Shown: positions 1 through 64,000, numbered from the stretch's first letter. The stretch: 64,000 nt of DNA from Spizellomyces punctatus DAOM BR117 (GCA_000182565.2 KQ257457.1); one strand, 5' to 3'. Numbers and translations are program-made. The notes: generated by a model from the sequence alone, not told the origin.

Positions 1-3000
1 CATAAATGAAGTAGTATGCCTATAAAAACGTGTTTGAGATCCAGGATATACCGACATGGAGCCGTCTGATATATACCTGGACAATTGGTAAAAGTCGTCT
101 CACGTTTGACTGTCCATTAGCTTCCTTCTCTTGTTCACTTTTCCATTCTTGTTCATCCTCATCGATTCTAGCCTTCATTTCCTCAAACTCTATCCCCTTG
201 TCCCGAGAATATCCCTCAGGCACAGCCACCACAAAATCCTTGAGCCGCATCTCCGAGCCTTCAAAATACCTGGAAAGATCTTCACTAACCAAAAGGCCAA
301 GAGGTACGTATTTTGTTTGAATGCCACATGGCTGTTCGTTTTCTGAAGATGGGTCTGTTTTGGGTGGTAGGAAGATTCTGGCATCTTTGACACCAATGAT
401 AAAGTACCCGCCATCTGTCAAGCGTGCAGCTGCATCGCGGGCGCAGTCTATCACGAATTTGCGGTACTCATTGATCCAAGCATGCGGTAGGATAGCGGTG
501 GATGGTGCGTTGATATGGGGAACAAAGATAATTACCGGAGAGGAAGGCGGATGCATTGTTGGGCACCCTTCATGTTGAATCGTCTGAACAGGAGGCATTG
601 CAAGTAGGGTTTCAAGATGTTTCGCATCATCTTCCCCTTCTGGGCTCAGTTCAGAGATGAGACCCTGCATTCATCATGTAAGTGACGGCCCTTGCGCTCG
701 TTGAAATGTGTAAAGTCGCACCATAGATAACAATTCCCTAGTATTCTTACTGAGCTGCTCTCTTCGCCTTCGTTCGTATTCGGTCACTTCTGTGCCTGCT
801 CAGTTGTCCAGTCAATCCATGTGCCTCTGAAAATACATTTGCTCTCGTTGGACACCTACCGTTTTCCTCTTCTTCATCCTCCTCCTCCGGCGGATCTCGT
901 TCAGCACACAGATCATCATATACTGCGGCCCTAATTACCTGCAAAACCGTTACAGCAAACTTGCGGCAAGAGAGACTCCATCCTGCTACAATACCTTGTT
1001 GCGAAACTCGCTAATGGATACTTCCTCCCAGTACGCACTATCCGTTCCGAATCGCTCAATCTGCACGAAAGATGACGGGGATTAAAACCCACTACAGGAG
1101 TTAATATCGGTGCAGCAAATGGTCAATTACCAATTTTGACATTGCGAGTCTAGCCAAGGAATGTTTTTGCGTCACTCGGAATGTCCACACAGTTCCCATA
1201 ACGATGCTTGTCCTGTCGATTGGAGCAGCCGGAATCACACGAAGGATTCTGGTTGGGTTGACATGGAAATCTGAACACCGTTGAGTTTCAAGTGCATAAT
1301 ACGAAACAACAGACTTTGAGGATACACAGTACCATGATCATCATCCACCTTCAAGTACGAAAACAAGCCACTATGTTGACGATCGTCCACTTTTCGCAAA
1401 ATCGCAATAAACTCATGAGTGAACATCAAAAAGTTGTACTGTGTGCACAAGTATGTGCCCAGCGGGGCCATTTGACAGTATCGCTGGCGTTTCACAATCT
1501 ACAAAATGTTGAACGGCATTGGTCTTGTGTATGTCTTTAAAAGCGACAATATTGCAAACCTACCAGTTCTTCCAATTCAAACCCATCGTTAATGTAAGTA
1601 CGGATCGTTTGGAACGACACAGGCTGATAAAAGCACTCGCGTCTGTTGTCACCAATACCGAGCGTGCAGCGCCTTGAGGAGACATCACCGTTTGTTAAGC
1701 CCAGTTGTAGGTTGCAACGAGCCAACAGCGATGCTTTATTACCGGTTTGGTTTAAGAAGCCTGAGATGTTATATTAGTTTGACCATGCTCTATCAAATGT
1801 GAGGATGCTGGCTGCAGCGTAAGATATACCTCCACGTCTCTGCCACAATCTTTTCCATCTCCTTCTGAAAATCCTCCATGTCCGGGAAATGAGACAAATC
1901 TCCTTCTATATGTGCACTATGAATATGATGTGCAATATTAGGTGCCAGTGGTGTGTATTGAATCGCATAGTGCCTACCTGTAAGAAACGCTGTAATGGGT
2001 AGGCGCCGAATACGTACTTCAGTACCATGCCTCACGAACAAATGGAATCAACATACCAGTCCTTGTATGGCGGGTGAGATCTGAGACATCAAACATCATA
2101 CTGCCTTGTAAGCATAGAATTGAAGATTTCAAAATCTGAAAGACTTCAAACGCACAGTATGTGGTCGTAGCTCTCATCCTCGAATAATGATCCAATTAAT
2201 TCTCTGGAATCGGCAAGTACAATGACCGGACGATATGCCGCCGTCAAACCAAGCTCTGGGGGCACTGAGAATGATACGTTACGCTGAGATAAAGCTACCG
2301 ACGCCTAAACAGGGTAAGGCAATGACAATAGTATCATAAGATTTCCATCAATGAGATCTGTCTACATTCAAAGGTGGAGTTTACCGGGTTGATGTCCACA
2401 GAGCAACATCTATCGTAACAGGATGGAATGAGTTCATTGATTTATGAGAGCTCTTGTCTCTTTGTCGTAACCATACCGTCGTTTTAACAGGAAGCATTCG
2501 ATGGCATCTGTCCCGCGACCAGAAAAGTTGGATAGGACTCGCTCTCCTTCAGACGTATACCGTAGAAGTGACCTATGACACGTTGGTTCTCATTTGGCGG
2601 TTTTGAGGACACACTAGTATACTTACATGCGCACAATTTGCGGGAGCCAGGTACCTATCAGAGTTCAGCAAAATATTTGATGTGAAGGGTAAGTGCCATG
2701 GTCATTTAACACCAAGACGCGGACGACAACCAACCGTGATAATCTCCTCCCGAGTGAGTCGCCCCTGCAGCAAGAAGAAAATCCTTGTCACGATGGTCCA
2801 CCATAAAAAGGAAAATGTCAAATACCAACATCGCGGCGCCCGTCCCGGAATATCATAAAAACTAGTGTCAAATCCCATCGTAAAGAGCTGATCGTCCGTC
2901 GGGGCATAGGATTGCAATATTCCGAATTCGGACGACTTGTTCACTTCGGCAGCTCCAATCTCGTCCGCTCCACTAGCTTTTCCTACCACCCCCCTCGTGA

Positions 3001-6000
3001 GATAGTATTCGTGGCTATATGCTTCGATTTCCGTTCTATACACTCGCTCCATAGATGTCGGGTCCAAAACCGGTGCTGGAGAATCGGCTTCTATTCTTAC
3101 TGGCACAGGTGTTGGGGCGTTAACCGGTGATTGTGATAGGCTCTCAGAAGGCGAAGGGGATGGAATTGCCTCGGGAGTAGCGCACAGCTCTGGGGCTTTG
3201 GAGCTGGCGAAGGCTGATGAAGCCATTTGGAAGCAGTCTTCGCACATTGGGATGCCGTTGTAACCTTTTAATTCCCCCTACCGTTAGTAAGCTGCATTCT
3301 TAATCGCGAAGTTGGAGCCCACCTTTTCTCCACCGAGAAGATGAATCTATCCAACAATATGCGCAACGTATACCAGATGCCCGCTCGAGTTTCTTTTTTC
3401 GTCGTTGTCCGAGGGACTTTCGGGAGGCTGTGACAGTTCAGTAGGTGAAATATTCGACACCATTCACAGCACGAGGCTTTGTACCATTTGCAGCAACCAG
3501 TTCTCTAGCCAATTGTTGCTCCATCTCTCTGATTTCTTTTCGTTGGCTCATACCTAACCATGTGAGACGAGATTAATCCCCCGTAACGCTCACAAAAACT
3601 TGGAGGAACTCACAGGTAGTTATGAAGCGGTCTTTGCCGTGATCATGTGTCTCGGGAAACCGACCTTCAAAGCATTCTTTGCACAAGTCGAATGTATTGA
3701 AATGATTTTGTGCACATTCATCGCAGGTATGCCATTGCTCGTCATTGTCCGATAGCCCAAGGGAGTTTGAGCACACGTCACAATTGTACACATCCTTGTA
3801 ATTGTCTGGAGAAATCCATCAGCGACAAGTACGGTTGCATTTGCCGGAAAGGTAGCCATACCTGCTTTGTTCACAAGAGATTCGTGGCGCGGACACCAAA
3901 AGATCACACCTTCTTCGAATTGCGAGAGCGGCTTTCTGGTACATCCGACATGGTAACTGCGTGTACAGCGAACATCAAAGCATCCTATCTATGGATACCA
4001 AAAAGCAGCTTGTTATTATAATGTTTCCGCAATGCAGTATCTGTATACTCGCCGTTGCTCCACGTTCTTTGCATGCCGCGCATTTCTAGTGTACACAACA
4101 AACCACGGTCGTAAATAAATGTAGGAATCTTGGAAATGGCCCACATACATACCACTCCACGACCTCTCGCGAGGGCTTTAAGCACGTTATGCCATTTTCC
4201 CGAGTCCTTCATAAAGTACACCTCAGGAGAAAACCGCGCACAAGCATCGTGGGCCCAGAAAATCGGCACCCTCCTGTTCTTACCACTGTTTTTCTTTTCG
4301 GAAGACGGAAGCGGCATGCGCCGGCCAGATATACGTGTGTTTCGGAACGGATGGGGACCAATGAACGGCCCTACGATATCAGTTCTTTCTGAATGACAGA
4401 ATGCGCAGCGTGGGACCATGGGAATGGCCGTGACAACGGTCTCAGCATCGATTTGCGACTGATTCGTGCCCATCGCGATATACGATGTGTCGAACTCGTC
4501 AAGAACAAAGGTGGAAACCAGCTCGCCATCTTTGAACTTTCTTCTCGTTGGATCGTCGGTATCTAAAAGCGGTTCGACCTGTTCATGTCGCAAAATCTTA
4601 GCATCCATGTTTGGCGCTTAAAGATGACATGATATAGTACCGCAAAGGATTGTATGGGATGCGGATGATCCAAAGGAAAATCTTGTTGAAAACATGCTAG
4701 GCATAGATCGAACGATTCGTACTCGAATCCTTCCGACGGAACCTCGCAATATGTGCAAAAGTACCTATGATCAATCCCAAGAGTGTTCAGTTATAGTCAA
4801 CATCCATATAGCAGTTGCTTCCTACCTATATTGCCTGATCCGTTTCTCGCATCGGTTACAAAAAATCTTCCACTTTTGTTCATCTTGAAGCGAGACTACA
4901 TCAGAAATGACGATGAAGCGTTGGAACGACATTCATGCTTCACCGTCTTCCTCGGAGCTACATTCGCCAGCTGATGAGTTTCCATCTTCAGAAGAATTGT
5001 TTTCCCCGCTTGCCGCCTCCACTAGTTTCATCTTGCTCGAATTCATATCAATCCATTCATTCCATGCCTCATCCCAGCCTCGATCCACGCATGAGTCAAC
5101 CACTTTGAATTCCGGCAGATCCTGCAGCACTCACCATCATACTGGACAAGTACTTGCCATGATCTGGTTTTGATCACCGTTGCCATATACCGCTCCCCGC
5201 CAGCACAGCATACTTCAACACGGGCTCCCTTTCCATATAATCGTTTCATGTCATCCGCTGTTGCATCATTAGCAAGTGCCCTTCGACTGATGTAGGCCTC
5301 TCTGGCTTCTCGATTGGCTGCCGCGCGGAATATGCCAAAATTGTCCACCGGTGATGTACTGGACGATCTGGGTTGTTGGGCATTGAAGCCTTGTGGACGG
5401 GCGGGGGTCGCACTCTCCGTACTTTTCGAGGTGATGGGATTTACGACTGTGACATTGGTGCGACTGTTGGCCTTTTTCCGCTTTGCGTTTTTTTGGTTCG
5501 TGTAAGCTTGATATGTAGGCAAGTTAAGTTCATATTGCTGATATGATCCTAGTAAGCGCACCGACCTGCACTTTTTTTGCGCTTTTCTCTGACAGAGCGA
5601 CCGACTAAAATGACCGCATCGGGACCGATGCCCGCCTCTCCAGTCTGTCCATGTTCATTTTCCTGACTGATCCGTTCACTGCATTGATCTGCTGGCATTT
5701 GAGTGGCTAGTCGTATCCGTTGGCTCTCACAATCAATCCATTCATCGTACTGATCTCCCCATCCATCATAATGAACACATACTTTTCCGGACTGAACTGT
5801 TACAACGCGGCCAGGCCACCAGGTTTTAGCACCATCGCGTACTTCGACAATGGCATCGATGTGAAATGCTGGGCAATTAGCGGGTAAGGCCAATTTGCGA
5901 GAGTTTATGATTGGCGGAAGGATGACGGGTTCCAGAAAATCATCGTCGCGTTCATTTGCGCTGCTGCTTTTGCGACCCTTGATACTCTTTCGCGAAACCT

Positions 6001-6241
6001 TCTTCTTCTTTTTAACCAGGTCTTGACTGAAAAAAGATGGTAAACAGGATGCAAAGAATTGGCAGCAACTGGTGCAAGGAATTTGAGTATCAAATGGGTC
6101 TCGGTCCTCTTGCACCACGCAACAACAACCCGCCGTCCTTTTCTGACCCATTCCCCGCAACATCCGTCGACTGTGATTGTTGGGGTTTTCCTTTGAACGC
6201 GGCAGGGTTTGGAAAACTGACATCCGTGCAGACCTATCCAT
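1..6241 (-). CDS. Multi-exon chromatin-reader / DNA N6-adenine (N4C/N6A family) methyltransferase: 2x Tudor/chromo-barrel, ZZ, extended PHD, ZZ, GATA-type finger, active-looking MTase, second degenerate MTase-like domain. 3' end runs off the window; start uncertain.
   Basis: Spliced by eye. Tudor-like VHYDGWGDQYDEWID (~5730-5790) and VQYDG..WDEAWNEWID. ZZ FCNRCE..YFCTYC..FDLCLAC..HPH. ePHD CAFCH..WAHDACARFSPEV..KCAAC..CFDVRC..YHVGC..WCPRH. ZZ CDVC..CDEC..DLCKEC. GATA-like CAYC..WRKG..MCEDC. MTase motif I VLSNFSGRGTDAIE (~2500-2545) and motif IV-like SHPPY (2057-2080). Confidence 0.85.
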
Positions 6242-7857
6242 CAGCCATGCCCGGTTATTCCCAGTTTGTCAAACGAGCACCTGTCAAACTTGCCTTGTCG
6301 AGGGCGCGTCGTTCCCCAAAATTGAACAGATCCTTGCACTGCAAGTGTTGCTGTTGGCGGGCATGCACAGCACATTGCAGAGTCCAGTTACGCCGGTTAC
6401 TGGTAGTTTGACCTGTGCAGGTGCCCTTTGAGTTTCGTCATGCGGACGGCCAGCTGTGCCAGTGATCCTACATGAAGGGTACGAAAACGGAGGCCTGCAT
6501 GCCTACAAACGCTGAGGGCCAGCGGGTAACAGAAGCGTTCGAACGCCTGCAAAGGTGACTGCCCATTCCGACGGCAAACATATCTTCTGGCCATTTCACA
6601 TATAGATGGGCGGCTTTTGGTAGGCATGGATGAGGCCGAGCTTTCTATACAACCTCTAGAGAAGGCTTGTTCTGAAATCGAGCCTATCCAATACATCTGC
6701 AAATTACTACAGTAGAACCTTGGACGACACAAATACAAAATGAGCGGTTGCATGCATATATAGGACGCCAGGAACGACAACACCGAGTCGAGTCGGAACA
6801 GGTCTGTCTTAGAGAAGAAACTCTTCTTTGGTGTGTTTCTTTAAACCAACAACGAGAAGGAAATCTATCTCGAAATTGTCAACTACAACCTGCCAACCAT
6901 AGCATGGTGAAAACTGTGGCTGCTTGTTTTACTAGAGTTGCATTATCCCGCCAGCATATACCCGACTGTTTTCAATCAACACTGCTTGTCATTATCAAAT
7001 GTCCTGCGATCAAAGATTTCAAGTACATGTAGGAGTTGCTGTCGACACGGCATCTCCCGTGATCAAGCCGTGAGTGCGAATGACAGATTGCCCCCTGTCT
7101 CACTTTTCAACATATGATACGACATTCGTCTCTATCCTCTTATGTATTTCGAGTGCTGGGCGTAAGCTGCCTCCCATATGTCAACTGCGCACCTGCAAAA
7201 GGATACCAGCAGAGTCCTTAAGAACAGCTAATCCCACAACAAGCACACATGTGGTAGATTATAGTCAGCATGTACTTTTGTCTGTGCAGATAGGGCTTGG
7301 CCAATTGACTCAGCAATCTTTCTTTTCTTGTTGTTCGACAAGCCCTTGAGCACTTGGCAAGAACGTAGACGAGTTCTAGTCTATCGACAGACCCACCAAA
7401 GAAATACGAACGATCTGAAACGACGTGATGTTTCCCTCTTTCTTGCCAGTGATATTAGTATTAGCGACCCGTCTAGACTCAAAATATCCGTTATGAAAAT
7501 ACATAAACAGCAACTCTACAGAAATATTGAAAATTAATAACATGCGGTGGGGACTTGCCGCAACTCTTTTATTGGACGATTAAGGCTTGTTTTTGGCGCG
7601 TATGAAATTAACTTTGCCGTGACTACTAAAGATGGGGGCAAGTTTATTATTACTATTAGTCCCCCTCCACAATTTAAACTTTTTCAGGCAGATAGGCTTT
7701 TTGGCTTTTTTGCTTTTGCAGTTTCAGCCAAGGAATAGGGATATAAAGCAAGTGACATTCCCCCCACATCGTCCTGCTCAAAGCTTTTCTTTTGGGAAAC
7801 TTTAAAAGTTACCGCAAGCAAGCACTGAATTTACCACCAGCAAATCTGTGCAAAAAA

Positions 7858-9192
7858 ATGTTGAGCAGAACATTGGTCCTTGTCGTTTCACCACTGCTTT
7901 TGTTGCTGTCTGCCAATGCACATCCAACCGTGCGTCGGACGGAAAACAACAAAGGTTTCAATTGTCTTGCTACGAGTCGCCAAAACAGCCAAGCGAAAAG
8001 TACTGGCAGTACCGTAACGTTTGGTGAGGGTTCCAGCGGTCTCGGCCGCCGAGAAGGCAAGATTGAATTTGGATATGGAGCCTTTGACGGACCATCGACA
8101 TGGCCTGGAGAGTGCCAAACAGGCAAAAACCAGGTATGGCTTTGGTGTTGCTTTGGTTTTTTTTTTTAAAAAAAAAAAGCGCTAACCGCCTAGATGTGGC
8201 TTATTTAGTCCCCCATTGATCTGTTGGCTGCGGCTCCCAACCTCCTTCAACCCCCACGACTTGATGTCCGATTCCAAGACGTTTGCACACCTGTAAAGTT
8301 TTTCAATAATGGTAATACCGTTGAAGTTGAGATGCCCGAGGGCCAAAAGGAGATGGGATTCGTAGCTGGAAACGGAGAGTTTTTCGAGTTGAAACAGGTG
8401 AGCGTCGCCAACAGTTCCGCTTATTGAGCTCTCATTTGTTTTGCTAAACGATTTCCATGCGCAGTTCCACTTTCATACTCCTAGCGAGCACCGGCTCCAG
8501 GAGAAACGTAAGTCTTACATGACGTTCATATTTCTTTCCAACCGTGATCCAATCCTCCATATGGCCTACTTTTAGACTTGCCAATTGAGATGCACATGGT
8601 TCACCAAAACAAAGCCGGTCGAATCTCTGTTCTCGCCGTCTTCTTCGATTTTGCTGGTCAGAACGGGGAAGGAGCCAACAGTTTCCTGTCTCAGCTTGTT
8701 CCTCACGTATGTAGCACTGAGACTTTGTGCAAATAATCAACTCTAACATTCTTGCCTCGCTCACAGCTGCCGAAAATCAAAGCGCGCGATCAGGAAACAA
8801 CCATACCCGGCATCTCCTTCGCCCCAATCCTCTCACTAATCAAGCAATCTTCCGATTTTGTCTACAACGGCTCCCTCACAACCCCACCGTGCAGCGAAAA
8901 CGTACTATGGAATGTTGTCCAACAGCCCGTAAAACTCACCCTAGAAGAGTACATGCCCTTGGTGGATATCGTTGGCTTCAATTCTCGTCCGTTAATGCGC
9001 AATGACAATGTTGCTCCACCGCCCGCCGGCACGCAAGTAGCGATCCCGAATAAGGTTGAAATTTCGACTCCGATATCGGCTACCGAACAACCAGAATCAA
9101 CGTCCGCCGTTGTCCCGAGTCAAGCCACACAGACTCAAGTGCCTGCTCCAGCAGTTCTGGCAGGCGGAATAGAGGTAGTTCCCCTTCGTTGA
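7858..9192 (+). CDS. Secreted alpha-class carbonic anhydrase (multi-exon)
   Basis: Signal peptide MLSRTLVLVVSPLLLLLSANA. Motifs GKNQ|SPIDL, NNGNTV, Q|FHFHTPSEH, EMHMVH, YNGSLTTPPCSENVLW, NSRP. Pro/Thr-rich tail. Confidence 0.93.
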
Positions 9193-10636
9193 GCGGATGT
9201 CGGTGGCAATCCTTTGCGTACGCATTTTTCATTTTGCATGTAAAGACACATTTTTCGAGACCAGTATATACTTGTAGCAAACAAGAGCTTGTATAGAAAT
9301 TATAATCAGAGTTGGGGGAGAGCAAGGTCTCCCTTTTTATAAAATCAAAAATGCCCCAGACCCTACCATGAAATGACCGGAGCTGAAAATGATTGAGCCC
9401 CGGACAAGAGAAATTTAAGGTTAAGCTTGGCATTTCATTTTTACATTAGCACAGTCCCAACTTTTTGATTTAAAGTTAAAGTTAGGAACAGTTTCAATCT
9501 ACGCGCCACACCCTCAAAATTGGGAACTTTATAGTGTGAAATTGTGAACAAGTATAGGAGCAGAGGTATTCCACCGCCTACGGCCATTTTAACACACAAG
9601 AAACTGGCTTCAATTTAGCCAGGCCCCATAGCTGTGACTCCCCCGCAGCCGTTCACACTGGAATCTTTAGCATGCTGGAAGCTGGTTGAACATCAGTATC
9701 GGTCAGGAAGGAGGAGATTCACAGTAATATATTGGAGATCGATGACCAACAAAAAGACCACTCGATCCAGTCCCAACCTTGAGATGCATATGGCTTGGCA
9801 TTTCTACTCAACGGACCAGACCAACAGGAGAGAACAACGCTGACCGAAAACTGTGCTACGCCCTTCCCACAGAAATGTTCAGTGCTCAACCTTCCACCAT
9901 TAAATTGCCAAGAAAAGCAATATATTGAAATCTATTAAACTCCATTGATCTGCTCCCACAACTTTCGCCCGTAATATCCACTGCCAACAACACCAAGTAT
10001 CGCCAAGACAGAAGGCACAGGTTTGCGAGTTTTGAGAGCGCGACGACCCATTGCTGCCAGCAAAAGTGCGGATGTGCCTAAAAGGTGTGTACATCAGACT
10101 GAAAGGACCTAACAAAAAGGAAAGGAAGAGTGTCCGCAATGTGCATGACGAACCTGTAGCGAGTTCAATACCGTAGTTTTGGTTGTTTTGAATCAAGTAG
10201 CTTTCAAATCACTCGTCAATACTAATGACCCCAAAATGTATTTTCACAAGACGGACCAACACACTTACCCAGATAGAGTATACAGTGCCCCAAAGGCCAG
10301 GCCTGCAATCAGAGAAGGCCTTGAGCGGGTGCGCTGATATCCAATGTAACCTCCCAAGGCGCCTTAAAGTAAAAACAGCTGCATCGTAAGCAATCATGTA
10401 CTTGGTTTTCAATATAAACACTGCCGGACTGGCAGGCAAGCCTACGTACACACGCCGCCAAGAGTGTAGGCAGGATGATGCGACATTCTTGTATGGAACG
10501 ATGAGATTCGCAACAAGATTGAAAACGATGATTCTTGACGGAACACTCGGGAATGACTCACATGCGCGATTATCGCCCATGTTCGCTGTGTTGAATTTCC
10601 CAGAGTGCTCAGGTTTTTGCTGCCCAGTTGGCTGCC

Positions 10637-13600
10637 ATGGGCGCTACGGGGAAGCGGGGCTTTGCGTCGTCCAGCGACATCACGATAGATACTTCGAAGC
10701 GTAGAAAAACGTCTGGTGGTGACGGTGTTGGTGAAGACGAGGCGGAAAAGTACGTTGGAAGGCAAATGCTGACGCTTATGCATTTTTCACCTAACCTTAA
10801 ATTCGTCTCAAAACGCTAAAGCAGTACTCCCCTTACCGAGTTGGTTCCCCTTTTTGATTACAGCGAGATCCATCAAGCTCTTCAAATAGTCGATACACCA
10901 GACCAACACACAGAAGAAGACCCTACGCCTTCCCAAGAGGTCATTGAACCAACTCAGCGGAATGATGTGGAATACACCAACTACCGAAGTACCATTGTCG
11001 GTATTCGGTATTACAAAGTATGGAATCTTGTCTGTCCCCGCGTCAAACAAAAAATCTAATCCTTATATAAAGGGGATGGTTGGGAAGGGGGAAAGCGTCA
11101 TTTTAGAACGGGAGCCGTTGAATCCATATGATAGGAATGCTATCAAAGTGCTCAATATGCGAAATGATCAGGTGGGACATATACCCAGGGAGCAGGCTGC
11201 GGTCTTGGCGCCTTTTATGGATGCCGGTACGATAAGAGTCGAGGGAACAGTTCCCTACGGAGGTGCGCATCATGTCTTCTTTCTCATTGGGCATCGATCT
11301 CATAAGGGTAGTTTAGGCGACAATGTGTATAGGATATCACTCGATTTGGAGGTGTACGGACCGCGCGAATCTTACGATCAGGTTATGGCGGCGTTGAAAC
11401 CATTCATTGGAACATCTTCCAAGGGCCCGTCCTCTTCGTCTGCAAAAGGTCCCCCTCCACAACCGCTGCCCCAACCGCTGCAAGACTTGATGCAGGCCGG
11501 GACCAAAGCGGACGTCAATGAGTCCCGTAAAGTCTTGGTGAGTACTAATTCTCCTGGTTGTCTAAGCTCAGAAGATTGACAAACTTACAGGATTCGCTCT
11601 GCCAACAAGGCAAAGAGGTCTCCGATCTTCCCCTTCATCCGTCGCCCCCAGCTCTTTGTACGCGGCTGCATCCGCACCAGTTGCAGGCTCTGGCGTGGAT
11701 GGTACACTCCGAGCATCCTTCGCTTCCGACAGATGAAAGCGATCAGAGGCAGTTCTGGATGAAGAGAAGTGACGAGAAGGTTTGTAAGAAACCGCTCTGG
11801 TGACGGTGTTTTCGAGCATTAACAAAAGGGAACATTGCAGGGGGCATACTACCTTAACGTGGCCACCAATTCACCAGTGCGCAATCCGCCCGAACTCTGC
11901 CGCGGCGGAATGCTGGCAGATGACGTACGTTGTGTTCAAACCGGTAGATGATTGCCATGAATATTAATCTTGTCTTCCATTAGATGGGTCTAGGTAAAAC
12001 CCTTACCTCTATTGCATTGATTTTGAGTGATCCAACGGGCGCGCCTCTCATTGCTCCACCTGCGACAACCTCGACGAGGGCGAAATACGGCCATCAAACG
12101 CTCATTGTTGCGCCACTATCGGTTCTTTATAACTGGAGAGAGCAGATTGACGTGAGTTGATACTGTTGCACAACTGTACATGGACTGGAGCTCGTCTAAG
12201 AGCTGATCTTTCGTGCAGCGTCACGTACCCGATGGCAAACTCCGTTACTTGGTTTATTATGGCGCGGACCGACCGCAAACCGCAGCGACTTTAAAGAAAT
12301 ATGACGTGGTCATTACAACGTATCAAACCCTTGCCATGGAGTTCAACGAAGACTATTCAGAGACTACCAAGGGAAAGACTAAACCTAAGAAAGGGCCGTC
12401 CGAAAACGGCCTGTTGTATAGCATAAAATGGCGCCGAGTTATTTTGGATGAGGTTTGTTGTCTATTGCCAGTTTTCTTATCCAATGTATGTGCTCATATT
12501 ACACTAGGGCCACATCATCCGGAACCGCCGAGCCAAAATATCCAATGCATGCTACGCCCTCACCTCTGAACGACGCTGGGTTCTGACGGGAACACCCATC
12601 ATAAACACCCTCGACGACATGTTTTCTCTCATCAAATTCTTACACTTTACGCCATTCAACGATCATCAATGGTGGAACCGATGCTTTACCCGTTCGTTAC
12701 GATTGGGCGATCGGGATGGGCTGACTCGATTGAGAGTTTTGATGCAGAATTTGTGTTTGAGGAGGACAAAGAGAATGAAGATAAATGGAAGGCCTATTGT
12801 GGAGCTCCCAGAGTGTAAGGTGTTTATGTTCCGTTGTGAGTTTGGGGAGGAAGAGCGAGAGGTGTATAAAGTTGTTGAGACGGAGAGTCAGAGGCGCGTT
12901 GAAGAATATGTCAAGGAGGGAACGATGGTAAGTATGTTTGAGTTGTTTGGTGTATGAAGCGTGAAGCTGCAAAGAACCTAATGATGGACACCAGTCGGCC
13001 AATTACGCAAATGTCCTAGTTTTTCTCACACGCCTCCGTCAAATTTGCGTCAACAAGGACCTGTGTCCGAAGCACTTTATAGAGGAGTTGATGTCCAACT
13101 CGTTCGCCACTCCCACCCAACTCGATCTAACCGACGAAAACATCAAATACCTCATCAACAAACTCGTTGAAGCGGATCAAAACAATGAGGATTGCTGTGT
13201 TTGCTTGGACACACTAAAGGAACCCGTCGTGACGCCTTGCGCACATGTGTTTTGTAAGGCATGTATTTCAGAGGTGAAGAGCACGAATCCGGTTTGTCCC
13301 ATGTGTCGAGGCGATTTGGAGAATCGAGTGCTTTTACCATTACCACCCCCACCACCACCAGAATCATCTCATCCCGACCCAACACCGACTCCCATTGAAC
13401 CATCAACCCATCCAACTCGCAATTTACCCTTCAAATCCACTAAAATCCACCACCTCCTTCGTTTCCTAAAAGCTACACCACCCAACGAGAAATCACTCGT
13501 GTTTTCCCAATTTACTGGCATGCTTGACTGTGTTGAACCGTTTTTGACGCAAGCGGGGATCCGATATGTTAGGTTTGATGGAACCATGTCCATGAAGCGA

Positions 13601-14107
13601 CGCGAAGATGTTTTGAGGAGGTTTAGCGGCGTTGCCACCAAGCGTCCAACAGCGACACCAAGAAAAGGAAAAAAACGGATGGCGGATGAAGAGATTGTAG
13701 AGGACGCTCATGTCATGTTGATTTCCCTCAAATGTGGGGCATTGGGCTTGGTATGCTATAGCATCGTATTCCAGTTTCTGCTTACCAAAACTGATGAATA
13801 CATTCCAACGCAGAACCTCACACCCGCCAACCACGTATACCTCCTTGACCAACATTGGAACAGTAGTATCCAAACTCAAGCTATCGACCGTGTGTATCGC
13901 CTCGGACAAACCAAGCCAGTTTCTGTCGTCCACATTGTTGTGTCTGATACGATTGAGGAAAGGATTTTGAGTATTCAGGCTAGGAAAGAACGGTTGATTT
14001 CGGATGCGTTTGCGGGTATTAGACAGGCGGGTAAAGGTGTTGTGGATGAGCGGAGGGAGAGGAGGGCGAGGGTTGAGGAGGATCTTAGGGAGATTTTTGG
14101 GATATAG
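10637..14107 (+). CDS. HIRAN + SNF2 helicase + RING protein (Rad5/HLTF-like)
   Basis: HIRAN (IVGIRYY..LEREPLNPYDRNAIKV..VGHIPR), GGMLADDMGLGKT, WRRVILDE|GH, LTGTPIIN, RING CCVC..CAHVFCKAC..CPMCR, C-terminal helicase KSLVFSQF..QAIDRVYRLGQ. Confidence 0.92.
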
Positions 14108-14235
14108 TTATGCATAGCATTTGAGCGAATGAAAAATGAACATTAGAAAGAGACTGGTGCTCAGTAATTACAGCGAGGCCTTCAAAAGCGAGCACAACAA
14201 TTTGGACATTTTTAACATGGAGAGGAACCACCTTG

Positions 14236-14284
14236 TCGAGACTGGAATTTGAGACCAGCTCCTTAACTGCTCCGGTAAAGGTGC
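14236..14284 (-). pseudogene. Degenerate 5'-half copy of the adjacent tRNA-Leu
   Basis: tcgagactggaatttgagaccagctccttaactgctccggtaaaggtgc aligns with 14411-14460 with several substitutions. It lacks the T arm and the 3' acceptor strand. Confidence 0.75.
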
Positions 14285-14378
14285 CATGCAATATACATGA
14301 AGAAGATCATGTTCTACTGATCAAAAGCCAACCCTGTCCAGCAAAAGGATGGAAAAAGAGACGCTTTAACTACACAAA

Positions 14379-14460
14379 TGCACCCTGTGAGATTCGAACT
14401 CACGCCTCTTTCGAGACTGGAACTTGAGACCAGCTCCTTAGACCGCTCGGACAAAGGTGC
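14379..14460 (-). tRNA. tRNA-Leu(CAA), intronless
   Basis: Reverse complement GCACCTTTGTCCGAGCGGTCTAAGGAGCTGGTCTCAAGTTCCAGTCTCGAAAGAGGCGTGAGTTCGAATCTCACAGGGTGCA folds as a cloverleaf with CAA anticodon, long variable arm and GTTCGAATC T-loop. A T5 Pol III terminator lies at ~14353-14357. One T-T mismatch at the base of the anticodon stem. Confidence 0.92.
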
Positions 14461-14544
14461 TATACAAATTCAGGAGGCAAGTTTCATTATGTCGCGAACA
14501 AGCTGAGATAGATGAGTGTGTTGGGCAACCAACTTCACGCACAG

Positions 14545-15345
14545 AACTGACCTCCTGCGATCTACCGGTTTTCAGTCGAGTACCAGTAGTGTGGAAGTTT
14601 CGTGCGTTCTTGTCGGAACGCAATAGTGCGCACAGTAAATGCCATCGGAACCATCTGTTTGCACGAATCCAAGAGAGCTGAGAACCCCCGAACGTTCATC
14701 AAAGTGAAATTCCCTGCTCGCAGAGTGGGAGAAGGCCTAAAATATATCCGCGTACTATCGATCGTAGAGGTATAGTACGCTGCTAATACCTGCCACACAG
14801 TAGATGCCATGGGAACCATCTTTTATACACGAATTCAAGAAAGTTGAGCCGCCCCCAGAACTTGGATCACAGTGAAATTCCTTGCTCACATAGTTGGAGA
14901 AACCTGGAATTCCAAATTGTATGTGTGTATCATTGGAATGTGCGTCAGAGTCCAGCACAGCTGGATAGCACGGGCGAAACTGGACTGCTCAAGGGAGCTT
15001 TCCCGACACAGGCTAGTTTCCTGGTTTTCGCACTTCATGGGGGTGCCAGGAGGGGATGGCTCTGGACAATGGTCTGGAGCTGCCTATGTAGAGCGTAGTA
15101 CTTGTGAAAAGCTAGCTGTGTACTGCAAACGCATACTCTTAGTTCCAACACGTTACCCGAGTTGATACAAAAGATACAGCTGAAAATATAAGACTGGAGA
15201 ACAGAGAAAACAAGTGAAGAACGAGCAACAAGGAATCATTAAGCCTCTTCCCACCATGTCGGGGCCGACAGCTTTGACCCGTTTCTTTCAGACTTGGGAT
15301 TGCAAATATTTGCCAGAAACATATAGAGAAAATATTTTCCAATGT
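14545..15345 (+). pseudogene. Two tandem decayed copies of exon 1 of the 16875 nuclease gene; the second is followed by the RNA-bearing intron remnant
   Basis: TSCDLPVFSRVPVVWKFRAFLSE resembles DCRDLSCFGQPPAKWKFHDFLAA. 14630-14740 and 14795-14910 are direct repeats matching the 3' part of exon 1. gtatgt donor at ~14919. Confidence 0.7.
14974..15094 (+). ncRNA. Structured RNA motif, copy 1 (diverged)
   Basis: Same helix layout as the other copies: GCTC-aagg-GAGC, ACACAGGC/GCCTATGT, TTCCTGG/CCAGGAG, GGCTCTGGAC-aatg-GTCTGGAGCT. Confidence 0.7.
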
Positions 15346-15421
15346 ATAAAAACGACATCTAGTTCATTCGATTTTGTGTAGCTGACATTCAAATGTAGTC
15401 TATTCAATTACACATACGCAC

Positions 15422-15950
15422 TTTCGCCCTCCTATCATTGAGCACAGCCAATTGCCCCGTATATTCCTGCGTTATGCCAGAACAAGCCGTTATCCAACCT
15501 ATCCAACCACCGGTGGACCGCGGACCAGGAAGGAGAAAGGAAGACGAAATAGTAAAATACAACTGGGGCCTGTATCGAATGAAAATCCAGCTGGTTCGGC
15601 GAGCAAATGTGGTGTGGTAGGTACCCGATGGCAGCACGGTGGCTAATGGTGATTTCTGAGGCAGGAAACTCGTTGGAAACGACGAGGCGCCCGCAGTATT
15701 TGAGCCCCAGGTTCTTTCGTTGATGACCGACCCATGTTTGTGTGGTGATATTCGTCGACTACCTCCATTCATTGCCCAAAGGGATGTTAGAGAAGCGATT
15801 CTCGGGCGGATGAACAAAGGAGGGCGGACCAGCCGGACTTTAGCGGAGAGAATACGTTACTACGAAAAACCGGATGGCGTAACGGCTTGTTCTGGCTTAA
15901 CGCAGGAATATACGGGGCAATTGGCTGTGCTCAATGATAGGAGGGCGAAA
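15422..15950. mobile_element. MITE-like non-autonomous element (~530 bp) with 71-bp terminal inverted repeats
   Basis: 15422-15492 is the reverse complement of 15880-15950 with one mismatch. No convincing internal ORF. No clear target-site duplication seen. Confidence 0.75.
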
Positions 15951-16874
15951 ATGCCAGAATGGGACGATGGGGAAGGAGGTGGTGGAAAGAGTTTATAAGC
16001 TTGGGGGGATAAAAAAGATAAAAGGTAACCCCAATTGTATTGCTGTGCTCACGTCACTTTAGTCAAAAACCTCTTGACATGTCTGCACACTATCTGCACA
16101 CGTCAACAGTAATAGCTGTCGGGTACTCCCCATTATAGTGAACGGGACTTATTGGACCAAGTTATGACATGAACTTGCGGAGGTTAAATCATTGATAACT
16201 AATAGTAATCATTATTATCTACTACTGAATACACCATTTATTTCGGACTAATATATTATATTAAAGTATTTATTAAGGATTTATATCAAATACTTGTTTA
16301 ATGTTAATCTATTCTTTAAAAAGTACTTGTTTATTATTAACAAATATTTACGAAATGCGCTCCACAGCTCCACCATTTGCTCCACAGCTCCTCATGCCCG
16401 CTTGCTCGTACATGATCCCCCCAAATCTCAATTGGACACGGCCGACACTTGGACCGATTTACTTTAGACTATTTTCACAAATATTGCTGGATATGTGACA
16501 GACTACATATACATAAATTAATATCCGATGCATAGAAAATACTCCGCCTGTTTTCTAGTTTATGATATGTTGTAAAGTAGAGGAAAACAGGGTCAATGAT
16601 GAACTTAGACATTGCAGGTCGTGTTCGATGTTAAATCATTTATCGATGCGTTTAATCATGTGGGATCACGACGGTACGGGGAGTACCCTACTTGTAGTAT
16701 CGACATTTTGCTCGTTCAAGTTTAGCAGGAAAATTGCAGTGCGTGCGATAACCAGGTTTGATGGGATGGCCAAATGGAATAGTTGAATGATTGCAACCGC
16801 AATAGACCACTTCAAACCTGCTGTGATGTTTTAAATAGGGTCGATACGACTGGTAGAGCGCGCGTGTTGAGACG

Positions 16875-18717
16875 ATGGATTGTCGCGATCTTTCTTGTTT
16901 TGGTCAACCACCAGCAAAGTGGAAATTTCACGATTTTTTAGCGGCAGTGAAAGACGAGTATGGCCCGGAGACATATTTCAGTAATGACATAGACGTATGG
17001 AGGAATCGTTACCTAGACACAATCAACGATTTGGGCACAAGTTATATGAACGAGTTCGCGCGAGCGGACACACCCGAATGCAAAACTAGGTGGAAATGTT
17101 TATTACAAGAGTCAAGGAGAGCTGGGAGTGTAAAGGTATGTGCGTAATATCAATCACAGAGGTGCATGATGCTGTAAGAGTCCGGCTACGCTGAATAGCA
17201 CTGGTGAAAACGGACTGCTCAGTGGAGCTTCCCCGGCAAAGGCTAGTCTCCTGGTTTATTCGCAGTAGCGGGCTCTAGGAGGGGATGGCGTTGGGCAATG
17301 GTCTGGAGCTGCCTTTGTAGAGTGTAGTACCCTGTGTGTGAAATGCAAAGGGAACGCTGATATACCTTTCTTGTAGAGAGATGATCTTGATTTGGCAGCG
17401 CGCATTTTTAAAACGGAAAAGGATGCGTATGAGCAATCCAAGCTAGTACAACCGGTCATACGATCCATGTATGAGTCTGTGAAGACTCAAAGTGAAGATT
17501 ACACAAAGACGTTGACGAGGCTCCGGAAGCGGAAAGCCACTGAGTGTCTAGATGCGGAACCCTCACCTTCCCTTGACACTGTTCCACCTCCAATAGTAGA
17601 CACTCTTGATTTGGATACCGCTGCCAGGCTAGAGGATATTAAGGAACTTGAAGCGACATTGGTAACGCTCGGTAAAGAATCCAAAGAACATGCAATCGTA
17701 CAACGCATCAAACACCTCCACACCATGCCTGGTAAACATAAACCTGCATATTTCAGTACATTGTACTGGGGAGTGTTAGATACGAGCGATGCGGAGAGCG
17801 TTTCACTCCTTTCGGATACGTCCCGCCAACGTATCGAAGACATGTGCAATAATGTCATTAAATCTACTGAAGGCACCCTCTCCGGTTCAGCAACAAGTCT
17901 TCTCGAAGCCCTGCCGGTGCAGGAAATGTCGATCCGCTCGCTATCGCAAATCTGTGAGGAATTTGGTCTGAGTGGTTTATTTGCGTCGCTTGGGGTGCAA
18001 GATGGAAAGGTGGATGATAACGACGCAAAGTACATTAGCAGAGCCATACAAGAGGCAGCGCATTTCTTGGAAAAATACGCACCCGTATCCGGCCTCAACG
18101 AACGTAGCCTTGACGCACATACGATGATCAAGCTCGCGGATGTTCCAGGCGCCTGGTTGCTCTTGTATGGTGAGGTGATGAGCAGGGCTGACCAATACGA
18201 AAAACATGGTAGAGGGCATTGTAGGGACAAAAAGGGGAAATTCGTGGATTACCTCTACCGAATAAGTGGTGTGGAGATCGGCTGTGGGGAGAACTCTGGG
18301 CCGTTGGAGGAGCACCAGGAGCACGCGTTGGAGAACATCGTCGATCTTGCAAAAACCGCACGAGCTCAGCTAATGAAACTAAACGAAATGGCTAACAACG
18401 AAGACATGATCGTGCCGTTTTTTCACGTTGTGAACAGAACAGTACACTTTTATCTCTCCTTCGAGTGGTCTCCGGGTTTATTTGCAATGCATCAGTGGAT
18501 GGAAGCGGGCCTTCCGATAGGGGACATAGACGTCACCGCTGTTGTGGATCTTGCTTATGCGTTCCTTACCTTTCGCAACATAATGATTCGTACCGCCAAG
18601 ATGTTAAATGGCCGTCCACGGAGCCTTCTTGGGCAAGTAAACTTGAACCGTACCCGTTCCCTCAACTTGATTCGCGGAGTCGTCACTCCAAAAAAGCGTG
18701 CCAGCAACAATGGTTGA
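16875..18717 (+). CDS. Two-exon 533-aa protein with probable PD-(D/E)xK restriction-endonuclease-fold C-terminal domain (fungal Crinkler/CR-REase-like). Exons 16875-17135 and 17377-18717.
   Basis: Phase-0 intron AAG|GTATGT...GCTGAT...TTGTAG|AGA joins two ORFs in frame. Motifs LNERSL, YGEVMSRA, GKFVDYLY, EIGCGENSG, DLAK, then beta-rich FFHVVNRTVHFY..GLFAMHQWMEAGLP. NLS-like RLRKRK. Confidence 0.75.
17204..17323 (+). ncRNA. Structured RNA motif, copy 2, inside the intron (17136-17376) of the intact nuclease gene
   Basis: GTGAAAACGGACT-GCTC-agtg-GAGC..GCAAAGGC..CTCCTGG..CTAGGAG..GGCGTTGGGC-aatg-GTCTGGAGCT-GCCTTTGT-AGAG. Preceded by a second conserved hairpin at ~17170-17200. Confidence 0.78.
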
Positions 18718-18736
18718 TAATGTCAAATAGTTTGTC

Positions 18737-18945
18737 TTGCAAAGATTTTGTGGGTACGGGGATTCATGTAAATTTATGCCCGATCGAGGAGATTACAAGA
18801 GTGGGTGGCAGTTGGACAAGGAGTGGGAGGAGAAGCAGAAGCAGGAGAATGATCCAAATCGGTTGTTGATTACGAGTGATGATGAGAAAGACGAGGATGA
18901 AGACAAGGATGAAGACTTGCCGCTTGCATGCGTGATATGTTGTTA
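18737..18945 (+). pseudogene. Fragment of a Cwc24/RNF113A-like gene (end of CCCH finger to start of RING)
   Basis: [29 protein letters not shown]...[11 protein letters not shown] is the Cwc24 signature. It is truncated at both ends and the CCCH His is replaced by Pro. Confidence 0.8.
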
Positions 18946-19159
18946 GGTATAATTGTTCTTTGCGCAATGCGCATCATGGGAAATGTCGAGCACGTAAAGG
19001 TCGGAGGAACCATGTTCATGGGCGGTGGATGGAAGTAGTTATACGATCTTCTGCAGTGTCCAATACTAGCAGCATAGGATGACTGGATTGGTAGGGGCAT
19101 ACCATAGGAAATATAAAAGGGCTTACCAGGAGGGTGTCGCGATTCTGTGATAGTCATAT

Positions 19160-19660
19160 TCATGCTGACAGGTTTGGCTCGGCAATGCCTTTATTTTTCT
19201 AGCATCGATGATCTCCGACAAGAAATCTTTTCCTTGACATCTACCCCACCTCATGCGCAGATTTTGTTGACTCCAGCTGGAGTTCAGCTAAAGCCTGAGA
19301 TGGTCTCTGAGATTTTCATGATATGTTGTTACTAGTTTGTGTACTGCACTGCAGATTGTGAATGACATTAAGAACTTGATAGATGCAGCTCCATGCATTC
19401 AAGACTTTGAAACACCACTACCGTTCCGAATATTAGCAATGACTTTGTATTCCAGACATTAATGCCCATTGTCTTGTCACAGCATCGGTCAGCACGAGCT
19501 AAAATACTCTTGTCCACTTCCCGTGCTGCCCAGATGGGTCACAAAAATGCCATGAGAACTTGATTACACTACGCAACCTGTCAATCAAATATAAATGGAT
19601 TAATGACGCTTCAAGCGTCTTTTGCCATCATTCAGAGGTATAGACAACAGCAAGGTGTGT
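19160..19660 (+). pseudogene. Possible disrupted gene fragment, ubiquitin-like segment reminiscent of the Atg11 N-terminus
   Basis: SIDDLRQEIFSLTSTPPHAQILLTPAGVQLKPE pattern, followed by stop/frameshift-disrupted coding-like sequence. Confidence 0.3.
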
Positions 19661-19991
19661 AAAAGTCACCGAAACAGCGAATATGCCATAATCAACTTCT
19701 CGTTGTCATAGATCAACACCCACAAAGAGTCGGTTTCATGACTCTCATAAAGGGATCATAAGGACACTCCTTGGTAAAGAAGCTGGACCATGAATATGTC
19801 ATCAACGACGGGGTGATGTGACAGGTTGGTGCGGCCATCGGGGCTTCTTGGATGGGATGTCGTTGTCGATACAGCGGATGCCCCACCTCCAACCGTCACG
19901 TTCATTCCAAGACCTATCTCAATATTTACATTTGGGACTTTTGCATCGATGTATTCCTCCACAAGGACAGTTTTCCGCACAAGAAGGGTGC

Positions 19992-20036
19992 GGAGGGCAT
20001 GGCTCTGGACAGTGGTCTGCAGCTGCCTTTGTAGAG
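19992..20036 (+). ncRNA. Structured RNA motif, copy 3 (3' half only)
   Basis: ggagggcatGGCTCTGGAC-agtg-GTCTGCAGCT-GCCTTTGT-AGAG, followed by the same downstream flank as copies 1 and 6. Confidence 0.65.
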
Positions 20037-20773
20037 GGTAGTGCCCTCTGCTGTGAAGCGCAAGCTGTATACTGCAAACACATACTTTCATTTCTAACAC
20101 GTTACCAGAAATGATACGAAGATACAGCTGAAAATATACAAGACTGGAGAAGAGAGAAAATAAGCGACAGGAGAACGAGAAACGCCGAATATCCAACCAC
20201 CATGTCGGCGCCGACAGCTTTTGACCAGTTTGTTCCAGACTTGAATAGCAATATTGGCCGGGTACACATATGGAACACATTATCCGATGCATGGAGAATA
20301 CTACAGACCTCTTAGTGTATTCTTAAAGCATGTAAAACTAGTCATAATATGAGCAGAGGAAAACCAGGTCGGTGATCCGCCCGGGTGATGTCCGAAAGTT
20401 CAGGACGCATTTGGTGTCATGTGGGATCATGCTCGTACCTTTTTTCGACGCGCGTGTGTGGGCGCCGGGACGCGATGAGACAACAAGATGCCCGCTAGAT
20501 GGAAGTTACAAGACGTCCTGGCTGAAGCCAAGAAGGACTTTGGTATTTCGGTTTTCTTTGGTTGTGAATCTAAGATGATACTAATACATCTACCATTATC
20601 AATATGCAAGCTTCGTAAACTGTAAGATCCAGTGCCTCGATTGCCTTGAACGACTTGGAGACTTTAAAATCCAATCCAAGCGGAGATTCCCGGAAACGTA
20701 AAGGTATGTGTATAATATCAATCTTATAGAGGTGGAGTGTGCTGTAAGAGTCCAGCATCGCTGGATAGCCCGA

Positions 20774-21186
20774 GTGAAAACGGACTGCTCATAGGAGCTT
20801 TCCCGGCAAAGGCTAGTCTCCTGGTATTCGCTTGCGGGTGCCAGGAGGGGATGGCGTTGGGCAATGGTCCGGCGCCGCCTTTGTAGAGCTCGTGCTCTCG
20901 TCTGCATCGCACTGCACCGGGTGGGTATTAGTGAAAACGGACTGCTCATAGGAGCTTTCCCGGCAAAGGCTAGTCTCCTGGTATTCGCTTGCGGGTGCCA
21001 GGAGGGGATGGCGTTGGGCAATGGTCCGGCGCCGCCTTTGTAGAGCTATACCTGACCCTCATGGGTACTCGTGAAAACGGACTGCTCATAGGAGCTTTCC
21101 CGGCAAAGGCTAGTCTCCTGGTATTCGCTTGCGGGTGCCAGGAGGGGATGGCGTTGGGCAATGGTCCGGCGCCGCCTTTGTAGAGC
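20774..21186 (+). repeat. Tandem array of three identical 116-nt structured-RNA units (20774-20889, 20931-21046, 21071-21186) with 41- and 24-nt unique linkers
   Basis: The units read identical by eye. They follow an exon-1-like remnant and an aag|gtatgt donor at ~20704. Confidence 0.92.
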
Positions 21187-21457
21187 GAGTACCCTGTGTG
21201 AAGTGCAAGCTGTATACTGCAAATGCATACTCTCATATCCAACACGTTCCAGGAATGATACGAAGATACAGCTGAAAATATACAAGATTGGAGAGCAGAG
21301 AACAACCGAAAAAGGAACAAGAAACAGGGAATAGTCTCAAATCAAAGTGGAATTTCCTACGTACACAGTTGGAGAAGGCTTGAATTCTTAAGGTACGTGC
21401 GCATGAAAGTTGGGGTGCAGTGTGGTCTGAGCATCACACTGCATGGGAGGGTATCAA

Positions 21458-21715
21458 GCGAAAACGGACTGCTCAGTGGAGCTTTCCCGGCAAAGGCTAG
21501 ACTCCTGGTTCTCGCACTAGCGGGCTCCAGGAGGGGATGGTTCTGGACAGTGGTCTGGCTCTGCCTTCGTAGAGCTTTGTACTTGAGCTGGGTACTTATG
21601 AAAACGGACTGCTCAGTGGAGCTTTTCCGGCAAAGGCTAGACTCCTGGTTTTCGCACTAGCGGGCTCCAGGAGGGGATGGTTCTGGACAGTGGTCTGGCT
21701 CTGCCTTTGTAGAGT
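21458..21715 (+). repeat. Tandem pair of structured-RNA units (21458-21575, 21598-21715)
   Basis: Near-identical variant units with agtg loops, each closed by its own flanking stem. Confidence 0.9.
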
Positions 21716-21844
21716 GTAGTACCCTGTGTTGTAACTCGCAAAGGGGATGCCATTAAACAAGTTGAGCACATTACTAATATACCTCTCTGCCTGTTAGCGG
21801 ACGATCTTTGCACAAAGCATCCTAAGGTTATGTATATGCATTCT

Positions 21845-22070
21845 CAATTTCCACAAGTCGCTCGAAAAGGTACAGCTGCTGAAAATATCAAAAATCCCAC
21901 ATACCACTACTCTGACATTATATTCGTGTAAAGGAAACGGAGAAGACAAAAAAGGAGGACAGTAACAGAAAAACAAATCGACGCAACGCACACGCACCAA
22001 AGTGGAAATCAAAGAGAGGACAAGTGAAGACAGAAGGAGAAACGTGGAGTAACCAATCCACCTCCCACCG
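21845..22070 (+). repeat. Diverged duplicate of the Rho1 3' flank (~22662-22915)
   Basis: Shared blocks gctgaaaatat, gacattatattcgtgtaaaggaaacgga and cgacgcaacgcacac. Confidence 0.85.
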
Positions 22071-23165
22071 TGTACTCTGGTTGAGAAGGGCGACCTTTGG
22101 TTGGCGCAAACCATCTTTAATACGCAGAAGGACGTCTATGAACAATCGAAGCTCGTGCAGCCCATTTTCAAGTTTATTTTTGAGTCTGTGAAGATGCAGA
22201 GTGAAGAATACTTGAAGACTTTAACAAAGAATCGGAAGCGCAAAGCGTCAGAATGTCTGGACGATCAACCCTCACCTCCCCGAAAACATTGTCGATCAGA
22301 GTAATGAGTCCTACCTCCAAGATGTTGAATAGCCGTACACGGAACCTTTCTTGGGAAAGTAAATTTGCACCGTTCCCTCAACTTTATACTCCAAAGAAAG
22401 CGTCCCAGCAAGAGTGGTTTGACAATATCAAATAGTTTGTTCTTGATCCAAAATGTCGCCACTTGTTATTAGTTTGTGTATTGCAATGTAGATGTGTTTT
22501 CAAATACAAAATTTATCTAGTACCGGCATTTTCTGGTAAATTCAACTAGCTACCTGTTAATGGTTCATTGATTCGTAACTATCAACCTCACGTCGAAGTC
22601 TTAAAGATTTCAATTACCGGGAAAGAATCCAGTCTGATCCTGCCCAAATCATGGTCGAATGGCAAATGTCCACACGTTAAAAATCGATACAGCAGCTGAA
22701 AATATAAAGGCCCCACAACATCATCATGCCACTACTTTGACATTATATTCGTGTAAAGGAAACGGAAAGGAAAGAAAAAAAGGAGGGCAATAACAAAAGA
22801 AACAAAACCGACGCAACGCACACACTGGAAAAACAGAGAGAGAGAAACAAGCGAAAAAAAAAAAAAAAAGAAACGAGAAACGGGGAATAACCAAATCCAC
22901 CCCCACCATCCAAAAGAAACCATCTACGAAATTCCAAACGCCCCACCAACACAAAAGTCAAGAAAGGAACGCGCAACGGACGCTGCTCGAGCGATTGGGG
23001 GCAGGCGCCGAAAAGAAGAACCATAACAACAACAACAACAACACAAGATTTGAATACTCTACAGGGAGGGTTTCGGAAATCCATAATACAATATAGGGGA
23101 GCCTGTGGGCTGTTACATTTTCTTTTCTCCATTCGCTTTTTTTTCCATTCTGTTCATCTTGTTGT

Positions 23166-23981
23166 TTAGAGGAGCTGGCAACCGGGCTTCTTACCGCCCT
23201 TCTTTATCCGGGACACAGTCAGAGCGGCCCTCGTGGCGTGCTCAAACACCTCTCTGACACCCTCGTTTGTTCTTGCACTGCATTCAAGGTATTTCCAGGC
23301 GGCAATCTTTTGAGCAACTGCTTGGCCCTACCAAGGAAGAACATGTTGAATCAGTTTCGCGTCCGTGAAAGAAAAGGTATTTGCCGATTCTTTGTAGAGA
23401 CTCACCTCCTCAGGAGTAACGGGAGACTGGTGAGTCTTGCGCAGCTCCTCAATGGTCTTGGGATCGTTCCGCAAATCCTTTTTACATCCAACCAAAATAA
23501 TTGGCAGTCCCGCGCAAAAGTGTAACACCTCAGAAATCCACTGCAAACGATAACAATCACAAACATTTTAGAATCACATTTATTCGCAGGAAAATGTTTT
23601 GAAAATTCGTCGAAAACAAACCTTTTCCTGAACATTGTCTAGCGAATCGGGGGAGTCAATGGCGAAACAGATGAGGATGACGTGCGAGTCGGGGTAAGAA
23701 AGCGGACGCAAACGGTCATAGTCTTCTTGCCCAGCGGTATCCCAAAGAGCAAGCTCAACTCGCTTGCCATCCACCTCCACGTCCGCCACATAGTTTTCGA
23801 AAACGGTAGGGACGTACACCTGCCAAACCATAGCTACGGGTTAACGAACCTTCCTTTGATGTGCTGAGATAACGTGTCAACATACCTCGGGGAAGGTCCC
23901 CTTGGAAAAGACAATCAACAAACATGTCTTTCCGCAGGCACCGTCACCGACAATAACCAGCTTGCGACGAAGTTCAGACAT
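23166..23981 (-). CDS. RHO1: Rho1 small GTPase (4 exons)
   Basis: [85 protein letters not shown] (CAAX). Confidence 0.97.
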
Positions 23982-25959
23982 TTGTAAAAGGTAGATGCAA
24001 GGTGAGGGTAAAAGGTACTGCACCAAAAAAAGAGAAAAGAGTATGAACGAGAACAAGGTTAGCGGTCCGCTATTTGTCAAAATTTTCCTGCAGCCAGAGG
24101 TTTTCCTCATGTCGAATCAGGTTGCCCTCTGCAGAGTCAGCATGCATGAAAGTAATAGCATGGCGACCATCCACTACCTCGTTTCCTGCCAACTATCGAC
24201 AAAATGTCTAATGCTTCCAAGTGAAATTCGACAGATTGTCTTTTGCAGTCCATGTGCGCGTCTAACCATCTCCGACATGCCACGGCAATCCCACGAGCTC
24301 TTACCTAGTAGAATGTGGATAACGTCGCCGTATGCAGCAATTGCTTCAGAACCCAGACGGTAACGAGCAAACTGAATGGGCAAAAAGGGGAACAAAATGG
24401 CAAAGTGATGAAAAGTGCACGAGTAAGGTTGGCCGTTTTTGCGTGGACGTGTAAAAATACAAGGGTTGCTTACGACGGACGAGTGAGGGGGCTCTCAAAG
24501 ACTGCCAGAAACCAGTCTTTAGCGATGACAAGTAAATGGAGGCGAGCAAATAGCAACGCCAATAAATGGAAAGCCGACGACGGACGACGACGGACGACAA
24601 ACAAAAAACCAACCAAAATAAAAATGGGAGAACAGCAAGGGGGGGATTCAACAACAAAATCTCTCTTCAAGAAGAAGCCGAACGGGTGTTTTCCCTCTTG
24701 GTGGGATTATTTCCTTTTTAGGCAATTACATGCCACATTCTAATCACATTAATTGGTTATGGCTTGTGATTGCTGTCTTCTAGTTATTCTTTTTGTTTAT
24801 TTTCTTTTTGTTAGTGCATACAAGTGTGCTTTTGCTTCTTTCCTTTTTGTTATTTGCAACGTAGGATAGGAGCAAGAAGGGAAATGTATTTGTTGAAGGA
24901 TAAAGACTGCATGGCGAATATTTCAATTTCACATGACTCATGAGCGTCATTCATTTTGTTGGTTTGGTCAGATGCGAGTGGGCATGAAACGAGTCTTGAT
25001 GATAAAAAGTATGTAGTGGAATGATAGGTCAGTTTGTGAGTGACATTTGTTACCGAACCATGTCCCCCATATCCCACTTGTCCCAACAAAACCTGTCTTT
25101 GGAATATGGTTGATGCTTATGGTATTCCTTACTCTCCTAGAGTGTTGCAAAGTGTCGAGTACTCTATTGGATTGTGAATCGCGTGTCAGCACACACACAG
25201 CCGGTCATTTGCATGGTGGACATTGGGGTGGTTTTGCCCTTGTCCAAATTGCCATTCCTTTTTGTTTCCGATGAGATTTCTCGCCCATCTTTTTGAGGCT
25301 GGAGGCTTTTTGTCATTGTTTTCTCCATTGTTTGCTTTCACGGTTTGCTGGCATGGCCAAGTTGTCTGTGTGTGTTGCGGTTAAAGCACTGTGCATATCT
25401 TGAAAAAAAGCATATCTCACCAAACCCTTTGCCCTCCGTTGCTCAGCCTCTTGGATACAACCAATCAACTAACGATATTTATCCATAAAAGGAAATTTAG
25501 TACTAGCACAGCCACCTCACACTCGTAACTTTTTGCACACTTTCGACTTCGCCTGCTCTCCGTGCTTTTTGACTTTTGCTTGTGAGCAGAATACCCAGAG
25601 CACAGGAGGGGTTGGAGGGGACTCAAAATGAATGGCATTTGATGTATAGAGCAGCATTGATTTCACTCTCTCTTGATCTTGATTTTGTTTTTTGCAAAGG
25701 CTTTGTTTATCGCTTTCGGTTGGCATACCTGCGGTCTGGCTTTTGCTGGGTTGCTTTATACGTTTTTGATTTTGCTGCAAAGGTATGTCTTCTATGCGGC
25801 AAGCATATGCTCGAGTCGTTCAGTATTTGGCGACAGCTGTCTCGTTGACACATGAGCTTATTTCGCACCTGGTTGTTAGTTTACAAATAATTAAAAGCGG
25901 ATTTCTTCAAACGACCGTATCGCCATCATTGAGCCCTCTGCTGTAACTACCGCTGCACC

Positions 25960-28900
25960 ATGGGACAAGATACGTGGTGGAACAAGATCCGGGTTTCGTT
26001 GATGGTCTTGTGGATATTAGCTATCCTACAATCAACAAATGGAGATCCACAGACTGGACACATCACACCACGGCATGATGACGATAACACATTGAGCGCT
26101 CTCGGACATGATGCAGACGTGGCATTACCCATCGGGCTCCCTGATCCCGCTACCTTACGATTTGGTCAACTGTTTTACCAAGATGCACCCGGCCAAACCT
26201 CGTACGGGGGAGGAAATTACTCGTTTTTCATTCGATACAATCTTACGGATGCTGGGACCGCGAATGAAGCATTGCATATCCTGCTTGTGCTTGCGGGGCC
26301 ATCAGATCCAAATCATCCTGGAGCGCTAGCAAGACCATGGGCAGCTATCGGTTATGGGGAAAGGTAAGGTGTTTACGGAACATGTCCTATATAGATTTGT
26401 CATTTTGCCAACAAGTTGCCATTTGACTTTAGCATGCTGAGAGGGGAGATGAATGTTTGCCACTCCTTTGCGGCGACAGGCGAGGATGTAAAAGTTCATG
26501 AACATTTCACCATGAAAAAGTATCTTGCACCCTATGAATACGAAGGTCCCAATCAGCTGGTAACGCCCATTCAAGGCGTGTTCCGCAATGGGCTGCTGTC
26601 CTGTCATTTCAAGCGCCAAACGCACTCAAATGACTCTTTACACTATTCTCTGGACGTGCATGGTGCAACACGGATGCTCTGGGCCTTCAATCCCCGACCA
26701 CAGAAAAACTACCGCGGAGAATGGTTCTCGTATCACGATACTGGGCACCGTGGGGCACTGGTTGCGAATCTTGCGGACGGTATGATGGCCCCGCGCGACA
26801 CGCCCAACTTTGATTTGAAGGCCCTGCACGGATTTGGCATGGCATCAGTGTGGATGATTTTGTTCCCTGCTTCTGTATTTTACGCCCGATACCTCCGGTC
26901 CAAATATGGTTGGATCGTTTTTCATATTTCCGCTCAAGCAACGGGTATCGTTGCCATCTGCATATTTTTGACGGTGATATTGCTCGAGGTCCAGTATTGG
27001 GATCGGCCGCACTCGATATTGGGCGCGACGTTGATTGGATTCTTGGCTGTTCAGCTTTCGTTGGGGATACCGAATGTAATGGGGTTGTGGAATGAAGAAT
27101 TGGATCGGATTCGACCCGTGATTCGGCTCATTCATAGGTTTTTGGGTGCAACGTTAATGCTGGCATCGGTCGTCCAGGTTTATCTGGGTCTTGATACCTT
27201 GTTTCCCTTTGCCGAACCTCGGGTGGTAGTGGTCTGGATTCTCTATTTCGTGGTGATTGCAGGATGGGTCACTGCTTTCTTAGCGACAGAATTATACTTT
27301 CGTCGTCGTCTGGTGAGAAAGGACGTTGGCATGGGCGGTGTGGTGATACCCCCATCCTCGCAGGGGAAAAACGGCGGAGGAAAATACGTGGCGGCCAAGA
27401 CGACGGATCTCCCGGCCATGCAGGTAGATATGATGCAAGAACGGCTCAGGCCCGGTATGAGGACATTTACATGGCAGACTTTGAATGAAACGATCCTCGG
27501 CGGCGAAATGCTGGTGGTTGCCAATTCGCGATATGTGTATGATATTTCAAAATGGATTCGTTCGCATCCCGGTGGACAAATTATTCTTCATGCAGTGTGT
27601 GGAACGGACATTAGGTAACTTTGATAATCGTTCCGGCACCGATAGAGTGACGTCGACCTTGTGTACATTGCTAAAACATCCTGCTCGTTTCTAGTAACGA
27701 TTACTTTCACGAAGCTGGTTTTGATGCTGAAGAATTCACACCCAAACCCGCTGTACCCGCCCAACGTCCTGACCGTATCCATGCAGGGGCTGTCACCCGA
27801 GTCCGGTCAGGATCGTTCTCAGTCTCCATATCCCCGAGCGAAGTGCAATCCGCCATTGAAACAACACGACGTCTCCCATCCATGAACGAACAAGACTGGC
27901 GACATATTACAAAATCCCGCCGAACGCATGTACATACCAAACTCGCCTTACAGAAACTCTCTGATTTGATCGTTGGCGAGCTCATGCCTTCCGATGACGC
28001 ACCGTTTGACGAATCCATCAAGACACTTGCGCCTTCTCTTAAATCCGCAACCTCTGGCACAGGCATTCCATTTGATCGATACGAGTTCCGTCGGTACGCT
28101 CTCACTGAAAAGGAACTCATCAACCCAACAGCGATTGGAAACCGTACACCCGTCTATCGTCTTCGTTTTTGCTTACTCTATCCCTACGATACCCGCGATA
28201 ATGAGCCCGAGGCCTTTATCCCTGGGCAATGTATTGAACTGCAAATGCGCATTAATAACCGGTTGGAATCAAGATACTATACGCCGTATACGGGGAGTTT
28301 AACGGCCTTTGAGATCCATGTCAAAATGTACGATCAGGGAACCATGACGGGATTCCTCAAGCGACAGCGAGTGGGTGATCGGCAGTATCGGATTCGGGGA
28401 CCGTTTGGTGCGAGTATTTTGCCAGAGGCTTGGAGGAGGGTGGAGCGTCCTTTGGGGATGGGAAGGGAGGAGAAGCGGTTGTGCTATTTTGCTGGGGGGA
28501 GTGGTATTGCTCCGTTTTTGCAGGTTGTACATGAAGTGCTGTTGCCTGTTTATGTGCCTTTGGTGGTAAGTATTGGGCGTTTGATTCAGAGTACTGGAAT
28601 GAAATGTGAGAGTAATGACTATGTTTTTCTTCATTGGTGTGTAGGTCACTAGTGAGTATATACCCACTATCCCTGACGAACTCGTTCTGAATCCCGGTGA
28701 CCGTGTCATAGCCAAACACCACGTAAGTCGTTCAGCGTTTTCCTCGTTGTTATTTGCGATAAGCTGACATGTTCAAACTTTAACAGTATTATGACGGCTG
28801 GTGTCTTGGGATGAACCTCACGACCTCGACTGAAGGCGTTTTCCCCCTCTCCGCGACAGCACCCCCTTGCAACCCGAACAGCAAGCTCGTCTTGATCCAC

Positions 28901-29275
28901 TCCATCCGCACTCCAGACGAAATCTTTGGTCGCGAGGTCCTAGAAGGTGTCATGTTGTCCTATCCCGAACAACTCGCCGTGTACTATTTCGTCGATAGTG
29001 TCACCTCTCCTATTGAACTGGGTGTTGTTCAACAAGGGCGGTTAACCCAAAAGCGTATTGACGCCATTTTAACTGAAGTTGGATTCGAGAGTGAGGGTGG
29101 TGTGGACTTGACAGAGGAGGCCGAGGAGGAGGGGACAAAGTCTTGTGTTGTGTGTGGGCCGCCTGGGTATGATTCGTTTGTAGTGGATTGTTTGATGGAG
29201 TGTGGTGTGGGTGGCCGGGGTTTTGGACGGGAGGTCAAGGTGTTGCCGAGTGATCGGTGGGTGGAGAAGCTGTGA
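25960..29275 (+). CDS. Membrane oxidoreductase: signal peptide, DOMON, cytochrome b561, cytochrome b5-like, FAD-binding and NAD-binding (FNR) domains with an inserted SH3
   Basis: WAAIGYGE|SM (DOMON); ALHGFGM..FHISAQ..PHSILG..IHRFLG (four b561 His); VYDISKWIRSHPGG (b5); SRYYTPY..GTMTGFL..IRGPFG..FAGGSGIAPFLQ; DELVLNPGD..DGWCLGMN..EGVFP (SH3); VVCGPPG. Confidence 0.9.
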
Positions 29276-29482
29276 AGAGGATGATGGTGTTATATATATC
29301 GTAGTAATTCTTTTTTTACTTTTTTGCTTGTATATTTTGATACACACATGTACTTTTACAGACATGATATTGGTATGATGATGGTGTTTTGTTTTTTCTT
29401 GGAAGCGTTCCAACAACAGGTATCCACAAACAGGACATACTCTCTATGTAACTATGTAAACCAAACCAGAGGTTCCCCATCA

Positions 29483-30791
29483 TCACTCTTCCATGGCCTC
29501 CCTCTCTACAGCCGTACAAACGGCAGCAACCAAATCCCCACACGTAATGACACCCACGGGCCTCCGACATGAATCCACAATCCAAACCTGCCTAGCACCA
29601 CCACGAACAACCTTATCCACAACATCCAAAAACCCGTCATCCTCAAAAACAACCGTCAAAACATCCTCTTGCCCCGTTTCTTTCAAAAATTGGAGCGCGG
29701 GTTTCAACATACTCGATACATTCAACGGATGCAATCCACGTAACGCAAATGCCGACCACTCGGCTTCAAGCCGACCCGTAGATGGACAAACAAGAGCACA
29801 ACAAGGGAGTTTACGGTCCCAAAGGGCTCGAAATGCCGCAGCAGCCGTTAAATCCCTTGTCAAGGGAATGGAAAACATCATGGTGGGTGTAAACGAATGC
29901 ACGGCGAATTCGGGTATACCCTCCCCTGTATTTGTATCATATTTCTTTGCGTGGAGGTACAAATCTTTTGCGGTCATACGTGCAAGATGAGAACTCATTG
30001 CCGTGTCTTTCAAAAACGGATGTAACCATCTAATCAGATCGCTTTGTGTGATCACACGGAGCTGGTCTAAAGGTGCTTCGAGGGATTCACCTAGGTCGTC
30101 TTTTGTGAGTGTTGCGGGTGTGCTCGCGTTGAATCGAATGAGGGCTCGATCGTTTAAACGGGATTTGAGAATGTCAAAGGATTTACGGATTGGGTTGTTT
30201 GGGGTTTGGATGTTGAGTTTGGCGGATTGGGGTGTTAGGCTGATGATGGATGAGACTGTCGTTGTGTTTTCGCAAGTTTTGTTTAAAATGTGTGTGTTGG
30301 TAAGGAGTTTTGGTATACATACCTTTCTTGTCAAAAAAGCTCGACTTGTCTCGATTCCGTTCATCAAATTGGAGTCCCGCTTCCTCGGATATGGGGGATA
30401 AACCAAACAGGGTAAAAATATCAAGAAAGGAGACTGTCGAGAGGTATCGTCTTTTATTGTCAGCAGTCATTTCGTAGACGGGGAGAAAGCACAGGTCATG
30501 TCGACGAAGAACCTACAAACAAAGCTCCTCATTTACTTTCAATTCTACAAAACTTGCAAACAAGCAGTGACATACCTCTAGGACTTGTCCAATACTCGTA
30601 TCCTTTTCAACAGCAACAAGGTCCGTCTTTTGCATATCATCACCCGTACCATCAGATATCAATCCATGCGCACAATGTTCAAGTTTGTTACTGTGTTTGG
30701 AACAAGAGTGGGTGGGTATCGAGTCTAAGAGTTTGTGAAGAGGTGTTGTACCGAGGAGGTCGGTGAGGCTGTTTGTAGCGAGTTTGGACAT
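29483..30791 (-). CDS. CBS-domain protein (AMPK-gamma/Sds23-like)
   Basis: VAVEKDTSIGQVLE..L..PVY, VITQSDLIRWL, VWIVDSCRRPVGVITCGDLV CBS repeats. Introns near 30520-30575 and probably 30270-30390. Confidence 0.8.
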
Positions 30792-32157
30792 TTTTTGGTT
30801 TAAATATACGCAGAATGTTTTTTATGGTGTGATTTTATGGACAAGGTCGGTTTAGCGTTTCTTATATTCTTTTCAAAAAAGTGGATTTCTGGATATCTGA
30901 AATAAAAAGAGCAACCGATACATGGCTTTTTTGGTGTGCTATCGACTTGGGGCCCCCGTGACAAAAAGCGTGACGCCTTCCGATGAACGGAAATGTGTAT
31001 CAACAATCCATATGTGTTTTGGAGACCATAAAAGGAGGAGGAAGGGAGGCATTTGTGGATGCAGTTTGCCGTTTGTAGCGACCAGGTTTGGTAGAAATGG
31101 AGATGGTCGAAGGGGAACGCAAACGAGGCAGAAGTACTCGAACGAAAAGGCGGGCGGGCAGCCCCCCATAACAATAACACACACACACACAATATACGTA
31201 TGTACTCTACATTATCTAAAAGCAACATGCCCTGTAAAATGCGCAGCGAAAACAATTTCCCAAAACATAACAAAAGCTTCCAAAAGGTGTCTGGCCCAAC
31301 ATCAACGTGCGCAGCAGATCATTGAACACTGCATCATATTGCGCGTACAGGAGGTCTCTAAAGGAGAGAACAAACACTCCAATACACACACACTATTACA
31401 AAATTAAAAAAAGAACACTATTAGTTTTATGAATAGCCCCCCTCATCGTTCTGTGGGTATAGTTAAAAAAGAACACATCGAATTTCAACGAGCGGTATTT
31501 TTTGGCCCGAGGGGGGCCCACTGGGTCAAACGGTTCAACAACAAAAAAGCCCATTACAACCCACAAACACACTACTGGAAACTCCGACAGAACAACGCAT
31601 TACACGCACTCTCGTAGCGCGCAGTGGAGGGATATATAAAAGCAACTAGGATCTTTAAACTTTTCTTGTCTTGGACTCGTTTTTGTCGAGAAAAAAAACA
31701 AAGTTGAAAGGTATGTAACGGTTATTGCTTATTAGAGCAGAGCGACGCGCGTGTTGAAGGGAAACGCGAGATGAACAAACGCGAGGGGGTTGCTGCCAAG
31801 ATTGCTGCGAGAGATGCAGATGACATGACCAAAAAAGAAGGATACCGTTAGCGTAAAAGGCGAAAAACGCTGCGTAAAAAGCACTCGATAAACGGCGTAC
31901 GCAACGCAACCGCACTACACAACACTGCAGATATTCGTAGTGTTTTTTCGTTTTTTGGTGCGCAAAGGTTGGGCCACTGCGCGCCCGAACGGGGCCAGTT
32001 CTTCCCCCAGTACGCAGCTATCAAGAAACCCAAAAAGCTCTCGATAAACGAGGTTATCTAACTCGTTCTCTCCAGTGTTTTAGTTAGCGGACCCAAAACC
32101 AGTTCTTTTGGCATTTCTTTGATATACGATATTCCGTCAACGTAACAGCAAAACACC

Positions 32158-34275
32158 ATGAGCTACTACGCAGCTCCCTACGACTACTTTCCCATCCACC
32201 CCCGGTTTCCACCCCCAGATCTGCACGCACCACCACAACAGCATGTGCATCCCGAGATGCACCCACCAGAAGAATGGTGTTATGGCCCTCCACCGCCGGC
32301 ACCACCACCACCCATGTACCCCCCACAACATTACGCAGCATTTGAATACGAGCCACATATACCGGAACGAACAAGTAATTTAGGCAATAGTTTCGCGATT
32401 CCAAAAGGAACGCGGAATGCTATGCATCGTGTTACGGAGATGGGGAATAATATTGTGTTGACGGGGAAGAGGGGTCGACCTCAATCTGTTGGTGCCACGA
32501 CAACGACGACAATGACGACTTTGACGATGAATACCAATACGACGATAGCGAGTACGAGACCAGGGGGCATGGCAGCATCTGCTGGAGACGTACCCATCAA
32601 ATCCGAACAACCACCCAAAAAATCCAGCACACCCCCAACAACAACAACAACATCCAAACCCACACCCATTCCCAAACCCTCTTGTTCATCATCCTCACCA
32701 CCCCCCTCTCAATTCCTCATTGCACCCCCAGCATGGAAGCGCATGTTTGAAACCGCTCGAACAAGAGCACAAGGTGAATCCGGTGTAGCAGCCCCAGTAG
32801 TCGAACTCGCCTCCCAAATGCTCAATAAACGTTGCATGACCACCGTGGACCAAAAACGGAAATTTGTCATGATGGTCGATGCAACTATTCTGCGACGAGG
32901 TGTATTGAGTAGTCGGAGTCATGAAGGCATGACGGTTGCGTTGTATTTGTTTCAACCTGGGAGAGGAAGTGGGGGGGAGTTGGTGAGTACTGAGACCATG
33001 TTGTGTCGGATGAGGATTTTTGTAGAGGATACGAGATTATTGGTAGGTTTTATCATGTGTGAAAAAATTGGACGCATTATGGATGTTTTTACCAATTTTT
33101 GTTCTTTTATGAATGTAGCCAGCAAATGGCATGTCCAATGGTGTGCAAATCAACCTTCTCCCCGCCCTCACGGCCGATAAATTTGAGAAAAAGACGGTGA
33201 CGATTTCCGTAGAGGCGAGGCCAGAGGATTTTGCACATGGGTTAGCCATGGTGTGCTTGAGACGATTGGAAAATCCGGTATGTCTTTTACATTTGTTTGT
33301 TTTATGTTTTGTCACCCATGCTTATTTTGAGTCTTTAGATGTGTGTATCGAGGCCTTGTGCACCTGTTCCTGGTACGTCTATGTAAACTCACTGGCACTT
33401 TAAACAATGCGCTAACCCCATAATGAATAGCACCAGTCCCCTCTCTTCTCCGCCGACACTCTGCCCCCGTCCGACCAGCATACCCCCTCATCGCCCCCGC
33501 AGCCGTCCCCACCAAACGCTCCGCTTCAACTCTTTCCGCCTCGCCAAGCCGTGCCTCTGAGCCTTGTGTACCGGAACGAGAGGAAGACGATGCAGTGCAG
33601 GTTGGAGATCAGATTGTGAGTCTTGTGTGTCCGATTGCGTTGAAGAGGATTGGGGTGCCGGGCAAGGGACGCAAGTGTCGGCATGTGCAATGTTTTGATT
33701 TAGAGGTATGTTTTTGTGCGTGTAGTGGAAAGTATGTGTGTCTCTGTGTGTTAACGAATGTTGTATGCTGGGGAATAGACATTTGCCAAACTCTCTCGAT
33801 CAAGTCCGAAATGGAAGTGTGCCGTCTGTAACGACGTGATTGACAAGACGGTATATAATCCACTTTTTATATCTTCTATCAAATATTTGTTTGTTTTAAC
33901 AATTTTACATTTTAGGACTTGACGGTTTCCGAACCCTTTCTGCACCTCCTAGCAGCCTACCCCGACGCACCCCGCTGCATCGTCCGCGCAAACGGGTCCC
34001 ACGCACCCTACACAGAACCCAGCCGCAAAAAACAAAAACGCAACATGGTTGTCGATTTATGTCAAGATGAACCAGAGAAATTGTATTGGGTAGATCGAGC
34101 GGGTCAAGATGATTCATCCGAGAATAATGGAGACGTACCAAACGGACCGGTCGATGACCGCGATGTGAGGATTCAACGTATTTTCCATCAGGCTGCTGTT
34201 GAGGCTCAACCCTCTTCACCTCCTCGCGGGGTGGGTGGCATGTGTGCCGGTATCGTTTCTCCAAAGTTTACGTGA
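32158..34275 (+). CDS. SP-RING (zf-MIZ) protein, Siz/PIAS/Zmiz-like SUMO E3 ligase
   Basis: Pro/Tyr-rich N-terminus; VSLVCPIALKRIGVPGKGRKCRHVQCFDLE|TF..WKCAVCN; SIM-like VVDLCQDE. Confidence 0.85.
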
Positions 34276-34488
34276 AAGAGACGAAATGTTGTTTAATTAT
34301 ACCCCCGCCCTTTTTTGTTGTTTTCAACAAAAAAAAACCCATAATTTAATGATTGTTGGTGTTTTTGTTTTTTTTTTCTCCCTTTAGAGTAGATATGCTG
34401 GGGAAGGATATTAGTGAAAGGGGGGGCTGGTTTTGGGTAGATGTTAGAAGTGTTGAAAGACGGGGAAACAGAGGATAGGTTTTTTTTT

Positions 34489-34523
34489 GAGAGAGAGAGA
34501 GAGAGAGAGTGAGAAAGAGAGAG
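34489..34523. repeat. (GA)n microsatellite
   Basis: gagagagaga... run, slightly interrupted. Confidence 0.9.
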
Positions 34524-34655
34524 AATACAATAAAGATGTGTGCTTTTTTCTTGTTTGAATATCCATTGGAATTGTTTTTTACGTACGGTATGATACCCAC
34601 AACGTATATTCAACAGTTCAACATTTGAAAAGATTCACGTTTTTGAATGACTTTT

Positions 34656-35431
34656 TCAAACCCACCATCCCTCACACTGATGCATCTTTTCAATACTCTT
34701 TTCCGGGTACGTTTCAAAAAACTCATGCTCCCCCGGCACGACAAACACATTCCCTTCTTTTTCTTGTCGTTGGGGAAGAGGCACCCAATTGGCTTTAGAG
34801 TTGATCATAATATGTTGGGTTTTTGGTGCGGGTGGGAGGGGGGTGTCGATTGCGGATGCGAATGGGTAGATCCATTGTGGCCAACTTTTAAGTGTGTTTT
34901 AGGGGGGGTTGTGGGGAAAGTATGGGAGGGAATGGAGAGTTCATTACCTTGGATCAAAAGCCCAGAGAAAGGATCCACAGTTTTGACAAAAGTGTCGGTG
35001 ATTCGTACTAGAATTCAACAAAAGATTCATTGTTATTCCTTGTAGAATAGTCCAATGTACGAAATCCAAGAGTTTCACCTCAACTCATCGGAATCCTTGT
35101 CCTTTTTCGCTCGATAAACCCTTTTATGCACACACGATCAATCACTCAACACTCCTTTTTAAACCAAAAAACATTCCGTACTTGACATGTTCACGACCCG
35201 TCACAACCAAAGATGCAGCATCTCCCATGATATTAATAGCGTACCCTCCTCCACCGGCTGTCTTGCGACAAATCGAACTGGAGAAAAAAATATGGGGGTT
35301 GTGATAAGGTGTCAGATGAAAAGAATGTGTTTGTGGTTACGATACCAGTAGCAGTGCATGTAGGGTACGGGTGTGTGGGATGTGAGCGTGAATGTTACGA
35401 GGCCGCAGTGGCAGGAGCCTTTAAGGTCCAT
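34656..35431 (-). CDS. GFA / CENP-V family protein (multi-exon; missed by the ORF track)
   Basis: Spliced: MDLKGSCHCGLVTF..YMHCYC|SICRKTAGGGGYAINIMG..RHFCQNCGSFLWAFDP|SWPQWIYPFASAIDTPLP..HIMINSKANWV. Confidence 0.88.
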
Positions 35432-35768
35432 CGTTGAAAAAAGTTGACAAAAAAAACGTTTGAGAATGGACAACGAGGTGATTGTTCAAAAGCATGCTAG
35501 TGACGTGTTTACAGTGACGTGTTAAGAACACTATGGAGGTGAGCTTTGGGTAAAAAAGGCATGCAGAAGATGGGTTTTCAATCGACGGGACAACGAAGGG
35601 AGGGTTAATGAAACAAGGCAATGCAAGTATTCCTCTCCACAACAAATGGCAACAAGCTTTCCAATTCTATTTCAACACAAAATGTGCTTTCCATCTTGAA
35701 CAGCCCAAACTACGCTAAACGAAACGCTACAGAAACAAACGATGAACAAAAAAAAACCTATAGATCTC

Positions 35769-36125
35769 TTATGAAACAAATATCGAGCCTTTAGCAGTCG
35801 CCGTCGGCGTCCCGCAACTTAAATTCACAATACTCCCCGACCGAGTAGCAGGCGCCTCAGCACTATCAAAAGCATAAACCGTTAAAGCGCCAAATGAAAC
35901 TGATGAGCGCTTTGAATGGGACATGCGAGGAGAGGAGGGACAGGATCTGGCGCGATGGGCAAGCGGGTGTAAAGTCTGGGGCTGTTGGAGGGATGTGGAG
36001 CGGATGAGGTGGCGGCGAAGTGAAAAGGAAGAAGAAGACGAAGAAGCTGGTAAAGGGTCGTTCCGTGTTGCGCGGAGGGCAGCTGCGAGTCGTTTGAGAG
36101 GGTCTAGATGGTCATGCTGAGACAT
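35769..36125 (-). CDS. Small Ser-rich protein (118 aa) with a possible PP1-docking-like SVSF motif
   Basis: ATG at 36125 in good context. KRSSVSFGALTVYAFDSAEAP resembles RVxF plus a downstream hydrophobic motif. No recognisable folded domain. Confidence 0.45.
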   Translation of the reverse strand: MSQHDHLDPLKRLAAALRATRNDPLPASSSSSSFSLRRHLIRSTSLQQPQTLHPLAHRARSCPSSPRMSHSKRSSVSFGALTVYAFDSAEAPATRSGSIVNLSCGTPTATAKGSIFVS

Positions 36126-36188
36126 GATGAGGGACCATAAAACAGGAACAAAAAAAAAACAAAAAATCACGATGTGTTTGTCCAGTGA

Positions 36189-36215
36189 TGTGTGTGTGTG
36201 TGTGTGTGTGTGTGT
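36189..36215. repeat. (TG)n microsatellite
   Basis: tgtgtgtgtg run. Confidence 0.9.
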
Positions 36216-36988
36216 AGGAGATATCCTTAAAAGAAGAAAAATGGTCAGCAAGAAAACGATGGTCGAGGTCTTGTCATAGAATGCGTTTGTTGACCAAGTG
36301 GGCACATTTTGCTCTAGGTCCGTTCTAACCTTTGAAATCCCAATGTGTTCTTTGTAGATCCTTCTAAGCGTGTCCCGCTTGAGTATGCACTCTCAATGAA
36401 ACACTATGCAGGGTAGATCCTTACTAGACGGAAGGGGAGACAGGGAGGTCCAGAACGAAAAAAAAGCCTAAAATGCTGTGCGCAAAAGATGAATGGAAAC
36501 ATGATGACCATATAACCCTTTTAAATCGCTAATCACGTTGTTTGCATAATAATAAGAGATTGAAAATATCCCAAATCCCTAACTGTCTGAATCATAAACT
36601 TCCGTTCTATGTGGGGGAATCAATCTGTTTTTTTTAGCCTGAATAGCATGCGTGGAGGTTCAATCTGTAGCGATTGAATGGAGGGTGGACGAGCGGAGGG
36701 GAATCATTTACTTTTCGAGTTGAATGTGCTGACATATTCTTTTTTGGAACAGTTCGAGACTCTTGTATTGCTGAGCTATTGTCTCCCTTCATATACATTG
36801 ACGACAGTTATGCTCATCGGCGATATCTCCAAATCACTTTTGGCACACAACGAACAGAACGCATTGAGATCGTGATTATGTCATATGAGTATTAGCACGT
36901 GATATGTGCTTACGCTCATGCACTTGTCTGCATTTCACACTTCTACACTTTGTATTGTTTTTATTCCTTTTTATTTGGTATTTTCACC

Positions 36989-37741
36989 ATGTCTGTTCCA
37001 AAGGTATTTCATTAATACATTTATTTGTATGTATGTATGAGGCTTGACTCTTATTTTTATGCAGATACCCACACTCGATACCTATGATGCCGTCTGGTCC
37101 TGGAATCCGCTAGCTTCTCGCACTCTGCCGCAACCCTCGTTTGAAGCACTAACGGGTCTCTCTTACTCGGACTATCAGAGTGGATGGCTGACGGCAGTCC
37201 ATCCCTCGGACAGACATGCCCTCCTCCAACACGCCCTCCCCTCTTCTTCTAGTAACACTACCATTCCTGTTGGTCGTTCATGGCGTACGACGACACGCAT
37301 CCGCTGCAAAACACACTATGTCCGCGCATGTCTGAACGCAACCTGGCTCAACAATGCCTGGATAATTGGTTGTCTGGTCCTCGACGAACTGGTTTTGGAT
37401 GTCAACGAGGTCTTGAGCAGAGGAGGTGTCATGGGCAAATTGGTCCGTGAAAAGGATTGGTCTTGTACAGAATTGGGATGTGTCCAACAATGGTCTTCAA
37501 GTCTCGTCACCGCAGTCTCGTTTCTTTTGCGCTCTGCTTTTCCTTTCATTCTCTTTTGGGGTCCCTCTCGTTGTGTCATTTACAATGATGGGTAAGAAGG
37601 TCGACCCAATGTGTTGGCGAGAGGACGCAAATAGCATAGTGCACGACAGAAAAGAGGAGAGAGGGGAGATTAGCATGGAGCAAGGGGTGGGAGATGAAAG
37701 GGGATGGATCAGCTGTCACCTCGAACGGCTGTCGCTACGAG

Positions 37742-37775
<34 letters not shown>

Positions 37776-40700
37776 TCTCTCCTATGGGATGCGCATGCTT
37801 GATGTGTGTAGTGAGATATCCCCACTGACAGTTTTTCCCCCAGATACATTCCCATTTTCGGCACGAAACACCCACACATTCTCGGCGCACCGGCTTTCGA
37901 AGCCTGGGGAGAAGTCTGGGACGTGATTGCTCCCATGTTGGATCAAACTTTTGCAGGCGAGGTTTGTTACCGTCCTGTAATCATTTTGTGCAATCAAAAG
38001 CGTTTATATGCATTATGGGAACAGGCAACCTGGTCAGAGGATCAATTGTTGTTGCTCACTCGATCGGGTTATGTAGAAGGTATGTGGCTATCAAAGAGTG
38101 TTTGATGTACGGGCGTTTGCTTATGCCAATGTTTTGTTTTGTCATTTTAGAGTAAGTCCTATGTGTTCCTCCCGTCCCCTTTACAAAATCTTATTCCTTG
38201 ACGAACGATGCAGATGCTACTTTACGTGGTCCTACTCTCCTGTCCGGAACGAGGACGGATCCGTCGGTGGTGCCATGACACCCGTACGTAGACGGCTTCC
38301 CCCCCGCATTGCTCTCTTCCTCGCCCTCACAAAAAATAAATTCTAGATTACAGAAACGACACAGCGCGTCCTAAGTGAACGCCGCCTCTTACTTTTGCGT
38401 GAACTCGGAGCTGTCACGGGAAATGTCCAATCCGAGGAAGAAGCTTGCACACTTGCCGCCAACGTGTTCCGAGAGCAGTCTGCAGATTTACCTTTTACAT
38501 TAATTTACATCTTGGATCCCACAAGACAAGTGGTATGTAAATCCACCTCATCATTCCCTCTCATTTCCTCATCACCTATTGTACCGCAAAAATAGTTGGT
38601 TCTACGCGAATCCACCCACCTTTCACCTGGACATTCAGCCTGCATCCCCGAACTCCCCATCACAACCACCACCCCCTGGCCCTTCTCCCAAGTCCTCACA
38701 ACCCGCACGCGCCTTGAACTCGATTTAACCACCTTGCCTCACTCTTTTCCTGGCCGATCCATAAGCGGCACTCATTCCCCTTGCACACACGCCCTTCTCC
38801 TTCCTATCGGCGAACAAGACCCGATGGGTGTTTTTATTGCGGGTGTGAATCCCCTAAGAGCTCTTGATGCGAATTACAAGTTTTTTATGGAACAGGCTCG
38901 GGCGCAACTTGCTGCGGCGATGAGTACGGGAAGGGCGTATCGGGAGGAGAAAAAGAGGGCAGAGGCTTTGGCTGAGGTAAGGTCGGGATTGGAAAAATTA
39001 CTCTATGATTAAAAAAGGAAAACTAATGTTTTGCTCTTTTAAAGATTGACCGAGCCAAAACTGCTGTATGTCTTTTCTTTGTTTTTACTTGTCCTTTCTG
39101 TTTTGTTCCTAATCTTTATCTATTTTCCAACTTTATTTATCTGTGTGTTTCCTTTGATGACATATCTCGGCGTACTCAAATCTGCGTACTCGAATATGAC
39201 GGCATGGATTTCCTCTGTGATTTCCTTCGCCATCAATGACTTCGGTTTTCGCACATGCCTCGGCGCGTATGTCCGCATTATTCGGTTGGACCGTATTTCA
39301 TAAACGAATTTGATCGCTTATCGGTATACGTTCTGTGCTCATATTGGGGTCAACGGATATTGCAATTGTCGTTGACCTACGCCCTCGACACACGTGAATA
39401 TTGTATCGCTCTCTGGCTTGTATTGATATCCAACCAACAAACATGCACCCGTACAGTTCTTTAGCAACGTATCCCACGAATTTCGAACGCCCCTCACCCT
39501 CATCCTCGGGCCCCTCTCCGACGTCCTCGACGATCCAACCCTCTCTTCCAGCCACCGCGACGCCCTCCAAGTTATGCACCGCAACTCCCTCCGTCTCTTA
39601 AAACTCGTCAACTCTATCCTCGACTTTTCACGTATCGAAGCAGGACGAATGCAAGCTTTGTATAAACCGACCGATTTAGGGATAGCGACAGCAAATGCTG
39701 CGTCCATGTTTCGAGCCGCGATAGAAAAGGCGGGATTAGAGTTTGTTGTGGATGTCTGTGAAGGGGAGGAGGTGTATGTTGATCTTGATATGTAAGTCAT
39801 TTGCTCCCATTTTTTTGGCTCGTTTGTATGTGGTATTTTACTAGTTTTTTGTATTTCGTTAAAATACCAGGTGGGAGAAGATTGTTTTTAATCTCCTCTC
39901 CAACGCCTTTAAAAACACTCTGAAAGGCGGCATTTACGTCCACCTAGCCTCGAATCCTACGACCCTCTCCCTGTCTGTCCGCGACACGGGGTGCGGCGTC
40001 CCCGAAACCGACCTCACCCGCCTCTTTGAACGATTTTATCGCGCAGACACCTCCCACGGCCGAAGCCACGAAGGAACCGGCATTGGACTAGCCCTCACAC
40101 TCGAACTCGCCAAACTCCACGGCGGGACAATAGACGTGTCAAGCACCGTTGGTACGGGTACGATATTCACGGTTCATATCCCCCGTGGTAAGAACCACCT
40201 CCCTCCTGACCGCATCCAAGAGTCGGATGTGACCCAAACCACGGGAACAAACACCATTGGCGAAAGCTTTGTTGCAGAAGCTTTACGCTGGTCGGATCCA
40301 CCTGATTTAGGTCCTTCTCCGCCGACACGACTTTTGACGCCACCGCTTTCGGTATCGGATACCGATGACGATCGGCCACGGATTTTGTTGGCGGATGATA
40401 ATGCTGATATGAGGAGTTATGTGTCTGGGTTGTTGCGTGCTTGTGTGGTGAGGGTTGTTGCGGATGGTGTGGAGGCTTATGAATGGGCAGTGCGTGAACC
40501 GCCCGATTTGATTTTGAGGCAAGTATATTTATTGAGATTTTTTTGGATGTAGCGGGTGGGTGGTGTGAGGTGTGATCATGCACTTTGCCCCATCGGAAAT
40601 TCGTTTGTGTTGAGATACGAACGAATTTACCCTTTTCCAGCAAAAAGTCTTACCTTCTTTTATTTAGCGACGTCATGATGCCCCGCATGAACGGTTTCGA

Positions 40701-43238
40701 ACTTTTGGCCCGCATTAAATCCCACCCAATTCTCAAATCCATCCCCTTTATCCTCCTCTCCGCCCGAGCAGGAGACGAAGCTCGCGTCGAAGGCCTCCAA
40801 GCCGGCGCAGACGACTACCTCGTCAAACCCTTTTCAGCCCGTGAACTCCGCGCCCGCATCAAAACCCACCTCGACCTCGGTCGCCTCCGAGGAGAACTCG
40901 AACGCCTAGTCCAACAACGTACTGCAGCTTTAGCTGAAAGTGAACGACGATACCGCCTTTTAGCCGATCTCGCTCCTGTTGGTATCCTCCAAGCTGACCC
41001 TACCGGCCATATTGAATTCACCAATGACCGATGGTGGCATATCCTTGGCCGTGATCGAACAAATTACCACCCCACTGACTGGGAATCCTTTGTTCACCCC
41101 GACGACCGGACCCTCATGTCCACCAACTGGTCCAACGCCCTCTCCAAACTCCAGCCCTATCAAATTGAGTGTAGGTGCATTACGGAAGGGGGATCCATTG
41201 TGCATGTCATGACGGAGGGTGTACCGGATGTAGTACTGAAATCGGATGGAACGACCGAGCATCGGGGGTGGTACCTTGCGACGATTGATATTTCGGAACG
41301 GAAGGCGTTGGAAGCTGAGCGGTTGGATAGGTTGAGGAATGCGGAGGCTGAGCAGAGGAAAAGGGCTGAAGAGGCTGAAGAGAATCGAAGGCATCAGGAA
41401 ATGGTATGTTTTTTAAGAGTGACATTGGCTATTTCTTTCATTCTTACATGATATCCTCTCTCTTTTTTGGTCTTGTTTTTTTCACTTTGATGCACTTTGC
41501 ACATGCATTCTATTCGTATCGCACGAAATCCGTTCCTGTTGTTTCACTCAGTTTATTGACATGATTTGTCACGAAATCCGTAACCCTCTCAACGGCGTCA
41601 TCAACAATGCCGATCTCGTCCGTCTAAACCTCCGAAGCCGCCGCACGCTCTGCGAAATTCTCTGGAAAATCGCCCAGTCGCACGCAGATCTCGTCCCACC
41701 CGCTCTCGCCCAATCCACCTGGACACAATGGACACAAGACCTCGAAGCCATTGACGCGATTGAAATGTGCACCCGGCATCAAAAGGTCATTACGGACGAT
41801 GTATTGAATCTGTCTAAACTCCGATCAGAACGTATCGTCCTTGCACCTATTCAATGTTCCCCCGAGCAAGTCACCTTAGCTGTCATACGCATGTTTTCCG
41901 CCGAACTCCGACGCAAAAAAATCGAATGTACTGCATACCGTGTTCATGGACATCTTCCGGACCCACCACCTCCCAAAACCACCCTCCTCAACACCTACCA
42001 CGTTACACCCATCACCACTGACTCCCAAACAACAACCGTTCTAATCGACCCAGACCGGCTTAGTCAAGTATTATTCAATTTAGTGAGCAATGCTATTAAA
42101 TTTGCGAATACGAATCCGAGGTTGGATCCGGGGATTGCTACGCCTTTTTCGAGTTTACCTTGTGTGATGCATTCGAGGATTACGATTTTTTTGGAGTATA
42201 CTTGGGGGGCTCCTGTGTTGCCCTTATCGTCGGCTTTGTCACCATCATCCTCGTCATCTTGCGTGGCATCTACCTCTCCATCACACTCTACCCAATGTCC
42301 TCCTCCTCATTCGACTACTACGGCTACTATCACAAATTCTACCACCACTCATCATTCAACACCTCCAACCCACCTCCTAATAACCATCCACGACAACGGC
42401 AAAGGCATGACCGAAACAGACGAATCCGCCCTTCAAGCCTCCACACCCGCCAACCTAAAGACCTATCGAGATTATACCAGTAATGCATTAGGATTATTCA
42501 TTTGTAAGCAATTTGTGGATATTATGGGAGGTTGGATTTCTGTTGAGAGGTGTGCGGAGGGGACTGAGATTCGAGTGTGCTTTTTGGTCGGAAATGTTTC
42601 TGTGTCGCCTCCTTCTCCTCTTGTTTTATCGTCTTCGTCTACTTCTCTCCCTTCCCTCGATCGGAAATCTGTATTAGATTCATCACAAGATCTTCCCCCA
42701 ACAAATTTATCTGTCCTAAGTACGTTATTCCATGTTCACAAATCCACTTGTCATCGTTTTACTTACACTTACCAAAAAATATGTTGATAGTTGTGGAAGA
42801 TAACCTCGTCAATCAACGCGTTCTAAAACGACAGCTAGATTTAGCGGGGTTTAAATCCCAAGTAGCCAATAACGGAGCAGAAGCAGTTGAAATGACCGAG
42901 AAAGAGCAATTTGATGTCGTTATTATGGATTTAGAGGTTCGCCTTTTCTTGTCCCGATCCGTCTTTTTCTCTCCCCCCGCTGATTAGGTTCTTTTTTTTT
43001 TGGTTTCTTTTAGATGCCTGTTATGGACGGCTTGGAAGCAACACAACGCATACGAGCCCGTGAAGCCCATCTCCCTCGTTCATTACGACATACCCCCATA
43101 CTAGGATTATCTGGGAATGCGAGACGAGAGTTTCAGGAAAAAGCTTTGGGTGTTGGAATGAATCGATTTATGGTTAAACCGTATGATCGGAAGGAGTTGG
43201 TGGGGTGTTTGGTCGGGTTGGTGGGGCAAGGACGGTAA
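36989..43238 (+). CDS. Dual hybrid histidine kinase: PAS/GAF-HisKA-HATPase-REC-PAS-HisKA-HATPase-REC
   Basis: FFSNVSHEFRTPLTLI, NLLSNAFK, DTGCG..GTGIGL, ILLADDNADMR..DVMMPRMNG..KPF, PAS VHPDD, ICHEIRNPLNG, NLVSNAIKF, VEDNLVNQ..MDLE|MPVMDG..KPY. Confidence 0.93.
37743..37772. repeat. (CT)n microsatellite in a histidine kinase intron
   Basis: ctctctctct run. Confidence 0.9.
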
Positions 43239-43514
43239 AAGATGGAATGTTGGGGAGGAGTTTTTCTTGGTTGGATGTGTATCTATGTATGTGTGGGAGG
43301 GGACTGTTTTTGTGCTTTTTATTCTTTTTTGGTGCATTTTATTTTTATCGTTATTTATTCCATTCTCTCTCTCGCTTCTTTCTGTATTTGTCTATTTTAA
43401 TTGTTGGAGCTGATGATCGCATGCACTCAAGTATCATATTCAACCCGTAACAAACACTCAATATTTGCAAGAATAGACTATATATATAAAACATGCTTCA
43501 AAACCGACAACCCA

Positions 43515-46500
43515 TCAAAGAACAAACAAGAACCGTAAATCCTCTTCCGACAACTACAAAAACTCCAAGTCAGCAAAACCAATCATCTTTTCACAATCAT
43601 CACACGCGTTTTTTCTCACCTTTGCAAGCGCATCCATATCCTTCCCAACCGTCGACTCAAATAAAGCTTTTTTCTTTTCTTGAAGTTGCAGAATACGCGA
43701 TTCAATAGAGTTTTCGATAATCATTCTGCAAAGATTTTTTGTTGTTGTTGTTATATACTGTAATAGTCTTGCGATAGGTTACATAAATATGCAGGGAAGG
43801 TTTCTTACCGAGTGATTTTAATGGGTCGGTATTGTCCTAACCGATGAATTCGGTCAAAGGCTTGGTCTTCAACAGCCGGATTCCACCACGGATCCATCAC
43901 TACATAATAAAACCAAAGAAAAAAAATCCATGAGAAAAACAATCCTGCTCAAACCAATCATGCAATAAAGTTGATCACGTACCAAACACCCGACTCGCTT
44001 CAGTCAAATTCAATGCAACACCTCCAGCCTTGAGCGACACCAAAAACACCGTCACAGTCGGATCAGTCATAAAGCTTTTAATCACCGTGTCCCGCTGTTG
44101 GGGAGCCATACGTCCATCAAGTTTAACGACATTGAATCCAGCCCGGGAGAGACGCCATTGAATGAGATCTAAAAAGGCGACGAATTGGGAAAAGACGATG
44201 GATTTGGAGGTCGAGTCGTCTCGTTGGAGGGCGGTGAGTTCTTCAACGAGAGCTGTTTTTCACACGAGTACAAATGTTAACAAATTTTATGAAACCGTGA
44301 TAAAAATGATTCAGTGCAGGACTCTGAGTACTTACCCTCAATCTTGGAGCTGCTCCGCCATTTCGCCATGTCAATATAATTTACGATACTACTCTTTATC
44401 CCCTCTCCACCAGATTTAGGTATCACCTGCGGTTGTGACAAATCAATCGTCAACGGCTTATAACACATGGGACATGTCGGCGTATCCTCGTCGGGGGCAC
44501 TCTGAATATACTGTCGCGCATCTTCACGACAAAACACGTGTTTGCATTTACTCATGATGGGATCTTCGGCTTCTTCGTGGCATATACCACACACAAGGTG
44601 TTCTGTAGCCGTGTTGGAGGCAATGGCCACTCGGGTGGTCACAAGATCGGGATGGTTGACGGCCAATCGCATACGTGAGAGCAACGAGAAAATGGAGGCA
44701 TAGTTGTTCAAGACAGTATGGTTCGACACGTAGGTAGAAAATGTACGCGCCGAGTCAGAATACAAACTCTCATACAATTCTTCTTCAGCGTCGTTGAAAA
44801 CGTCCCTTCGAACCGTGACAACTCGGGGCGGCAATCCAAGCTCCTCGGTGCGTTCCAGTTTTGTTCGCCGTAACATGATGCGATCCAATAGACATCCCAG
44901 CTTCTTGAACCCCACCAGACCTTCGCCTTCTGCACCGTACTTTTGGATCGGCTTCAAAATCTCTGAATTCCACCAACAAAAATGTTGATGGCTAATGTGT
45001 CCGCACCCATCACAATGCTTCCGATCCGTAAACGACCACGTCTGCATTTTGCATGGGCACTTTTTGCAAAAGTAGTAACTAAATGGATCACAGTTCATGA
45101 AACGAATCAAGGAATATAACTCTCCCACACGGTTCTGCAATGGCGTTCCAGAGAGGGACCATTGTTTCTGGCGTTTGAGAGCAAATACTGCACGTGCGGT
45201 GGAACAACTGCGGTCCTTGATCGCATGCGCTTCATCTAAAACAACGCGAGCCCAGTTCACCGAGTGAAGAAGCGAAGGTTCTTTGATCGTTTCACCTTTT
45301 CGTTTGAAGCCGTACTGCATCTTACGAAAGCCCTGCTCAATAATAGCATAGGTGGAGAGAACAACGTCGTACGATTCAACTTCTTCTCGCGTGGTGGGCC
45401 TGTTATTGCCATGGAAGAGAAGGACTTTAAATGTTCCCGGCGTCGTCCGCTCCCTTAACTCAGCTAACCATTGCATAATGGCGACGGTAGGGCTGAGGAT
45501 CAGGTTTGGCTTCATCCGCTTTGACACCAGCAAAGAAATCATCTGAATTGTCTTGCCCATTCCCATTTCGTCTGCCAAAATACCTCCGCCGAATCGACCG
45601 CGTTCTTGTTCGAGTAACCAAAACAAACCCTCACGTTGGAATGGGAGCAGCTTTACATTCACGTCTTGCGGTTGCTCAGCCTGTTGAGGGACGATCACCT
45701 GAACTTCCTTTTCCAATTGCTCCCAAACTGTAACAAGTTCAGGATGGAAATCATACGTCCCTTTTGTGTCCTTTTTCGCTTGTCGACGGGCGGCTGCTGC
45801 TGCCCCACGGCCTCTCCGGCGGCGTGTGGGGGGCGCACTGATAGGGGCTGCTGTTTCCTCAGTCTCTTCGTCCTCTGCTTCTTCCTCTGCCTCTGCGTCT
45901 GATAATCGCACCGAGCCAAGATCAAAGTCACTGTCGCTGTCGTCTGAAACTACAGCAGGTTTCCGCCGCGAAGCGGAAGCTTTGCGCACGGATAAGGGCT
46001 CATCGCTGTCATCATTCTCGTCGACATTTGAATTGCTTCTGATGGTTGTCCTCCTCCGTGCAGGAGCCTTTTGTTTTGCGCCCTTTCTTGCGCCGACGCT
46101 TCGCTTAGGTTTTGACGGCTGTGACGGACCGGCACCATTTTCTGACACGTTATCTTCAAAGTCAAATGAACCCGTGTCCACTTCGCTCAGTGAAGACACT
46201 TCATCATCAGATATTATCTTTCCTTTGCCTTTCATGGATGGTAGTCTCAGCTTCCGTTTTGTGGAAAGTGGTATAGAGTCGTCTGAGTCACTTAATACAA
46301 GGATACTGGTATTGAGCTTGGTCGGGGTAGCTGCTGATTCCTCATTTTCTTCGCTTTCCAAAGGACCGGCGGCGACAGGGCCGTCATCCGCATTCACGTC
46401 TTGGGCAGTCTCCATCCCTTCCAGATCCTGAGCCTTAATCCGCAAAGCTGAGGTGCGTCGGGAAAGGCGGGGTGTTCGAGGTGCAGCGTCGTTTCTAACT

Positions 46501-46949
46501 GAAGAGCGACGAGATCTTCTTGTCGTAGGGGTTGTTGGAACTTCAGGAAGATTTGTCGACGTTCGCACCTGTAAGCGAGGTGTCGCAGGTCCATCTGTTA
46601 CCGTATAATCTGTCACTTTGCGTGATACTGCACGACGACGTTTTGATGGTAATGGCTGTTCTTCTTCTGTTGCCTCATCTAAAGGCACATCGAAATTCAC
46701 GTCATCCGTCCGAATGGTTGAGCTGCTGCGGGAACGAGCCGCAGCCCTCGTCAGTCGGCGACTCGTAGATCTGCCTCCTTCTGTATCTTCATCCCCTCTT
46801 CGTCTCTTTGCGTCTTCTACAATCACCTCTATAGTAAGCGAATGAGACCTTTTCCGCGACCGTGTGGCCGAAGCCGTACTTGGAGCCTCTGAAGACGAAG
46901 CATCCAGAGACGGTGGAGTTCCTGGATCACTTCCAATTGGTAGAGTCAT
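43515..46949 (-). CDS. RAD16: Rad16-type SNF2/RING nucleotide excision repair ATPase
   Basis: [116 protein letters not shown]. Start taken at the first in-frame ATG. Confidence 0.93.
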
Positions 46950-47936
46950 GGGTGCAGAACCTGCTGACCTTGTCAAAGCCGTGTGCGTGTCACAGTACTG
47001 CGAATGTCGCAATTCGTAGCCGCCGCTTGCAAACTATCGTAGCTATGAAACACAGTGGGACCGCAACACTAAAGATACTGGCTGCTCTGTCGTAGGCTAA
47101 GACACAATAAACGAGTTTGCTGAATGTACGACGAAGGGTATAAACCTAGAACCAGTGCACACTTCTCCGCATGAGCATACATGTTTACAATACGGATATT
47201 CCATGGCTCGACCACCTACCTCTTCATTCGTAGTCTGCTCGTTCTACAACCTTACCTTGTACCAATGTCGCTCCACCGTCGACGACTATGGCACTGTGCG
47301 ATGGCCACCTGTTCAGCAAACCTGGGGTCCTGCCAAAGGCCTCGCTAGGGCACGGAAAGCCAAACTCAGACACCACCCTCAGTAGTTGCCAAGATACGCT
47401 AATGGAGTTGTTGTGGACACTCAAATTTAAATGAAGATACCAGCCACCTCACAGGAATTGGTAAGCGGAGTCTAAGCCTTTTCCGATCACTTTTTGTTAT
47501 TTCCAAGCATTTGCTTTCAATGCAAGACGATATCTTTTGGGAATATGGTGGTTTATGGTGGGATGTGGGTGAATATTTGGTACATTTTGAATGTTGGTCC
47601 TCACCCGCTGCTTTATTTACGTGCATGAGCAGCACACCCCTATCATGACGTTACAGTTCTTCAAGGCATTTTCAATGTTTGCTGATGTTGATAATCCTCC
47701 ACTGTCCAATCGACTTCACAACACGGTATATTTTTCAAAACCACACTATAATAGCTACTCACAACTACAAATCCATTCAACGTAACCGATCGTCCAAAAC
47801 CCTCATCCAAGCATACCCGAGAACAACCAAGTTTCTGTCACCTCTACACTAAACATACATCTCCAGAATATGATTAAAACACGCGACATGGCTGGTCCCA
47901 AGTCTAAATACAAAAGTCCACCAGGTGGATATCCCG

Positions 47937-49840
47937 TTATGTTGATGCCTCGCCCGATTGGATGGGCTCCGTAACTGCTGTCTTCACTCCAGAGGTTTTG
48001 GGATTTGTGTCCTTTTTCTTGGGAATATGAAGACACGTCAATGGAAAGATCCCCCGTTTGTGAGTCCGGACGTTCCAGCCATATGCCCAACCTTGGTGAT
48101 GAACCAGCACATCCAGGTCAGTTCACTGCTCAACATGAGGCACGAACCCACTGTCAAAACCCGCTACTTACCATCCCTAAAAACCTGCTCCACAAGCATC
48201 CCGTCCCCCCCACCCACCTCAATTTCGTCTTTTAAATCAGGCGTGTGGGTGTAAATCGCGTAAAACAATGCTGGACGTTCGTTGACTGCGTCTACCTCAG
48301 GGGCCTGCGACGAGTACATTCCCACCACGCGGCCCACGCTGGATGCCTCTGATACACCACTTTGAGGGCGGTAGTTATGCGGGTAATATTGCATACTGGT
48401 ATGTGTGTAGCGACTGTGAGGTGAGGAGCGATCAGTCTGTACGGCCGCAGGTGGTGGTCCAATCCCGCTCATACGAGGTACGTTTGTGCGGTGGACCGTC
48501 CTGACATTGGGGCTAGTTTGAGTTGCGGACGTAGTCGATGCAATTCGCGGACGTCGAATTGTGTCGCTCCTGGTTAATGTTGAAGAACCTGCCAAAAGTG
48601 ATGGAGCAAGTTCCGAAAAGATGCTCGCATGACGGCACAAGTCTGGACGTAACAGAGATGGCGCCGTGCTCTCCGGTTCATCTGCAGTATGCGAAGTCCC
48701 ATGTGCCCCTTTGCCAACCTCTACCGCGGTTGGCACCTTTTGGTGTTCCGGTGGCTGGGAACTTGTCACCGCGGCTTGCTTTCCCTGTGAATCGGCTGCG
48801 TTTTCAACACTTTCTTCGTCTACCGCGGTACCATCTTCTGGATTTAAAATCAGTGTCTCATCCGATGAATCTGACCTAATAGATGTTCTTGGGGCATTGT
48901 GTACAGAGACCTCCGGTGGATCAGGAGTCGTGTGATGAACCCACTTTTCAGTGTAACTATGTCGGGCAGGCCGGCGCGCGGACTGTGGAGTGTCTGATGG
49001 GGCCGTCTGATTTGGGCTAATCTGGACTGAATGCGAACGTTCCTCGCTCGGCATAGGTTGCTCTGCTGGTTGAACGGATTGCGGAGATGGTTCAGTCGCC
49101 GCTTCAGGACTTCCGTAGGTCACTGCACTCTCTTTCTGAGCTTCTTTTTGTGAATCATACCTAGATTCCGCATCATCGTCCATGACGGTTTCGATAGCAC
49201 GGTTGCTATCCCTGCCATTGAGAAACACGGATCCTACCGTTTGTGCTTTATCCCACTCAACCCCACTTCCCAAATCAACACTAACAAATTGTGCTTGCAA
49301 CTTTTTGCTCCGACGTTTTCGTCTATACGTCACAAAACAAGAGAAGCAAAGGCATCCCAGAACAGTCAGAAAAACTACTGCCGCCGCCGCTGCAGAAATA
49401 ATGAGAACAACTGTGTGTCCAACGACTGCGCCATTACGATCGGCAGCAGCGGATTCAGAAGGCACAGCAGATGGTTTCGGTATGGATAGGATGGGAGTGA
49501 GGGTTGGGGATGTTGCGGGCGGGAGAACCTTGATCGTAGCACTGGGCTGCGTGGTGATCAACGTTGGGAAGGGAATTGAAGGGAAAGACGTCGAAGTTAT
49601 ACGGGAAGACCGATTAATCGACGTTGTAGCCAAAGACAAGAACGAGGCAGTTGAGAAGGACGTATTACGAGACACAGTAGGTATGCCTGATGGAGCCAGC
49701 AACGCACTCGCTGTCGTCGACAAAGCAGTTACATTCTGTGTATTTTGTGTCGCCGCAGATAAGCTTCTTACACGGCTGCTCACTGTCGGGCTGCCTGCCA
49801 AGCGTGTGGTCGTTGAATTCGGGCTCTGGCGACGCTCCAT
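47937..49840 (-). CDS. Single-pass membrane protein: Ser/Thr-rich ectodomain, TM, disordered tail, C-terminal SH3
   Basis: TM VVLIISAAAAAVVFLTVLGCLCF + RRKRR. SH3 YAIYTHTPDLKDEIEV..D|GWAYGWNVRTHKRGIFPLTCL across an intron at ~48095-48170. Start may lie further upstream. Confidence 0.82.
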
Positions 49841-50820
49841 GGTGAATTGAGTGGTGCGAATACTAAAAAGCGTTTAGGAACTCTGTTTCCCGCCGGACTT
49901 TGAAGCCGCACACCAACAGCGGTACGTATGACAAGAGCAAAAAGCCGTAAACACTGTAAACCCGCCAACGCAGAGGGAAGCAGTCTAAAAACGCGGGAAG
50001 CCAGGTAGGATATGGCCCACCCGTTGAAATGGGACGATATTCTTCTTTTTAGCATTATATCTCGATCCCTGTTAAGGTTCAGTAGAAGAAGGTTGCTGTT
50101 ACTTCGACATGATGGCATTTTGTGAGAATTTCGAAGGTGCGCCTCCCTTTGCAGACCTTTTTGCAAACAGCTGCGCACTTGCGGACGCGTTGTTCGACCG
50201 GAGTGTGAAAATGCCCTCAACGTTCTATGAGGTAACGTAAGCTAGAACGTGACACGTGAATCCCTCAGCAAATGCAAAAGGCAAATCCAACAAAGGTTTG
50301 ATGCCAGAACTCGTCTTGCTCCGACGCAAGATCTGCAAGAACCTGCGATGCATCCTCCAACGGCAACGCACGTCATGCATGTCAAGCATGTCATCCAAAC
50401 GTCCCATCACAGCAGTCTATGACCGGGAAGAGTTCCGTAAACATTTCAGTAAAATACCTGAATCCCTCGCGGGTATCGCCTAGCACAGGTTACCGCTCAT
50501 GACTGTTCAATACATCATACCACGAACCAAAATAAAATGTGACAAGATCTATTCTACCCCCATGCCTGACAAGGGTTGCTAAAAGAATGGCTTCACCTTG
50601 TGATTACATGGGGAAAATAAAACACAATGGGACTATATCCTGCTGGATATGCCAGTGTCATGGTATCTTGTCTGGCCTCATAGGTTCCGCACAAAGCTGA
50701 AGGAAGTGTTCTGATAGTCCCAAAGAGCTAAGCCACAACAACCATGTGGCAAGTCAGTAATCGCGCTGTCGTAACAAGACTTACCACCTTGATCCCCCAT
50801 CCTGCATCTTTCCCTTCCCC

Positions 50821-52651
50821 ATGTCTACCCAACCGTCTTTATCACCCTACATCCGGTTATCTACTTCAACAGCAACGCTTTCAAGACTGGGACTTCTCCT
50901 CGCAGGGATTGTCTCGGGACTTGCCATCGTCCAAGCATCACGCTATCTTTCTTCAAGATCACGCGACAACAGGTCTACTCGCGCTGGGTACATATCTACC
51001 AAAGAAGACGGTCGGAATGGAGTAATAAAGAAAGAGGATGAAGATGAAGAAGAGTCTATAGTGGATGACGAAGAGGAAGACGAAGTAGAAGTGGAACATG
51101 TCGCGGACCCTGTACCAGTGGATGAAAGTCAAAATCTTTTGACATTGCTATACTCTATTGCTGAGGATCAGGCCCGGAAAGGTGTTGGTCTAGCATGTAC
51201 TCCAGCATCAACAGTTTATGAAAATGGTTACTTATCAATACTGCACTTTCAGAGGGGTACGTGCACCGATCCATAACATGTAACCATTGCGGGACGTCCC
51301 CGATACGAGGATATAGATACAAGTGCGCCAATTGTGTCGACTATGATGTATGCGAGCTTTGTGAGGCCCAGGACATTCACTTCAAGACGCATGTTTTCGT
51401 GAAAATCAGGGTGCCGATTCCGCCGTTGATGAATCCGCGGAGCGCATTATTGGGGGCATTTTATCCCGGTTAGTTTGCGATCACGGACGAAAGTACCCAT
51501 ACCACTTTCTCATCATCTCAACAGGCAAGGACTTTACAAGTGAGCTTCCAGCCTACGACCTGGCGGAGCTGCAACGCATATCACACTGTAAGTGCCACTG
51601 ATTGCATCGGTCCATACACCTTCTAATACCTCTCCAAAGTCGATATTGTCGAACTGGAGGCCTTCCACGACCAATTCCTCTCCCTCTCAACTGCTGAAGG
51701 CGGAATCGACAGAGAAACGTTTGAAAGATGTCTAGGCCCACTTGGGCTGGAAAAAAACCTGATTATTGAGCGGATATTCATGTTTTTCGATCGGGATGGG
51801 AACGGAATTATCAACTTTGAGGAGTTGGTGATGGGTTTATCGGTACTCTGCAAAGGAGGTTTAGATGAGCGAATGAAATGTGAGTTTTTCTGTGAGTATG
51901 TGACAAAATGTTTTGTTGCTTGTTCCTCAAACTGGATCTTTTCGTACATATAGGGGCCTTTAAAGGTTATGATTTAAATAACGACGGGATAATATCCCGT
52001 GAGGAGCTCCACCAAATGTTCAAAGCATATTTTCACCTGTCCATGGAACTAGTCCGGGATGTGGTCAAGACCATGGAAGAAGGAATGATGGAAAGCTTTG
52101 ACGACGAAGCTACCAAACCTGTTTCAGCGGCTTTTGCCGCACCCGGCAGCTCTTCGTCATCTGGGAACCAAGGCGAGGAAGATGAAGAAGATTCTGGGAA
52201 CAAACATGTTGGGAAAAAGGAGGTGATGGACGTGTATGGGAGTTTTGCTGCCGGTACCGAACGATCTGTGTCGTATACCTCGCCAAGTACACGGTCTCCA
52301 CGCCGTCCAAGCATCGATAGTGCTTCCACACGTCGCACACTATCCCTCCGGCGGTCGCTCCCGCATCTCTCGACCTCATCGCCACTCCGAATGTCATTAG
52401 ATCCCTCATCTCCCCATTATCATTCACTTGTCGGTCTTCCCTCCCCAGTTCCACAAAGCGCACAAGAAGAACAATGGCCCGTCATGGAAGCCATGTCGCA
52501 AGATGCTATTGAGGAGATGGTGGAAAAGACGTTTGCATTGGCAGGATTGGATGACGACGATGAGGGGCTGAGCTTCGAGGACTTTAAAAGGGTTGTGGAG
52601 GTGGATAGTAATTTGTTGGCATGGTTTGAAGCTTTGGGAAGTGTATTTTAG
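50821..52651 (+). CDS. N-terminally membrane-anchored ZZ-finger + EF-hand (recoverin/NCS-like) protein
   Basis: TM LGLLLAGIVSGLAIV; HRSITCNHC..YKCANCVDYDVCELCE..H..H; FDRDGNGIINFEE; YDLNNDGIISREE. Confidence 0.9.
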
Positions 52652-52751
52652 TTGGGATATAATGAGATTGTATTTATTGGCTCAACAAATCCTTGTTGGG
52701 ATTCAGTCAATTCATCAGGATTGGCCACTGCTTAAAGGCATGGTTGCTCTA

Positions 52752-53909
52752 TCACGCGACAGCCGCATAACGCTCGGCTACATTCTTCCAGTTAACAACC
52801 TTCCAGATCGCCTTCAGGTAGTCGGGGCGAACGTTCTTGTACTGCAGGTAGTACGCCTATTGAATGCCGATGTCAGCATACAATTACCTTCCGCCAAATT
52901 ACTCTCACATAGTGAGAAAATGCAGGACTTACGTGCTCCCATACATCCACCCCCAACAACGGTACCAAAGTCGTCAAAGGATCCTGGTTAGGTGTGGTAG
53001 CAATCTCGAGTCTCTTGGTCGCTTTGTTAAATCCCTAATGAGGTTTCGTCAGCCCAGTCGCTTTGAGCTTGCCACATTGGAGATTAACACTCACCAACCA
53101 ACCCCAACCACTACCCTGCACACCAGCCGCCTGGGCGCTAAACTTTTTCGTAAACTCGTCAATGGACCCGAATTCAGAGTTGATGGCGTTCAAAAGGGCG
53201 CCTTTGTGTAGGGTACTTAGAGGCAGACTTCAACTATCATTGAAAAGGACAGGTTTACCTTTGGGAAGTTCACCGCCCCCCTTGCCATTTGGAGCGAGAT
53301 TCGTCCAGAAGATGCTGTTGAAAAGGACGCCGCGATGGATGAGGTCCCGAGCTGGAAGCGTTCGCTGTATGATCAACTGGAATTATCACATACCTGTGGT
53401 TAATATGACCTACAAAGGACGCAAAAATAGAGCAACGTTGAGATACGCTCTCTGGTTCAAGGGTGAGGCGTAACGGGGTACGTACCGCCTCCGTTGAATT
53501 TCAGAAGGGGTTGCAGAGAAATCTGCTCCTTCAGATCGTTCTTGGCCTTGGCCTCAAAGAACTTTTCCTCAGCTTGGTTGATGCCGTTCACATAAGCTTG
53601 ATGGTGCTTGGAGTGGTGAAGTTGCATGATTTCGGCTTTTCACCTCGACAATGAGTTTGCTGTTCGAGCTAGCTTTATACCGACTTTAAGAACTTACCAG
53701 AAATGTAGGGTTCGAGCTAGTAAAAGGAATGTCAAAGGTGTAAGAACCTGCCGTTAAAGCGTATCGGCAAGCTAAAGTGTTCTGCTTACCGCATTGTAGT
53801 CATATGGAAGGTCGGGAAGAGTGTACTTTGTTCTCCTTCCGGCAACGGAACCCAAGGCAGAGAGGCCTCTGGTGCGGAGTGTGCTCACAGGACGCGTAAG
53901 AGCGAGCAT
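52752..53909 (-). CDS. SOD2: Mitochondrial Mn superoxide dismutase
   Basis: Presequence [95 protein letters not shown]. Confidence 0.96.
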
Positions 53910-54123
53910 TTTTGTTCGTAGATGTGCGTCGTAATGGAATGCAGATGGGTTGAAGGGACGATGACAAGCGCACACAACATCATGGCCATCATCAAGTCCA
54001 TTAGTTATCTTGTTGCCATAGAAGCAGATATGACTCATCGATAGTTCCCTTTTTGAGTTGAGAACGGAAAGAATCGCGTATTGCACTAGGTTCAAAACGG
54101 TCCCCAATCACCGTCTCGACACA

Positions 54124-54709
54124 ATGTTCCGCCAGACCCTGTCCTCTACTCGTGTCCTTGCCCGCAGCTTCCGGCCACAACTTATTCAGCGGACAGCCTT
54201 TCTATCTTTGCGCGGATACGCCAGTATGTATTGCATCCGAATCTCTAAACATTTTCTAAGCTAACCGCATAGTCAAGCGCGGAAATACACCCCCGAGCAC
54301 GAATGGGTCTCTGTGGATGCTAATGGAGTCGGCACCGTAGGAATCACCGAATACGCTGCAAAAGCTCTCGGTGACGTAGTGTTTGTCGAAATTCCCGAGG
54401 TTGGAACACCTGTTCTGCAGAAAGAGCAGTTGAGCGCTGTCGAGAGTGTGAAGGCTGCTAGCGATGTATATGCGCCTTTGAGTGGGGAGGTGATTGAAGT
54501 TAATCAGGAGCTGGAGAGCGAGCCGAGCTTGATCAACTCGAGTCCGTTCGAGAAAGGTTTGTACGATTATAGTTGGTGCCCCCTGAGTGAGCCCTGTAAT
54601 AACTGGCCGGCACGTGACAGGATGGATCGCTAAGATCAAGCTTACGAAAAAGGAGGAGCTGGACGGTTTGCTGGATGAGGCAGCGTATGCTGAACATATC
54701 AAGGAATAG
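54124..54709 (+). CDS. GCV3: Glycine cleavage system H protein (mitochondrial)
   Basis: Presequence; [60 protein letters not shown]. Confidence 0.96.
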
Positions 54710-55537
54710 AAGTGATACGGGAGGGGGGGTAATTATATGCCATTGGAAACCAGTTCTTACCAATACATCTCGGTAAATCAATCCCAGTGTAACCTAACTC
54801 GTAGCTTTCTGGCATAATTTGTAACCTGCGTCGTATCTTTCTGTCATAATTTGGGCCGCCAGGTCTAGCGTCAAATTATGAGATCTGTTTTGAAGCGATC
54901 GCATCAACGCATTTTGTTGCGCAGGGCACTTCATCAAGGGCGGCCATTGCTTATGTTAGCAAGAGGCAGAGACGAATGCAAATGACGCCACTTTTAAGGT
55001 TAGACTTATGAAAACGCAAGGGCTTGTCAACAGGGAATTTACAGGATACGTGTGGTATAACAGGATAAGTGTCTGCAGACGTACACGAAGCGTTTATGAG
55101 TGTAGTCATGAGTAGTATAAACAAATCATCAATTGACTATCCAACACGACTATTGCTGATTTCCTACCATGCATGCATATCCAAATGTACCCCATATATG
55201 AATGCGAGTATTGTGCGGGTATATCCTGTGCTCATCATCTGGCTTAAAACACCGAAGCGATGTTTATGGAGGCTGTGGATATGCCCAGGCATTGGAACCT
55301 TGGTTAGGGTCATGTCATACCGATGCACGTGTCACCGGAGCCGCCAACACCCGAAAAGACAATGGTGTGTAGACGATCTGTAGCCCCACTATCGGTACTG
55401 ATCTCAAAATGATGTCCAGATATCCCTGGGATGAGATACATATCCCGAATGGCTACCCTTCCTGACAGTAAGGTGATGTTTGTGCTATACAAGTATGAAT
55501 TCCCTGAAGCCTACTTGTATTACCCATTGACTATAGA

Positions 55538-56357
55538 CACGTGAATCGGATGCGGGGCATGGGAGCCACTCGACTCCGCCCGCCTGCTCACGCGATGGCA
55601 CGCAACCCTACTTTTGTACTCGTAGATCGGATAACAGAGTTGAACAACAAAATAAAGGCAGCCGCCTTGCTCCATCAAAAGCACGTCATTGGAGAGAAAA
55701 TACGGAGATCCATCTCTCCAACACCATTTTGGCCAAACAGGATCAAGTCTACCGAGCGGAAAAATCACACATTGGGAATGAATTGTTTTGGTTGTGCCAG
55801 GGATTGAAACCCTCCGAACGTTCCGATATCCACTTATCTCGTTTTGTTGCTCAGCAGACATGTGCTGGCAAACCCATTGAATGGCAGGGAGTGTAAAATC
55901 AAGGTTTGAAAAAAAGAAAAAGATCGCAAAGGACATCGGAAGGCTCCTTGTTCCGTGTGTTTCCCTTCGTTTTCAACCGCTTGTGTTCACTCCTGTGTCC
56001 AAAACCAATAGTTCCATATGTCACTCTTGCATACAAGTATAGCGTTTATCTAGATCTTGGAACAATCTCTCGCCATTCCAATGCTGAATAACGCGCTTCT
56101 TCCACCCCACACGTGACACTTCAAGAGAGACGCGCTACTAAGCCATCCTAGTAGATTTCAAATAATCCACGTGATATGAGCGATATGTGGCTTGTCGATT
56201 AGATTGGACCAATCACAAGAGGCATCGCGCAATCCAAGTTGCGAGTTGGCAAGTTGACGGAGAGCGCGATCTTTTTGTTTTTTAGAGTTTTGGAAGGGAG
56301 TAGGTGGGGGTGGGATTTACGTTTTTTAAGAACGATCAACATTAGCGACTATAAAAG
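55538..56357 (+). promoter_or_regulatory. Sulfate transporter upstream region: three CACGTGA E-boxes (55538, 56110, 56168), CCAAT (~56209), TATAAAAG (~56350)
   Basis: Motifs read directly. TCACGTG is the Cbf1 site of yeast sulfur-regulon promoters. Confidence 0.55.
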
Positions 56358-56556
56358 TAGGGACCCTTGGCTTTCCCCCCTCCATTCACTTTATCCTTCC
56401 ACCCTCTTGTCAAGCTTCTTCATATTGCCAGCTCACGGCGATTGGCAAGGCGGTTCTCCTCAGCAGAGATCTACAGGAACTGCTTCTACTGAACGTGCCA
56501 CGCTTCTCTCATCATCCTCGCACCCAACGCATTACGGTACTTCCCCATCGTCGGCA

Positions 56557-58884
56557 ATGACATACAAGGCTTCAGGACCCACCAAGGTCCAGTCAAGATA
56601 CCCGACTCAATATCAGCAATTTGCTCAAAAGGCAAAGAATGGTCTCCGTCATGTTCCCGAATATAGCGTCGACTATGTCCGCGGGTTGTTCCCTATCGCT
56701 AGCTGGTTGCCCCGTTACAACAGGGACTGGCTTTATGGTGATTTAATTGCCGGTTTGACGGTTGGAATTGTAGTCATTCCACAGGTATGATATAGATTGA
56801 TCGCTTGGAGCAAAACAGATCAGGATGACTAATCTAGATACCTTTCTCTATAGGCCCTTGCTTATGCCAAACTCGCCACTCTTCCCCTTCAGTATGGTCT
56901 CTATACTTCCTTCACTGGTGTTCTGATCTACGCTCTGTTTGCCACGTCTAAAGACGTTACCATCGGTGCCACCGCTGTCCTTTCTCAGTTGACGGGTCAA
57001 GTTCTCGCCACGTACAATGCTGACAAGTCCATGGATCCTGTCACCTTTGCCATCGCGGTTTCGTTCTTGACTGGTCTAATTCAATTAGCGCTGGGTCTCT
57101 TTCGACTGGGTATCATTGTTGACTTCATTCCTGCTCCTGTCATTGCCGGATTTACGACTGGTGCTGGTATCGGAATCATCATTGGCCAGTTTGCCGGGCT
57201 CCTCGGTATCAAGGGAATCAACACAAACGATCCTGCCTACCAAGTTCTTGGAAACACTTTGAAAGCCCTAGGACAGACGCAGCTGGACGCGGCGTTTGGC
57301 TTTGCCGGTCTGGTATCTCTCCTACTGTTCAAGTTTGGTTGTCGATACGCAGTTAAGCGCGGTTATCCTTTCATGAAATGGGTCTCCCTTTCCCGGAACG
57401 CAGTTGTCATCATCATCTTCACCGCGATCAGCTACGCTATTAACCACCAGAACCGCAAGTCGCCCAGAATTCGGATTGTTGGGGATATTCCAAAGGGATT
57501 TGGTCCCATTCACGTTCCGGACGTTAGCGATCTCAGCAAGGTGGCCCCAGCATCTGTCACCGTCGTCATCGTTGCAATTCTCGAGCATATTGCGGTTGTA
57601 AAAAGTTATGGTCGTCTAAACGGCTACCGCCCAGATGCCAACCAAGAATTAGTTGCTTTGGGTTTCACCAACTTTCTCGGATCCTTCTTGGGTGCCTACC
57701 CGGCAACCGGATCTTTCTCCCGATCTGCAATCAAATCTCAATCTGGCGTCCGAAGTCCGCTTGCCGCGCTGTTCACCGCCGCGATCGTTGTCCTGGCACT
57801 GTATGTGCTGACCCCACTCTTCTACTATATTCCTAGTGCCATCCTGTCCGCAATCATCATTAGTGCCATCAGTGACCTGATCAGTCGGCCAGCTCTCGTC
57901 AAGCAGCTCTGGGACATTCAATTCTTGGATCTGTTTGCTTTCCTTCTGGCTCTCGTTTTCACGTTCTTCTTCAGTATCGAGACTGGTATCTATGTGTCTG
58001 TCGGCTTTGCTGTTGCCGTCCTTCTATATCGTCTTGCTCGCCCGCATTACCAAGTTTTGGCTCGTTCGAACGACACTGGTATCTGGGTGAATGTAAAGGA
58101 CGCTCAACTCGGCCACACTGCGTCACCACCGCCACCTGGGGTTTTGGTATTCAAGCTGGAGGAGAGTTTGACCTACCCAAATGCCAACTATTTTGCGGAG
58201 CATATCAAGGAAATTATGATTGAAAGTACGGAATTTGGGGGCCCGATATTAAAATCAAATCAGAAACTGTGGTGTGATGATACGGACGATAAGATCAAAA
58301 GAGCGAGGAAGGCCCTCGCCAAAAAGAAGGCTGTGTCAGAACAGGAGATCGTTCCAGATATTCGTCTGGAAATTCGCGATAATGACAACTCTCCGAGTGT
58401 CACACCGCCTCGAAAAGAAAGCGTCGACTCGGGTTCTCACTCGGACGAGACATTGACAAGTCTTCCTCGTCTTCGCGCGGTTGTTTTTGATTTTTCTGCA
58501 GTCAACGGGATCGACTCTACTGGTGTTCAAACTCTAGTCGACCTTCGTCGGGACATGGATGCGTTTGCCGGACAACGAGTTGAAATCCACTTTGCTCACG
58601 TGCGGCCACGATTCGAACGTATACTGGAATACTTTCTAGCGATTACACGAACAGACCGGGATGTTACCCCAGTTGTTCCCACAGATATTCCTATTGAGGA
58701 GACTGCCACCAACTCTAATCCCCCAAGTTCTACCGACAAAAACCTAGTTCCTTTTGTTGATGTAAGAGAGTTGTTCCACGCTACCGTTGACCTGGCAGTT
58801 GCTGCGATTGAGCGCCGCCGTAGTCGTGCATCCAGCTTTGAAAAGAAGCAGCCCGAGATTGACGAGATCAAGGTGCACAGTTAG
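56557..58884 (+). CDS. SulP/SLC26 sulfate transporter with STAS domain
   Basis: GDLIAGLTVGIVVIPQ|ALAYAKLA..YGLY, NQELVALG..GSFSRSA, STAS VVFDFSAVNGIDSTGVQTL. Intron 56785-56853. Confidence 0.95.
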
Positions 58885-59535
58885 TGTAGAATAGCAAACT
58901 CTCTCGCATATTGGATTTATTTTGTGTATATATGCTGTTTCCTTTATTTTATTGGTGTTGGAATGTTATACCGAATACATCTTTTAACAAAAGAGTGTGC
59001 GTTGTGAAGTCTCCTCCCAAGAGAGAGTCGCCCTCTGAGGCTTAGCCAATCCCTTTAAGGTTTTGGATTATCACCCAAATAACACCGAGGGTGATAATTG
59101 AGACGCTTGGATGTGTCTTTCCGCCCTGGTCTTTTGGCAGGCTCGTTTTGTCATTTGCGATTCCAACAAGGATTTTTTTTTTTTTGTTCGCAGTTTTATA
59201 CACGCAGCTACACGCTTAGTGACAGCGCCTTATTCGACCAGCTAAAGCTGCAAATCCGGCGGGTGCTTTTCTTGTTTTATGCCGACCTGTCAAAATCGTC
59301 CCTCGGTTTCGAATCGGATAGATTATCAAAGTGATTCTTCCCAGCGGTCATAGCACTCGCTCTTTACGTTTGACGTTGCACCGGAGAAAGCGTCTTCTTG
59401 TTGACCCAGTATCCATCAAATTGCGGTAGCACTTTGGGTCGTTAGAACCTCCGAGGTTCAGGTGTTTTTGCCCATTGTTAGCCCTTTGGACGTCATCCCA
59501 GTCGCTGTTTGGACTCGACACTACCTCCTCACAGG

Positions 59536-62053
59536 ATGCCGCCGTGGAGGGGTATCCTGGGGTGGGCTGTTTGGCCGATACTAATAGGATGGGTGAACGG
59601 TCAGAGCACGACTGGTAAGTTGCTGGTTCACTCGGATAAGATGTTGTGGGTAGGTTACCTAAAAAGCTTCCCTCTAGTGAACGTCCTAATGAAGCCCTTG
59701 TTCTACGATTCAACTGCGGACGAACTCAATCAACTGATCTCACTCAAGAATCAGTTCTTCCAGTCCACTGGAATAGATATTCGCTTTGACTTGCAACCAC
59801 CTGTAAGGCGCTATAACGATCTGTAGCGTTTTTTTCTTGTGAGTATTGTAGATCTAACCCTGCATTTGTAGCAAACGGCAGATCCTGCTGACTACTATGC
59901 GTTTGTCCACCCCTTGCTCAGCAAATCCGATTCAACGTACGATATCATTGCTCTCGATGTGTCATGGCTGGAGGAATGGCCGGGGGCTTTTTTCAATCTA
60001 TTCACATGGGGCCCAGAGACCGGGCAGGCGCAGATTGGGCAGGCGGTAAGTGACAGGGTTAGTGAGCAGTATGCGGGCATTGTAAATAGTGATGCGGTGA
60101 AGGGAAATTTAGGTAGGTTGCACTATTTTTGTTCCGTGTATCTCTCAACTGGTTGTGCTGATTTGCTGTTTGATGTCAAAAGTTGCCTTGCCGATGTGGA
60201 CGGATTATGGAGTGATATACGCAAGAACGGATTTGCTAGCAAAATACAACGTGACGATGCCGACGAGTTTGGATGATATGGCCGCCGCTTGTGAAACCAT
60301 TTATCCAGCTGAACTGGCTTCGCATCGCTCTCTTCTGTGCTTTGTAGCCGGCTTTCAAGGTTCGTATGCGCACATTTTGTTATGAGGATTCGTCGAACTA
60401 AAGAAGGTAATCTACTTAGGGCTGGACATTGTTGAGCTATTTTCCGAACTTTTCATGACCGTGAGCCCATCCGGGGGCGATCTGTTAAAGTTTGGCCATC
60501 AAGTCGCAATAAATAACCCTCAAAATCAAGGCGTTCTTAACGAACTATTGGAATGGATTTCGAAAGGATACATCTCTCAAAAGACTCTCGCTTTTACCGG
60601 TACAAAGGCGCTACAAACCTGGTTGACCGGTGACGCCATTTTCTATCGGGGCTCCACTTCTGCGGCAAAGAGAACCTCGGAGGCATTTGCCGGAAAGGGA
60701 TGGACATATAAAGTAATCTCAGGCAACAGCCCCGGAGCGGCAAACCCGTTTGCCTCCGTACGAGGGGGATATCATTTGGCAATGCCACGAGCTGGAGGGC
60801 ATCAGAATGATACTCAGGTTATTCAAGCCTTACTGTTCTTGACTGGATCAGTGGTGCAGCAGGCGAGGGCCGCCACGTTCGGTGCACCCCCTACGTTAAA
60901 GACTTTGTATAATGGTATGTGGGTTGTTCCTCCGAGATGATTTGGCAAACAACATCTAATATTTTGAGTCGATTTTTCAGATTCAGCAGTCTGTGCCTCT
61001 GTACGCTGCGATGTAATTCCCAGTCTCGTACCATTTAATCTTCCATCTAGCGCTGCTGCACCAGTTTGGATTGAAGTAGCGCTTACAATGTCAAAGTACT
61101 TTGCGGGGATTCTCGCCGGTACATACGCTGTCAGCGCCGGTCTTGATGCCGCCACCACCGCGATCATGAATATTTTCAATAAAACTTCAGATACGGGTTT
61201 GGGAACAACCGCGATAATACTCATATCGGTTTTCATGTCTCTAGCGGCGGTGGGACTTTTGGCGGGGACCGGAGTAATTGTATGGAAAAGGAAAACACGA
61301 CGAAAGCAAAAGGAGGCTAAAGCCAGTAGTGAGAAGGCTGTGGCGGTAGACGAGGAGAGCCCTCCAACAAATGGCCAGGCGTTACCACCGTTGGCAGAGA
61401 TCCCAGAGGCAACGAGATTACATGTATCAGTACGTCCAGCTCGACGACCCGAAAGCGGGGATGTCGCTGTTGGGAATCAAAAAATACCAGCAGACGGTGT
61501 ATCAAGCGCTGAACGAGGTTCCTACGATCTAGGCGAATACCGAGTATATGACAAAGGAAAGCCTCGAAGTCGAACATCCTCCACCGAGGGCCAACTCACT
61601 CAAAAGTTCACCGTCATCCACCCCTACAAACCCGTCATGGGCGACGAAATGGAAATCAAACCCGGCGATGTAGTCTCTGTGCGCTTAGCTTACGACGACG
61701 GCTACGCCTTTGGTCAAATAGAAGGCAGCGGAGGTAAAGCTGGCGTCTTCCCGCTCGCCTGTCTCCTTCCGGTCGGTTTAGAAGTTGGGCTCCCAAGTCG
61801 GCTCGAGAGCGGCGCGATGAATATGGCCGTCATGCAGCACGCACCCGAAAAAGTGGATTCCCTTGAAATGCTATTATTGAGTGGTCGCATCACGGAGCAA
61901 ACGTATCTGGCCCTGCGAAGGGAGCAAGAAGAAGAGTTACGGACTCAAAGGCAGATTACGGCGTTGAGGGAGCGGCTAAGAGATTCCAGTCTTGAGCAGG
62001 AGGAACGGAAAAAGTTGCAGCGAAGACTGGATGAATTGGAGTTGGGTATTTAA
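59536..62053 (+). CDS. Receptor-like protein: signal peptide, bacterial-type sugar solute-binding domain, TM, SH3, coiled tail
   Basis: YDIIALDVSWLEEW, ALPMWTDYGVIYARTDLLAKY..PTSLDDM and GGYHLAM resemble family-1 ABC sugar-binding proteins. TM IILISVFMSLAAVGLLAGTGVIVW+KRK. SH3 VIHPYKPVMGDEMEIKPGD..DDGYAFG..GVFPLACL. Confidence 0.82.
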
Positions 62054-62486
62054 ATGTGACGGTAGACAAATAGTTTTTAGGAATAGGTTGAGAGTGTCGG
62101 CGGGGAAGGGTATCCATCCTATAAGGGCAAGGAAGGATATCTCGTTGCTTCCTGTATCTTTTAGTTCCGCATTTTTTTTTTGATTTTCTAATTTTATTTT
62201 GGAGACAGACTGCATTGTTTGGCTCAAGGAGTATGTCCACATTATCTAGTGATGTGCACGGTTACAGTTGTAGTATTGTGGATGGAGCGAGAACGGTGAG
62301 GCGATTGGCCTCGTTGATTCACGTCAGCTTTGGGCAATGAATTCCTTTGCAGCCCTGATCACATTCGAGCCTTACGCCTGGTAAGGCCAAATGTATCTTT
62401 GTTAATTATCAATATCAAGAGTAAAATCTCCCATCTCTACTATATACGAGTCAAACCCAATATCATGCATAAAAGCCCCCATTCTA

Positions 62487-64000
62487 CTAGTTAAACTGTT
62501 GAACGCTTGTGATCCTTCCTGACCCACTTGCAGTCTCCACTATGGCATCAGTGGACTCTAGACGCGTTCTTCTATCGACAGCAGCAACGACCACATACTC
62601 TGTTGACACCTTCTCCGCGGTAACCGTCACAACCATGTATCCATGGTCCTTCCCATTGCCAAACTTTAGATGAGGCTGGCTCATTCTCAAGCCAGCTACA
62701 GCCACAGCGCCCGCACCAGGGCTGGTCACACTCGTGCCAACAAACTCCACCAACACCGATCCGCGCCCGGAAATGGGGCCGTATTTGAAGATATTGTATG
62801 GGTCTTCTGGTACATCAAAGGCGAACGCTGTGTGAATGTCGCCAGTCAAGATGACAGTGTTTTGGATGTTATTGTCCGTAAGGTGCGACATGAGCCGAGC
62901 TCGGGATGCGGGATATCCGTCCCAACTGTCTGCACCAGTCAACTGGCCCAGAATCTTCATTGGTGAAAAAGTGACTTGGTTGCCCAAAAGGCGCCATTGT
63001 TTGCCGCCTTGACTGGACTTTGAGAGTTCATTGTAAAGCCAGGATTCTTGATCCGCACCCAGGATCTAAAGTTCAAATGCAAGGATATGAGCCACCAGAA
63101 AAAAAAAAGAAACATTGCTGGAAATTGAGAAAAGTAACTCACAGATCGGCCGGGTGCATTGATTTCTTGTGTTTTCCTCAAATCCGTCTTATCTCTGCCA
63201 GCAATTCTCGTATCCAGCATTATCAAATCCAACAGCTTTCCAACATGGAAACTACGGTAAATCTTGCCCTTTCCATCAATCACGGCCGACCGAATGGGCA
63301 TGTATTCAAAGTATGCCCGCATGGCTGCAAGTTTGCGTTCTTCCCAAGGACCTTGCGTAGAAGGGTTGTGGTTCCCTGCGCCGTCTTTCCACGCGTTGTC
63401 GGCGAATTCATGATCGTCCCAAACGGTAATCCACGGGACGTTTTGGTGAGCGAGCTGTAGATCTGGATCAGTTTTGTATTGGGCGTGGCGGGTGCGGTAG
63501 TCTGAGAGTCTGTTGAGGGTAACATGTTGGCCGGTCTGTTGTAGTAAGACATGTCTCAAACCGTACACAAAACACTTACGTGACAATATCCTTGTCAGGT
63601 TGAGGAATGCGACCGATTGCTGTCCCATCACCGTACTTTTTGTTTGCATATTCATAGATGTAGTCCCCCAAATGCAGCACAACGTCCACATCTGTGCGGT
63701 GTGAGATGCCATTGTATGCATTGAAAAATCCATAAGGGAGGTTACTGCAGCTGACGACGGCCAATTTGTAGCTTTCAACGTCGGCATCCTCGGTAGGAAG
63801 CGTGTGGGTCTTGCCAATGGGAGATGTGGCAGTTCCGGAAGGGGTCTGAACCACAAAGCGGTAGTAGTAAGTAGTCGCGGGTTGGAGACCTTTTACGTCC
63901 ACTTTGACAGTGTAGTCCACGTCGGGGGTTGTCACCACTGTTCCATTCTGCACAAGCGAAGAAAATGCTTCTGTTGTTGAAACTTGGTAGGTTACTGGAA
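62487..64000 (-). CDS. phoD: PhoD-family alkaline phosphatase (5' part outside the window)
   Basis: DYTVKVDVKGLQPATTYYYRF, VVSCSN, LHLGDYIYEY, WDDHEFADNAW, MLDTR, DSWDGY, ILTGDIH, VEFVGTSVTS. Confidence 0.95.

Follow-up and report, generated by a model that had tools for sequence, protein, structure and literature searches.

Background

In snoRNA host genes and tandem snoRNA clusters, intron-hosted small RNAs are carried by repeated, non-coding host units, and TPP riboswitches occur in fungal introns. Box C/D snoRNAs have a C box (RUGAUGA) near the 5' end and a D box (CUGA) near the 3' end, adjoining a terminal stem, while box H/ACA snoRNAs follow the order hairpin, hinge (ANANNA), hairpin and ACA tail. 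Kink-turns and k-junctions are tandem G-A motifs at helical junctions, the standard kink-turn having a 3-nt bulge.

Introner-like elements (ILEs), as far as the account of Collemare et al. 2013 (PMC3609843) goes, exceed regular introns in length and are predicted to form stable structures in which compensatory mutations occur, and low-copy, near-identical intron duplicates are reported there as common in fungi. For the same organism as the one studied here, Saito et al. 2023 (PMC10432273) describe the SpuFz1 omega-RNA as a 75-nt scaffold comprising two stems plus a linker with a 15-nt 3' guide, located between the stop codon of Fanzor and the 3' inverted repeat.

Here we analyze a repeat from the chytrid Spizellomyces punctatus DAOM BR117, within a window of 64,000 nt (the whole stretch of DNA considered), for which an original prediction had proposed a five-helix RNA fold with compensatory changes.

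Repeat copies and host introns

The repeat of ~115 bases is present as seven full copies (c0 to c6) plus a 3' half, every one of them on the + strand within 14976-21714 (Table 1), and its anchor GAAAACGGACTGCTCA occurs seven times at ≤ 3 mismatches, with 0.54 occurrences expected. Scanning both strands of the 64-kb window confined the copies to 14866-21745 and to paralogous units, and no homolog was found beyond this window. The span first assigned to the repeat (17204..21715) holds a real repeat, but misses c0. Upstream of the partial copy the sequence is unrelated to the repeat. The neighbourhood also holds other repeats, e.g., a 75-nt inverted repeat (15418-15492 / 15880-15954).

The spliced translation of the host gene equals the public protein P0001, in which no Pfam domain was found; 58 library representatives match it at E ≤ 0.001 (query included), all 57 non-self matches falling within residues ~187-531. 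In run X6 one contig connects 17133 with 17375 (cut +2; no listed run is recorded as RNA), the host reading frame is continuous over this joint, and the c1 intron has stops in all three frames. The inferred intron holding c2-c4 is homologous to it at the 5' end (17130-17322 vs. 20698-20888, 84.6%), and the one holding c5 and c6 is flanked by remnants of a decayed paralog, resembling exon 1 on one side and exon 2 on the other (22053-22301 has 65% protein identity to host residues 86-151); this intron may in truth extend further and end near 22077. Every copy belongs to a spliceosomal intron that is homologous between the paralogous, for the most part decayed, copies of an orphan chytrid gene, a location that is established for c1 and inferred for the others, as splicing of the three other introns is deduced from signals read by eye. 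One to three copies occur per intron. A leader hairpin (TCCAGC-ATC-GCTGGA) precedes the first copy of the c2-c4 intron as well as c0, and a different 9-bp hairpin precedes c5. This intronic setting, absent from the original prediction, changes the list of likely functions.

Table 1 Features of the repeat locus, with the elements of the predicted c4 fold
Feature	Position	Strand	Basis or remark
Copy c0, core 118 nt	14976-15093	+	most divergent; 82-83% to other copies; z -1.20
Host gene	16875-18717	+	exon 1 16875-17135, exon 2 17377-18717; 533-aa protein
Spliceosomal intron holding c1 (GT..AG, 241 nt, phase 0)	17136-17376	+	contig joint, frame and protein
Copy c1, core 117 nt	17206-17322	+	first copy inside the originally assigned span; chimeric P5 (G-A mismatch); weak P1; z +0.59
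Partial copy, 3' half only (P5, P3 3' strand, AGAG)	19973-20036	+	33.6 bits over 19907-20054
Inferred intron (GTATGT ... CAG) holding c2, c3, c4	20704-21252	+	homology of 5' end; splice signals by eye
Leader hairpin	20751-20765	+	precedes first copy of its intron
Copy c2, core 113 nt	20776-20888	+	core identical to c3, c4; z -4.75
Copy c3, core 113 nt	20933-21045	+	z -4.44
Copy c4 including P1, the copy cited originally	21063-21194	+	MFE -75.2 kcal/mol; z -6.48 in per-copy scoring
c4 P1	21063-21072 with 21185-21194	+	MFE fold
c4 J1/2	21073-21078	+	MFE fold
c4 P2	21079-21100	+	MFE fold
c4 P3	21103-21110 with 21174-21181	+	MFE fold
c4 P4	21115-21144	+	MFE fold
c4 P5	21150-21173	+	MFE fold
c4 J3/1	21182-21184	+	MFE fold
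Inferred intron (GTACGT ... TTAG) holding c5, c6	21393-21797	+	splice signals by eye
Copy c5, core 115 nt	21460-21574	+	2x2 pyrimidine mismatches in P4 and in P5; z -2.89
Copy c6, core 115 nt	21600-21714	+	97.4% identical to c5; z -3.88

Predicted fold

The helices, linkers, and loops proposed for 21062-21194 are present and coincide with the MFE RNA fold of this copy (-75.2 kcal/mol, z -6.75, equalled by 0 of 200 shuffles). Its topology is P1[P2, P3[P4, P5]], i.e., P2 plus a P3-P4-P5 three-way junction, giving two three-way junctions. The original preference for a + strand RNA fits the folding energies: the - strand folded as RNA reaches -53.8, a gap of 21 kcal/mol; with DNA parameters the values are -33.2 for the + strand vs. 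-27.2 for the - strand (fold z -4.92).

The five-helix fold is the MFE structure in three of the seven copies, namely those with identical cores (c2-c4). In c1 it reaches -37.7 vs. an MFE of -42.6 (base-pair distance 8), with a stability no better than shuffles (z +0.59), and c5 (-44.0 vs. -54.8) and c6 (-42.6 vs. -48.9) prefer other folds, favoured by 6 to 11 kcal/mol. When 547 nt of the inferred intron (20704-21250) are folded as a whole (z -9.03), c3 and c4 appear as separate five-helix units with their own P1, c2 retains its core helices, and the 5' splice-site region pairs with sequence close to the 3' end. At its 3' end the core (CCTTTGTAG/AG) is similar to the host intron's proven 3' splice site (CCTTTCTTGTAG/AGAG), and this sequence is buried in P3 of the predicted fold.

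Variation among copies

Identity between units is 82-88% in the core, 51-77% in the intron leader, 54-78% in the 60 nt downstream and 51-56% in the region 71-200 nt upstream (exon 1), with unrelated 70-mers at 47.7 ± 4.1% as a baseline. Copies evolve in concert (c2 = c3 = c4; c5 is 97.4% identical to c6), and gene conversion is evidently active, as c3 equals c4 yet is 83.5% identical to its counterpart c5; such conversion could account for the conservation of the core without selection.

The GAAA and AGAG junction bases are invariant in all seven copies and the P2 and P5 loops are all ANNG (AAGG, AGTG, ATAG in P2; AATG, AGTG in P5), just as first described, and every full copy has the 5' junction (T/C)GAAAAC and the 3' junction GTAGAG. 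Variable positions amount to 3/24 junction or internal-loop bases, 11/17 hairpin-loop bases and 22/78 paired bases; the contrast between the junction and internal-loop bases and the rest of the core (33/95) has a Fisher p of 0.046. The four facing G-A bases of J1/2 and J3/1 do not vary in any of the seven copies, and in the modelled fold the GA of J1/2, facing the GA of J3/1 beside P1, might form tandem sheared G-A pairs.

The claim that variants keep the pairing holds only in part: of the 39 pairs of P2-P5 over the seven copies, 22 are invariant, nine vary on one side (wobble), seven depart only through broken cells and a single pair changes on both sides, itself broken in 3/7 copies. Core cells are paired in 87.4% of cases vs. 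85.4 ± 0.9 in shuffles, 14 of 500 of which are as high. The G-U pairs do favour a + strand RNA: 35 G-U vs. 3 A-C cells were counted in the five distinct core sequences, all from one 6.8-kb cluster, and 12 pairs have a G-U in some copy vs. three with an A-C (binomial p 0.035). The P5 variant GGCTCTGGAC/GTCTGGAGCT exists, but in c0 (14976-15093, outside the span) and not in the first copy within it.

Compensatory change, claimed for the unit as a whole, was recovered in P1, but is weak in P2-P5, with one double change and a fold that is the MFE in only 3/7 copies. The real covariation resides in P1, whose arms are copy-specific yet match their own partner best. The cores of c2-c4 share 100% identity over 116 nt, yet their spacers and closing arms are unalignable; the P1 arms are inverted repeats of 9-11 bp, with an outer GGGTAC...GTACCC common to most. 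Those of c2 (AGCCCGAG / CTCGTGCT, duplex -11.8) are unrelated to the arms of other copies, c3 has GGGTATTAG / CTATACC with one bulge (-13.5), c6 has GGGTACTTAT / GTGTAGTACCC (-12.2), and the c4 duplex reaches -18.3. Pairing is stronger between cognate arms than between non-cognate arms (means of -10.5 and -7.7 kcal/mol); among the 120 permutations for c2-c6 the cognate arrangement ranks first, and for all seven copies 62 of 5040 permutations equal or exceed it. In an ungapped alignment both sides change in 7/10 P1 pairs, with double changes read by eye between c4 and c6 (G-C to A-U) and between c3 and c5 (U-A to A-U). P1 is good in 5/5 copies of multi-copy introns and poor in 2/2 of single-copy introns (c0, c1), the arms of c0 pairing at -5.5 with each other and its 5' arm at -17.2 with the 3' arm of c2.

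Searches for known RNA and repeat classes

At the gathering score, Rfam cmscan of the whole window returned only one tRNA, and at E up to 10 Rfam 15 gave five chance-level hits in 17000-22000, with no ribozyme or riboswitch among them; the catalytic or ligand-binding core originally suggested is unsupported. No match was obtained for the self-cleaving ribozymes with Rfam models (hammerhead, HDV-like, twister, twister-sister, pistol, hatchet, hairpin, VS), nor did the TPP riboswitch covariance model match at either threshold. By eye, the junctions (T/C)GAAAAC and GTAGAG do not fit the boxes of a C/D snoRNA, and an H/ACA snoRNA was rejected on the lack of an ACA close to the 3' end and on the nested three-way junctions; neither class had an Rfam match. 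P2 has what we take to be a partial likeness to a D arm; a tRNA or tRNA-derived SINE was rejected, as ARAGORN on 13500-23000 gave only a tRNA-Leu (14379-14460) and the Rfam tRNA model only that gene. A MITE or foldback transposon was discarded given arms that differ by copy, no flanking direct repeats by eye and no copies elsewhere in the window, and a Fanzor omega-RNA given a different architecture, the comparison being one of described architecture and not of sequence. The largest unassigned ORF in the window had no match among solved structures.

With respect to the features of ILEs, the c1 intron is a canonical spliceosomal intron, and the other three are putatively so, judged by eye. Long introns with stable structure and compensatory change were found (z -9.03 for 20704-21250; P1 covaries), although c1, the unit in the 241-nt intron, shows no unusual stability (z +0.59). 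With regard to near-identical whole introns in unrelated genes, the 64-kb window, as the range covered, shows copies in paralogous units only.

Discussion

The copy-to-copy matched change of the closing stem points to an intron-borne RNA element. The repeat and the intronic location of c1, the c2-c4-type fold, the covariation of P1, the G-U bias and a core conserved above its flanks are observed, and a structure selected at the RNA level is our main reading, with a probability of roughly 0.7. Also in its favour are the scarcely varying junction and internal-loop bases, the strand asymmetry of 21 kcal/mol and the separate folding of the units in the whole-intron prediction. Within it we tentatively prefer a trans-acting or protein-binding intronic RNA module, whose accumulation and binding we infer. 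Within the sense-strand intron the unit would be a self-contained RNA domain, with a core of 113-118 nt (P2 plus the P3-P4-P5 three-way junction) closed by a unit-specific P1 built from sequence on both sides. From a single intron of an orphan chytrid gene it would have multiplied along two routes, tandem duplication within the intron and segmental duplication that copied the gene; most gene copies have probably decayed since. Each unit may fold independently during transcription as a protein-binding module and either persist after splicing as a stable intron-derived RNA or RNP, or act on the pre-mRNA as a platform for multivalent binding; the decaying host copies would, by analogy with snoRNA host genes, be mainly carriers. 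Counting against this module are the unremarkable stability of c1, in the only intact annotated gene (z +0.59), and of c0 (z -1.20), both with poor P1, the other folds of c5 and c6, weak core covariation, only five distinct cores from one cluster in which gene conversion could account for the conservation, no homolog beyond the window, and no known small-RNA box or motif.

The strongest competitor, credible though still short of even odds, is a cis-only or near-neutral structured intron repeat, introner-like and without a product, spread by duplication and homogenised by gene conversion. Selection would then act only on P1 self-closure, keeping a 240-550-nt intron compact, its ends close and cryptic splice-site-like sequences buried. 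The intronic, sense-strand position of every copy, the good P1 in multi-copy introns and poor P1 in single-copy ones, the pairing of the 5' splice-site region near the 3' end, the likeness of the core 3' end to the host 3' splice site and its burial in P3, the evident concerted evolution, and a copy without unusual stability in the one intact gene are all in keeping with it, as are the long, stable, compensatory ILEs and common low-copy fungal duplicates in the account of PMC3609843. Compaction alone, however, needs no invariant junction bases (3/24 variable), nor does it require a core at 82-88% while flanks drift to 51-66%, unless conversion between arrays is frequent, and within the window the copies occur in paralogous units and not in unrelated genes.

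An unlikely extension of the module reading is a new class of chytrid-specific, intron-hosted, tandem ~115-nt double three-way-junction RNA with invariant purine-rich junctions, released from the intron or acting on it in a protein-binding, ligand-binding or catalytic role; if true, the surrounding gene copies would survive mainly as carriers.

We regard as very improbable an element at the DNA level, either a small foldback or MITE-like transposon whose TIRs would be the P1 arms or a quasi-palindrome kept complementary through template-switch repair. The 9-11 bp inverted arms with their mostly shared outer GGGTAC...GTACCC, a fold that is significant with DNA parameters (z -4.92) and the nearby repeats, such as the 75-nt inverted repeat, would fit, but a transposase would need a constant end where the arms vary by copy and those of c2 are unrelated, no target-site duplications flank the units by eye, neither strand of the 64-kb window holds copies elsewhere, and neither the G-U to A-C ratio of 35 to 3 nor the 21 kcal/mol strand asymmetry is expected of a DNA palindrome. 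Least probable of all is the self-cleaving ribozyme or ligand-sensing riboswitch-like domain controlling host-intron splicing, in line with the catalytic or ligand-binding core of the original prediction, since against a compact architecture with two three-way junctions, invariant purine-rich junction strands and the occurrence of TPP riboswitches in fungal introns stand the lack of a match to any Rfam 15 ribozyme or riboswitch model (gathering score over the whole window, E up to 10 over 17000-22000), junction strands without hammerhead core motifs (by eye), several copies mismatched or folding otherwise, and an orphan host gene without a metabolic link.

The preferred intronic RNA module can be set beside known systems. 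It shares with kink-turns an invariant GA/GA facing each other beside P1, although the 3-nt bulge of a standard kink-turn is missing between P1 and the G-A pairs. Like the TPP riboswitch, it is a predicted, P1-closed domain in a fungal spliceosomal intron that could hide a splice-site-like sequence, whereas it has no model match, a P1[P2, P3[P4, P5]] topology, tandem copies and an orphan host gene. As in snoRNA hosts, the unit is conserved within introns while flanking exons decay, has a terminal stem of free sequence and occurs in repeated exon-intron units, but the putative RNA has no C/D or H/ACA boxes by eye and no Rfam match, and contains five helices and two three-way junctions.

Compared with the SpuFz1 omega-RNA, as far as it is described (PMC10432273), it is likewise a putative small structured non-coding RNA of this chytrid, and a variable flank is part of the omega-RNA too, whereas the intronic repeat has a core of 113-118 nt, five helices, and two flanks that are both variable and mutually complementary. 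With the ILEs, to the extent of the account in PMC3609843, it has in common the location in a canonical spliceosomal intron, long introns with unusually stable predicted structure, compensatory stems and some decay; it differs in being an internal module without splice sites and not a whole intron, in occurring as up to three tandem units in one intron, and in having its copies, within the 64-kb window, in the homologous intron of one paralogous cluster and not in unrelated genes.

Repeat copies, introns and host gene

The repeat unit is present as seven full copies (c0 to c6), all of them on the + strand, together with one 3′ half-copy (see table). The core of each full copy, which comprises helices P2–P5, is 113–118 nt long and bounded by GAAA(A/C) at its start and GTAGAG at its end, and the 5′ anchor has 7 occurrences where chance predicts 0.54. 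Since no additional copies turned up across the 64 kb, either by self-BLAST or with a covariance model derived from the known ones (R1), we consider the element a local cluster within ~6.8 kb; the R1 listing omits c3 and c6, we think because the model flanks overlap neighbouring matches. Copy c0 lies outside the span covered by the original prediction (17204–21715).

Positions of the repeat copies and of other features discussed in the text
Feature	Position	Strand	Fold z
c0, core	14976–15093	+	−1.20
c1, core	17206–17322	+	+0.59
c2, core	20776–20888	+	−4.75
c3, core	20933–21045	+	−4.44
c4, core	21073–21185	+	−6.48
c5, core	21460–21574	+	−2.89
c6, core	21600–21714	+	−3.88
3′ half-copy	19973–20036		
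Host gene	16875–18717	+	
Host intron (c1)	17136–17376	+	
Candidate intron (c2, c3, c4)	20704–21252		
Candidate intron (c5, c6)	21393–21797 (or to ~22077)		
Remnant like host residues 13–35	20479–20622		
Remnant like host residues 86–151	22053–22301		
Matching stretches	18581–18739 and 22302–22445		
tRNA-Leu(CAA) gene	14379–14460	−	
tRNA-Leu 5′ part and its duplicate	14411–14467 and 14236–14291		
Inverted repeat, 75 nt	15418–15492 and 15880–15954		
Purine-rich repeat family	15103–15347, 20052–20292, 21197–21333, 21871–22069, 22688–22907		
Open frame, 71 aa	18731–18946	+	
Small GTPase gene	23166–24113	−	
ORF, 558 aa	48164–49840		

Every copy is intronic and lies on the sense strand, with splicing evidence for c1 and candidate introns assigned by eye for the others. 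In the case of c1, a 304-nt contig of run X6 (similarity to the window ~96%) connects 17133 with 17375 and skips 241 nt with GT..AG ends; this joint comes from one of the four runs aligned, for which the library type of the contigs is not stated. The reading frame is continuous across the joint, stops occur in 3/3 frames of the intron, and its removal gives a translation 100% identical to a public 533-aa uncharacterized protein of S. punctatus DAOM BR117. The unspliced form is also represented, by record 19 of run X4, which spans 16640–17261 with 0 differences. The putative introns of the other copies start at a GTATGT or GTACGT donor and end at a branch-point/AG acceptor. Their flanks are decayed paralogs of the host gene, namely two remnants with 43% and 65% identity to the encoded protein (the latter begins 2 residues ahead of the position of the intron) and a further pair of matching stretches. 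All copies thus trace back to a single intron, in which they were duplicated in tandem and which was itself multiplied by segmental duplications of the gene. At its 3′ end, the core (CCTTTGTAG/AG, 17311–17322) is similar to the proven acceptor site of the host intron (CCTTTCTTGTAG/AGAG, 17364–17380), and this acceptor-like end is buried in P3 in the predicted fold.

The host protein itself gives no clue to function, as it has no Pfam family, one weak match in PDB (E 0.015), only unnamed clusters in the ESM Atlas, and 57 relatives in an exhaustive search, all unnamed and all aligned within residues ~187–531; a word-based search retrieved only the protein itself.

Sequences around the cluster

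The window, which is of eukaryotic origin, has open reading frames for domains of the SNF2-RING, sulfate permease and histidine-kinase types. The tRNA-Leu(CAA) gene (82 nt, probably intron-containing) has its 5′ part duplicated ~175 nt away at 86% identity; this duplicate, which lies a short way upstream of the repeat cluster, has the appearance of either a second gene or a fragment of a tRNA. The 75-nt inverted repeat (97% identity), which is foldback or MITE-like, encloses ~390 nt, and runs X2 and X4 contain joints between opposite strands (16357/16729, 16417/16638); inverted repeats are therefore abundant here. A second repeat family, purine-rich and with the motif ACAGCTGAAAATAT, comes after the intron end for c0, c4, and the half-copy; what appears to be an insertion of it also separates c6 from the exon-2-like remnant. 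The family may represent a small mobile element or else a module resembling a promoter or 5′ UTR. A 71-aa open frame, immediately after the host stop codon, matches a CCCH zinc finger weakly (E 0.0071, which does not reach the Pfam cut-off) and has a Cys-rich motif at its terminus, preceded by an acidic tract. By eye it looks like part of a splicing factor of the CWC24/RNF113 type; contigs of run X6 break off in this region at 18803, 18838, and 18940. Further along lies a gene for a Rho/Ras-family small GTPase with several short introns (Pfam Ras on two exons, E 6.5e−20 and 2.5e−06).

Predicted fold and stability

The five-helix fold that had been proposed for c4 was reproduced exactly: P1, the closing helix outside the core, encloses P2 as a bulged hairpin and P3, which bears hairpins P4 and P5, with (T)GAAAAC and AGA(G) as linkers. 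The minimum free energy (MFE) of c4 is −75.2 kcal/mol (z −6.75, 0/200 shuffles as good), compared with only −53.8 kcal/mol (z −4.19) for the reverse complement; DNA parameters gave −33.2 vs. −27.2 kcal/mol for the two strands. Stability is very unequal among the copies, from z −6.48 in c4 to +0.59 in c1, and the five-helix fold is the MFE structure in three of the seven (c2, c3, c4), which share identical cores. The MFE structure of c1 is near it (base-pair distance 8), and in c0, c5, and c6 it is wholly or partly replaced by another. For the core alone, the five-helix fold reaches −44.0 vs. an MFE of −54.8 kcal/mol in c5 and −42.6 vs. −48.9 kcal/mol in c6, the preferred alternative in these two copies having the P2 strands paired with the P5 region. 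Both P4 and P5 of c5 and c6 (21509–21574, 21649–21714) read GGTTCT...GGCTC(C/T) and carry the same 2 × 2 pyrimidine mismatch (U-U, U-C), giving the appearance of one hairpin partly copied onto the other.

When 547 nt of the three-copy candidate intron (20704–21250) were folded together, the MFE had a z of −9.03. Here c3 and c4 form separate five-helix units, each closed by its own P1, c2 retains its core helices with P1 replaced, and the 5′ splice-site region is paired with sequence near the 3′ end.

Covariation and conservation

The seven copies amount to only five distinct core sequences, all in a single cluster. RNAalifold, run on a MAFFT alignment, recovered P2–P5 with both-side changes in 0 of 35 pairs; P1 is invisible to this program because its arms are not alignable by sequence. 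Counting the full structure of 49 pairs on the same alignment, where c2–c4 enter the cell counts three times, 87.4% of cells were paired vs. 85.4 ± 0.9% in shuffles (14/500 as high), and pairing fell to 42–50% once the partner strand was shifted by 1–3 columns. Among the 39 pairs of P2–P5, 22 are constant, nine have one-side-only variants mediated by G-U, seven depart by broken cells alone, and one changes on both sides (P5 columns 109–126, G-C in c2–c4, U-A in c0, broken in c1, c5, and c6). The earlier claim that variants keep the pairing is thus true only in part for the core.

The real covariation signal sits in P1. The arms of this helix cannot be aligned by sequence, yet the best partner of each 5′ arm is its own 3′ arm, with a mean duplex energy of −10.5 kcal/mol for cognate vs. 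−7.7 kcal/mol for non-cognate arms. The cognate arrangement ranks first among 120 permutations for c2–c6, 62 of 5040 permutations are as good when all seven copies are included, and even ungapped, both-side changes are found in 7 of 10 pairs. P1 is poor in both c0 and c1, each the sole copy in its intron, and the 5′ arm of c0 forms a duplex of −17.2 kcal/mol with the 3′ arm of c2, from which we infer that c0 and c1 are deletion chimeras joining the first unit of a multi-copy intron to its last. In run X6, a 161-nt contig spanning 21488–21637 differs from the window by 2 substitutions over both core parts; the 25-nt spacer between c5 and c6 (21575–21599), which carries P1 arms, has 5 substitutions and 11 inserted letters.

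The abundance of G-U pairs had been read as a sign of a + strand RNA, and the counts agree, with 35 G-U vs. 3 A-C cells in the five distinct cores or, per pair, G-U in some copy of 12 pairs and A-C in 3 (binomial p 0.035). This excess favours RNA because random transitions in a DNA palindrome would yield both kinds equally. Variable sites amount to 3/24 in junctions and internal loops, 11/17 in hairpin loops, and 22/78 at paired positions (junctions vs. rest of the core, Fisher p 0.046), and no copy shows a change in GAAA, AGAG, the GGGAT of J4/5, or the internal loop of P2.

Identity between units is 82–88% in the core, 51–77% in the 70 nt upstream, 51–56% at 71–200 nt upstream (exon 1), and 54–78% in the 60 nt downstream, with unrelated 70-mers at 47.7 ± 4.1%. 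The cores of c2, c3, and c4 are 100% identical over 116 nt, and their spacers are unalignable. The c3 + c4 pair is homologous to the c5 + c6 pair (20904–21199 vs. 21431–21729, 81%); c3 is nevertheless identical to c4 and only 83.5% identical to c5, so concerted evolution operates within each intron.

Candidate identities and homolog searches

Rfam 15 returned one tRNA and nothing else for the whole window at gathering score, and five chance-level matches for 17000–22000 at E up to 10 (BtsR1, SMAD5-AS1_2 twice, TCL6_1, COG3860), with no true match to ribozyme, riboswitch, snRNA, or snoRNA families at either setting. A tRNA-like gene was rejected since ARAGORN had no match in the cluster, and C/D or H/ACA snoRNAs since their boxes, compared by eye with the consensus, are missing from the junction strands. 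Four further ideas (Rnt1-type AGNN loops, loops like those of IREs, A/B boxes for Pol III, and a pairing of J1/2 with the 5′ strand of P4) were dropped because inspection by eye found each in just a part of the copies. The copy-specific arms and the lack of a visible target-site duplication argue against a MITE. The 558-aa ORF had no match among solved structures.

In metagenomes, a 32-nt degenerate core pattern gave 0 matches and a two-anchor pattern gave 4, all in unrelated high-GC sequence with a bacterial-coding look; they share just the two anchors and were therefore taken as chance. A three-anchor pattern gave 0 matches in prokaryote genomes and in viral contigs. Fungal sequences are few or lacking in these collections, so absence there says little. 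Paper listings retrieved for introner-like elements and for Spizellomyces contained no description of the element.

Discussion

The RNA structure of the intron is probably under selection, because P1 covaries, wobble pairs are in excess, the junctions are invariant and the core is conserved above its flanks. We tentatively favour, at a probability of roughly 0.4, an independently folding RNA module that is protein-binding or stable after derivation from the intron. Each unit would fold on its own as such a module, and the intron would be the product-bearing part of the locus, a notion that fits the identical cores insulated by unit-specific closing stems, the invariant junctions, and the decaying host exons.

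A close rival, which we also regard as possible, is that the unit is an introner-like structured repeat of the intron, neutral or acting only in cis, whose cores would be kept alike by gene conversion and whose P1 would be selected only for compacting an over-long intron and burying TTTGTAG acceptor-like sites. It is favoured by P1 being good in 5/5 units of multi-copy introns and poor in 2/2 of single-copy introns, by c1, the copy in the only intact gene, being without unusual stability, and by published introner-like elements, which according to PMC3609843 likewise have stable structure with compensatory changes. Catalysis or ligand sensing is very unlikely, and so, in view of the G-U excess, is a DNA-level element.

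To our knowledge, almost no lineage-specific non-coding RNAs have been described from early-diverging fungi. If the repeat is a functional RNA, it would represent an unclassified structured RNA family with an unusual layout, in which identical cores stand in tandem in one intron, each insulated by its own closing stem. If it is merely a structured intron repeat, it would still be a useful, small and datable case of introns lengthening by internal duplication yet remaining spliceable, and it would bear on the question of why selected secondary structure is found in introner-like elements. Under either reading, the locus offers a clear test via P1; S. punctatus is reported to be transformable (PMC10432273), and the small-RNA data of that study could bear directly on the locus.

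The same source provides the comparison with a known RNA of this fungus. A Fanzor omega-RNA was rejected on architecture and setting, as judged from the published description: the omega-RNA of the S. punctatus Fanzor (PMC10432273) is a 75-nt scaffold with two stems that lies at the end of a transposon, whereas the unit described here has five helices and is intronic.
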